Positions 1-64,000 of a stretch of DNA of 64,000 bases are shown in pieces. The notes below the pieces were generated by a model, which was not told the DNA's origin, searched no databases, and saw only the letters and a list, made by a program, of their open reading frames with translations. The DNA comes from Mobula hypostoma (lineage: Eukaryota): the NCBI RefSeq assembly GCF_963921235.1, contig NC_086100.1, positions 61,504,001-61,568,000 of the forward strand. The letters are read 5' to 3'. The first letter of the stretch is position 1, and the number at the start of each line of letters is the position of its first letter. The position numbers and the translations under genes were made by a program.

Positions 1-394
1 ATTATATGTACTGCAGTAGTAAACTGGAGGAAGAAAAAAACTCCTGATATTGAGTTATTGATTACTGAATTTACCTTCTCAAATCATCAGTGCACCTAGC
101 ATGATGATAAACACAGACAGTACTTTCGTGGATGTTTTACAACCATTTTCAATGTCTTTGCTTGGTAGTGCTTTATGTGAGTTGACAAAGTGATGAGATT
201 AATATTGCACATCTTTTGCCCTCTCTTTGTGTATATAATGAATTTGAATGGAGCTGGTTATCTTTAATTTCATATCCTCAAAAGGTGGGATGAAATTTCA
301 AAGCATAGTATTTAGCAAAGACTTACTGACACATAGCCTCTCTTACTCAGCACCACATTTTTTTATCTGATGCATCTCTCCTCATATGGCAAAT

Positions 395-2375
395 CCTCCT
401 TCCCAGGAATTAATCTAATGAATCTTCACTACACTTTCTCAATAGCAAATATATCGTTACAGTAAGGTGTCCAAAACTGTACTCAGAACTCGAGATGAAG
501 TTTCCTCAACGCTGGATATAGTTGCAGTAAGCTGTCTGCACTCGTGCAAATCGCCTTGTAATAAAGGAAACATACTGTATCTTCATGCTGGCTTTCAGTG
601 ACCTATGACCATCAACATTACCCATTCTCTCATTTAAAAAAATACTCACACTCTCTCTATTTTTATCCACCAAAGTGGAAAACTTCACATTTTCCCATTA
701 CAAATCAAATGCCATGTTCTTGCCCACTCACTCAACTTCTCTATATCCCCATAAAGCCTCATTACATCGTCCTCCCTATTCACATCATAAGCAAACTTGG
801 GAATACAGGTTTCCCCCGCCATCTGAAGGTAGAGCGTTCCTATGAAATGCTTCGTAAGCCGAAATGTCATAAAGTGAAGAAGCAATTACCATTTATTTAT
901 ATGGGAAAAATTTGTGAATGTTCGCAGACACAAAAAATAACCTACCAAATCATGCCAAATAACACATAAAACCTAAGATAACAGTAACATAGAGTAAAAG
1001 CAGGAATGATATGATAAATACACAGTCTATATAATGTAGAAGTGCTTTTCTACAATCATTGCCGCACTGTTCTCCATAGCGAAAATCTCACGCAAGCACT
1101 CTCGGCAGAAACACAGAGCAAGCGCTCTCAGCAAAATCACTCTCCAGTAACCTTTAAGCTATGAAGCTGCCAAATCGTACCAAATAACGCATAAAAATAC
1201 ACAGCCTATATAAAGTAGAAATAGTGTATGTACAGTGTAGTATCACTTATCGAAATTGGGAAGACAGCGCCAAGCACACTGATGATGGTGTGTTAGGCTG
1301 AGTCGTCGGAGGTTGGGGTGGTGCAGTGGCTCCCAGCCTCTAGGCAGCGAACTGATACCGATCCGTGGAGAAGGCAGGGGTACAGCAGTAGCTGGGATGC
1401 ACCCAGCACATCTTTAAGAAGAAAGCCAAAATAAACAAGCTAATTAATTAGGTGCCGCCCAGCACGTAGTTGTCGGCCCAGATCAGAGGCGATTGCTGAT
1501 TGTTTCGCCTGTGATCTGGGCACCTAATTAATTAACTTGTTTATTTCAGCTTTTTTCTTAAAGATGTGTTGGGTGTGTCCTGGCTACCCCTGCATTCTCC
1601 GCGACAATGTATCGGTCCGCGGCCCGGGGGTTGGGGTGGTGGGACACTGGGGTGACATCTCATCATCATCTGTTTCCATCAGGGCAGGCAGGTCATCTTT
1701 TTCTACATCTGCCTGCCTCGATGTCGAAGGTCGAGGTTCGTCGTCTGCTGTGGTTGATGTGGAAGGCTTGAAAAATGACAGTATGCTTGACTGCTGACCC
1801 TCGCACATTTTTCTGTCATACAGTTCTTTGTAAGCACTCAAACCATCCTGCAAATATGTCCTAAAGCTACATACCCTTTCAAAATTAAAGTCGTACTTTT
1901 CTGCAATGATTATTGTCAATTGCAGCGAAAATCTCACGCAGTTGCTTCACATTCAGTTCATTCACTTTCGATCTGTTTGCTACTGCATTCGGTTTCGATT
2001 GTTATCCTTTTCTCTTCCAGTTGCATCAGCTAAGTTTTACGTCTAGTTTTACGCTAAGTGTAACACCCTTACGAGCTCTTCTAGGCGTTGCCGATACCTT
2101 AGAACTCACCTTGCTAAAGGATGCTCACAGGCATGTGTTTAAGCAATGCCGGCTAGAATGCAGTTCTGGGGGAGGAGCTTGGCTGCTCGGGGCACGCGCT
2201 GCCTTTTCTTGTAACAGTGAAAACACCTTCTGTTAGCGAAAACAGGTAACTAATGTAGGTCGTTCGTAACAGCGAGGTTTTGTAAAGCGAAAGTTCAAAA
2301 AGTGGGGGGCACCTGTACGACATTTGGTTCCCTCGTCAAGGTCATTTGTATTGTCTGTGAGTAGCCAGAGCGCGA
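395..2375 (-). mobile_element. Degraded CR1-type LINE RT fragment, split by a Tigger insertion
   Basis: Joining 2318-2375 to 395-805 on the - strand gives ..NDLDEGTKCR|IPKFAYD..DIEKLSEWARTW.., the CR1 INDLDEG..KFADD region. Confidence 0.7.
806..2315 (-). mobile_element. Internally deleted Tigger/pogo-like (Tc1-mariner) DNA transposon
   Basis: Imperfect TIRs CAGGTTTCCCCCGC / rc CAGGTGCCCCCCAC flanked by TA (804-805, 2316-2317). The - strand carries remnants of the N-terminal CENP-B-like RRARKGVTLSVKLD and the C-terminal YKELYDRK..QQSSILSFFKP. The DDD core is missing. Confidence 0.8.
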
Positions 2376-2686
2376 GAGACAATACCTGTAATACTGAGAA
2401 AAATCCCTTTTTTCCCAATCCATGTGTCTATATCAGTATGTAAAACATCTTAGCATATTGTGCAGCATTTAATAACAGTAGTCCAATGCGATTACATGTT
2501 TGTTAGTTTCTCCACTGTATGGCCATGAATAAAAATCTAATCTACACTAATCCTAAAGTGAAAGGCCAACAGTAAGGCCCCCAGTTACATGATGTGTGAT
2601 TATGATGAAACTCGTGTTTATTAAAGTTTTGCAAACAACTTGCTCATTGCCATTTCATTTCTATCTGCCTTTTTTTTTAATAGCAG

Positions 2687-2968
2687 ATGGACTAACCTGC
2701 AAAAAGAATAACAACATGACGGATAAGCAGTTAATGCAGTTGGCTGAAAAACTGGGGAGTAACTGGCAAGTTATTGCCATAAGATATCTTGATCTGGAAT
2801 ACCAGGATATTTCAAAAATTAGAGAAGAACATGAAAACCCTACAATGCAGAAATTTAGCATGTTGCAAATATGGAAGAATAAAGAACTGAACAATGCAAC
2901 TCCATCCAATCTCCATAATAAACTCTTCGATGCTGATATTTCATATGAAGCCCGGAATGTTCTGGAAG
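2687..2968 (+). CDS. Exon encoding a complete death domain (host gene unidentified; upstream exons lie outside the window)
   Basis: Poly-T tract plus TAGCAG (NAGNAG) acceptor at 2681-2686 and AG|GTACGT donor at 2968/2969. The exon is phase 1-1 and 282 nt. Peptide MTDKQLMQLAEKLGSNWQVIAIRYLDLEYQDISKIREEHENPTMQKFSMLQIWKNKELNNATPSNLHNKLFDA fits the death-fold pattern (LG..W..LA...L.L....I..I, ML..W). Confidence 0.8.
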
Positions 2969-3467
2969 GTACGTGTGAATGTGTACTTTTGTGAATTCCT
3001 TGAAATATAATATAATGTTATTATATAAGAGGAATTATTCTGACTGTCAATTAGTGATCTTAAGAAATGACAGCAAGGAAAATTGGAGTTTTTCTTCCCC
3101 TTTTTTAAAATTTCCTATGTTTCAACACAAAAGCAATGCATTTAGGGATCATAGAATAGATTTTTATTTATAATCTTATTAAGTACACAGATGGTATCCC
3201 TCTTTTAATTGGAATAGTTAACTCCACTGAGCAGGTATCAGTGTGAAGGGCCAAATCAAAGGGTCATACACCCTGAAAAAGGGCGTTTCAACCCACCAAG
3301 TGCATGCTGACTGTCAAACACCGCTTTACACTATTAATTGCACTATTCTGAGTTTATTATCCCCACCTTTGCATCAATTCTCAAAAACTCAAGGGGGGCA
3401 ATTTACAGTGGCCAGTTAACCTACTACAAAACCTTCGGGTGTGGGAGGAAAGTGAAACACTCTGTAG

Positions 3468-3624
3468 AAACCAAGAGTAGCAGGAAAAGATGCATCCTCT
3501 GTACAGACGGTGTCAGAGGTCAGGATTAAACGAGAGTAGCAAGAAAAGATGCATCCTCCGTACAGACGGTGTCAGAGGTCAGGATTAAACGAGAGTAGCA
3601 GGAAAAGATGCATCCTCCATACAG
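3468..3624. repeat. 59-bp minisatellite, left part (~2.6 units)
   Basis: CAGGAAAAGATGCATCCTC recurs at 3481, 3540 (variant CAAG) and 3599. Confidence 0.9.
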
Positions 3625-3656
3625 CAGGCCAGGCAGCATCTATAAGAAGAGGTACA

Positions 3657-3690
3657 GTCGACGTTTCGGGCCGAGACTCTTCATCAGGAC
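3657..3690 (-). ncRNA. Minimal type I hammerhead ribozyme motif in the inverted pLTR
   Basis: rc reads GTC-CTGATGA-AGAGTCTCGGCCC-GAAA-CG-TC-GAC: CUGANGA and GAAA cores, GTC/GAC stem I, palindromic ACGT in place of stem III. Confidence 0.7.
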
Positions 3691-6404
3691 TAACTGAAAG
3701 AAGAGATTCCAGCCTTGAACTCCAGGCCGGGTCTTCTCATGCTGCTATTGTGACTCCAGTCTCCCCTTCCCCCACCACCACTCTGCAACCCCATCTCCCT
3801 GACGTTCCATCATCTACTCCTGGGCTCTCAGAGGCTCCTTCTTCTTCTCACCCCAACCCTCCCCCCTCCACTGACACCACCAGCCTCCCTCCCCCTCCGA
3901 TGCCAGCTCTCATAGTTCTCATCCGTGCCGGATCTTTACCATCCCCTCCGACCATCCACTCTCTGAGGCAGAGCGCTCTGTCCTCAGTAAGGGCCTCATC
4001 TTTGTCCCCCTTCGCCAACACCTCAAGGAGTTCTGAGTTCGCCGTGACGCTGAACTCTTCTTCCGCCGGCTCCGTCTTCAAACCTACTTCTTTGGCAAGG
4101 ACACTCCCACCGATGACCCCTTCTCCTGTCTTCAACCTTCCTCCTCTTCATGGACACCCCGCTCTGGTCTTCTGCCTGCTCTGGATCTCTTTATTGCTAA
4201 CTGCCGATGGGACATCAACCGTCTCGACTTCACCGCACCTTGTTCCCATTCCAACCTCACTACTTCCGAACGCTCTGCTCTCCACTCCCTCTGCAATAAT
4301 CCTAACCTTACTTTTAAAACCCGCCGATAAGGGGGGTGCTGTTGTAGTCTGGCGTACTGACCTCTACCATGCCGAGGCACAGCGACAACTCGCGGATACC
4401 TCGTCTTATTTACCCCTCGATCATGACCCCACTAAGGAGCACCAGGCCATTGTCTCCCACACCATCACCAATTTCATGCACTCAGGGGATCTCCCATCCA
4501 CTGCTACCAACCTTATAGTTCCCACACCTCGCACTTCCCATTTCTACCTCCTACCCAAGATCCACAAACCTGCCTGTCCAGGTAGACACATTGACTCAAC
4601 TTGCTCCTGCCACCAAACTCATTTCTGCATACCTCGACACAACTTTATCCCCCCTTGTTCAATCCCTTCCTACCTATGTTCGTGACACTTCTCACGCTCT
4701 GAATTTTTTCGATGATTTTAAGTTCCCTGGCCCCCACTGCTTTATTTTCACCATGGATGTCCAGTCCCTATATACTTCCATCCCCCAACAGGAAGGTCTC
4801 AAAGCTCTCTGCTTCTTTTTGGATTCCAGACCTAATCAGTTCCCCTCTACCACCACTCTGCTCCGTCTAGCGGAATTAGTCCTTACTCTCAATAATTTCC
4901 CCTTTGGCTCCTCCCACTTCCTCCAAACTAAAGGTGTAGCCGTGGGCACCCGTATGGGTCCCAGCTATGCCTGCCTTCTTGTTGGCTTTGTGGAACAATC
5001 TATGTTCCGAACCTATTCTGGTATCTGTCCCCCACTTTTCCTTCGCTACATCGACGACTGCATTGGCGCTGCTTCCTGCACGCATACTGAGCTCGTTGCC
5101 TTCATTAACTTTGCCTCCAAATTTCACCCTGCCTTCAAGTTTACCTGGTCCATTTCTGACACCTCCCTCCCCCTTCTTGATCTTTCTGTCTGTATCTCTG
5201 GAGACAGCTTATCTACTGATGTCTACTATAAGCCTACTGACTCTCACAGCTATCTGGACTATTCCTGTTCTCACCCTGTCTCTTGCAAAAATGCCATCCC
5301 CTTCTCGCAATTCCTACGTCTCCGCCGCATATGCTCTCAGGATGAGGCTTTTCATTCCAGGATGAAAGAGATGTCTTCCTTTTTTAAAGAAAGGGGCTAC
5401 CCTTCTTCCACCATCAACTCTGCTCTCAAACGCATCTCCCCCATTTCACGCACATCTGCTCTCACCCCATCCACCCGCCACCCACTAGGAATAGGGTTCC
5501 CCTGGTCCTCACCTACCACTCCACCAGCCTCCAGGTCCAACATATAATTCTCCGTAACTTCTGCCACTTCCAATGGGACCCCACCACTAAGCACATCTTT
5601 CCCTCTCCCCCCCCCCGCTTTACGCAGGGGTCTCTCCCTACGCGACTCCCTTGTCCATTCGTCCCCCCCATCCCTTCCCATCGATCTCCCTCCCGGCACT
5701 TATCCTTGTAAGCGGAACAAGTGCTACACATGCCCTTACACTTCCTCCCTTACCACCATTCAGGGCCCCAGACAGTCCTTCCAGGTGAGGCGACACTTCA
5801 CCTGTGAGTCGGTTGGGGTGATATACTGTGTCCGGTGCTCCCGATGTGGCCTTCTGTATATTGGCGAGACCCAACGCAGGCTGGGAGACTGTTTCGCTGA
5901 ACACCTACACTCTGTCCGCCAGAGAAAGCAGGATCTCCCAGTGGCCGTACATTTTAATTCCACGTCCCATTCCCATTCTGATATGTCTATCCACGGCCTC
6001 CTCTACTGTAAAGATGAAGCCACACTCAGGTTGGAGGAACAACACCTTATATTCCGTCTGGGTAGCCTCCAACCTGATGGCATGAACATTGACTTCTCAA
6101 ACTTCCGCTAATACCCCACCTCCCCCTCGTACCCTATCCGTTATTTACTTATTTATTTTTTTCTCTCTCTCTCCTTTTTCTCCCTCTGCCCCTCTCACTA
6201 TACTCCTTGCCCATCCTCTGGGCTCCCCCCCTCACCCTTTTCTTTCTCCCTAGGCCTCCTGTCCCATGATCCACTCATATCTCTTTTGCCAATCACCTGT
6301 CCAGCTCTTGGCTCCATCCCTCCCCCTCCTGTCTTCTCCTATCATTTCAGATCTCCCTCTCCCCCTCCCAATTTCAAATCTCTTGCCATCTCTTCTTTCA
6401 GTTA

Positions 6405-6438
6405 GTCCTGACGAAGGGTCTCGGCCCAAAACGTGGAC
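6405..6438 (+). ncRNA. Hammerhead motif of the 3' pLTR, core-mutated
   Basis: GTC-CTGACGA-AGGGTCTCGGCCC-AAAA-CG-TG-GAC: GAAA is changed to AAAA and the GTC cleavage triplet to GTG. Confidence 0.6.
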
Positions 6439-6547
6439 TGTACCTCTTCCTATAGATGTTGCCTGGCTTGCTGCGTTCACCAGCAATTTTTATGTGTGTT
6501 GCTTGAAATTCCAGCACCTGCAGATTTCCTCGTGTTTGCGTTTTTCA

Positions 6548-7590
6548 ATCCTCCATACAGACGGTGTAAGAGGTCAGGATGAAACAAGAGTAGCAGGAAA
6601 GGATGCATCCTCCATAGAGACAGTGTTAGATATCAGGATCAAACAGGAGGAGCAGGAAAAGATGCATCCTTGATACAGACAGTGTTAGAGATCAGGATTA
6701 AACAAGAGTAGCAGGAAACCATGCATTCTCTATACAGCCGATACTAGAGGTCAGGATGAAACAGGAGTATCAGGAAAAGATGCCTCATCCATACAGACTG
6801 TGTTGAACGTCACGATTAACCAAGAGCCGCAGGAAAAGAAGCATTGTCCATACAGACGGTCTTAGAGGTCAGGAAAAAACAAGAGTAGCAGGAAAAGATG
6901 CATCCTCCATAGAGAGTGTTACAGGTCATGATGAAGCAAGAGCTGCTGTAAAAGATGCATCTTCCATACAGATGGTGTCAGGGGTCAGGATGTAACAAGA
7001 GTAGCAGGAAAAGATGCATGCTGCATACAGACGGTATTAGACGTCAGGATGTAACAAGAATAGCAGGGAAATACGCATCCTGCAGTCAGAAGGTATTACA
7101 CGTCAGGATGAAACAAGCACAGCAGGAAAAGTTGCATCATGCATACGGACGGTGTTATGGGTCAGGATGAAACAGGAGAAGCAGGAAATGATGCATCCTC
7201 TATCCAGACGGTGTTAGAGGTCATGATGAAACAAGAGTAACAGAAAAAGATGCATCCTGCGTACAGATGGTGTTCAGGGTCAGGATGAAAGAAGAGTAGC
7301 AGCGAAAGATGCATCCTCCATACAGACGGTGTCAGAGGTGAGGATGAAACAGGAGTAACAGGACAAAAAGCATCCTCCATACAGACCGTGTTGGAGGTCA
7401 GGATGAAACAAGAGTCGCAGGAAAAGATGCATGCTGCATACAGACGGTATTAGACGTCAGGATGAAACAAGTGTAGCAGGAAAACTTCCATTCTCCACAC
7501 AGACAGTGTTAGATGTCAGGTTGAAACAGGAGTAGCAGGAAAAGATGCATCTTCCATACAGATGGTGTTAGATGTCAGGATGAAACAAGG
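6548..7590. repeat. 59-bp minisatellite, right part (~17-18 diverged units)
   Basis: Consensus about GATGCATCCTCCATACAGACGGTGTTAGAGGTCAGGATGAAACAAGAGTAGCAGGAAAA, head-to-tail with no spacers. Confidence 0.93.
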
Positions 7591-8229
7591 ACACTGAATC
7601 TGTGAAGCAGCCCTTTTTTGTATTAGATTTATTCCTTTTCCTGAGCCAGGTAAGAATATCTAATCACTTTGGCCCTCCTTACTCTTAGATCATCATTGAA
7701 AGGTGAATTTTTTGATCATTTTCAAGACCATGAACATATGTTAATTAATTTAAAACCAAAATCGTAAAATTAAATTTTTTAAATCTAAGGGATTTTTTTT
7801 ATCTACTCTTTTGCCTCCTAATCCACAGGCATAGATACCCTATTCTTTTGAGACAGAGATTGCACTGTTGAAAAATGATGGAGCAGCCCCCTAGTATAAG
7901 ATGAATTCATTACCTCAGAATCTCCCTTTTTGACCTTTGACCTTATTGTCTGCCTGCACAGCACTTTCTCTGTAACTGTGAAACCTTATTGTGAATGTCT
8001 TCCTTGTTTTCCCTTGTATTTGTGATCTGTATGGATGGCATGCAAGAACAATAGGTTGTCACTGGAACTTGGTACAGGTGACAGTAATCAACCAATTTAC
8101 AATTTAAATTATCCTGACAAAGGAGATGGAGGAGATTCCCTACCATATTGTTGAGAACACCCAGCAGAAGTGAGCTCTGTCTTTGGGCTCTATATATATA
8201 TTGATTGGAATATAGTGACAAATTCATCT

Positions 8230-8456
8230 CCACCCAGTAATAGTAATAGACTAAGACAAATGCACTGCTCCAAAGAGCGCTATATGAGGTCATTCTTCCC
8301 CTCGGCCATTAGGCTCTATAATGAGTCAACCTTCAGCCGAGGAAGTGATGACCCCACTCCTGTTAGACTGTTTGAGGTAACTTATTTTTTATTCTTTCTT
8401 ACTACTCTTCTAAAATTTGTATATCTCTGCACTTGTCATGCTGCTCTGACACTGTA
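8230..8456 (+). mobile_element. Rex1/Babar-like LINE 3' end; its tail resumes at about 11005-11033 after a CR1 insertion
   Basis: Peptide RLRQMHCSKERYMRSFFPSAIRLYN. The tail GGATCAATAAAGTATATATCTATC lies beyond the CR1. Confidence 0.65.
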
Positions 8457-11004
8457 ATAGAAACATAGAAACATAGAAAATAGGTGCAGGAGTAGGCCAT
8501 TCGGCCCTTCGAGCCTGCACCGCCATTTATTATGATCATGGCTGATCCTCCAACTCAGAACCCCACCCCAGCCTTCCCTCCATACCCCCTGACCCCTGTA
8601 GCCACAAGGGCCATATCTAACTCCCTCTTAAATATAGCCAATGAACTGGCCTCAACTGTTTCCTGTGGCAGAGAATTCCACAGATTCACCACTCTCTGTG
8701 TGAAGAAGTTCTTCCTAATCTCGGTCCTAAAAAGCTTCCCCTCTATCCTCAAACTGTGGCCCCTCGTTCTGGACTTCCCCAACATCGGCAACAATCTTCC
8801 TGCATCTAGCCTGTCCAATCCCTTTAGGATCTTATACGTTTCAATCAGATCCCCCCTCAATCTTCTAAATTCCAACGAGTACAAGCCCAGTTCATCCAGT
8901 CTTTCTTCATATGAAAGTCCTGCCATCCCAGGAATCAATCTGGTGAACCTTCTTTGTACTCCCTCTATGGCAAGGATGTCTTTCCTCAGATTGGGGGACC
9001 AAAACTGCACACAATACTCCAGGTGTGGTCTCACCAAGGCCTTGTACAACTGCAGTAGTACCTCCCTGCTCCTGTACTCGAATCCTCTCGCTATAAATGC
9101 CAGCATACCATTCGCCTTTTTCACCGCCTGCTGTACCTGCATGCCCACTTTCAATGACTGGTGTATAATGACACCCAGGTCTCGTTGCACCTCCCCTTTT
9201 CCTAATCGGCCACCATTCAGATAATAATCTGTTTTCCTATTTTTGCCACCAAAGTGGATAACTTCACATTTATCCACATTAAATTGCATCTGCCATGAAT
9301 TTGCCCACTCACCCACCCTATCCAAGTCACCCTGCATCCTCTTAGCATCCTCCTCACAGCTAACACTGCCACCCAGCTTCATGTCATCCGCAAACTTGGA
9401 GATGCTGCATTTAATTCCCTCATCCAAGTCATTAATATATATTGTAAACAACTGGGGTCCCACTAGTCACGCCTGCCATTCTGAAAAGGTCCCGTTTCTT
9501 CCCACTCTTTGCTTCCTGTCTGCTAACCAATTCTCCACCCACACCAATACCTTACCCCCAATACCGTGTGCTTTAAGTTTGCACACTAATCTCCTGTGTG
9601 GGACCTTGTCAAAAGCCTTTTGAAAATCCAAATATGCCACATCCACTGGTTCTCCCCTATCCACTCTACTAGTTACATCCTCAAAAAATTCTGAGATTCG
9701 TCAGACATGATTTTCCTTTCACAAATCCATGCTGACTTTGTCCGATCATTTCACCGCTTTCCAAATGTGCTGTTCTCACATACTTGATAACTGACTCCAG
9801 CAGTTTCCCCACCACCGACGTTAGGCTAACCGGTCTATAATTCCCCGGTTTCTCTCTCCCTCCTTTTTTAAAAAGTGGAACCACCCTCCAATCCTCAGGA
9901 ACTAGTCCAGAATCTAATGAGTTTTGAAAAATTATCACTAATGCATCCACTATTTCTTGGGCTACTTCCTTAAGCACTCTAGGATGCAGACCATCTGGCC
10001 CTGGGGATTTATCTGCCTTCAATCCCTTCAATTTACCTAACACCACTTCCCTACTAACATGTATTTCGCTCAGTTCCTCCATCTCACTGGACCCTCTGTC
10101 CCCTACTATTTCTGGAAGATTATTTATGTCCTCCTTATTGAAGACAGAACCAAAGTAATTATTCAATTGGTCTGCCATGTCCTTGCTCCCCATAATCAAT
10201 TCACCTGTTTCTGTCTGCAGGGGACCTACATTTGTCTTTACCAGTCTTTTCCTTTTTACATATCTATAAAAGCTTTTACAGTCCGTTTTTATGTTCCCTG
10301 CCAGTTTTCTCTCATAATCCTTTTTCCCCTTCCTAATTAAGCCCTTTGTCCTCCTCTGCTGAACTCTGAATTTCTCCCAGTCCTCAGGTGAGCCACTTTC
10401 TCTGGCTAATTTGTATGCTTCTTCTTTGGAATTGATACTATCCCTAATTTCTCTTGTTAGCCATGGGTGCACTACCTTCCTTGATTTATTTTTTTGCCAA
10501 ACTGGGATGAACAATTGTTGTAGTTCATCCATGCAACCTTTAAATGCTTGCCATTGCATATCCACCGTCAATCCTTTAAGTGTCATTTGCCAGTCTATCT
10601 TAGCTAATTCACGTCTCATACCTTCAAAGTTACCCCTCTTTAAGTTCAGAACCTTTGTTTCTGAATTAACTATGTCACTCTCCATCTTAATGAAGAATTC
10701 CACCATATTATGGTCACTCTTACCCAAGGAGCCTCTCACGACAAGATCGCTAATTAACCCTTCCTCATTGCTCAATACCCAGTCCAGAATAGCCTGCTCT
10801 CTAGTTGGTTCCTCGACATGTTGGTTCAAAAAACCATCCCGCATTCATTCCAAGAAATCCTCTTCCTCAGCACCTTTACCAATTTGGTTCACCCAATCTA
10901 CATGTAGATTGAAGTCACCCATTATAACTGCTGTTCCTTTATTGCACGCATTTCTAATTTCCTGTTTAGTACCATCTCCGACCTCACTACTACTGTTAGG
11001 TGGC
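8457..11004 (-). mobile_element. 5'-truncated CR1 LINE (ORF2: end of APE endonuclease + RT), disrupted
   Basis: ORFs 10845-11036 (IMGDFN), 9681-10844 ([16 protein letters not shown]), 9467-9664 (DFQKAFD) and 8555-9463 (KFADD). The GVPQGSVL motif is deleted at about 9462. The 3' microsatellite reads (ATAGAAAC)n on the + strand at 8457-8480. Confidence 0.95.
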
Positions 11005-11139
11005 TCTTCAGGATCAATAAAGTATATATCTATCATTCAGTAAGTTCCACGCTCAGTTTGCAGAACAAATCTCTATTGGAACAGCTGATTGCAGGCAGAA
11101 GTGGGGCAAAAAACTCTTTATCGATCTGCAGAAAAAGAA

Positions 11140-11345
11140 ACTATTCAGCCCATCGTGTCTCAGTCCACTTACCAGCACATCTTTGGTATGACAAGGGAAA
11201 CCGAAGCACCCAGACGAAACCCACACAATAACAAAGTAAACATACAAATTTCATAGAGACAGTACTTATGATCGGGATTGAGCTCAAGAGCATTGAAGTT
11301 TGTGGCAGCAGCTGTAACAATTGCATCATAGAGCCACCAATCAAT
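11140..11345 (-). mobile_element. Degraded tRNA-derived SINE
   Basis: GGAAACCGAAGCACCCAGACGAAACCCAC core and a B-box-like rc of GGGATTGAGC. Confidence 0.55.
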
Positions 11346-12492
11346 TATGCCGCACATAAATGTTCCTTAACAAGTTCACATTGACTGCCCCTGATTTTAA
11401 ATGAAGTTTAGATTATTCCTTAGAATTGACTCTAAAAGTATGCTCAACGGTGCAGCTAAATTGTTTTCCTTCTAGTTACTCATTTATGCTTTCCTCTCTT
11501 TTAACATTATGGTTTAAAAATTGACATTCTTCCAGTCCATTGGCACCTCTCCTGTTGTTCAGCTCACTGAAAAACAATGATCACTGCTTTTGTAATTTCC
11601 TCACTTTTTCTTCTTTAAAAGACTGTGGCATGTTTCAACCAGGTTTCCATTCTCAGAGTTGCTAAAATCTTCAACACTTCACCACTTATATTTCACACCT
11701 CTCCCCTTCAACTACAACACTGGCATCACCCTCCCAACTCCAAACTATTCATTAACTTCCCTGCATTCGTTCACTATCTCCACGGGTAAGGTAATCTTTT
11801 CAGTCACAGAAAAGCCCTTCTTTCTCCATTTTCTACCTATTGCAATAAGCATAAACTACTGGATTGTAACCTTATACAATATGTTTGTATTTTATTGATT
11901 GTATTTGTAGTTGTTATAGCCAGAGCCAGCAAGGTTTAACCAATATCCATGCTGTTGTTACATTAAATGATTCAGCCTTGCAATTTTTATCCACAGAAAG
12001 AATTCCATTCTAGGCCACTAGTGATCATAGACCTAAAACATAATGTTACAAGGCACTTTGGTGATCTGGATTACATAGGAAAATAAGAATAAATTGTTCT
12101 ATGCATTGATTATCTCTGTAATTCACTACCCCTTCGAGGAATTTTTTTTTTAAATCAACAGTTAATTACATGAAAGAAAGCACTTCTGATTTGGTGCCTC
12201 TTTAAATAATCCTTTCAAAATCCAGAAATACTTAATGCAATTACTCAAGCTATGTAATATTGGTGGGTTGCTATAATAATAGATCAGCAGTGGAAAGAAT
12301 AACAGTGAAAAGTTTCATTAAGGAATAAATGGAGAAAATAAACACTTCATTTGATAGAACGGAAAACATCTGCAGAGCAGCAATAGTATTGGAGTTCCAA
12401 TGCAATGTGACAGGATGATAATGTGTAGGAAAGTGACTGGTGGCCATCCTCTATTCAACACAGCAGGTACAAATCCAGAACAACAGGTTGCC

Positions 12493-13297
12493 TTCCCCCC
12501 CCCCCCCACCGATCTCCCTCCCGGCACTTATCCTTGTAAGCGGAACAAGTGCTACACATGCCCTTACACTTCCAACCTTACCACCATTCAGGGCCCCAGA
12601 CAGTCCTTCTAGGTGAGGCAACACTTCACCTGTGAGTCGGCTGGGGTGATAAACTGCGTCCGGTGCTCCCGATGTGACCTTCTATATATTGGTGAGACCC
12701 GACGCGGACTGGGAGACCGTTTCGCTGAACACCTACGCTCTGTCCACCAGAGAAAGCAAGATCTCCCAGTGGCCACACATTTTAATTCCGCGTCCCATTC
12801 CCATTCTGATACGTCTATCCACGGCCTCCTCTACTGTAAAGATGAAGCCACACTCAGGTTGGAGGAACAACACCTTATATTCCGTCTGAGTAGCCTCCAA
12901 CCTGATGGCATGAACATTGACTTCTCTAACTTCCGCTAATGCCCCTCGTACCCCATCTGTTACTTATTTTTATGCACACATTCTTTCTCTCACTCTCCTT
13001 TTTCTCCCTCTGTTCCTCTGAATATACCCCTTGCCCATCCTCTGGGTCCCCCCCCCCCCATCTTTCTTCCCGGACCTCCTGTCCCATGATCCTCTCGTAT
13101 CCCTTTTGCCTATCACCTGTCCAGCTCTTGGCTCCATCCCTCCCCCTCCTGTCTTCTCCTATCATTTTGGATCTCCCCCTCCCCCTCCCACTTTCAAATC
13201 TCTTACTAGCTCTTCCTTCAGTTAGTCCTGATGAAACGTCGATTGTACCTCTTCCTAGAGGTGCTGCCTGGCCTGCTGCATTCACCAGCAACTTTGA
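12493..13297 (+). mobile_element. Penelope-like element 3' fragment (GIY-YIG + 3' pLTR), same family as 3622-6547
   Basis: Near-identical to about 5670-6490. ORF 12613-12939 contains CVRCSRCDLLYIGETRR. Confidence 0.92.
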
Positions 13298-16200
13298 TGA
13301 GGTTGCTTAGACTGTATTTCTGCAGCAGCCTTTTTTTTTTGTAATTTATTTTTTATTGAATTTCATCATCAAACAAACATTTCCATAAGATGTATTTTAG
13401 ATACTGTACATATATATCATATAGTCATATTTGTCACAAATCTTATAGCTGTTTTGAATTGTAGTCTGAAATGATGATTGAAGTCAATAAAAGGTGTGTT
13501 CAAAAGCATAGAATATGAACTGACTGTAATGGGCAATATTGTATATGCAGGGAGTGTCAGCTTGCCTGCATTCATTTTGATGAATATCTTTGAAATCAGC
13601 TTGAAATGTCACAAAATTTTAACCACTGATTACAATGAGAGTAATTCTCATATAAGTGATGATTTGTGCTAATTTAAAATGTATTTTGTTGTAAATTGGC
13701 CCCACTCACACAATGACCCTGCTTACAATTCAATTTAATCACAAAGTTAAATACACTCACTCATCTGAGATTATTTTTTAAGAGGCTCTGAAAATTAACA
13801 TAGAACTCTTAGGTACGTGACTGGCATGATTTGAAAGCTTTTGTAAACTTATTTTAAATCCTAACTAACTATTGTTTCTTAATATCCAATAAACCAAATG
13901 AGGAAAATGCTCTGTATAGTTTTTATACATCACTTCCAGTTAATTGTGTACTGTTGATAAAAATGCTTATCTTTATGATGAACAAAACATCATTATCATA
14001 TTAATAAATGGCACTAAATTATCACACAAATATATTGAAGAATATTTCATGCAAAATTTTAAAAAACCCAAAACATGACCTGGTTGAATTGCTTCATGGG
14101 TGATCTTATGATTCCTGATTTGCAATTGGCTTGAGTTGAGAATTAGGAAATGTCACACCTAGATCATCAATTTGACTAAAGCAAAACTACTGTTCGCTAA
14201 TAAACTTGCATCATTTTATAACTTTGATATTTGAGTTAAAGGATTTTTTAAACTGCAGTAACAGAGTAAATTAATTCTAATGTAAAACCATCTATATTCA
14301 AATTAACAAAAGATTTTGCTGTACGCTGCAATTTTCCACTGTATATTTAATTCCTGAAAGGACCATTCCCATGGGAATTATCCAAATTTCCCAAAATAAC
14401 TTTAAGAAACTAGTAAAGATTAATGATCACCTATATTTGTTGCAGTGAAATTCATCATTTGCAGCAAATCAAATCAATCTTCTTTCGAGCAGTGATGCCA
14501 TTTCACCAGGTCATTTGTCTCCTGCCAATGTAACAGCAAGTGGCTGTGTAAACCCTGCCAGAAGTCCATAGCCATTGGAGGAAAATTTAACCTTTGGTCA
14601 ATAGAGTAATTATTCTATTTTTTTGAACATTTTACTGACTTCAATCCAAACTATAAGGTTGTGAGCCATTCTGTTTGAAATATTTGAAAGTCCATCAAAT
14701 AGCTTAAGCCACTGGTTGACTTTGCAGTGCCTCTTAAATCCTTAGTCATAATCTTGTAATAACCTACATTTTGATTGAGATTTTCTGTCTTTCAACAGAT
14801 TTTTGTAATTGAGGAGAGAATCTTAGAAGAATCCAATGAGAAGAGGCAAATCCTTTAGGATTCATTACGTAATCTCCATTAAAATTGCTCCCAGCACAAT
14901 TCTTTAAAGACCTGTATGGAATGTGGATTTTGCTGAAAAGACTAAAAGTTATTTTCTGTCCCTAATTGTCTTCAAGAAATTGTTGGCAAATTAGCTTGTT
15001 AAACCACTACATCTATGTAGTCTCTTTTGTTTGGAGTAGCAGGAATTTCACCAGCAATGATGAATATATGCTAAATGAATCCAAGTAACCTCAGTGACTG
15101 ACATGGAGAAGATGTAAGGATGGTGCTGGTCCCAAAACAATAGTACGTTCTCTGTCTAGATTGTAGGAACAGATGTTGAGAAGCTCTGTTGAATATTTGC
15201 TTTTGTCCATTGGATGGTGCAACTCCAGTTACGGTGTTCCAGTGAACCAGTCCAACTGAGGGACTGAATATCTAACATGGTGGACTAATATCAATCAGGT
15301 GGACTACTTTGGCCTGAATGCCATTAAAATACTTGAATATTATTGTAATTGCACTCATTCAGACAAGTGGACATCATCCCATCACTCTACTTACTCTGCT
15401 CAAGAAAAGTAATGCAGAGAGTATCTGCTCATGAGGCTGATACAGTTAAGATTTCAGTCAGTATTATCCATTAATGATGATGGATCTGACAATGGTAGTT
15501 CCACTGGGGAGGTAGGTGATTGCCATTTTAATGACAGCTATTATCTATGGATCTCACTGCAGAACTACCTTTATGAATAGAGATGCCAGTGCAACTTAAC
15601 TTTGGGTGCAGTGAGATCCAGAACCTCAGGACCTTCAGCACTACAAATACAATCTTGTTGGGTTACAGCTTTTGAAATGAAGCTGTTTTCATTACACGTG
15701 GATTGACTCGTAATGACCGAAGACTATCCTCAATGATGGAGAGAACTTCCAAAAAAGACCAAGACAGATTGTACATCTCCCAAATGTTTCACCTCATCTT
15801 TTGCACTCAAAATTGGGCACCCCATCATTTCCGATAATTTTGATGGTCAGTTGATATATTTTCCTTCACTGGTCATGGATTATGATGATGGAACCGCAGA
15901 GCTTTGACCTTATTCTTTTAGATATGAGATAGCTTAACTCCGTCAATAGGATACTGCTTTTACTGTACAGAATATATTTAGTCCTTCGTTGCAGCTTCAC
16001 CAAGTACCAAATTTTATGTGCAGCTGGTGTTGCTTCTCGCGTGTTCTTCAACACTTCTCACTGAACCAGGTTTGGACACTGGGCATGAAGGATCTGCAGG
16101 TCATTAAGTAGCAGATTGTGGTGGAATTCAATTTATTTGATGTTGAAGATCTACAGCACCTAATGGAAGACCCGTTTTATTCTGCTAGCTCTTTAGAAAT

Positions 16201-17184
16201 GTATTCCATTACGTAGCGATAACATTACGTGAATTTGATGAAGACTGGGTTTGGCTCTTTAAAGATGGGGGTAACAATGGTTTCTTCCAGTATTGTAAAG
16301 TAGCCAAATTTGTGAGGATGAGGTTAACTGGATTTTCCCTTCATTTTGGTTGTCTCACTGCCCACCACTGTGTTTACATTGGTAATGCCCAGTGATCCAA
16401 TTGGTTTTGAACATTATAGATAATTTGTTGCAGTTCCAATGCAACCAAATGGTTGCAAAGAGATTTCAAAGTGCAGTTAAGAGTCTAGCACACTTAGAGT
16501 CACATTTAGGCCCAATTGGCAACGTATTCACTTTCCGATTTTCTAAAAAGTTCTATTTTATAAAAAGGCAGAAAATTTAAGAGATTGTTATTGTAGATCT
16601 TCAAACTGTAAAGCTGGTTACAAAAATGTGGTATGAAAATATTCTTCAATAATGTACAAGCTTTTTTTTCTTTTAAAAAACATACTCATTTGTACATAAA
16701 TGTATATAGATTTTTGTACATCAATCCACTGCCATTATATAAATTATTACAAAGAAAATGGTAGCAAATGTATAGAGGGACCTGATGTGATTGGCTGGAA
16801 AAATGTAATGGATATTAACATATTGTAATTGAAGTCATCATCTTATTTTTAAAAATCTAAGTTTAAAAAACTGTTTTATAAGAGTCAGACATTTTATAAT
16901 CAGATTAAAAAATGATTTCTCACTTAAACAGATGCATTTGAATCATTGGCATGGCAAGAGTTAAATACTGCGTGGATGGTGTATACTCAAAGTGAGTAAC
17001 TATAGCAGGAGACAAGTACTATGAAATCAAAAGGTGGATACAATAGATACTTAGTTCAATCCCTACAACAACTTGCAGTATATATTTTAGTTTTAACTTT
17101 TTAGTGAGTACTGTATAGTGAGTACTACATAACTATTTCGACCTAATGTCTAGAACAGTGCAAACAATATCTCTTAAAATCTAG

Positions 17185-17990
17185 AGACACAAGAAATTGC
17201 AGATGCTGTAGTCTGGACCAAAAAATAAACTTCTGTAAGAGCTGAGTAGGGTGTAGCAGCATTTATGGAGACAAAGGTCAAGACCAAATTTGTTAAGGTT
17301 TTTAATACTTTAACTACTATGACCACCCCATTGAACATCAGGCCATTATCACCCAGACAGTCTCTAACTTTTTTTTTTATCGGGCAGAAATTAGAATGAT
17401 GATGGTACTCAGTAAGTCAGGCAGCATCAATGGAGGCGAATAAACAGTCAACCTTTTGTTCTGAGACCCTTCAGGACTGGAAATGAAGTGGGGCAGAAGC
17501 CAGAATAAGAAGGTGAGAGAGGGGAGGGAGTACAATCTTGCAGGTGATGGTTGGATGCAATTGATGGGGGGGGGGCGAGGTATTGAAGTAAGAAGCTGGA
17601 AGAGGTAAAAGACTGAAGAAAGAATTTGATAGAAGCGGGCAGTGGACTGTGGAACAAAGGGAAAGATGAGACACACACCAGAGGAAAGTATGTTACAAAT
17701 GTTGTTTAAACTGTTCTAGACAAAGAAATGTGGCCCTCCAATACATGATGGGTCTCACTGAAGTAGACGAGGCTGCACTAGGAACACCAAATACATTAAA
17801 CTACCCCGATAGATTTACACTGAAATGCTACCTCACCTGGAAGGGCTGTTTTGAACCCTGAATGATGGAGAGGGGTGGAGATGATTTAGCATGGTTGCAG
17901 TGGTAAGTGCCAGGAGGGGCTCAGTGATGCTGATATTCTAGCTGGGAGTAGTGAGAGGATAAATATGGGAAATGAAGGAGACATGCTTGA
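17185..17990 (-). mobile_element. Old Penelope-like element 3' remnant
   Basis: pLTR-like GCAGATGCTG..GCAGCAT, a decayed hammerhead (rc CAGTCCTGAAGGGTCTCAG) and CCTCACCTGGAAGGGCTG matching the rc of the PLE endonuclease region. Confidence 0.55.
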
Positions 17991-19084
17991 GAGCTATCAA
18001 TTAAGATGGGAAGTAGTCTCAGGAAATGAAAAAGGAAGATGTGTTAAAAGTGCTACATGCACACTCTTTTCATCGGAGCAGATACTGGATTCAGACTTCC
18101 AGCATTTGTAGTTTCTTGTACCAAGTTCTTTCTCAGGATTGACTCTTAGTACCCCATAATGTGTTTTAGGGATCACTTTCAAAATCCTCCTTTAGAAAAC
18201 ACACTTCCGCTTACCTCTGTGTCACCTGTCAGCCTGGTTAATTGTCATGATGCTACTGAATCTAAAAAACAATAAAGACTACCTGTCAGACGGTTGGCTA
18301 ATTAAAATGTGCTGCATTAGATGTTGATATCAGGAGTACAAGTCCTAAAAAATGGAGGAATTTTCAGATGTCTCCAGGTACAGATGGAGTCAATGTTTCC
18401 AAGATAAATAGTAAATCCTGTCTGAAGGATTTCATCATTTTTTGCTGTCATGATTTACTATAATGATGAATCTTCATAAACACATTTTTTAGACCAAACA
18501 GTGAAAAGAAGAGTTACTTGAAGCAGGGAAGGTGACGTACAGTAATAGATCACTCTTCGACTGTGATGGACATAGAAGTGTAGCTGCATTATGTGTTGCA
18601 GGCAATGAGGGAGTCTCCTGGATTTTAAAATCTGTATTATCTATGACATAATTCTGTGGCATTGAGAGAATGAAATCCAAGGAGATTGCTGGAATATCTG
18701 GTCCAACAATTGAAAACACTTCATTGGTGCCATTAAAGGAAAGCTACATTACCTACAGTCTGAAAATTACATAATTTTAATGCTGAGTTTGTTCATGTTT
18801 AGAGGATCCAGAAGAGTGCAACTTCTAGGCAAGCATGAATTCTGCTTTCTTTATAGGCAAAGCCTGTAAAGGTAAACCAGACAGAATAATATTGCTTCAC
18901 TGAGATAGTTACACATAACTCAGTTACAAATTTACCCGCAGCAAGGACCTACAAAGAAGATGAGTGGTCAAGTCATTTGATGGTCCTATAATGCAGAATA
19001 TAATAAATGTTCTGTTATTAACACAATGGGAAATGGTCATTGGAGACAAATAAATGGCAATATCTCCAATAGTGTGGCACAACG

Positions 19085-19297
19085 CCCAAAAAATGAAGAA
19101 GGAACTCGGCTGGTTAGGCAGCATCTGTGGAGGGGAAGAAACGGTCAACAGGTTGGCCCAAGACCGTTCATCAGGACTTGAAAGGAAAAGGGCAGAAGTC
19201 TGTCATTTTCCTTTATAGATGCTGTCTGATAGCTGAGTTCCTCCAGTATTTTGTGCACTTCATTCCAGATTTCCAGCATCTACAGACTCTCTTGTGT
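19085..19297. mobile_element. Short foldback element made of two inverted PLE pLTR ends
   Basis: GGAACTCGGC..GGCAGCATCTGTG at the left is mirrored by TAGATGCTGTC..CTGAGTTCCTCC at the right. A decayed hammerhead lies on the - strand at about 19145-19178. Confidence 0.6.
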
Positions 19298-19634
19298 CTT
19301 AAGAATGTGGCACACTCTTTGTCCTGCATTGAAGCATCTGCATTTAACGTGCTCAGATCTGGAGAATGGGGATTGAACTATAAGTTCCCTAAGTTCACTA
19401 CTTTCTGACCCACCTCAAACATAAGCCACTCTTCACAGAATTGTGATGCATGCTGCTTGCACAGGGTGTGTCTAACCTGGAAGGAAGATTTCCTCATAAG
19501 TAGTGGCCCTCTGCGCAGACTGGTTGCTTGTGCTGCATTGTTTTTGAATCTATTCCATCTGTGTTTGTCACGGGGGAAATTCTCAGGACATTTCCCTGAC
19601 TTGCAGCGCTGGTGACTTCATTGCAACTCTGAAG

Positions 19635-21990
19635 ATAAAGTCCTAAACTGCAGCCGGACCAACTTTGAGGGCATTAGGTGGGATCTAGCTGGGGTCGACT
19701 GGGTGACTCTATTTAAAGGCAAAGGAGCATTTGGCAAGTAGAAGGCTTTTAAAATTGTCATATTAACAGTCCAGAGGCAACATACTCCAGTTAGTGTGAA
19801 GGGTGACAGACAAAATTCGGAGAACCCTGGCTGATGAGAGATATGGAGACTCTGATCATGCCAAAGAAGGAAGCGTATACTACTACTAGGCAGCCGGGTA
19901 CAAATGAGGGGAACTTGGCGGGCAGGGTTAAAGATAATCCCAAGAGGTGCTTAAGTAATATTAACAGTAAAAGAACGCGAGGGAGAGACCATGTCCTCTT
20001 AAAATCGTCAGGGCTGCCTATGTGTAGAGCAGCAGGGGATAAGGGAGATTTAAAATGCCTATTTCTCCTCAGTGTTCACTGAGGAGATTATCATGGATGC
20101 CAAAAGGTTGTGGGTAATAACAAGTGAGGTCTTGGAACATGTGCGTATTACAGGAGACATGTGTGGCTTTGAATTGTATTAAACTAGGCAAATCCCCGGA
20201 CCCTGACCAAGCTTTTAACACCATAGATCAGCAAGTTGTTTGGTTAAGTCTCCCCTCTCGCTGTGAAATGGGGACACCTCATTTTCCCTTATTAAGGGGG
20301 GAGAGAGAGAGCCTGTGGTATGTTGAATTACTGGGTGAACGAGTAGTCTTTGGGGTACTGCAAGGCTGTGTCTTTATTGATGCTTTGTTGCATGCTTGAG
20401 TGCTCGTGGGGGCGCCTATGCTTTTTGCTGGTGGAGGGGGGATCATTGCTTTGCTGCTGCTTGTGTGTGGGAGGGGGAGCTGCGGGGGGCTTTGGGGTTC
20501 AAACATTTTACTTATTCATTCTTTGGGGCACTCCTCTGTTTTTGCAGATGTTTGCAAAGAAAAAGAATTTCAGGATGTATATTTTATATATTTTTATGAC
20601 ATTAAACATACCTGTTGAAACCTATTGAAGTGCACCCCTGAGCCCTATGGGAGGTTAATTGCAGGGAGCATTGTAGAGTTATCTTCTTCATTGTTAGCCA
20701 TTAGCAAAGTTCCCTTGGCTCCCTTCATTTTCTTCCACGGTCTACTGTCCTCTCCTATCAGATTCCACCCATCACACCCCTCCCCCATCTTCTTATTTCA
20801 CCCCACACCCAACCACCTTGTCCTTCACCTGGTCTCACCTATCATCTGCTAGCTTGTCGTCCTTCTCCCTCACCCTCCCTACTCAGGCTTCTGCCCCCTT
20901 ATTTTCCAGTCATGATGAAGGATCACAGCCCAAAACTTCCAACAATTTATTTCCCTCCATAAATGCTGCCTGAGTTATTCAACTCCTCCAGCAATTCGTG
21001 TGTGTGCCGCTCAAGATTTTCAGCATCTGCAGAAACTCTGGTGGTTGTTGATAGTGAAGCAGACTATAATGAATTACAAAGAGATCTTGATCAGTTATGG
21101 AGGTGAACTGAGAAGTGGCAAATGGCTTTCAACTGAGATAAGTGCGAAGTGATGCAGCTTGGACATTCAGACCAGGGTAGGACCCATACAGTGAATGGCA
21201 GGGCACAGACATGTGTTGTGGAACAGTACAAGTACACAGTCCACTGAAAGTGGCCATACAAGTAAACATAAACAAGAGAAAATCTGCAGATGCTGGAAAT
21301 CTGAGCAACACACACAAAATGCTGGAGGAATCGGCTTGAATTGTCAACTGTACTCTTTTCCATAGATGCTGCCTCACCTGCTGAGTTCCTCCAAGTAGAC
21401 ATGGGTGGTGAAGAAGACATTTAGCGTGCTGGCCTTCATCAGTCAGGGTGCTGTGTTTAGGAGTAGGGACATTATGTTGCAGCTATTAGTGAGACTACAC
21501 TTGGATTAGTGTGGACAGTTATGGTCATATAATTAGGGGAATGCCATTGTCAAATTAGAGAGATTGCAGAGGAAACTTACAAAAATGCTGCCTCAGATAG
21601 GGGCCTTAGTTATAGGATGAGACCATGCTGGTTCTTTATTCCTTGGAACATGGGTGAATGGTATGTGACCTCACAGAAATTTAGAAAATCATGAGGGGTA
21701 TGATTAAGGGAATGGATAGGTCTGATTGCCAAGATTGGGGAGTTCAAAAGAAGAGGGAACAGCTGCAAGAGCGGAATGAATTAAGAGACCTGAGAGGTAA
21801 CTTCTTTTCCCTGAGGGCAGTAAGTATTTCAAGGTGGGTACAATTACAACATTTAAGAGGCATTTGGATAGGTACTTGGAAGAGAGGGGAAGGTTATGGG
21901 CCAAACATGAACAACTGGGAATGGCAGGGAAGATGCTGTGGTTAGCATGGATCAGCTCAGCTGAAGGGCCTGTTTCCAGACTTTGAGACT
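19635..21990 (+). mobile_element. Heavily degraded CR1 ORF2 with nested insertions (about 20212-20628, 20715-21040, 21268-21393)
   Basis: Collinear remnants KVLN..TNFEGIRWDLAGVDW, VKDNPK, KSPDPD, the CEVM..G region and a CR1 tail GCTGAAGGGCCTGTTTCC. Confidence 0.65.
20715..21040 (+). mobile_element. PLE 3' pLTR fragment with decayed hammerhead
   Basis: Pyrimidine-rich UTR, then CAGTCATGATGAAGGATCACAGCCCAAAAC, then ATGCTGCCTG..CAGCATCTGCAG. Confidence 0.6.
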
Positions 21991-22432
21991 ATAATGAGTA
22001 AATTTCATGAGATGCCAAGGGATAGCCCAGCACAGGGGGCGTTGGTAAGGAGATGTGCTTCTGTTAGTGTCTGTGGAACACATCCTTATCCTCAATGTCC
22101 CTGTGAAGGAGTCTGACAGAAACATCCATAGAGTGTAACACAAGTGCCTTCCATTCCTGAATACCTGATTTACCATAATGATGAATCATCATAAACACAC
22201 TTTCTTAGCCCAAACACTGAAAAGTAGAACAGTTTGAAGCAGAACTCTTAAAGATTGTTTAAAAGACTTATGAATACTTAGGATCAATAAAAAAGAGAAA
22301 TAAAAAATAACTCTGGAACATCATCACACAAAGTAATAAATGTTAAAAAAACTGCAGCAAAAAAATGATAAACATTTCTTTTGTCTGAAAGTGCGCAGGT
22401 CAACTTAAAATCACTGTTTTAGAAGCTGTACA

Positions 22433-22910
22433 TACTTTATACTTTATACTTAATTGTCACCAAACAATTGGTACTAGAACGTACAATCATCACAGCGATA
22501 TTTGATTCTGCGCTTCCCACTTCCTTTCTTACAAATATTAAATATTAAAAATATTTAAAGTAGTAAAATTAGTAAATATTAAAAATTTATTATAAATCAT
22601 AAATAGAAAATAGAAAAATGGAAAGTTAGGTAGTGCAAAAAAACCGAGAGGCAGGTCCGGATATTTGGAGGGTATGGTCCAGATCCGGGTCAGGATCCGT
22701 TCAGCAGTCTTATCACAGTTGGAAAGAAGCTGTTCCCAAATATGGCCGTACGAGTCTTCAAGCTCCTGAGCCTTCTCCCGGAGGGAAGAGGGACGAAAAG
22801 TGTGTTGGCTGGGTGGGTCGTGTCTTGATTATCCTGGCAGCACTGCTTCGACAGCGTGTGGTGTAAAGTGAGTCCACGGACGGAAGATTGGTGTGTGTGA
22901 TGTGCTACGC
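22433..22910 (-). mobile_element. Rex1/Babar-like LINE 3' end
   Basis: - strand peptide HPANTLFVPLPSGRRLRSLKTRTAIFGNSFFPTVIRLLN and a (TAAAGTA)n tail at 22433-22451. Confidence 0.75.
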
Positions 22911-22924
22911 TGCAGCAAGTGACG

Positions 22925-23305
22925 GGTGACCTCACTGAAATCTGAATGGTGAAAGGTCTTGACAGAGTGGATGTGGAGAGAATGTTTCCTATGGTGGGAG
23001 AGTCTAAGACTAGAGGACAGGGCCTCAGAATAGAGGGATGTCCTTTTAGAACAGAGACAAGGAGGAGTTTATTTAGCCAGAGAGTGATTAATCTGTGGAA
23101 TTCTTTGCCACAGGCAACTGTGGAGGGCAAGTTGCTGTGTATATTTAAGGCAAAGATTGACAGATTCTTGATGAGTCAGGGCGTGAAGGGATACAGGGAG
23201 AAGGCAAGAGATTGGGGCGGAGAGGAAAATTGGATCAGCCATGATGAAATGGCAGAGCAGACTAGATGGGCCAAATGGCCTAATTCTTCTCCTATATCTT
23301 ATGGA
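22925..23305 (+). mobile_element. CR1 3' end
   Basis: ORF 22946 KGLDRVDVERMFP..TRGQGLRI..FSQRVINLWNSLP. Confidence 0.85.
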
Positions 23306-24084
23306 GGTCTAATATTGTGCTTCAGATGAAATCTCTGGCAAATATAGGCAAATGCCAAGGTACTCCCCCCTCATAACAATACAAATAATGCACACCTGAT
23401 ACATATACATGTAAATTGACCCCAAAGTTTACTTCACGACATCCATCAGTTCTAAGTACTTCAACACAGACAATTTCTGAAGTTGTTGACAGAAAATAAT
23501 TACTAAAAAACGGACAAGTGAGTCAGAGTGGAGTTTATGATTGCACAATAAATTATCAGTTTGGCAACATGCTGGATTTAAGTGATGTATGTCTCTTCAT
23601 TCTATACACTAGTGCTTCCACAGGAACTTTATTAATTTGCATTGTTCACACATGACGGATGAAAATTTTACATCTTAAAAATAGTTTTGTACTATTATTC
23701 CAAGGATAAGAAAATAGGAAAATTATCTAACTTTAATGATTTGTGAGAAATCAAAGCCAGCATTACGTTAAAATAATTACATTGCTGAAAAGTTTAGCAA
23801 GCCCGGAGACGTGAATGGTAGAAATCATTAAATATTATATTAAAAGAAATACTGTATTATTAAAGAGGGAGAGAAGGAATGAGAATGATATAATAGGAGG
23901 TGAAACAGTATATAATTTTCTATAGTGCATGGGAAAAAGTTAACAAAGTTAAGTTCTTTAGCGACAGTCTGAAAAACATTTTGATATTTGGGGGATGTGG
24001 ATGGGTTTTTTTATACTGTAAATCATAGAACGAGATACAACTACAACAGGAAGTTAGTGAGGACATTCCAATGCACAATAAGAT

Positions 24085-25230
24085 TGTCATGGTCTGGTCC
24101 ATGAAGTCCGTATTCCGGTTCACGGTCCGGTCCGTGGTCTCAGGACTCTGGGTCTTCCGGCTGTCCCTTCTTTCAGTTGGGTTAATCATAGGCACCTGAT
24201 TCCCATCTTGAGGCTAGGAATATAAGTAGCCTTGGGGTTGAGTGTGGGCTGCTGGTTTGTCTTGCCAAGATCCCCTGGGAGAAACCTGCCGGTGGAAGGC
24301 TAGAGTGGCCACTTGCCATCTTTAGGCCGTGTTGGGGAACCATCCCCTCATGAAGCCTTGCTGTCAGTAGTCAGAGCTGTCTTTGTGGTATGGATTTGGC
24401 CGTTTCCTGGGCCAGCAGAGTGGCTGTCAGCCATTCCGAGCTAGGTAGAGATACGGCTGTTTCCATAGCCAGCCGAGGTTGCTGGCCGTAACTGCGACTT
24501 GGAGCAACCCTGGTGCAGAGATGGAACTGTCGTTCTTCGGTGTTTGTCTCTTCTTGTCCTTGCCTCCGTGGGGTAAGTCAGGCCGTTCTGCCGTTGCCTT
24601 GTGGGGGAACTATCTTGTCTTGTCTTTGCCTCTGTTGGGTAAGTCAGGCTGTTCTGCCGTTACCCGACGGATGGACCTGTCCCACCTTGGTGTGGAGGTA
24701 AAGTTGAGTCCCAGCTTGTCTAAGGATAAGTCCTGGCTCTATGTCTATGTACTATCCAGTCTCGTGTTAGTGTCGTGTTAAGGTGAGTCCCGGCTTTTCA
24801 AAGGATAAGTCCCGGCTCTATGTTGATGTACAGTTCCCAGTCTGCCTCTGAGCTCCAGCCTCTGCGTTATCAGCCTCCGCATTCCAAGACCCCAGCTTCC
24901 AGCCTTCAGCGTCAAGCCTTAAGACCCCAGCCTCATCCAGTTCTGTAGCCATGTCATGTCCTTGACTAGTTCCAGGGTCCAAGGCAAGACCCAGGTTCTG
25001 GGTCCTTGTCCAGTCTCTGGCTCCGAGTCCAATCCTAGGATCCTAGTTCATGGTTCCTAGTCCTGGTCCTGCCTTCCCAGTCTGGTCCATATCCTAGCCC
25101 AAGTCTGCATTCTTGTCCTTGCTCCTTGTCTGTATCCTGTCACGTCCCTACTCTAGTCAAGTCCTGTTCCTAGTACTTCAGTATCTGTGTCTTGCACTTG
25201 GGTCTGTTCTCAATGCCCCCCTTTGTGACA
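24085..25230 (+). mobile_element. Solo LTR (Gypsy-like)
   Basis: TGTCA...TGACA termini, 5-bp flanks AAGAT/AAGAC, TATAAG at about 24221, internal short direct repeats and TGCACTTGGGTC near the 3' end. Confidence 0.7.
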
Positions 25231-25554
25231 AAGACAATGTTCAAAAGTCATCAGTAGTTGTCTCAGATATTGGATTACATGGGAAATTACCATAGTGATA
25301 GGCCTTGGGGGGAAAAAACATGCTATCTGGCAATGTTTCTCAGATCATGGTAAGTGGCTGTGGTGTCAGAGGTGTGGGACTATGTGGTGCTCACAGGCCC
25401 AACTCGGCCAGTGCTGTGGTCAGGGTGAAGGGGATGTGGCATTAAAGACTGGTAGTTTGGATGTTGGTGAAGACAGGGATGGAGGGCAGATTGTTTCCAT
25501 GTCATGGGCACACCGTTGCTGGTTGCAAACCAGCCATTCACAATCTGCAGTAAT

Positions 25555-26340
25555 GTTTTGACTGAGAAGATCAAATATTGTATTTCTAAGTGTGTCGCTG
25601 ACACTAAACTAGGCTGGATTGCCAGTATGGCAGAGAGTGTAAAGAGGCGTAGGCAGAATAGGTGCAATCTGAGTGAGCAGGAGAGAACATAGCGAATGGA
25701 ATATAACATGGAAGGTTCCATTATAGTAGACATGGCAGACAAGCAGAGTATTTGTTAAATGCCGAGAAATTGATCGGAGAAGATGTTCAAAGAGATCTTG
25801 GTATGCTTGCACACAGGTCACTGAAGGTGTAACAAGTGATTTGAATCAAAAGTAATATGCTAACTTTTGTAACAAGAGGACTTTGATTGCAGGAAAAGGT
25901 CTTACTACAACTGTGTGGGCCCTTGGTGAAGCAACACCTGCAATACTGTGTACAGTTTGGTCTCTTTAACGGAGAAGGGATATACTTGTCCCCTAGGTAG
26001 AATGCAGCAAAGATTCAGCCATCTGATTCCAGGGATAGTGGGTTGGCTAAATGAGGGAGGATTGAGTAGAATCCTTAAAGAGGGAAAAGAGAATAAGAAT
26101 ATTCTATCTCGAAGAAGAATAAGAGATCTTACAGAAAAGTACAAAAATGTTAAAAGACCTGATGTGATGATATGATGTTTCCTCTAAGGAGGTTATTGCA
26201 AAGAAGCAGAATAAAATTTATGCTTCTTAGGAAAGAGATGAGGAAAGATTTTTTTACTCAGACATTGGAGAAACTTTGGAATTCTTTCCTGCAAAGGCTG
26301 TGTGGGCACAGTCAGTGACATCATTCAATAGGTTTCCTGA
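25555..26340 (+). mobile_element. Degraded CR1 RT C-terminal fragment
   Basis: Remnants of ISK.ADTKLG, HLQYCVQF, QQRFSHLIPG and FFTQ..LWNS. Confidence 0.6.
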
Positions 26341-26977
26341 TAGCGAGGGGGACTTTCTGGTTTAAGGTGGTGCTTCTGAAGTTGAGCGAAGCTTAATTGT
26401 GGTTAATAATGCAAGAACTATGACTAAATACTTTATTAATAACACTTTTTCTGTGGTAAACTATCACTGTAAACAATGAAGAGGAGAGCAAAGGCAAGGC
26501 TGACTCGAGGTTTGAGTTGTATGGGCACAATGCCAAGTTAGAGCGTGGCATGTCCAAGACAGAGTCAGAGTTCGAGATGGAGTTAGAGCAAGCGAGTCAT
26601 AGAGGAGTTGGTGCGGTGGAGGTTTAGACCCTGCCACCTAAACCGGGTGCAAAGTTCAATTGATCAAAGCGCTGAGCTGATCTGGAAAGATCGACGTGGC
26701 CAGCAGGGTACAGGCCCAGAGCACGTCTTTGTGGCAAGCCCCAGGTCCTAGTGGGGGAGATGACCCAGTGTCCGGACAATTTAAACATTGGCCCAGACAG
26801 ATTGAGGCGGGCGTTGGGTTGATTCCGCTCACTCTTCCATGACATTCACTCCTCTTTCTGGGGCAATGAGGCTGTGAGACTGCTGTGATTGCTCTGCACT
26901 TTGAGGCAATTTGCCCCACTGTGCGATGAACTGAGACTGAAGCTGAGGGCCGACTCCAGCTGCTCCAGGCTCCGGGT

Positions 26978-29356
26978 CTAGTTCCAAGGGTTCAGATGGG
27001 GCAGAGTTTGTTAAGTGTATCCAGGATGGATTCCTGTCACAGTATGTTGACAGGCTGACTGGGGGGAATGCCATACTAGATCTAGTACTAGGTAATGAAC
27101 CGGGTCAGGTCACAGATCTCTCAGTGGGTGAGCATCTGGGGGACAGTGACCACCGCTCCCTGGCCTTTAGCATTATCATGGAAAAGGATAGAATCAGAGA
27201 GGACAGGAAAATTTTTAATTGGGGAAGGGCAAATTATGAGGCGATAAGGCTAGAACTTGCGGGTGTCAATTGGGATGATGTTTTTGCAGGGAAATGTACT
27301 ATGGACATGTGGTCGATGTTTAGGGATCTCTTGCAGGATGTTAGGGATAAATTTGTCCCGGTGAGGAAGATAAAGAATGGTAGGGTGAAGGAACCATGGA
27401 TGACAAGTGAGGTGGAAAATCTAGTCAGGTGGAAGAAGGCAGCATACATGAGGTTTAGGAAGCAAGGATCAGATGGGTCTATTGAGGAATATAGGGCAGC
27501 AAGAAAAGAGCTTAAGAAGGGGCTGAGAAGAGCAAGAAGGGGGCATGAGAAGGCCTTGGCGAGTAGGGTAAGGGAAAACACCAAGGCATTCTTCAATTGT
27601 GTGAAGAACAAAAGGATGACAGGAGTGAAGGTAGGACTGATTAGAGATAAAGGTGGGAAGATGTGCCTGGAGGCTGTGGAAGTGAGCGAGTTCCTCAAGG
27701 AATACTTCTCTTCAGTATTCACCAATGAGAGGGAACTTGATGATGGTGAGGACAATATGAGTGAGGTTGATGTTCTGGAGCATGTTGATATTAAGGGAGA
27801 GGAGGTGTTGGAGTTGTTAAAATACATTAGGATGGGTAAGTCCCCGGGGCCTGATGGAATATTCCCCAGGCTGCTCCACGAGGCAAGGGAAAAGTTTGCT
27901 GAGCCTCTTGCTGGGATCTTTATGTCCTTGTTGTCCACGGGAATTGGAGGGAGGCAAATGTTGTCCCCTTCTTCAAAAAATGTAATAGGGATAGTCCTGG
28001 TAATTATAGACCAGTGAGCTTTGTGTCTGTGGTGGGAAAGCTGTTGGAAAAGATTCTTAGAGATAGGGTCTATGGGCATTTAGAGAATCACAGTCAGCGT
28101 GGCTTTGTGAAGGGCAGATCATGTCTAACAAGTCTGATAGAGTTCTTTGAGGAGGTGACCAGGCAGATAGATGAGGGTAGTGCAGTGCATGTGATCTACA
28201 TGGATTTTAGTAAGGCATTTGACAAGGTTCCACAAGGTAGCCTGATTCAGAAAGTCAGAAGGCATGGGATCCAGGGAAGTTTGGCCAGGTGGATTCAGAA
28301 TTGGCTTGCCTGCAGAAGGCAGAGGGTCATGGTGGAGGAAGTACATTCGGATTGGAGAGTTGTGACTAGTGGTGGCCCACAAGGATTGGTTCTGGGACCT
28401 CTACTTTTCATGATTTTTATTAACAACCTGGATGTGGGGGTAGAAGGATGGATTGGCAAGTTTGCAGATGACACGAAGGTTGGTGGTGTTTTGGATAGTG
28501 TAGAGGATTGTCGAAGATTGAAGAGACACATTGATAGGATGCAGAAGTGGGCCGAGAAGTGGCAGATGGAGTTCAACCCGGACAAGTGTGAGGTGGTACA
28601 CTTTGGAAGGACAAACTCCAAGGCAGAGTACAAAGTAAATGGCAGGTTACTTGGTAGTGTGGAGGAATAGAGGGCTCTGGGGGTACATGTCCACAGATCC
28701 CTGAAAGTTGCCTCACAGGTAGACAGGGTAGTTAAGAAAGCTTATGCGGTGTTAGCTTTCATAGGTCGAGGGATAGAGTTTAAGAGTCGCGAGGTAATGA
28801 TGCAGCTCTATAAAACTCTGGTTAGGCCATACTTGGAGTACTGTGTCCAGATCTGGTCGCCTCATTATAGGAAGGATGTGGAAGCATTGGAAAGGGTACT
28901 GAGGAGATTTACCAGGATGTTGCCTGGTTTAGAGTGTATGGATTATGATCAGAGATTAAGGGAGCTACGGATTTACTCTTTGGAGAGAAGGAGGATGAGA
29001 GGAGACATGATAGAGGTGTACAAGATATTAAGAGGAATAGATAGAGTGGATAGCCAGTGCCTCTTCCCCAGGGCACCACCTGCTCAATACAAGAGGACAT
29101 GGCTTTAAGGTAAGGGGTGGGAAGTTCAAGGGGGATATTACAGGAAGGTTTTTTACTCAGAGAGTGGTTGGTGCGTGGAATGCACTGCCTGAGTCAGTGG
29201 TGGAGGCAGATACACTAGTGAAATTTAAAAGACTACTAGACAGGTACATGGAGGAATTTAAGGTGGGGGGGGTTATATGGGAGGCAGGGTTTGAGAGTCG
29301 GCCCAACATTGTGGGCTGAAGGGCCTGTACTGTGCTGTACTATTCTATGTTCTATG
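26978..29356 (+). mobile_element. 5'-truncated CR1 LINE (young subfamily), ORF2 disrupted
   Basis: ORFs 27124-28017, 28014-28670 (DFSKAFD, PQG, KFADD) and 28749-29108. (TTCTATG)n tail. Confidence 0.95.
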
Positions 29357-30139
29357 GACTCAGTTTGGTTTGGAATGCTGTTGCTTGCTTTAATTGTTTG
29401 CATGATTTATGTTTTCTCTGTCTCTCTGTTGGGTGTTAGCCTTTTTAATTGGTTCTTTCATGTTTCTTGCTTTGTGGCTGCCAGTAAGCAGATGAATCTC
29501 AAGCTTATATAATTTATACATACTGTGATAATAAATGTACTTTGAATCAATGGTGATAATGTTGAAAATGGCTCTAAGGAAGAAATTAGTTCTAATGTTG
29601 ATGAGATTGGAACATAATCAAAAGGCAAACAGCCTCCTCCTCCTCCTGTTCCTTACAGTATCATCTAACATACTGGGGCTGTCAAGACAGTCACATATCG
29701 AAACCTGTGTCTCACATGCAAACATAACTGTGATACAAACTATGTTATCTATTCACAACTATTGTTTTACTTATAAGAAAATTGCATGATCAAAGAATGA
29801 ATTCAATTAGAAATTCCATGATAAATGTGTATGTTCCAGTTATAACTTCAATATTAATGTGCACGGTTTGTCTCTTCTGATGACATTTGAGAAGTGCTTT
29901 CGTGGAACTACTTTAGTGCGTTCTGAAATATTTCCTTGATAGATGTCATCTTGTATTTCCCCAAAAAACTGTACTGGGTGTTCAAAACAACTTCTTTCTT
30001 GTCGCATTCTCTAATAATAAAGATTTTTTTGGACAGTGACGCAAGTTTTACTGGTAGGTGGACTTATAAAAGGTCTTTTTTGATGTAATGTTTCACTTGT
30101 AAACTAAAGCAAGACATTTTCAAGCTGGCATTCATCAAG

Positions 30140-30700
30140 AGACTCTTTGGATGCTGAAAATCCTGAGCAACACACACAAAATGCTGAAGGAACTCAACAA
30201 GTCAGGGAGCAATTATGAAGAGGGATAAATAGTCAAAGTTTTAGGCTGAGCCCCTTAATCAGGACTGGAAAAGAAGGGAGCAGAAGCCAGAATAGGGAAG
30301 GGGGTGAGGAGAAGAAATACAAGCTGGCAAGTAATAGGCAAAGCCAGCTGAGGGGGAGGGGGTGAACTGAGAAGCTGGGAGGTGATAGGTGGAAAAGGTA
30401 AAGGGCTTAAAAAAAGAAAAAAATCTGAAAGGAGAGTTCAGTGGACTATGGGAGAAAGGGAAGGAGGAGGGACACCAGAGTGAGGTGATAGGCAGGTGAG
30501 GTGAAGAAAGGGGGTGAAAGGGTAACCAGAATAAGGAATGGAAAAAGAAAGATGAGGTGAGGGGTGGGATTGATTTCATGCCACGGGACAAAATGTAAGG
30601 TTTTGGTTCTCCAACCTGACTTTGGCCTCTTCATGGCTGTAGAGGAGGACATAGACAGACATGTCAGAATGGGAACGAGAAGTCAAGTCGAAATGGGTGG
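30140..30700 (-). mobile_element. PLE 3' fragment
   Basis: pLTR end, decayed hammerhead (rc GTCCTGATTAAGGGGCTCAGCCTAAAAC) and rc of the endonuclease segment THFD..SHSDMS..LEN. Confidence 0.65.
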
Positions 30701-31163
30701 CTAATCCTCTATAGTTATATCAGAAATGTTAAGTTAAACGGAGTTCAAAGAGTGCAGCCTGGCACATACACCTTCATATTAATTACTACTTAGAGAATCA
30801 GCAGATACTGGAAGCGAGTAACCTACTTCAACACCGGGCAGTTCTAATGAGGTAACTTCGTCCAATTGTAAAGTTCACTGAAAACCGGTGTTGGAAATCA
30901 TGATTTTCTTTGTCAAGGTCCTGGATTTTCACCATCCTGGGGATAATAAGCGAGGATAAGTGGGGGGGGGGGTACTTGCAGCTTTGCGCAACTCGTCCCC
31001 AGTAGCCATATATGCTAGGAAATATGCTTCTACGACCTTTGGAATTCAGCGCACGCTTAAACGTGGCTATGGAAATGAAAGAGAGAAAGATGGATTTGAT
31101 CAAAATGATGAAGGTTCAACACCTTTACCATAAGAACAGCAGTGTGAAAGGAGTTTGTTGCGT

Positions 31164-31603
31164 GGGGTTTCCGAAGGTTCGGCACTGTTGTTGTCTTTCT
31201 ACAGACGCTGGAGTCGGAATGGGCGGTGGAACCATTAGCCCGACGCCAGAGACTTCCAGCTTTCCATGAATAGAGTCCGTGTCCACGGAAGGCCGGGTCG
31301 CCCTGAGATTTTCCATCGGCTCAGACTGAAAGTGCCTTTGCGAATTTAGAGATGGTAGTTTTCGCCCTTTTGGGTTTTACTGAGTTGCAAATCCCCCGTT
31401 TCTCGGCGAATTTTGTTTACTGGCACAGAAACTGAACTTCAACAGCACGAGCTATGGCATCATTCGATTCAATTTCCTCCTTTTCCACGACTCGTTTATG
31501 ATATTTCCCGACCCCTGGCAAAAGATCCTCTTCTCTTATCTTCAGGAAACTCTGTAAAATAGTTTTGATCATTTCGTTACAAAGAGCATACGGGGAATTC
31601 CCC
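31164..31603. promoter_or_regulatory. Cluster of NF-kB-like sites in a CpG-rich, non-repetitive stretch
   Basis: Perfect palindrome GGGGAATTCCCC (31592-31603), GGGGTTTCC (31164-31172), GAGATTTTCC (31305-31314), rc GGGGATTTGC (31387-31396) and ISRE-like GAAACTGAAC (31428-31437). Confidence 0.45.
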
Positions 31604-32851
31604 CGTCCGAAATTGCTCGAGTTTTCAAATGCGAAGCCTGTTTCGAATCTACATTTGGGAATAACTGCACGAGTCAAAATCAGACGAGGCGAAACCGACA
31701 GTGTTACGGTATCAGATGGCAACTTCAGAATGTAGATTTCTCTTGATTTATTGGTGCTTCGGGGAAAGGCGCCGAAAAGGTTAAGAAGTTCCATGCACGT
31801 AAATGTGGATTCCTATGTATTTTACGAAACCATTTAAAGTGAATTGTGTGCTTCACTTTAAGATCAGCGTGCCATATATTTAGGCATACCGCTCAATTCA
31901 TGGATAATTAAGTTGCTACCAAATTAAACAATGCGACTCCCAGATCCTTCCCAGCGTTATCGGCGAGATCTCCATTCATCCTTTAGGGCGAGAAAGGTTG
32001 AGCACCACGTCCCCACAACTGGCCCACCTGTTGGTGCCCGCGCACGTAGACTGGAACCAGAAAAGCCGGCAACCGCAAAGGCTGAGTTTGCCAGCATGGA
32101 AAGGCTCAGAAATGTACGCCGGCGTCACCCCTCCATATGGTCCCTAAGTCCAATGGAGGTTGCCGCACATGTGGCAATTACCGATGCCTTAATGAGGCCA
32201 TCATCCCCAATCTTTACCCCGTCCCGCACATCCAAGAAGTTTTGGCATGTTTAGCCGGAAAGTGTTTTTTATTACCAAAGTCAATGTAGTTAGGGTCTAC
32301 CATGAGGTGTCTGTGTGCTCGGAAGACATTGCCAAATCGGCTGTGTTAACCCCATTTGGCATTTTTGAGTTTTTGTACATGCTGCTTGAGCTAAACAATG
32401 CAGCACAGACTTTCCAATGGCTGATGGACTTGGTATTAAAAGACTTAGATTTTCGTTTTGTTTACGTGGATAACATATTTATCGCCAGCGCATCCAAACC
32501 CAAACGCGTATTCATCTCTGCGCACTCTTCAAGCACTGAAACCAACAGCGATTGATTATTCACCCTGCTAAATGCCAGTTTGGGTTGTCAAGATCCGAAA
32601 TCCACCCCCCCCCCCCGCCCGCCATCAAAAGCAGCCGCTGTTATGGATTTCTCACCACCCTGTACTACTAAAAAACTACAGGAGTTTTTAGTGACCTTCT
32701 ATCACCACTTCTTTCCATGAGCTGCTGAACCCATGCTCCCCCTGTATAGTGCGCTTAAAGGAAATACCCCTTATCAAGTGCTTGACCAGTCAGCGGACAT
32801 GACCAGGGCATTTGATGTTACCAAATCAGCTCTTTCCAATGTGACCCTCCT

Positions 32852-34322
32852 AGTGCACTCACTCCCCGATGCACCCACTCCTGGTGCTCTCACTCCCCGA
32901 TGCACCCACTCCTGGTGCTCTCACTCCCCGATGCACCCACTCCTGGTGCTCTCACTCCCCGATGCACCCACTCCTGGTGCACTCACTCCCCGATGCACTC
33001 AGTCCTGGTGCACTCACTCCCCGATGCACCCAGTCCTGGTGCACCCACTCCCCGATGCACCCACTCCTGGTGCACTCACTCCCCGATGCACCCAGTCCTG
33101 GTGCACCCACTCCCCGATGCACCCAGTCCTGGTGCACTCACTCCCCGATGCACCCACTCCTGGCGCACTCACTCCCCGATGCACCCAGTCCTGGTGCTCT
33201 CACTCCCCGATGCACCCAGTCCTGGTGCACTCACTCCCCGATGCACCCACTCCTGGTGCACTCACTCCCCGATGCACCCACTCCTGGTGCTCTCACTCCT
33301 GGTGCACTCACTCCCTGATGCACCCAGTCCTGGTGCACCCACTGCCCGATGCACCCACTCCTGGTGCACTCACTCCCCGATGCACCCAGTCCTGGTGCAC
33401 CCACTCCCCGATGCACCCAGTCCTGGTGCACTCACTCCCCGATGCACCCACTCCTGGTGCACTCACTCCCCAATGCACCCAGTCCTGGTGCTCTCACTCC
33501 CCGATGCACCCAGTCCTGGTGCACTCACTCCCCGATGCACCCACTCCTGGTGCACTCACTCCCCGATGCACCCACTCCTGGTGCTCTCACTCCTGGTGCA
33601 CTCACTCCCTGATGCACCCAGTCCTGGTGCACCCACTGCCCGATGCACCCAGTCCTGGTGCACCCACTCCCCGATGCACCCAGTCCTGGTGCACTCACTC
33701 CCCGATGCACCCAGTCCTGGTGCACCCACTCCCCGATGCACCCACTCCTGGTGCACCCACTCCCCGATGCACCCAGTCCTGGTGCACCCACTCCCCGATG
33801 CACCCAGTCCTGGTGCACCCACTCCCCGATGCACCCAGTCCTGGTGCACCCACTCCCCGATGCACCCACTCCTGGTGCACCCACTCCCCGATGCACCCAG
33901 TCCTGGTGCACCCACTCCCCGATGCACCCAGTCCTGGTGCACCCACTCCCAGATGCACCCAGTCCTGGTGCACCCACTCCCCGATGCACCCAGTCCTGGT
34001 GCACCCACTCCCCGATGCACCCACTCCTGGTGCACCCACTCCCCGATGCACCCAGTCCTGGTGCACCCACTCCGCACTGCACCCACTCCCGGGTGCACCC
34101 ACTCCCGGGTGCACTCAGTCCCCGATGCACCCACTCCTGGTGCTCTCACTCCCCGATGCACTCACTCCTGGTGCACTCACTCCCTGATGCACCCACTCCT
34201 GGTGCACTCACTTCCTGATGCACCCAGTCCTGGTGCACTCACTCCCTGATGCACCCACTCCTGGTGCACCCACTCCCCGCTGCACCCACTCCCGGGTGCA
34301 CTCAGTCCCCGCTGCACCCACT
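32852..34322. repeat. 31-bp minisatellite (~47 units) inside Gypsy pol
   Basis: Unit GTGCACYCACTCCCCGATGCACCCASTCCTG, itself a 16+15 bp dimer. A diagnostic variant block recurs at 33281 and 33575 (294-bp higher-order period). Confidence 0.97.
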
Positions 34323-34772
34323 GCCCTTACCACGGATGCTTCAGACTATGCAGTGGGTGCTGTGCACGAGCAGCTGGTCAGAGGCGAATGGCGGCTGCTT
34401 GCCTTCTTCAGCCGGCAGCTCCGTCTCCCCAGAAGTTTAACCGTGAGCTTTTCGGTCTCTATCTGGTTGCCGCCATTTTCGTTTTCTTCTAGAATTTCAC
34501 AGCATTCGTTGACCACAAACCCCTCGTATACGTGATGGTCAAAATATCAGACCCCTGGTCTGCATGGTAGCAATGCCACCTGGCTTACATATCAGAGCCC
34601 ACAACTGACATCAAGGGGAAAAATAATGCCGTGGCTGATTGCCTCTCATTGCCAGCTGTTGAGGCCGTACACATAGGGGTTGACTATGCCCGCATGGCAG
34701 CCGACCAAGCTGCTGACCCAGAAGTCCAGACTTACTGAACAGCAGTCACAGGCTTGCAGATGGCTGATATTA

Positions 34773-35388
34773 CAAGGGGTAATTGATAAGTTCGTGGCCT
34801 AAAGGTAGAAGGAATCAATTTTAGAAAACCTAGCACATTTATTTTTCAACATAGTCCTCTCTTACATTTTACACACTTAGTTCAGCAGTCATGGAGCATA
34901 CGGATCTTGGACCTCCAGAAAGTGCCCACAGCAGGGCTGATTGATAAGTCAGAGGCCGAAGGTAGAAGGAGATGAATTATACAGCTCTCGTTACGAGCAC
35001 ACACAGTTCAGCTCTTTGAGTGATTATGCAGAAAGTTTGAATTTAATAACTCATCTCCTTCTACCTTAGGCCACGGACTTTTCAATCACTCCTGCTATGA
35101 TTAATTTCAAGTTATTAACTTCAAACTTTCTGCATAATCACTCAAAGAGCTGAACTGTGTGTGCTCGTAACGAGAGCTGTATAACTCATCTCCTTCTACC
35201 TTAGGCCTCTGACTTATCAATCAGCCCTGGCTGTGGGCACTTTCTGGAGGTCCAAGATCCGTATGCTCCATGACTGCTGAACTAAGTGTGTAAAATGTAA
35301 GAGAGGACTATGTTGAAAAATAAATGTGCTAGGTTTTCTAAAATTGATTCCTTCTACCTTAGGCCATCAACTTATCAATCACCCCTCA
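34773..35388. mobile_element. Foldback mariner-like MITE with ~280-bp inverted arms
   Basis: TA at 34771-34772 and 35389-35390. Termini CAAGGGGTAATTGATAAG / CTTATCAATCACCCCTCA. Removing it restores Gypsy ADIKFGEGGVSLLCDVST. Confidence 0.9.
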
Positions 35389-36603
35389 TAAGTTCGGGGA
35401 AGGTGGGGTTTCTCTCCTGTGCGATGTCTCAACCTGTCGTCCTTGTCCCATAGCGCCCATAAACTGGAAGTGGACTGTTTTAAACTCCATATATGTCCTC
35501 GCTCATCTGGGCCAGAAGGCTTCACAGAAACTGATTGCACTAAAGTTTGTTCGGCCACACCTCAGAAAGGATGTGCGTAATTGGAGTGCTGCCTGTGTGG
35601 GGTGCCAGTGGGCAAAAATTAACTGTTATGTTCAGGTCCCATAGGCACCTTTTGAAGTCCCTATGAGCAAAGGTCTGATCATGTCAATATGGACCTTACT
35701 GGTCCATTTCCCCCTTCTGTGGTTTCATGCTCCTCTTACCATGGTGGACTGCACCACCAGATGGCCCTCTAGTATCAACGATGGCCACAGACATGGCTCA
35801 CGTGTTCATCAACACCTGGGTTTCACGGTTTGGCACCCTATCTGAAATTTCCTCTGATCACGATCCCCAGTTCATATCAGTCCTCTGGGCTGTGATAGCC
35901 CAGAACCTTGGCATTAGGCTACATCATACCACAGCGTATCACCCACAGTCCAATGGCCTATGTGAGTGGTTTGACTGTTCCTTAAAGGCTGCTCTGAGGG
36001 CTTCCCTGACGGCTGAGTGTTGGCATGATCGTCTCCTGTGAGTCCTGCTGGGGCTCAGAACGGCTCTAAAAGAGGACCTGCAGTCCACCGCATCTGAGTT
36101 GTTATATGGGCACCGGGTGATTTTATTCCCAACGCCACGACCACCTAGTCGGCGTCTCAGTTGTGTTCTACCCTCCTCAGTAAATTCAATTCCTTTTCCC
36201 CAATTCCTACTTCCCATCATGGCATACAGCTTACTCGGGTTTCTGATGACCTGCATCCCACCTCGTTTGTTTTCATCCACCATGATGCACACCAACATCC
36301 CCTTACAAAGCCCCCGGTTCCATGTTTTGGATGGAGACAAAAGACTTTTCTCATAGTTAAGAAGGGGTAAACCTAAATGTGTTTTGATAGATCGCCCTAA
36401 CCTGGCCCACCAGCAGAGGGTTCTGCTATCTCAGACCTGCCGTCACGACATGACCGTGAGCATGTCAACACACCTCTGGACAAACCAAAGGCACCTTCTC
36501 TTCCTTCACCCATGGAACACAGGCCCCGAGCCGGGTGGCTTTTCCAAGCTCCGCACAGGCCCACAATGCCAGTTTTAGTGAATTCTGGGGGGTGGGGGGG
36601 GGG

Positions 36604-36823
36604 TGTCTGTATAGGGTAATGTAATTGGTGGAAACATATATAATTCACAACCTCTGCCGTTGAGTTGGGGGTTCACTTTAAGAGGCTGGTGTGACGTGAT
36701 GATGTAATTATGTAAAGGACTTTTACCACACTTTATGTTTAGTTTTTTGGAGCGCAATAAATGCGTTGTTACAGTTTTTCTTAAACATAAAATGTCCCAC
36801 ATCATTTTATCTGCGAAAACCTG
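36604..36823 (+). repeat. Putative 3' LTR of the Gypsy element
   Basis: Starts with TG immediately after the PPT, has AATAAA at about 36755 and ends ..CCTGCA. The right boundary is uncertain because there is no 5' LTR for comparison. Confidence 0.55.
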
Positions 36824-36859
36824 CAGCAGCAACACCTTCACCATGATTATTCTAAACAC

Positions 36860-37950
36860 ACTGCTCTAACTTACTCTGCTCCCTGTACGCTCATGACTGT
36901 ATGACCAAATTCTGCACAAATTCCATCTACAAGTTTGCAGATGATACCACTGTTATGGACCATTGCTCAAATAATTGGGAGTCAGAGAACAGGAAGGAGA
37001 TTGATAACCTAGCAAAGTAGTGTCCCGGAAATAACCTTTCCCTCCCTCAACGTCATCAAAACAAAAAAGGTTCCCATTGACTTTGGGGGAGGGGCTGGTG
37101 TGCATGTTTCTGTTTTCAGTAGAGGTGCTGAGATCAAGTGCGTTGAAATTTTCAAGTTCCTTGGAGTGAACGTCACCAATAGCTTCTCCTGGCCTAACAA
37201 TTTTAATACCATGGCCAGGAAAGCTCACCAGTGCTTCCACTTCCTCAGGAGCATAAAGATATTTGCCCTGTCCTTTTTCATCATTTTTATTAATTCGGCA
37301 TTGAAGGCATTGTGTGAAGATGCTTGGTATGGCAACTACTCTGCCCATGACTGCAAGGAACTGCGGAGAGTTGTGGACATCACTTAACACAGCATGGAAA
37401 ATAACCTCTTTACAAACTTCTCACGCCATGGTATAGTAGCCAACATAATCAAAAATCTCACCAACCCTGGACGTTCTCTCTTTTTCTCCTCCCATCAAAC
37501 AAAAAACATATCACCAGACTCAAGGATAGCTTCTACCCCAGTGTTGTAAGACTACTGAATAGCTCCTAGTATGATAAGACAGACCTGACAATCTACCTTG
37601 TTATGACCTTGTACCTTGCTGTCCACTGGTATTGTACTTTCTCTGTACTGTAACACCATTCTGCACTTTTATTGTTTTATCTTGTTCTCCTCAATGCACA
37701 CTGCAATGAGCAACACACACAAAATGCTGGAGGATCTCAGCAGGTCTGCCAGCATCTATGGAAAAAAGTACAGTCGACTTTTCGGGCCAAAATCCTTCGG
37801 CAGGACTTTCTTCCATAGATGCTGCCTGGCCTGCTGAGTTCCTCCAGCATTTTGCATGGGTTTCCAGCATCTGCAGATTTTTTTCTTGCTTGCACAGTGT
37901 AATGATTTGATCTGTGTGAATGGTATGTGAGACAAGTTCTTGACCATATC
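36860..37950 (+). mobile_element. Degraded Rex1/Babar-like LINE 3' part
   Basis: YKFADDTTV at about 36928, FKFLGV, AWYGN and DSFYP..RLLN. Confidence 0.7.
37710..37890. mobile_element. Short foldback PLE-derived element
   Basis: AAAATGCTGGAGGATCTCAGCAGG..CAGCATCTATGGAA is mirrored by TTCCATAGATGCTG..CCTGCTGAGTTCCTCCAGCATTTT. The centre holds a hammerhead-like rc GTCCTGCCGAAGGATTTGGCCCGAAAAGTCGAC. Confidence 0.7.
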
Positions 37951-38399
37951 AAGAATAATGAAACAATATACCAGTTTACCAATTTATTGGCCCTCTGATT
38001 TATCATCTTGCTGCCTGCAGAAGTGTTCAGTCAATTCCTGCAAGCAGCCATGTTGAGAAGAGTTAGCAATCCTTGCCTTCAATATAGTGATTATCCTTAA
38101 ATTTTGGGTGCTCACTAACTCAGATTTTAAAAGTTGTCACTGCCACAAATGGTCTGTGGGAAGCTTCTTTTGATCCTGGTAATTGAGCCAGAATATTTGT
38201 CCACTGGAGTGGCCCCAATCAAAAATTGCTAACCTCTCATGGTTGTGATTGGTTTTCAGGTCCTTACCTATGCTATTCTCTTGAAATAGATCTTTTTTAC
38301 ATCAGGAATATTCACAGATTGCTTACAACACAGGAGAACATTTGGTGTATGGTGTCTGTATCTGCTCTCTACCAGAATTACTTGCTGACCTGGCTCTTC

Positions 38400-39185
38400 G
38401 TTTTATACTCTTGCAAGTTTTTCTTCATGTATTTATTAAATTCTTCCTTGAAGGCCACAGTGGAACCTGTCTCCACCAAATGTGGATAGTACATTCCAGA
38501 TGCTGTAACAGAAAGCATTCCCAATCCTCTTCTTCCTAAAACTATGACTGCCACTTCTCTGCCTAGCAAAGGAAACAGCATTCTAGTATCCACACATTCC
38601 AGACCTCTTGTTACAGACTTCTATCAAATTTCACTCCTAGTCCTCCCATCTAAAGAAAACCACTACAGCCTCTCTAATCTTTCCACATAAGTGCAACTAT
38701 TCTCATAAATTCAGGAACTATCCTCATTAGTCCTTCCAATGGCAACACCCTCACTTTATTCCTGCAATGCAGTGACCAAAATTGAAAACAATACTCCAGT
38801 TGAGACTAGACACGTGTCTGATAACCCATTGCTTTTGTACTCTATTCCTCTGCAGGTAAAGACCAAACTTTGTATGTCTTTTTTCAAGCTGCCCTGCTAA
38901 CTTTATGGTTTGTGCACACATATTCCCAGATTTCAATGCTTCTGCACTCCTTTTAACACAGTATACCTAATTCTACATTGTCTTTTATTCATCCTACCAA
39001 TTGCATCATCTTGCATTTTTCTGCATTAAACTTCTTCTACCTTGCATTTGCCCATTCCACCAGTCTTTATATACTGGAATGTATCACCATCCTTCTTACA
39101 GCTGAAACTTCTGCCAAATTTTGTGTCATCTGTAGATGTAGGAACTGTGCCTTGCACCGCCAAGTTTAGGTCATTAATATGAAAT
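38400..39185 (-). mobile_element. Degraded CR1 fragment
   Basis: - strand HINDLNLAVQGTVPTSTDDTKFG and F..EKCKMM remnants. Confidence 0.6.
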
Positions 39186-40099
39186 GTGCCTTGGCTGAAG
39201 ATTTTATTTCGCATTGCCAGCAGCATATTGTAATTGTAACTGCAGCAAACAACTGAAACTCAGATCATTGATGTCTGACACCCTAATATTTGCAGGTTAT
39301 CATTAAGGTCACACACCAGAACTGGTAAAGGATTGGTCAAATATTCTAAACTGCAGATGCTGAAAATACTGCGATAAGAAAAAGGAAAAAATGCTGGAAT
39401 CACTCAGCAAGTCCGGCAGAATTTGTGGGAACAGCAGCAGTTGGTGAAGGATGTTGACCTGAATGATTAACTTGTTTCCATTTCTGCATATGTTGTCTGA
39501 TCTATTGAGTGAATACAATGTCTTCTGTATTTTATTCCTGTGTGGAAGCATGAAGTGTTAGCCAAGAAGATACATGATCCATAAATCAGTGATTGAGGGA
39601 TAAATACTGTCTGTGGAATTTTACAAAATTGTGCTTGAAAACTATGCAGCCTTGTTAATTTTCTGTGGGATTTCCCTTAATTTTACAAATATATATTTAT
39701 CACGTATGTAATAGGTTATTTTTGAAAGGAATTCTCTGATCAGCTGTTTAGAGTTTAAAAAGAGCGGGTATAAGTAAATAGGAAGTTTCGAAAACTGTTC
39801 AATCTGACTTTATAAAATACTTCACAGTGAAATGCACTCTGCATAGAAATGAGCAAGTGTGAAGGATTTTCAAGAATTTTCTGCTGTTCCTCTCCCTTGT
39901 GGCCATGGAGTGAATGAAATCATTTGACCTAAGTTAAACTACAATATGCTTAGTCATGCTTGTCATTCTATTATCATTTCTTGAGTTAATTGTGTCAACG
40001 CTTGGAAAATTGTAAGTCTAATAATATCTGCATTGAGAGAAACTTTAATTCTGTTTCTTTCTCTTAGCTGTCTCCTAAAGTTACCAACTGATCCATATT

Positions 40100-40243
40100 G
40101 ATAGAACATAGAATATGGAATAGTACAGCACAGTACAGGCCCTTCGGCCCACAATGTTGTGCCAACCCTCAAACCCTGCCTCCCATATAAGCCCCCACCT
40201 TAAATTCCTCCATATACCTGTCTAGTACTCTCTTAATCTTCAC
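40100..40243 (-). mobile_element. CR1 extreme 3' fragment of the young subfamily
   Basis: Reverse complement closely matches 62165-62305 and 29218-29356. Confidence 0.85.
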
Positions 40244-40759
40244 CAGATGATCCGATTGCTAGCTCTGCAAGGGCAAAAGCTGGCATTTTGGACATTTTTT
40301 CCCATTCCTTAATTTAGTTATCTAAACAAAAGGCTTTTTTCCCCCAATGCAGTGAAAGCAAAGGAGTTTAAATTTGATTTTACTTTGAAGAGATATTTTA
40401 TATGGTTGCACATTATCCATATTCACTCCAAAATGGACATTTTGAATGTGTTTATTTATTATTAGGGATTGGGGAGAGGGGAGAGAAGTTGCTCATGACT
40501 CTATGTTCTTTTTTGCCCAATTCCCTGTGTATTCTGCTTTCAAATAGACGTAACTCAGGCCTAGGTGACTTTTTAGCCTTGCCATATATACACATCAAAT
40601 ATACTTGTTCCTAAATAAAAATCACCCTTCTATTTCTGCAATAAAGTTATGAAATCTGCTATTAGATGTTACATTGTTCCCGGCCTTACAGATAATCCAA
40701 TATATTTTTTGCACCGTTGTTGCACTCCAGGCCTGCCTTGTATCTTTTGCATTTCAAGA

Positions 40760-41130
40760 CCATAAGAGCATAAGATATAGGAGCAGAATTAGGCCATTTG
40801 CCCTAACATGTCTTCTCCACCATTTCATCATGACTGATCCATTTCCCCCTCAGCCCTGTTCTTCTCCTTTCTCCTCATAACCCTTCATGCCCTGTCTAAT
40901 CAAGACCCTATCACCCTCCACCTTAAATATGACCAATGACTGGACCTTCACAGGCACTTGTGGCAATGTATTCCACAGACTCATCACTCTCTGGCTAAAG
41001 AAATGCCTCCCCATCACCATTCTAAATGAATGTCCCTCTATTTTGAGGCTGTGCCCTCTCATCCTAGACTCCCCCACCACAGGAAATATCCTCTCCACTT
41101 CCGCTCTATCGAGTCCTTTCCACATTCGAT
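40760..41130 (-). mobile_element. CR1 3' end
   Basis: ORF 40850-41125 KGLDRAEVERIFP..FFSQRVMSLWNTLP. Tail reads (CATAAG)n on the + strand. Confidence 0.85.
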
Positions 41131-42444
41131 AGAGTTCAGATAGTCATACTCACAGAAAAAGTACAGCACAGAAACAGGCCCCAGAGCCCATGTGGTCCAT
41201 GCTGCACCATTAAAACTGCATACTCCCATTGACCATAGTCCTCCATATCCCTACCATCCATGCACCTATGCAAACTTCTCTTAAATGTTTCATTTCTCTT
41301 AGGTTATATTTCATTGCTTTTAGCATCCAAATTTAAATATTCATATTAACATCATACATTATTTACATATCATCAACTGGTCTTTTGCACTTTTTGCTCT
41401 TTCTTTCCAACCAACAATAAAACTATCTCTAATGATATGCAATTTGAATGAGAGGTCAGAGCTCTGAAATGATCACTGTTTTTTTACAGTCACCTGGTGG
41501 GTGCCTGAGCTGCTAAATGTTTCCAGTGTTCTCTGCTCTTATTACAAATTTGTAGCACGCACAGGGGTTTAAATCAGAAGAAGATTGACATTTGGTTCAG
41601 AAGCTGAATTTTGGCAAGTGATGGGTAGTCATGCCCTGCAAGGGTTTTGAGAGGCTGTAGGTAGAATGATAGAATGAAAATAGAATCAACTTAAAGAAAT
41701 CTTTGAAGTTCAGAAATAGATGGTACATTTTTAAACTTTTGCATGATTATGTAAAAAGGACAGCTCCTTCGTTAAGTCCGTGAAAGTAAATCTGTGACAG
41801 AGTTTATACTTTTATGCTCTAGATTCCAGAGTAAATTAATATGGAGTAAATCTATATTTTACTGAACATCATATAAACACTAGACATTCTAGATTTAACA
41901 AAGTAAATAAATCTTGCTTCTCTGTACATTGTTATATGTTGATGAAATAGTTCTTGTTTCTCATAGGACTTTTAATTTCTTGCTTGCAATTATCAGCAAT
42001 GCAAATGACAGTTTTTGATCATGATTATGAAAACTTTCAATTTTATTGAAATAGCTCTAAAATGAATATTTAGATTGGACTTATGATGCTGTTTTCTCAT
42101 CTCGGTTTTGCCTACCACACAGTTGTGCTGAGAGCTGTCGAGTGTTTAGGCTAAACTATTTTTAGTTTCCACTGCATCCACAATATCAAAAATCATACAT
42201 TATAACTTGCAAAGGAATCGATGCCTTTTTTTAACTTCAGTGGATTTCTAGTCTTCAATCCTTTGTTAATCAGTTGTTTCTAAATATTACGGAAGTACTC
42301 TTCTTGCACTGGGGAGTTTCTCAGCAAGCTGTTACTGGAATAGCAAATAATTCTGATAATTTAAATATGAAAGTTAGCATTTTGGTATTTTGCTGCATTA
42401 TTAGTTATTGTAATTTTATATGCAAATAAAAATTAGTATATACA

Positions 42445-42451
<7 letters not shown>

Positions 42452-42477
<26 letters not shown>
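42452..42477. repeat. (TA)13 microsatellite
   Basis: Direct reading. Confidence 0.95.
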
Positions 42478-43619
42478 GAACTATACGTAACTATTTGACA
42501 ATACTATTGCAGCTCTTAAAGCTGCTTGCTTTCCTGTGTTACCTTTTAAGAAATAAAAAGAAAGCAACATTTTAAATTTCAATCCTTTGCAATGTAGGTT
42601 ATGACCAACTTATAATTAGTCTCTCTTCTGTACTGGAATCTGCACTAAAAATATCTATCTTTAAGGAGACTTAATTTAATTCTGGAGCATCGCAATCAAT
42701 CAAATGGGAAAATTTAATTCATCTAATGGTACATACTGTAAATAGAATGGCACTAATGTTCTAGATTAGACAAACTTTTTTTAACTGTGACCTAAGACTG
42801 TTCAATCAAATGAAATAAAACAATCTGCTTAGGGTGTTAACTGTATTGATATGTTTAAAGATAATCTTGAATGTCTTTAATGGGCTAAATAAGAACAAAC
42901 TGTTTTTGGTGACAAATGTATTAGTAAACAGAAAACAATTAACAAGTTGATTGCAAAAGGGGGAAAGGGAACATGACTTCTGAAATCAGTGAGTTGTGTT
43001 GATGTGGAAAGCTCTGCTTGGGGGGGGCGGATGAAAAGGAAGATTCTGTAGTACCTTTCAAAAAAGAATTGGGTAAGGGTTGAAGGATTCTTTTTATAGG
43101 TCTATGGTGATAGGGACAGCCTGTGGGATAACTAAACGGCTCTTTCAAAGATAGTGGATAAATCCACCTTCAGTGCTGCATCATTACATAATGCTGTAAT
43201 TCTACAGGTTTTTCATAGTAAACTTACTCAACGGTGATGCAACTTGAGCTGACAGAATGATGTGTAAATGAAACTGTTGCCCTTGATTTTGAAGAAGAAA
43301 TTTCAGTGAAACTAATGGTATTTGCCATCATTCCTTTGTGAATCTAGTAGCAATCTTGGGATATCAGAAGTATTACAGTGATTCACAAAGGCAACCTATA
43401 ATCACCACTGCAATGTAGGCAGGGATCAATTATAAATGCTGTTCTTGACAGTGAATACAATATTACCAAGCAGACATGGTCAAATTAGAATTCCTGAAGT
43501 TCTTTTCAAGAACTGGTCATGATTGATGTTGAAATGATGAAAGAGAGTTGCTGCACAAGTAATTTGTTCCTCCCAGAACAATTGTGCCTGACATTTTGGA
43601 GCAGGTCTCCAGTGACAAT

Positions 43620-46466
43620 GTGTCTATTTTAAACATCTATTATGAACAAAGTGGATGAGCTTAGAGCGTGAATCAGCACTTGGAGCTATGATGCTGTAGT
43701 CATTACAGAGACTTGAATGGTGTAGGGGCAGGAATGGCTACTTCAAGTGCCAGGCTTTAGATATTTCAGAAGGGACATGGAGGGAGGCAAAAGAGGTGGA
43801 GGTGTGGCACTATTGATCAGAGATAGTGTCACAGCTGCAGAAAAGAAGGAAGTCATGGACAGGTTGTCTACGGAGTCTCTGTGGGTGGAAGTTAGGAATA
43901 GCAAGGGGTCAATAACTCTACTGGGTGTTTTTTATAGACCACCCAATAGTAACAGGGACATTGAGGAAAAGATAGGGAGACAGATTCTGCAAAGGTGTAA
44001 CAATAATAGGGTTGTTGTAGTGGGAGATTTTAATTTCCCAAATATAGATTGGCATCTCCTTAGAATGAGGGGTTTAGATGGGGTGGAGTTTGTTAGGTGT
44101 GTTCAGGAAGGCTTCTTGACACAATATGTAGAAAAGCCTACAAGAGGAGAGGCTGTACTTGATCTGATATTGGGAAATGAACCTGGTCAGGTGTCAGGTC
44201 TCTCAGTAGGAGAGCATTTTGGAGATAGTGATCATAATTCTATCTCCTTTACCATAGCATTGGAGAGGGATAGGAACAGACAAGTCAGAGAAATGTTTAA
44301 TTGGAGTAAGGGGAAATATGAGGCTATCAGGCAGGAACTCGGAAGCATAAATTAGAAACAGGTGTTCTCAGGGAAATGTATGGAAGAAATGTGGCAAGTG
44401 TTCAGGGGATATTTGTGTGGGGTTCTGCATAGGTACTTTCCAATGAGACAGGGAAAGGATGGTAGGGTACAGGAACTGTGGTGTACAAAGGCTGTTGTAA
44501 ATTTAGTCAAGAAGAAAAGAAGAGCTTACGAATGGTTCCAAAAACCAGGGAATGATAGAGATCTAGAAGATTATAAAGCTAGCAGGAAGGAGCTTAAGAA
44601 TGAAATTAGGAGAGCCAGAAGGGGCCATGAGAAGGCCTTGGCAGAAAGGATTAAGGAAAACCCCAAGGCATTCTACAAGTATGTGGAAAGCAAGAGGATA
44701 GGACATGAGAGAATAGGACCAATTAAGTGTGACAGTGGAAAAGTGTGTATGGAACCGGAGGAGATAGCTAAGGTACTTAATGAATACTTTACTTAAGTAT
44801 TCACTATGGAAAAGGATCTTGGCAATTGTAGGGATGATTTGCAGCAGACTGAAAAGCTGGAGCATGTAGATATTAAGGAAGAGGATGTGCTGGAGATTTG
44901 GAAAGCATTAAGTTGGAAAAGTCACCGGAACCAGATGGGATGTACCTCAGGCTATGGTGGGAAGCGAGGGAGGAGATTGCTGAGCCTCTAGCGATGATCT
45001 TTGTGTTATCAATGAGGACAGGAGAGGTTCCAGAGGATTGGAGCATTGCAGATGTTGTTCCCTTATTTAAGAAAAGGAGGAGAGATAGCCCAGGAAATTA
45101 TAGACCAGTGAGTCTTACTTCAGTGGTTGGTAAGCTGATGGAGAAGATCCTGAGAGACAGGATTTATGAACATTTGGAGAGGCATGATGTGATTAGGAAT
45201 AGTCAGCATGGCTTTGTCAAAGGTAGGTCATGCCTTACGAGCCTGATTGAATTTTTTGAGGATGTGACTAAACACATTGATGAAGGTAGAGCAGTAGATG
45301 TAATGTATATGAATTTCGGCAAAGCATTTGATAAGGTACCCCATGCCAGGCTTATTGAGGAAGTAAGGAGGCATGGGATCCAAGGGGACATTGCTTTGTG
45401 GATCCAGAATTGGCTTGCCCACAGAAGGCAAAGAGTGGTTGTAGATGGGTCATATTCTGCATGGAGGTCAGTGACTAGTGGTGTGCCTCAGGGATCTGTT
45501 CTGGGACACCTACTGTTCATGATTTTTATAAAGGACCTGGATGAGGAAATGCAATGATGGGTTAGTAAATCTGCTGATGACACAAAGGTTGGGATGTTGT
45601 GGATAGTGTGGAGGGCTGTCAGAGGTTACAGCGGGACATCAAAAGGATGCAAAACTGGGCTGAGAAGTGGTAGATGGAGTTCAACTCAGTTAAGTGTGAG
45701 GTGGTTCATTTTGGTTGGTTAAATATGATGGCAGAATATAACATTAACGGTAAGACTCTTTGCAGTGTGGAAGATCAGAGTCCATAGGACACTCAAAGCC
45801 GCTACGCAGGTTGACTCTGTGGTTAAGAAGGCATACGGCGCATTGGCCTTCATGAACCGTGGGATTGAGTTTAAGAGCCAAGAGGTAATGTTGCAGCTTT
45901 ATAGGACCCTGGTCAGACCCCACTTGGAGTACTGTGCGCAGTTCTGGTCGCCTCACTACAGGAAGGATGTGAAAGCCATAGAAAGTGTGCAGAGGAGATT
46001 TACAAGGATGTTGCCCGGATTGGGGTGCATGCCTTATGAAAATAGGTTCAGTGAATTTGGCCTTTTCTCCTTGGAGCGACAGAGGATGAGAGGTGACCTG
46101 ATAGAGGTGTACAAGATAATGAGAGGCATTGATCATGTAGATAGACAGAGGCTTTTTCCCAGGGCCAAAATGGCTAGCACAAGAGGGTATAGTTTTAAGG
46201 TGCTTGGAAGTAGATACAGAGGAGATGTCAGGGGTAAATTTTTTACGCAGAGAGTGGTGAGTGTGTGGAATGGGCTGCCGGCGGCGGTGGAGGAGGTGGA
46301 AACGATAGGGTCTTTTACGAGACTCCTGGATAGGTATATGGATCTTAGAGAAATAGAGGGCTATGGGTAAGCCTACGTAGTTCTAAGGTAAGGACATGTT
46401 TGGCACAGCTTTGTGGGCTGAAGGGCCTGTATTGTGCGGTAGGCTTTCTATGTTTCTATGTTTCTA
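43620..46466 (+). mobile_element. CR1 LINE with nearly full-length but disrupted ORF2 (APE endonuclease + RT)
   Basis: ITET, GGGVALL, YRPP, VGDFN, SDHN; [24 protein letters not shown]. (TTTCTATG)n tail. Several stops and frameshifts. Confidence 0.95.
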
Positions 46467-47769
46467 GTGTTTCCCCACTGTCCTTCTGGATGGAGTTAGT
46501 TGACAGCCCAAGAGTTAGTCGACTGCCCCACTTTCGCACCTGCATGACACGTTGTCAAAAGCCATGCTTCCAGAAAACAATCCTCTTGGCATTTTGTCCA
46601 GGTTTTCACTGGAAAGTTTGTTTAAAAAATATATATTTGTAGGTTTTAATCAAGGTCAGTACTGAGCGTTCACAAATTCCAAGACATTATTTCAAACTGG
46701 GCATAACAATTTTTAGGAGACACCAGACTGCTGAGATCTGGAGCAAAAGAGCAAACTGCTAGGGGAAGTTAACAGGTCAGGCAGCATCTGTAGAGACAGG
46801 GAGATATTCTTGACTATAATGGGCTGGGTTGATCAGACCCAAACTATTCAAGAGTCCAGGAGATGAAACTTAAACCTAATTTATTATCATAAAGCTGGAA
46901 AGCACAAATAATCCACACAAAACACTGCGTAGTAAGTCACAAAGGTTTCCGGGCTCATGGTTCTTAATCACCACTTGATTATTCCTACTGTCCGAGGAAC
47001 TCTGTATTCCGACTCACCAGTGAAGCCACCCCTGGGTCCTAGGCACCAACAGTGATTCCCAGCTTAGGCAAAGTACAAAGAACCGAGAGAAAGGCACACC
47101 AGTGAATATGACTTCCACAAGCATAGAGAGACAAAGACAGGCAGACAGTTTGATCTTTTTGTTCTCATGCTATTAACTTAGCTTGGTTTTTTCCTTTCAA
47201 ACAATTCCTGTCCTTTAACACTGTTCAACATACCCTTATAAATCAATTAGACACTTTAACAGTCTCTCCTTATCCATCAGTCCACCAGTGTTTTGGACAT
47301 AACATTCCTTTAGCTGTAAGAGAACATTAGTATTACATATAAGTGATAAGCCCAAATCCAAAAAATAATCCATCAAGCTGATTTGACAGACACTAAGAAA
47401 GAATCCATCAACCTAGCTCTCAAAGTGACTAATAGACATCCTTGTGTTAATGGTGCCTGAGACTAAGAAAGAAACCATGTGCTAAAAAGAAATATTATAC
47501 ATTAACAAACCTACAGTATTTACCTTGTACAGACATGCTGCATTCTGTGAGCTCACAAAGAGTTAAATTGTCGCTATGAACTGTTCAGATATTCATCCAA
47601 CTTTTTACAAAGTTTAATACAACACATTGACCCAAAATATTGAATACTCCTGATGTAGATTCTTGAGGCCAAAATAGCAACCATCTCTTTGCCTCCACAG
47701 ATGCCTGTCTGTTCTTCTGAGTTCCTTCAGCTGTTTGTTTTAGCCAACAATCTTCCATAACGGCAAACA

Positions 47770-48724
47770 CAGCGGTCTCCAACCACTGGGCCACAGACCA
47801 GTACCGAGCCGCAAAGCATGTGCTACTGGGCCGTGAGGAAACGATATGAGTCAGCTGCACCTTTCCTCATTCCCTGTCACGCCCACTGTTGAGCTTGAAC
47901 GCACGCGAGGTCATTACGCACACGTCATCCATGTCAGCGCGGGAAGAATATCAACTCCAGCTTGCAAATGATGGCGGGCTGAAAAGTATGTTTGACATAA
48001 CATCTCTGCCGGCAGTCTGGATCAAAGTCAAGGCTAAATATCCTGAGATACCCATGAAAGCACCAAAAATGTTGCTTCCATTTCCAACATATCTCTGCAA
48101 TGAATGCAACGAAAACTAAATTGCGGAATAGACTGGACATAAGGAACCCCCTTCGAGTACCGCTGTCTCCCATCACCCTTCGATAGGACCATCTTGTTGC
48201 AGGAAAACAAGCCCAGGACTCCCACTGATTTGGCGATATTGGTGTGTTGCAATGATTTTATATGTTCATATGGGGAAAATATGTGCTGTGTGTTAATATC
48301 CAAACATTACTTAAAATATTATGATGCTATGGACTTATAAGTGACTTATAATTGACTTATCACTATATTCATGCGAGGAAAATGTGTGTTTAATATTAAA
48401 TTTGTTAGATAAACCCTTTTAGAAACGAAATTGAGTGTATTAGCCACTTATCACCTATATTCCGGTTGTGATTAACACCCCCCCCCGAACAGAATCGCCA
48501 AAACGATTTGTAGAAAAAAATCAGCAGGTACACGCATGCGCACTCGTGCCCGCGCAAGGCTTCATGGTCATGGTAGTCTTTCTCGGGGTAAATGCAACGT
48601 ATTTGACTGCTACTCTTGTCTGTTGGCAACCCTACCCCCGATCCCCCACCCCCGGTCGGCCGGTCCGCAAGAATATTGTCAGTAATAAACCGGTCCGTGG
48701 CACAAAAGAGGTTGGGGACCCCTG
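47770..48724 (+). mobile_element. Non-autonomous hAT (Charlie-like) DNA transposon
   Basis: TIRs CAGCGGTCTCCAACC / GGTTGGGGACCCCTG. 8-bp TSD GGCAAACA (47762-47769) / GGCTAACA (48725-48732). Dimerisation-domain remnant WIKVKAKYPEI..KMLLPFPTYLC and TKTKLRNRLD. Confidence 0.88.
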
Positions 48725-49139
48725 GGCTAACAGAAGGCAATGGATAACCTTTCAGTAGTCAGTATGTGAGTATTGAAGAGAGGGAAAATACCTCCAGTGG
48801 CTTCTGATGCAGTTTCTTTCTCCTGAGCTTGAAAGAACCCAGCCTCTTCACATTGCTACATGTATCGCTTCTCTTTATTAAATAATGCTTTGCTATGACT
48901 GTATACTAACAAAATGCTTAAAATTTAGGTAAGAGACAAAACAACAAAGCGCTGGAAGCAATAAGCAGGTCAGACGGTATTTTTGGAATGAAAGGTCTCT
49001 TTCTACAAACACTGGCTGATCTGCTGAATGTTTCCAGAATTTTCTGTTTTATTTAGGGATTTCCAATGTCTGTAGTTGGTTGATTTTTCAGTTTAGTATG
49101 GAGCATCTTGTTTAGATTAGAACTGTACTGTTCCGGAGG

Positions 49140-49860
49140 ACTGAAGTCCTAGGCAATTTGGCAAATTGGATCCAAAAATGACGTGGGAATAGGAGGTGAA
49201 TTGTGATAGTAGAGAGATGTTCCAATGATTTGAAGCCTGTGGCTGGTGGTATGCTACAGTGACTGGTACTGGTACTTGTATTTATGTGCTAGTATGAATG
49301 TAGGGCAAAAGTTCAAAGATGACTCAAATATTTGTGGTTTTTACAATAAAGAAGTGAATAATCTTATGTCACAGGATCATATTAATTAGCAGTACAATGG
49401 CAGTGCAATGAAATGCAGCACAACACATTTTAAAGGACTGATAAGGGTAAGATATATATGTATATGATAAATGGGAGGTCCCCTAGGGAATATTGAGTAA
49501 CAGAGAATCCTTGGTATGTAGATCTAAATGTTGCTGAAGGTAGCAGCACAGGTAGATAAGATAGCAAAGAGAACATTTCAGATATATGTTCTCATTAACT
49601 AAATAGCAAACATAAGAGCAGGAAGGTTATGGTGCACATTTATAAAATATTAGTCAGGTCACAGTAGTAACATTGTGTGCAGTTTTGGTTGCCACACTGA
49701 TAGGGAAGATGTAATTGCACTGTGGAGAGTTCAAAGGAGACTTGTCAGGATGTTGACTGGCACAGTGAGTTCAGTTTGTGCGATTTGTTTTTCTTGGAGT
49801 GGAGAAGGCCAAGGAGGACCTGACAGTAATGCAAAATTATGAAAGGCAGAAATCGGACAG
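49140..49860 (+). mobile_element. Very degraded CR1 RT fragment
   Basis: Remnants of ANWIQK, YKILVR..CVQFW and RVQRRL. Confidence 0.5.
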
Positions 49861-49972
49861 AAATTTGAAAAAAATCCTCAAAATGATGTCTAATAAAAAG
49901 GGGTTGCATGTTTCTTTTAAAATGCATCAGAGATAAGTGATCATGACAAATGTAAAATAATCCAATGATAAA

Positions 49973-50225
49973 TTTATTTAATAGCTATAAATTATCAGAA
50001 AAAACATATTTTAAAATGTGAATCTCCTTTCTATGTAAGCAGACATGGAGATTGCTTAATATATTATAACAATTATTCCTCAAAAATATAAATAATAAAT
50101 AAATATTTAAATAAATAAATTGCTCCGTGGAGCATTCAGTAAATATCTGATATAAATAGTACAAAAGAAAAGTTAAGGGAACACAATGGTTCTACTGGAT
50201 GGAAAATTTATATATTTTTTCGCAG
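49973..50225 (-). promoter_or_regulatory. IL12A-like 3' UTR: AU-rich elements and poly(A) signal
   Basis: Overlapping ATTTA motifs on the - strand at about 50085-50120. AATAAA on the - strand at 49973-49978. Confidence 0.7.
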
Positions 50226-50411
50226 CTACTCTTCAGTTTGGTGTAGATAGTTCATCACTCTGTTGAATGTGATAGTACGCAATTTGAAGGCCTGTAGGAC
50301 TTTGCACAAAGCCATCCTCTGGGGAAAATCAATGACATCTTTTTCTTCTTCATCTGTTGTTGAACCACCTTCAAGATAAACATCTTCGTAGGTGGAATCT
50401 GAATTAAGAGC
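50226..50411 (-). CDS. IL12A: IL12A-like coding exon 6 (helix D)
   Basis: Acceptor TTTTTCCATAG. ALNSD..FPQRMALCKVLQAFKLRTITFNRVMNYL..stop, compared with human ALNFN..FYKTKIKLCILLHAFRIRAVTIDRVMSYL. Confidence 0.93.
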   Translation of the reverse strand, partial: ALNSDSTYEDVYLEGGSTTDEEEKDVIDFPQRMALCKVLQAFKLRTITFNRVMNYLHQTEE

Positions 50412-53400
50412 CTATGGAAAAATATACTACAATTGGGAAACTGATTTTGTATCATAAATAGTTAATTGATTAGGAGTAGATCAGCATATTTAAGTAAACA
50501 AAGTAAATCTGAAAAGAAAATTAGCTGAGTGTTTTGCTTTTAGCAAATCCAATAGTCAGAAATCAACAAAATTCAAGTTGTACTGTACATAATAATAAAT
50601 TCATATTTATATCTTTAATTAAACTGAACTTGCCAAAACCCAATGATTGGCAAATTCAGGTGTATTAGGAAATTAAACGACTAAACTCATATAAAATAAA
50701 ATAGAAAATAGATACAGGATTAAAGAGGAGAATGAGGTTGGTCAGAAGTCTGAAAAGATGTGAACTGTAATAGATCAAAGGAATGAAGCAAACAATATTT
50801 TAGAAGTTATATGAACTCCACATACGAAAAACTTTCAAACTTTACTGATTAAAAAATAATTCTGAACACAAGAGATTCTACAGGTGCTGGAAATCCAGAG
50901 CAACACACACAAACTGCAGGAGGAACTGCAGGTCAGGTAGAATGAATGAAACTTATGTTACAGAAATGAATAAAAAGTCACCATTTCAGGCCAAGATCCT
51001 TCCTCAGGACAACCCTAGGAACACCTAGATCTGTGGAAAGAAAAACAGAGCTGGTATTTCAAGTAAAAGACCCTATATTTGAACTGGGAAACAGATTTTC
51101 TCTCTTTTCCAGTTCAAACAAAGGGTATTTGGCCTGAAATGCTAACTCTGTTGCTCTTTCCACAGATGTTGCTTGACCTATTGAATATTTTCAGCATTTT
51201 GTTTTTGCTTCAGATTTCTAGTATCTGCAGATTTTTTATAACTTTCATAATCTTTCCTGAACCCTGCCAAACTCATGTCCAAATTATTATAATTGTTTTA
51301 AAAACCTACATTTGGCATGTCCTTGTATATGCAATGGAACTATAGCATTCATCTGCTTGGCTAAACTTATTAGTCTTTGGAAGTTCTTGCGGCCTCCCTG
51401 GACAGACGATGACATCAGCAAATGCACAGACAAATGTGAAACAAAGAAAGGTAATAGCAGTAATAATTCATGCATATTGAACTTTGTAGAAAAATACATT
51501 TTTATGTGTACAAGCTTATGCAGCTTGAGTCTTGATATTATTCAGCTCTGTGACACCTTGTGTTCATGTTCAGACTCGTGTAAGGGTTGTAAAATTACTT
51601 ATAGAGTGGTGACTGAAATTATTCCAGAAGGCAGAACCTTAGATGGCTGATGGAAAGCCCAACAATTTTAATGAGAAGCACAAGGAAGATTGAATCGAAA
51701 GGGATGGTAGATTGCGGGGGAGAAGATATGGATCTGGGAGAGGTTACAGATGTTGCAAGGAGTGAACTTGATGAGGGATTTAAATTAATTTAAGATTTAT
51801 ATTTAAAGAAATTGGCAAACTAAATAATGCAGATCAGTAAAATGGGTAAACTAAATTAGTTTCAGAACACAATATGGACTGTATGATACTGTCTAAGTTG
51901 ATGTTTAAGGGAAATGGAGAGTGCAAATCTGCTCAATATATGACTATGAAGCATTAGATAAAAATATAAGAAAAAGCATAACTTAGACATACAGCAGAGA
52001 GATAGCTGAGACAACTCATGTTATTGAGACAAAACCATGTGGTCTGTGCATTGGAGAGAACGGAAGCTTAAATCAGAATTAAACAGAACGTAGAGCTTGC
52101 AAATGGTCTCGTCAGACTGAAAAGTAGCAGATATCATATATCCTCCTTCATCTGAGGCCCGTCAGGTCACAACACTTCAAGTACAGGCAGAGTATTTAGA
52201 ACTCACATCAGCGCCAGATTTAAAAAAAAGTTCTTGTCTCTCCTATAATCATTCAGCCAATTATTTTAAATCTATGCTCCCTGATTCTTTTCAATGAAAT
52301 AGATCCTTTTTATTTATTCTTTCCAGGCCCCTCATAATTTTATACATCTCAATTGTCTCTCCTTGGCCTCCACTTTCCCAACAAAATCAAGCCTGAATAA
52401 TGTCATTTTTCCTTATAACCAATATTTTCTAGATTTGGCATGGTTTCCATAAATCATCCCTATGCCTCTTATAATGCAATCTTTTTTTCCTGTAATATGG
52501 TCGCTAATACTCTATACTTAATGTTTAAGTTGTAGCTTAACTTATCATGAGCCTTTGGGGTGTGGACCTGTATTTGTTAATTGGTGTCTTATCCAGAATC
52601 TTTAAATCCTGTGCTGTTTAATCTTTTCAGGATTATTTTGACTAGCACGGGTTTCCCCACCTACAGTGATTACTTAAAGTGGGCTCCTGATTCGCACTTA
52701 TTGTAGGGTCCTTGTTTGAGAATGATACATCTCACAGTATCACCTAGTCAAGCCACCAATGTTCTGCTGGAATTTCTATGAATGAACTTTTGTTGTTGTC
52801 TCTACATGGGAGACTGCCATTCCTCTGCACTGAGTTCACTCATCTGTCAGCACACACTGTGACATAACTAGTATTGACTATAGTTCTAGTAGTCTGATAT
52901 TGTGTTTAATGCCTTGACTAAAAGTGGATCATATAGCTTTTTAACCATATTAATGGTATGATGTATTATCTTTAATGATTAATGTACAAAAACTCCAGGG
53001 CTTCTTTATTTTCAACATTCAATATTCCTACATCTATTTATATTCATTTTTCTATGGTACTTTCTCATTACTTTATACTTTTCTGGATTAAATTCCCTTT
53101 CCCTTTGATCAAACCATGAAAGTCCCACTGCAATCAAAAGCTTTCCTCCTCATTGTCAACCACAGCCAATTTTGTACAATTAGCAAAATTTGATCCTGTC
53201 TCGTACCTTTCAAGCTTAATCATTGGAATATGTTAGATGACACTCAGGATTGAGGACTATGGAATCCAACTGATAACAGATCTCTAGTCACATAAATTAT
53301 CCTTTACTTTCTACCAACAATGAATTTTATTTTTCAGTTTAACTCCCTTTTTTGACTTTTTGAACTAGTCAGCCATGTGGGACCATATCAAAAACTAAAC

Positions 53401-55769
53401 ACCATGCAGATGACACTGAATGCACAACCCTACTGACCCCAAGCTTACCTCAAAAAAGAATCAATCATATATGTCAGATAATATCTTCCTATAAAATCAT
53501 GTTAGTACATATTTCCATTGAAAATTAAGACATACTATTTCTTAGAATAGGCTGTAATAATTTTCCTCACTATTCAACTAACTGGCTTATTTATACCTTT
53601 CTCTCTGTTTAAACAACATTAAATGTTAGAGTACAATGTTACTAACCAATGTTTTCCAACCATTTGGAATCTCTCCTGTAGCTAAGGAGTTCTAGAAAAT
53701 TGCTGTCAGAACCTCAGCAATAGTTTTTCATGCTTCTTTTAACAGTCTGGCGGAAAAATAACTCAAATGGACCTGCTGATAATTTCTACTTTCAGAGATG
53801 CTACACTTCCTACTTTCAACTTTATCATGTCGATCCCATCCAGTGTTTTCACTTACTATTATCATCCCGTCCAGTATTTTAGTGAAGGTACAAACTTTGT
53901 GATGGATGAAGATGATGGTGTTGGTCATAATTTAGGTGGAAAATAGTGCAACCATTCCAAGCCTAAATTCCTAACAATGGTTGGTAGGACTGAGGGTAGA
54001 ATATGTTGTTGTGAGGAGATGTGATGCCTAGATGGAGCTGGTGTCAAGACTGTATGCGTGGAAGCCATTCACTGAATGTGATACCAAATTAACAGAAAAC
54101 GTGGACAATGGTAATTCCTAAAGCAATTCTGTACAGGATTGTTTGGGATGGAAAGGAAACCATTGCAAGCGATATGCCAACAATAGTTCATTGAGTCAAA
54201 GCAGAGAAAAAAGTAGAAAAACAGTATGTTGGAGAAGCTTATTACGAGAGATAAGGCACAATCACAATTAGAACACACGGGGAAGTGGTAGTGTCGGGCG
54301 CATACTTTTGAAGACAACGATTCTATTATTAGTCTTGTAGAGTGAAGCCGGAGAAGCGGTGGTCTTTAGATGAGTTCAGATGCTGAGGATTTGATTTTCT
54401 TGTTAAGACTGGAAAAACAGACTAACTAAAGCAAAGGGATTATTTACTGCGTCTTTTAGATTGATAACCGGGTGGCGTTGCAAGTGGGCTGGACTCAGTA
54501 GTGACGGGCTGTGTCTTGAAACATACCAACGTCTCGCAACATACTTTCATTTTAGCTTCATTCGAAAATGGAACCCTCTCTGTACTTTAAGAAATCTACT
54601 AAACGAAAGACTGGATTTTTTTTGGCATGTTGTCGACTTTCCAATATTTGCAGGGATTTTCTTGGAGTTTCGGAGTTCATACAATTCTTGTAAAGAAATA
54701 AACTTAAATTTGTGGATTTTTAAGTTTACCTTTAAGAGTGCAGCTATCTTCTTGCACACGTTATTGGTGACATGGGTGAAGTTCTGTAGTTTAGCCTGGT
54801 AAATCCGCAGGTCCGCGGAGATGTTTTGGTAGCACTGTGGGTAAAAATGTACGCGGCATTACATTGGACGCAATTTAAATCAGCGACTGAGATGAAAGTT
54901 AAAATTTGCATTCCTATACCTGGCTGGATCGGAGGCAGTTCAGGCGATTTCCACTTTCCTTGCATCTACTGGACTCCTGCAGATTTACAGAGACAACATG
55001 AGTTTGGGATGGTTTGACCATTAAACGATCTCGTGGCCAGATTATGCAGTACAGTACTCGCTCACCTGCTCCGGGGTACAAGCCCACAGAGTGCTGGTAT
55101 GATTCGCTGTGATGTCTTCCAGTACAATCTCAGTGTCGCTGCAGTTAAACCCTTCAGTCACATCGGGCTGATAGAGAACAACAGGTTTACATTTCCAAAA
55201 GTACAACAGAAGCCATTGAACAGAAAATTACGCATCTTTCTCCCTTGATTGAAGCTAACGAGCCACAAGTAAAACAGAACTCATTTCAGAACTCTGATAA
55301 AAGACGAATCACTTATGACCCAGCCCTGCCTGCGCTTCTCCGCAAAGATTTATGAAAGATCGATTCTCTGCATTTCGCCGGACTCCCAGCTTGAACCGCG
55401 CACCGTGGAATTATGTAGTACTCACGTGCATTAGACTCTCCTTAACTTCTTCGAGTAACATTTTTGAAATATTCAGGCATACCCCAACATCTATTTTATG
55501 ATATTTTTCAATCGGACTCCCAAAGGAGAAGCAGGAAAGCTGAATGTAAATCATCAGGATCGCAGCTTTTCGTACTCTGGGAGTTAAACCTGAAATTAAG
55601 AAGAATACAAAGATCTGTCGTGGTAATTGCCGAATCTGTTTAAATCAGACCTTTCACACTTTCAACGTATATTCCTTCAATGATATCGAGTATCTTTCAT
55701 GCTAGATACAACAATGATATAATTCGCGCAATATTCAGACTAACCGATGGCTTCTAGAAACATCATCAT
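50226..55769 (-). CDS. IL12A: Interleukin-12 subunit alpha (p35)-like, full spliced CDS: join(55745-55769, 55426-55589, 55066-55167, 54920-54976, 54730-54834, 50226-50411), 639 nt, 212 aa
   Basis: All introns are GT-AG with matching phases (1,0,0,0,0) and there is no internal stop. Protein: MMMFLEAIGLTPRVRKAAILMIYIQLSCFSFGSPIEKYHKIDVGVCLNISKMLLEEVKESLMHPDVTEGFNCSDTEIVLEDITANHTSTLWACTPEQESSRCKESGNRLNCLRSSQCYQNISADLRIYQAKLQNFTHVTNNVCKKIAALLKALNSDSTYEDVYLEGGSTTDEEEKDVIDFPQRMALCKVLQAFKLRTITFNRVMNYLHQTEE. It matches p35 hallmarks (EDIT...TST..AC.P; I..DL..Y; LC..L.AF..R..T..RVM.YL). Confidence 0.92.
52200..53720 (-). mobile_element. Very degraded CR1-like LINE pieces in IL12A intron 5
   Basis: rc remnants such as FNPEK and V.HGWLVQK, plus YKIMRG..RI near 52340. 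Confidence 0.45.
54730..54834 (-). CDS. IL12A: IL12A-like coding exon 5
   Basis: TTTTTACCCACAG|CYQNISADLRIYQAKLQNFTHVTNNVCKKIAALLK|GTAAAC. Confidence 0.9.
54920..54976 (-). CDS. IL12A: IL12A-like coding exon 4
   Basis: CTGCAG|ESSRCKESGNRLNCLRSSQ|GTATAG. 57 nt, phase 0-0. Confidence 0.78.
55066..55167 (-). CDS. IL12A: IL12A-like coding exon 3
   Basis: TTCTCTATCAG|PDVTEGFNCSDTEIVLEDITANHTSTLWACTPEQ|GTGAGC, compared with human YPCTSEEIDHEDITKDKTSTVEACLP. Confidence 0.92.
55426..55589 (-). CDS. IL12A: IL12A-like coding exon 2 (signal peptide + helix A)
   Basis: TTAATTTCAG|..RKAAILMIYIQLSCFSFG-SP..VCLNISKMLLEEVKESLMH|GTGAGT. Confidence 0.88.
55745..55769 (-). CDS. IL12A: IL12A-like coding exon 1
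   Basis: ATGATGATGTTTCTAGAAGCCATCG|GTTAGT, phase 1. Which ATG is used is uncertain. Confidence 0.72.
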
Positions 55770-55838
55770 TGTGTCGGCCGGCCAGAGAAAACTTGCGTTA
55801 AAGTTCAACTGCACTCTGCTTGCGTTCACAGACCCTGC

Positions 55839-56025
55839 TTTATACTCAGCACGCTCTACACACTTTATAGGCAGTGAGGGGATTTTCCCCCTCCCACCCA
55901 ATCCCGTCATTTTCAATATGGATTCGTGGATTGATCATGGAATGTGAACACAGCAAAAATTCCTTGAAGGCGCTTCATACCTTGTTTACTTTTACATTTC
56001 GTTCTATGCATCGTTTTTCGCTTTC
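55839..56025 (-). promoter_or_regulatory. IL12A-like proximal promoter
   Basis: TATAAA on the - strand at 55839-55844 and 55864-55869. kB site GGGGATTTTCCCC at 55878-55890. ISRE-like GAAAGCGAAA on the - strand at 56016-56025. CpG-rich surroundings. Confidence 0.7.
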
Positions 56026-57059
56026 TCTTTATCTTAATTTTGTTTCTACTGATCTTCTCTTTGATCTCATTTCGCTACTTGTTGTGGTGTCTCTGTCATC
56101 AAAATGACTTGGTGTCATCCTTAATTTCGTTCCATTTTCCTCATCCTATTTCAGGGAAACACAGGAAAACTCCGCGGAGTTTCGTGAAGGAGGCGGGGAG
56201 AAGGCAGGGGTGCAGATGTCCACAGTGTGTCTAAAATGCCAAGTGGGTCGGAGTTTTCAAAGCCGCACTCCAACGAGTAGTACGCAGGAGAATCTACCAC
56301 ATTTTCTTAGAAAAAGTTCATAAATATCTGTTTCTAAGTTTCATTGATATCACAAATAAATCTCCCCAAATCAGGTTTCGTGGTAAAGTTACAACCGCTC
56401 ACCAATGGGGAAACGGTCCTTAATTAAAGGTTTGCGTTTCCTTTTCATGATTTTCAAAGAAAAATACAGCAAAAGTAGATTCCCCAAACCAACCCGACTG
56501 TCAAGAAATCAGTAACTTTACAAGAACGCGTTTCTAACACAAAAACGTCAATTCTAAACATATCTATATTTTAATGAAAGTAATACTTCTCGTTCTTAAA
56601 ATAAATGCTTAAGGATAAATTAGATTTTTGTTTTCTTTGTGATGTGAACATTTATAGTATGCTGTTATGTTAACGGATATCAAAATCATTTCTATTCTGT
56701 TCACTGCATGTAAGCAATTCTTGTCTTGCAGTAATACAGCAGAGAATCAGGCCCTTCAGCCCAACACATCCCTGCCAACCAAAATGCCCACCCAAATTAC
56801 TATTTGCCCATATTTGATCCATTATCTTTCCAAGTAAGATACAAATAATCACAAAATGGTACACAATAGGAACAGTCAGTCATTTATTGCTAGACAACTG
56901 TATTGGTCTATCAATTTTGGCAATAGTCATTTCTACTCTAAACAACAAGTTTAAAAAATTGCAGCCACTGGAAATGAAGATAACATTTGTTGGCACGTCA
57001 GGACAGAAGTAATTCTGAGAAGCAAAAACTTACCATGAAGTAATGTTGCCCATGACTGT

Positions 57060-57830
57060 TGACAAGAGTACTGTATCAGATGGTAATCACAAGGTGTACA
57101 GGAGTGAGATAGATCAGCTGGTTGAGTAGTGCCACAACGCCTTTTCACTCAATATCAGAAAGACCAGTGAACTGATTGTGGACTTCAGGAAAGGGTAGCT
57201 AGGAGAACACACATCAGTCTTCACTAAGGGGTTAACGGTGGAAAGGGTGAGAACTTCCAAGTTCCAGGGTGTCAACAACCCACAGGATCTATCCTGGGCC
57301 CTCGAGATTGATGAATCGTGAAGGTGGCATGCCAGTGACTCTACTCCTTCACACACTTGAGGAGATTTAGAAAGTCACCAATGACCCTAACAAGTTTCTA
57401 CAGAGGTATAGTGGAGAGCATTCTTATTGGTTTTATCTCTGCCTGGTATGAAGGCTCCAATATGCAGGATGGAAATGGGTTGCAGAAGGTTGTGGACTCA
57501 ATCGGCTCCATCATGGCGGCGAGCCTCCCCACCATCAAGGCCATGCCTCAAGGTGACATCATCATCGAAGACCCTTGCAACGTAGCACATGCCCTTTTCT
57601 CATTACCCCCATCAGGGAGGAGATACAGGATTCTGAAGACCAGCACTCAGTTTTAGGGATATCTTCTTCTGCTCTGCTATCAGCTTTCTGTATAGTCCAT
57701 GAACTCATTAACATAAACTCACTATTCCATGTTTGCATTATTTATTGATTGATTATAATTTAGTTATTTTTATATCTTGCACTGTACTGCTGTCACAAAA
57801 CATGCCAGCGATAATAAATCTGATTCTATT
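57060..57830 (+). mobile_element. Degraded Rex1/Babar-like LINE 3' part
   Basis: LNIRKTSELIVDFRK, FYRGIVESIL..ISAWY, HALFSLPPSGRRYR, AATAAA tail. Confidence 0.75.
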
Positions 57831-57944
57831 TCTTGCCTGTGCATGCCTCGCTCGGTATTCAATAACATTTTGCGTTATTTCAGCACCTTCTATCCAATCA
57901 TTCTAATAGGAAGGTTTTTCAAAATTACCATTGCATTTTCAAAT

Positions 57945-58645
57945 GCACAAGAGATTCTGAAGATGCTGGAGATCTTGAGCAATGTACCCTAAATGCTGGA
58001 GGAACTCTTTAAGTCAGGCAGCATCTATGGATGGAAGTAAACAGTTGACGTTTTGGGCTAAGACCCTTCCTTCATCAGGACTGCAGAGGAGAGGAAGAAG
58101 GCAGAAGTCAGAATAAGAAAGTGGGGAGAGGGGAAGGAGTACAACATGGCGGGTGATACGTGAGACCAGGTGAAGAGGAAGGTAGGTGGGTAGGAGAGGA
58201 GGATGAAGTAGGAGGCTGGGAGGGGATAGGTGAAAGAGATAAAAGGCTGAAGAAGAAAGAAACTAATAGAAGACAGTGGATCATGGAAGAAAGGGGAAGT
58301 GGAAGGCAACCAGAGGGATGTGATGGCCAGGCGAGGAGGAGGGGGAATGGGGAATGGAAAAGGGAAGAAGGAAGGAGGTGGGAGAAATTACCAGAAGTGA
58401 GAGGAATTCCTGTTCATGCTGTCAGATTGGAGACTAAGCAGACAGAATATGAGGTGCTGCTCCTCCAACCTGAGTTTAGCTTCAACCTGGTAGAAGAGGA
58501 GGCCATAGACAATCATGCCAGAATGGGAATGGGAAGTTGAATTGAATTGGGTAGCTAGTGGGAGATCCTGCCTTTTGCAATGGACAGAGCAATGGTGCTT
58601 GACAAAGCTGCATCCCTCCCTCCCATCAGTGTTGGGTCGCATTTA
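57945..58645 (-). mobile_element. PLE 3' fragment with GIY-YIG C-terminus
   Basis: ORF 58388-58642 QDLPLATQFNSTSHSHS..LRLEEQHLIF. Decayed hammerhead at about 58044-58082. Confidence 0.8.
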
Positions 58646-59597
58646 GCTTCTTTTCAACATGACCACTTCTAACACTTTTTAATTTGTCAGTAATCAAATC
58701 CCTTTCTTTCTCTAAAAATACTCACTGTTATCTTGTTTTATCTTAAGGCCCTAGTTGGTTGCACTTTTATGTCTGAAAGTAGAACAAATATTGGTGTATT
58801 GTTGGAAGTTCCAGAAGAAATATTAAGGAGGTCAGTTCAGATGGTTACAAGATATTTCAAGATGATTTTCCAGAGATCAAACTTGGTTTCTCAATTAATA
58901 TTATCCTAAGTGAACTTGTAGATAAATTAAATCTTGTTTTATGCTGGAGCACAAAGTGACCCAGTTCTGCCCAGAATACAATTAGAGTATTATTGTATGA
59001 TCTGAGAAATCTCATGATACAGACATCAAAAATAGCAGTTCAAACTAGTCATTGATAAATCCTGATTGTTACTTTATTCATGATATTATTGTTACACATC
59101 TGTCAGTGGATAATCCACCTTATTTTTATACTCTGATCAATCTTACTTTTGATGCACTGCAGTTCTCTATTCCATAGTTACAACAAACTGTCAGTAAATA
59201 GAGCATTAGTATGGTAACAGAAGAAAATAATTATTGGCAGTTATGGAGACATTATCTAACGTACTCTTTCGCGTGTCATTTGTGAAAGGATTAATCATGA
59301 AAAAGTTGAAAAAATACCAGATAAAGTAACTAATTTTATATGGTAAGATTGTATATAAAGAGAAAAGTCATGGACTTTTAATGGTTAAGTGTGCTGATGG
59401 AGACAATTGAGCACAGAAATTTACCGTGTAAACAGTCTGTTAAATGCAATGTCTGATATTTACTACCATCATATACAAGAGAATGAAATATCAGGCCCTA
59501 ATTTTAACATATAGCTAATCCGATATTGTATGTTTTGTATCTTGCCTGAAACATACTTTTTTAATTCACTTTTTTAATTTGTGCACCACAGCAAAAA

Positions 59598-60162
59598 CAC
59601 GAGAAAGTCCATAGGTGCTGGAAATCCAAAGCAACACACATAAAGCACTGGAGGAACTCAGCAGCTCAGGCAGCACTATGGAGAAGGGTAAACAGTCGAC
59701 GTTTTGGGCTAAGTTGCTTCTTCAGCACTGAGTTGGAAGAGGGAAGATGCCAGAATAAAGGTGGAGCAGGGGAAAGAGGCTAGCTGGAAGATGATAGGTG
59801 AAGCCAGATGGGTGGGAAAGGTCAAGGGCTAGAGAGGAAAGAATCTGATAGATAGCAAAGGAGAGTGGACAATAGGAGAAAGGAAAGAAGGTGAGCCAGG
59901 AAGAAGTAATAGGCAGGTGAGAAGAAGTGATAGATCAGAGTGGAGAATAGAGAAAGGGGGTGGGATTTGTTCACCAGAAGGAAATATTGATATTCATGCC
60001 ATCAGATTGTCCACTTGGCCCACCACCTACCTTTTAATTTTGGCACCTTCCCTGTTCCTTCTCAGTCCTGAAGAAATGTCTTGGGCCGAAACACCAACTG
60101 CTTACTACTCTTTTCCATAGTTACTGTCTGACCTGCTGACTTCCTCCAGCATTTTGTGTGTT
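59598..60162. mobile_element. Two inverted PLE pLTR fragments (foldback)
   Basis: 59598-60005 is on the - strand and 60010-60162 on the + strand. Hammerhead-like GTCCTGAAGAAATGTCTTGGGCCGAAAC at about 60065-60092. Confidence 0.65.
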
Positions 60163-60339
60163 AACAAGCAAAACCAGTGTTTATTGTTCATCCCTAAGTA
60201 CCATTGAAGAGGTGGCAGTGTCCTGAAATATTACTTAGGGAATAGGGAGCAGGGAGTTCCAGGATGTACTCCAATGACAAGAAAGGAATGATGTTCTTCC
60301 TAAGTCAGGCGAGAATATGAAGGGAAGTTCATGGTGAAG

Positions 60340-63300
60340 GTGTGGCTAACTGTGGTTAGCAAGAGAAGACAAAGCCAACATAAAAGCCAAAGAGAGGGCA
60401 TATCATAGAACAAAAAATAGTGGGAAGTTAGAAAATTGGAAAATTTTTAAAAACCAATAGAAGGCAACTGAAAAAGTCATTTAGAAGGAAAAGATAGAAT
60501 ACAAAAGTAAGCTAGCCAATAATATTAAAGAGAATACCAAAAGTTTCTTCAGATACACGAAGTGTAAAAGAGAGGTGAGAATGGATATCGGACTACTGGA
60601 ATGGTAGTAATGGGGAGCAAGGAAATGGTGGACAAACTGAATAAGTATTTTGCATTAGTCTTCACTGTGGAAGACACTAACAGTATGTTGGGAGTTCCAG
60701 AGTGTCAGGGATCAGGGGTGTGCAAAGTTGCCATTACTAGGGAGAAAGTTCTTGGGAAATTAAAAATTCTGAAGGTAGATAAATCACCAGTACCAGATAG
60801 TGTACACCCCAGTGTTCCGAAAGAAGTGGCGAAAGAGATTGTGGAGGTATTAGTAATGATCTTTCAAGAATCTCTAGATTCTGAAATGGTTCCAAAAGAC
60901 TGGAAAATTGCAAGTGTCACTCCACTCTTCAAGAAGGGAGGAGAGGAGGAACAAAGGAAATTATAGGCCAGTTTGTCTGACCTCAGTGGTCGTGAAGATG
61001 TTGGAGTCAATTTTTAAGAATTTGGTTTTGGGATACTTGACGGCACATGGCTTTGTGAAGGGCAGATCGTGTCTAACAAGCCTGATAGAGTTCTTTGAGG
61101 AGGTGACCAGGAATATAGATGAGGGTAGTGCAGTGGATGTGATCTATATGGATTTTAGTAAGGCATTTGACAAGGTTCCACATGGTAGGCTTATTCAGAA
61201 AGTTAGAAGGCATGGGATCCAGGGAAGTTTGGCCAGGTGGATTCAGAATTGGCTTGCCTGCAGAAGGCAGAGGGTGGTGGTGGAGGGAGTACATTCCGAT
61301 TGGAGGATTGAGACTAGTGGTGTCCCACAAGGATCTGTTCTGGGACCTTTACTTTTCGTGATTTTTATTAACGACCTGGATGTGGGGGTAGAAGGGTGGG
61401 TTGGCAAGTTTGCAGACGACACAAAGGTTGGTGGTGTTGTAGATAGTGTAGAGGATTGTCAAAGATTGCAGAGAGACATTGATAGGATGCAGAAGTGGGC
61501 TGAGAAGTGGCAGATGGAGTTCAACCCGGAGAAGTGTGAGGTGCTACACTTTGGAAGGACAAATTCCAAGGCAGAGTACAAAGTAAATGGCAGGATACTT
61601 GGTAGTGTGGAGGAGCAGAGGGATCTCGGGGTACATGTCCACAGATCCCTGAAAGTTGCCTCACAGGTGGATAGGGTAGTTAAGAAAGCTTATGGGGTGT
61701 TAGCTTTCATAAGTCGAGGGATAGAGTTTAAGAGTCGCGATGTAATGATGCAGCTCTATAAAACTCTGGTTAGGCCACACTTGGAGTATTGTGTCCCGTT
61801 CTGGTCACCTCACTATAGGAAGGATGTGGAAGCACTGGAAAGGGTACAGAGAAGATTTACCAGGATGCTGCCTGGTTTAGAATGTACGCATTATGATCAG
61901 AGATTAAAGGAGCTAGGGCTTTACTCTTTGGAGAGAAGGAGGATGAGAGGAGACATGATAGAGGTGTGCAAGATAATAAGAGGAATAGATAGAGTGGATA
62001 GCCAGCACCTCTTCCCCAGGGCACCACTGCTCAATACAAGAGGACATGGCTTTAAGGTAAGGGGTGGGAAGTTCAAGGGGGATATTAGAGGAAGGTTTTT
62101 TACTCAGAGAGTGGTTGGTGCATGGAATGCACTGCCTGAGTCAGTGGTGGAGGCAGATACACTAGTGAAGTTTAAGAGACTACTAGACAGGTATATGGAG
62201 GAATTTAAGGTGGGGGCTTATATGGGAGGCAGGGTTTGAGGGTCGGCACAACATTGTGGGCCAAAGGGCCTGTACTGTGCTGTACTATTCTGTGTTCTAT
62301 GTTCTATAAATAGGCTGTAGTCAGCATCGTTTCCTCAAGGGAAAATCTTGCCTGACAAATCTGTTGGAATTCTTTGAAGACATAATAAGCAAAATAGACA
62401 AAGGAGAATTGGTTGATGTTGTGTTCTTGGATTTTAAGAAGGTCTTTGATAAGGTGCTGCCCATAAGGCTGCTTAACATTTAAGAGCCCACAGTACTACA
62501 GGAACATGCTAGCATGATTAAAACAGTGGCTAATTGACAAGAGGCAAAGAGTGGGAGTAAAGAGACTTTACTGGTTGGCTGCCGGAAACTAGTGGTATTC
62601 CATAGGGGTCTATGTTGGGACTGCTTCACTTTACATTGTATATGTCAACAACTTGGATAATGGAATTGATGGCTTTGTTGCAAAGTTTGTGGACAACACA
62701 AAGATAGGTGGAGGGTCCGGTAGTCTTGAGGAAGTAGAGCAGCTACAAATGGACTTAGACAGACTACGAGGATGGGCAAAGAAAAGGCAGTTCTTGTGCA
62801 GGACTCCCTAAAGGTTAATTCGCAGGTTGAATCTGGGTGAGGAAGGCAAATGCAATATTAGCACTCATTTCAAGAGGACTTGAATGTAAAAGCAAGGATT
62901 TAATGTTGAGGCTTTATAAAGCACTGGTGAAAACTCACGTGAGGTATTGTGAGCATTTTTGTGCCTCTTAGAAAGGATGTGCTGACACTGGAAAGGGTTA
63001 AAGGAGGTTCACAAAAATGATTTCAGGATTGAATGACTTGCATATGAAGTATTTGATGGCTCTCAACCTGTACTCACTAGAATTCAGAAGAATGAAGGAT
63101 GATCTGATTGAAACCTATCGAGTGGCGAAAGGTCTTGATAGAGTGGATGTGGAGAGGATGTTTCCTCTGTTGGGACAGTCTAGGACCAGAGAACACAGCC
63201 TCAGAATCGAGGCGTCCTTTTAGAATGGAGATCAGGAGGAATATTCTTTAGCCAGAGAATAGCGAATCTGTGGAATTCGTTGCCACAGACAGCTGTGGAG

Positions 63301-63487
63301 ACCAAGTCTTTATGTATATTTAATGCAGAGGTTGATAGATTCTTGATTGGTCAGGGAATGAAGTGATACAGGGAGAAGGCAGGAGGTTGGGAATGAGGGG
63401 AAAAATGCATCAGCCATGAAGAAATGGTGGAGCTGACTTGATGGGACAGATGATCTAATTCTGCTCCAACGACTTATGGTCTTATGG
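60340..63487 (+). mobile_element. Older CR1 ORF2 remnant, interrupted at 61046-62307
   Basis: WLT..KRKLANNIK..KSP.PD..NYRPV before the insertion and IG.SQH.FLKGKSCLTNLLEFFE after it. (CTTATGGT)n tail. Confidence 0.85.
61046..62307 (+). mobile_element. Young 5'-truncated CR1 with uninterrupted RT, in frame with the host CR1
   Basis: Highly similar to 28095-29356. Supplies most of the 443-aa ORF 60908-62239 ([22 protein letters not shown]). (TTCTATG)n tail. Confidence 0.92.
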
Positions 63488-64000
63488 TGTTCACTAGCAA
63501 CTTCCTCTCTGCATTAACACTTCTTGGTGGTAGAAGTTACATGTCTGGAATGAGCTGTTGGTGTGGCCAGGATTGACAACTGTGGTGTATTTTGCAGAAG
63601 GGATGCAATGCAGCCATTGTAATCTGTGTACGACAGAAATAGACATTCAGGATGCAAACTTGGTGCCAATCATCTTGTAGAATTCATCTGTAATTTATTT
63701 GGTTCTTGTAGGACTTAGGGAGCATGTTACACTATCTTTGCATATTCCTCTAGCTTAGACTTGCTTGTCCAAACAAAATATTCCAGTAAAGACGTTGTAT
63801 TATTGTTAGTCCATGCCTGGGGAATGATGGGATAACATTGGCCAATCCTGCAATAATATATATCCTATTGTATTATATATTTTAGTATACTTTGTATCAT
63901 TTTCTAAAAAGGTGTAATATTAAAGCTGTATCATATATTTATCCACTTCTGTTTATCTATGCCCTGATTTTAAACATCTAATGATCTTGACCTATTTATC

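What the first reader, a model, noticed from the sequence alone, without database searches (positions are those of the whole stretch)
50226..55769. Complete IL-12 p35 gene hidden from the ORF track
Seen: six GT-AG exons splice into an uninterrupted 212-aa secreted-type protein with five N-glycosylation sequons (NIS twice, NCS, NHT, NFT). Established: human p35 has seven Cys, including the interchain Cys96, and Arg211 in TIDRVM is needed for p40 pairing. By manual alignment all seven Cys, the Arg (TFNRVM) and an aromatic residue at the start of helix D (F for Tyr189) have counterparts. Inference: a functional Th1-type cytokine chain able to pair with p40 (or EBI3) in a probable cartilaginous fish, relevant to the early evolution of T-helper cytokines.
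Basis: partly seen in the sequence, partly recalled or inferred. Interest (0 to 1): 0.8.

Follow-up and report, generated by a model that had tools for sequence, protein, structure and literature searches.

The report
Devil ray IL-12 p35 gene, already annotated
This is a real, spliced and transcribed gene for the p35 chain of the immune messenger interleukin-12 in a devil ray, but public databases already hold exactly this protein under that name, so it is an ordinary find.

Summary
Spliced contigs in small runs that the tool guesses to be RNA show all five junctions. Two come from the window's own species and four from a sister species.

The product is 100% identical to the RefSeq protein "interleukin-12 subunit alpha [Mobula hypostoma]". 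NCBI annotates the same gene in 15 cartilaginous-fish species.

- **Family:** Pfam IL12 scores 57 bits against a cut-off of 25. Sequence searches of solved structures find only p35 with support. The predicted fold ranks p35 ahead of p19 and p28.
- **Key residues:** all seven human cysteines and the helix-D arginine have counterparts.
- **Location:** SCHIP1 lies 131 kb upstream in the same orientation.

So the reading as p35 is right, but a p35 orthologue in cartilaginous fish was already published (PMC6238376). Pairing with p40 was not tested. Both p40-like genes in this genome carry Ser where human p40 has the interchain Cys, which is a minor open point.

The parts
55745..55769 (-). Exon 1 (25 nt), with the ATG at 55769-55767. 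It encodes the first 8 residues and the first base of codon 9.
   Evidence: The exon 1/2 junction is seen in contig record 7 of X20, from the same organism (joint 55586/55742, cut +3).
55426..55589 (-). Exon 2 (164 nt). It covers the hydrophobic signal-peptide core (about residues 17-32), the start of helix A, Cys46 and sequon NIS48.
   Evidence: Junction 55167/55426 is seen in X20 and X25.
55066..55167 (-). Exon 3 (102 nt). It holds Cys72, Cys93 and sequons NCS71 and NHT85.
   Evidence: This piece alone scores 20.3 bits on Pfam IL12, profile positions 55-83. Junction 54975/55065 is seen in X25.
54920..54976 (-). Exon 4 (57 nt). It holds Cys102, the counterpart of the human interchain Cys74 (mature) or Cys96 (precursor), and Cys111.
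   Evidence: Junction 54834/54920 is seen in X25 and X26.
54730..54834 (-). Exon 5 (105 nt). It holds Cys117, the long central helix, sequons NIS120 and NFT134, and the extra Cys143.
   Evidence: Junction 50410/54729, which skips 4318 nt, is seen in X25 and X26.
50226..50411 (-). Exon 6, coding part (186 nt including the TAG stop). It encodes the C-D loop and helix D, with Phe180, Cys187 and Arg202 in TFNRVM.
   Evidence: This piece alone scores 26.0 bits on Pfam IL12. Its only PDB matches are p35, E 8e-4. X20 contig 50133-50401 matches without any difference.
49973..50225 (-). 3' UTR. It holds 10 ATTTA pentamers. Six fall in an overlapping AU-rich cluster at 50089-50120. The ATTAAA/AATAAA signals lie at 49982-49973, starting 243 and 247 nt after the stop.
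   Evidence: the window average is 2.1 ATTTA per kb per strand. An RNA-type contig covers the stretch down to 50133. That the element controls mRNA stability is inferred.
55839..55888 (-). Putative core promoter. A NF-kappaB consensus GGGATTTTCC lies at 55879-55888. Two TATAAA boxes lie at 55869-55864 and 55844-55839, 70 to 120 nt upstream of the ATG.
   Evidence: The kappaB pattern is not enriched in the window (11 found, 8.8 expected), so this is a lead only.

Best explanation
This is the single-copy IL12A gene, which encodes interleukin-12 subunit alpha (p35), of a devil ray. The species is most probably Mobula hypostoma.

Shown here: six exons are spliced into an mRNA for a 212-aa precursor, and the predicted fold is a long-chain four-helix bundle.

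Inferred by orthology, not tested:
- The precursor has an N-terminal signal peptide and is N-glycosylated and secreted.
- It assembles in the ER with a p40 (IL12B) chain. The helix-D arginine (Arg202) inserts into p40.
- The heterodimer signals through IL-12R beta1/beta2 and STAT4 to drive IFN-gamma, Th1-type responses.
- It may also pair with EBI3.
- AU-rich elements in the 3' UTR probably keep the mRNA short-lived, as for other cytokine mRNAs.
For: - **Gene model:** exons, frame and splice sites are as stated. All five junctions appear in spliced contigs from two organisms.
- **Identity:** the product is identical to XP_062903365.1, IL-12 subunit alpha of Mobula hypostoma, and 99.1% identical to that of M. 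birostris. The protein search returned full-length proteins named IL-12 alpha (one 'alpha-like') from 14 sharks, rays and a chimaera; with M. hypostoma that makes 15 species.
- **Family:** Pfam IL12 scores 57.0 bits, E 2.4e-15, over profile positions 31-212 of 214, and no other cytokine family appears at E<=10. In PDB sequence searches p35 chains are the only matches with support. A single sequence gives E 2e-8. A 17-sequence profile gives E 4e-29. No p19, p28 or IL-6 chain is listed.
- **Fold:** the AlphaFold model (pLDDT 70) has p35 chains as its top six Foldseek matches (E 6e-4 to 1.6e-2). IL-23 p19 (0.4) and IL-27 p28 (0.46) come next.
- **Residues:** HMMER aligns ray Cys46/72/93/102/111/117/187 with human mature Cys15/42/63/74/88/101/174, and Arg202 with Arg189. 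Phe180, Arg183, Cys187 and Arg202 are invariant in 19 p35 sequences.
- **Tree:** the protein nests with Mobula birostris, then the stingray Hemitrygon, inside a cartilaginous-fish p35 clade with 99/97 support.
- **Genome context:** the only PF03039 match in the 3.48-Gb genome is exon 6. SCHIP1 exons lie 131 kb upstream on the same strand. From my own knowledge, human SCHIP1 and IL12A sit in the same order and orientation.
- **Partner:** a p40 gene exists at C21:83.953-83.958 Mb, with an Ig exon and two IL12p40_C exons whose only PDB matches are p40.
Against: - No binding, secretion or signalling was tested.
- The runs are only guessed to be RNA. Their intron-less contigs are the argument that they are.
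- Junctions 3 to 5 are seen only in the sister species.
- The AlphaFold model has only moderate confidence; the A-B and C-D loops are poorly predicted.
- Both p40-like genes have Ser at the position of human p40 Cys177, so the mammalian interchain disulfide may not form as such.
- No tree with p19, p28 and IL-6 outgroups was built.
Confidence: 0.96

Rival explanations
1. It is another alpha chain of the IL-6/IL-12 superfamily, such as IL-23 p19, IL-27 p28 or an IL-6/G-CSF-like cytokine, and not p35.
For: All these proteins share the long-chain four-helix-bundle fold. p19, p28 and G-CSF do appear as weaker Foldseek matches, with E 0.4 to 1.
Against: Pfam reports only IL12 at E<=10. PDB sequence and profile searches list no p19, p28 or IL-6 chain, although structures of them are in the bank. 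The p35-specific cysteine pattern and the xxNRVM helix-D motif are present. The gene sits beside SCHIP1. The protein is identical to one that RefSeq names IL-12 alpha.
Confidence: 0.01
2. It is a decaying or non-functional copy that still looks intact: a transcribed pseudogene, or a gene that has lost its partner.
For: No functional data exist. The interchain Cys partner is missing at the aligned position in both p40-like genes.
Against: The frame is intact and all splice sites are canonical. Spliced transcripts are found in two species. Only 2 amino-acid differences separate the product from M. birostris p35, against 9 nucleotide differences in the organism-B contig, if that organism is M. 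birostris. Key residues are invariant across 19 vertebrate p35 sequences. It is the only copy found in the genome. p40 genes are present.
Confidence: 0.03

Closest known systems
RefSeq XP_062903365.1, interleukin-12 subunit alpha [Mobula hypostoma] (and XP_072110700.1, M. birostris)
   Same: The Mobula hypostoma protein is identical over all 212 residues. The M. birostris protein is 210/212 identical.
   Different: Nothing differs. The window simply contains this annotated gene.
Human and mouse IL-12 p35 (IL12A; PDB 1F45, 3HMX, 8XRP, 8CR6)
   Same: Both belong to Pfam family IL12. The seven-cysteine framework, including the interchain Cys, is shared. So are the helix-D Arg in xxxRVM and the four-helix bundle. 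Foldseek TM is 0.55-0.66 at 24-28% identity. SCHIP1 is the upstream neighbour in both.
   Different: - Identity is only about 25-28%.
- The ray protein has an extra unpaired Cys143.
- There are five sequons at non-human positions.
- The ray protein has a shorter B-C region and an acidic C-D loop.
- There are six coding exons with a 4.3-kb last intron.
- The ray p40 candidates lack the Cys177 equivalent.
Cartilaginous-fish p35 described by Redmond et al. 2018 (PMC6238376), and the Th1 toolkit described for the elephant shark by Venkatesh et al. 2014 (PMC3964593)
   Same: It is the same orthologue group. Callorhinchus p35 is 56% identical to the ray protein and falls in the same clade.
   Different: It is a ray (Myliobatiformes) member rather than a chimaera or catshark member. 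There is no conceptual difference.

Membership tests
IL-12 p35 (Pfam PF03039, IL12A orthologue group) | Match to the family profile above the curated threshold, over most of its length | tested here: met
   57.0 bits against a cut-off of 25, E 2.4e-15, profile positions 31-212 of 214, on P0019, which is identical to the window's product. Exon 6 alone scores 26.0 bits.
IL-12 p35 (Pfam PF03039, IL12A orthologue group) | Closer to p35 than to p19, p28, IL-6 or G-CSF | tested here: met
   In PDB phmmer and profile searches only p35 has support, with E down to 4e-29. The top six Foldseek matches are p35; p19 and p28 are about 600 times weaker in E-value than the best p35 match. No outgroup tree was built.
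IL-12 p35 (Pfam PF03039, IL12A orthologue group) | Cysteine framework: three intrachain pairs plus the interchain Cys (human mature C15-C88, C42-C174, C63-C101, C74) | tested here: met
   The HMMER alignment places ray C46, C111, C72, C187, C93, C117 and C102 at these columns. That the disulfides actually form is inferred.
IL-12 p35 (Pfam PF03039, IL12A orthologue group) | Helix-D arginine that inserts into p40 (human mature Arg189, in TIDRVM) | tested here: met
   Arg202 in TFNRVM aligns to it and is invariant in 19 sequences. Its role in the human protein is from my own knowledge of the 1F45 structure.
IL-12 p35 (Pfam PF03039, IL12A orthologue group) | Aromatic residue at the start of helix D that contacts the receptor (human precursor Tyr189) | tested here: inconclusive
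   Phe180 is invariant. HMMER aligns it to the neighbouring human Phe, with a one-residue gap at the Tyr.
IL-12 p35 (Pfam PF03039, IL12A orthologue group) | Conserved genomic position downstream of SCHIP1 | tested here: met
   SCHIP-1_C exons lie at C9:61,691,002-61,776,719 on the minus strand. IL12A starts at C9:61,559,769, also on the minus strand. The human arrangement is recalled, not tested.
IL-12 p35 (Pfam PF03039, IL12A orthologue group) | Transcribed and spliced into the predicted open frame | tested here: met
   All five junctions are seen in intron-less contigs from two organisms.
IL-12 p35 (Pfam PF03039, IL12A orthologue group) | Forms a heterodimer with p40 (IL-12) or EBI3 (IL-35) and signals through IL-12R beta2 | not tested
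   The spliced p40 has no reference that the complex tool would accept, so no complex job was run. A p40 gene is present in the genome.

The most novel reading that the evidence does not exclude
In devil rays IL-12 may be a non-covalent heterodimer, or one with a shifted disulfide. p35 keeps the 'interchain' Cys102. Both p40-like genes, at C21:83.95 Mb and C9:189.89 Mb, have Ser in xSPYAEE at the column of human p40 Cys177. The conserved p35 cysteine might therefore bond to another p40 cysteine (the C21 copy has extra Cys nearby), bond to another partner, or stay free. Carp p40c is a published precedent for a fish p40 without this Cys (PMC2946394).
Probability: 0.3. Interest if true: 0.25.

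Novelty: already known. Interest (0 to 1): 0.08.

Why it matters
It matters little. A p35 orthologue in cartilaginous fish was already reported and used to argue that Th1-type cytokines date to the jawed-vertebrate ancestor (PMC3964593, PMC6238376). This exact protein is already in RefSeq. The value here is as a check: a reader working from raw sequence reconstructed a six-exon cytokine gene correctly, residue for residue. The one small open point is how ray p35 and p40 are linked, given the missing Cys in p40.

Tried and rejected
- **Rest of the window:** I found no other gene. The long ORFs tested are LINE reverse-transcriptase or endonuclease remnants or have no Pfam match. The 484-aa ORF at 32733-34187 is a tandem repeat.
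- **The look-up of encoding contigs for P0019:** it returned nothing, probably because records of the window's own genome are withheld.
- **Earlier notes of this scan:** there were none near this place.
- **p40 last exon:** I aligned the presumed last exon (C21:83964577-83964729) by eye to the human p40 segment that holds the acidic pocket residue for the p35 arginine. Neither phmmer against the PDB nor Pfam supported that exon, so I make no claim about it.
- **kappaB site:** the site upstream of the ATG is a perfect consensus, but the pattern occurs at chance frequency in the window. It is a lead only.
- **Complex prediction:** not run. The ray p40 is a spliced product without a reference, and the protein searches are limited by query length, so exon pieces could not retrieve a full-length p40.
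- **Outgroup tree:** no tree with p19, p28 and IL-6 was built, because I had no tool-derived sequences for them.

Full report
**Observation.** The region 50226-55769 carries a gene on the minus strand. I translated the three minus-strand frames and joined the open pieces at GT/AG sites. This gave six exons:

| Exon | Coordinates | Length |
|---|---|---|
| 1 | 55769-55745 | 25 nt |
| 2 | 55589-55426 | 164 nt |
| 3 | 55167-55066 | 102 nt |
| 4 | 54976-54920 | 57 nt |
| 5 | 54834-54730 | 105 nt |
| 6 | 50411-50226 | 186 nt |

Every intron begins GT and ends AG after a pyrimidine-rich tract. The joined frame is 639 nt, giving 212 codons and a TAG stop. The protein has nine cysteines: C28 in the signal peptide, then C46, 72, 93, 102, 111, 117, 143 and 187.

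**Transcript support.** Two run searches found small runs guessed to be RNA. They come from the organism that also holds 100% of the window's words (organism A) and from a relative holding 54% of them (organism B). I laid four of these runs on 49900-55850.
- X20 (organism A) has a 253-nt contig that joins exon 1 to exon 2 and exon 2 to exon 3. It also has a 269-nt contig over exon 6 and the 3' UTR (50133-50401) with no differences.
- X25 (organism B) has one 561-nt contig that joins exons 2-3-4-5-6. X26 repeats the 4-5 and 5-6 joints.

All joints are CT..AC on the plus strand, which is GT..AG on the minus strand, at the predicted bases. The direct 5-6 joint across 4318 nt rules out a missed exon in the long last intron for that transcript. 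The contigs lack the introns, so the runs hold RNA (or cDNA) of this gene. The depth peaks at 50696-51292 are a repeat inside the last intron, not the gene.

**Identity.**
- Exon 6 alone hit only IL-12 p35 chains in the PDB (E 8e-4).
- Exon 6 alone also passed the Pfam IL12 threshold (26.0 bits), and exon 3 added 20.3 bits at co-linear profile positions.
- An exhaustive phmmer search with exon 6 returned a 213-aa protein that is 78% identical over that exon.
- Searching with that protein returned proteins that NCBI names interleukin-12 subunit alpha (one 'alpha-like') from 14 sharks, rays and the elephant shark.
- My spliced model is 99.1% identical to the Mobula birostris entry.
- My model is 100% identical, over 212 of 212 residues, to its cluster mate XP_062903365.1 of Mobula hypostoma.

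The window therefore most probably comes from Mobula hypostoma (Myliobatiformes).

The full protein scores 57.0 bits on Pfam IL12 (E 2.4e-15), and no other cytokine family is listed at E<=10. Against PDB sequences only p35 chains match with support, with E 2e-8 for one sequence and 4e-29 for a 17-sequence profile. No IL-23 p19, IL-27 p28 or IL-6 chain is listed.

An AlphaFold model built on a 19-sequence alignment has mean pLDDT 70.2. Helices A, C and D score above 90. Its top six Foldseek matches are human and mouse p35 (E 6e-4 to 1.6e-2), followed by p19 (0.4), p28 (0.46), G-CSF and IL-11.

A maximum-likelihood tree of 19 p35 sequences places the window's protein with M. birostris, then the stingray Hemitrygon. 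Both sit inside a well-supported cartilaginous-fish clade (99/97), following the species relationships.

**Residue claims.** The HMMER alignment to human p35 (chain 1F45_B, mature numbering) pairs ray and human cysteines as follows:

| Ray | Human (mature) |
|---|---|
| C46 | C15 |
| C72 | C42 |
| C93 | C63 |
| C102 | C74 |
| C111 | C88 |
| C117 | C101 |
| C187 | C174 |

All seven human cysteines have counterparts, including the interchain one. That residue is precursor C96, and PMC10599630 confirms that C96 bonds to p40 C199. Arg202 in TFNRVM aligns with Arg189 in TIDRVM and is invariant in all 19 sequences. Phe180 is also invariant. HMMER puts it opposite human Phe166, with a one-residue gap at Tyr167, so the proposed Tyr counterpart is plausible but not settled. 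C143 is not conserved among cartilaginous fish and is probably free.

**Context.** The window is G000:C9:61504001-61568000 of a 3.48-Gb assembly, and exon 6 is the only PF03039 match in it. SCHIP1 C-terminal exons lie at C9:61,691,002-61,776,719 on the minus strand. That is 131 kb upstream of IL12A and in the same orientation. From my own knowledge this matches the human SCHIP1-IL12A arrangement. The rest of the window holds LINE fragments and a tandem repeat.

The 3' UTR has ten ATTTA pentamers within about 260 nt, where the window average predicts about 0.5. Six overlap at 50089-50120. The ATTAAA/AATAAA signals lie 243-252 nt after the stop. This is the usual look of an unstable cytokine mRNA, but the function is inferred.

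Upstream of the ATG, a perfect NF-kappaB consensus (55879-55888) sits just before two TATAAA boxes. The pattern occurs at chance frequency in the window, so it is only a lead. Mammalian p35 transcription is c-Rel dependent, according to Grumont et al. 2001, as cited in PMC12043515.

**Partner genes.** PF10420 (IL12p40_C) finds an exon at C21:83957872-83957979. The neighbouring plus-strand open frames include an Ig exon (Ig_3, 31.7 bits) and a second IL12p40_C exon. The exon's 13 PDB matches are all IL-12 p40.

In the ungapped alignment to human p40 residues 161-213, C171 is kept but the interchain C177 column is Ser (…FSPYAEE). A second p40-like exon at C9:189893534-189893680 also reads YSPYAEE. 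Carp p40c likewise lacks this Cys (PMC2946394). Human p35 and p40 that both lack their interchain cysteines still stayed together in cells (PMC10599630). This therefore does not argue against pairing, but the mammalian disulfide may not exist as such in rays. I could not confirm the last p40 exon. I could not run a complex prediction, because the spliced p40 has no reference.

**Verdict.** It is not new. The same protein is in RefSeq, 15 cartilaginous-fish species carry the annotation, and p35 in this lineage is published (PMC6238376; PMC3964593). Function as a p40-pairing, Th1-driving chain is inferred from orthology and conserved residues, not tested.

Noticed in passing
G000:C21:83953267-83960106 (+), loci L010/L002; key exon L002:1456-1695: An IL12B (p40) gene is present, with an Ig exon and two IL12p40_C exons. 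At the column of human p40 Cys177, the interchain Cys, it has Ser (TFSPYAEE). The same exon holds four Cys where I recall three in the human one.
   Followed up: partly
G000:C9:189893534-189893680 (-), locus L012:1417-1764: A second p40-like exon, 43% identical to the C21 copy, lies on the same chromosome as IL12A but 128 Mb away. It also has Ser (YSPYAEE) and lacks the C171 equivalent. It may be a p40 paralogue.
   Followed up: partly
window 50865-51009 (inside the last IL12A intron): A short interspersed repeat draws very high depth and many loose ends from all four RNA-type runs. It is a highly transcribed or highly repeated element, unrelated to IL12A expression.
   Followed up: no
window 32733-34187 (+): A 484-codon open frame with 58% G+C is a tandem array of a unit of about 35 aa (…LPDAPTPGALTPRCTQSWCTHSPMHPVLVH…). 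It has no Pfam match and looks like a minisatellite, not a gene.
   Followed up: partly
window 8558-10844 (-), 27124-28667 (+), 43747-45554 (+), 60908-62236 (+): LINE-type reverse-transcriptase and endonuclease ORF fragments fill much of the flanks. No other cellular gene was seen in the 64 kb.
   Followed up: partly
window 55879-55888 and 55839-55869: A perfect NF-kappaB consensus GGGATTTTCC lies just upstream of two TATAAA boxes, 70-120 nt before the IL12A ATG. It is a plausible core promoter, but the pattern occurs at chance frequency in the window.
   Followed up: partly
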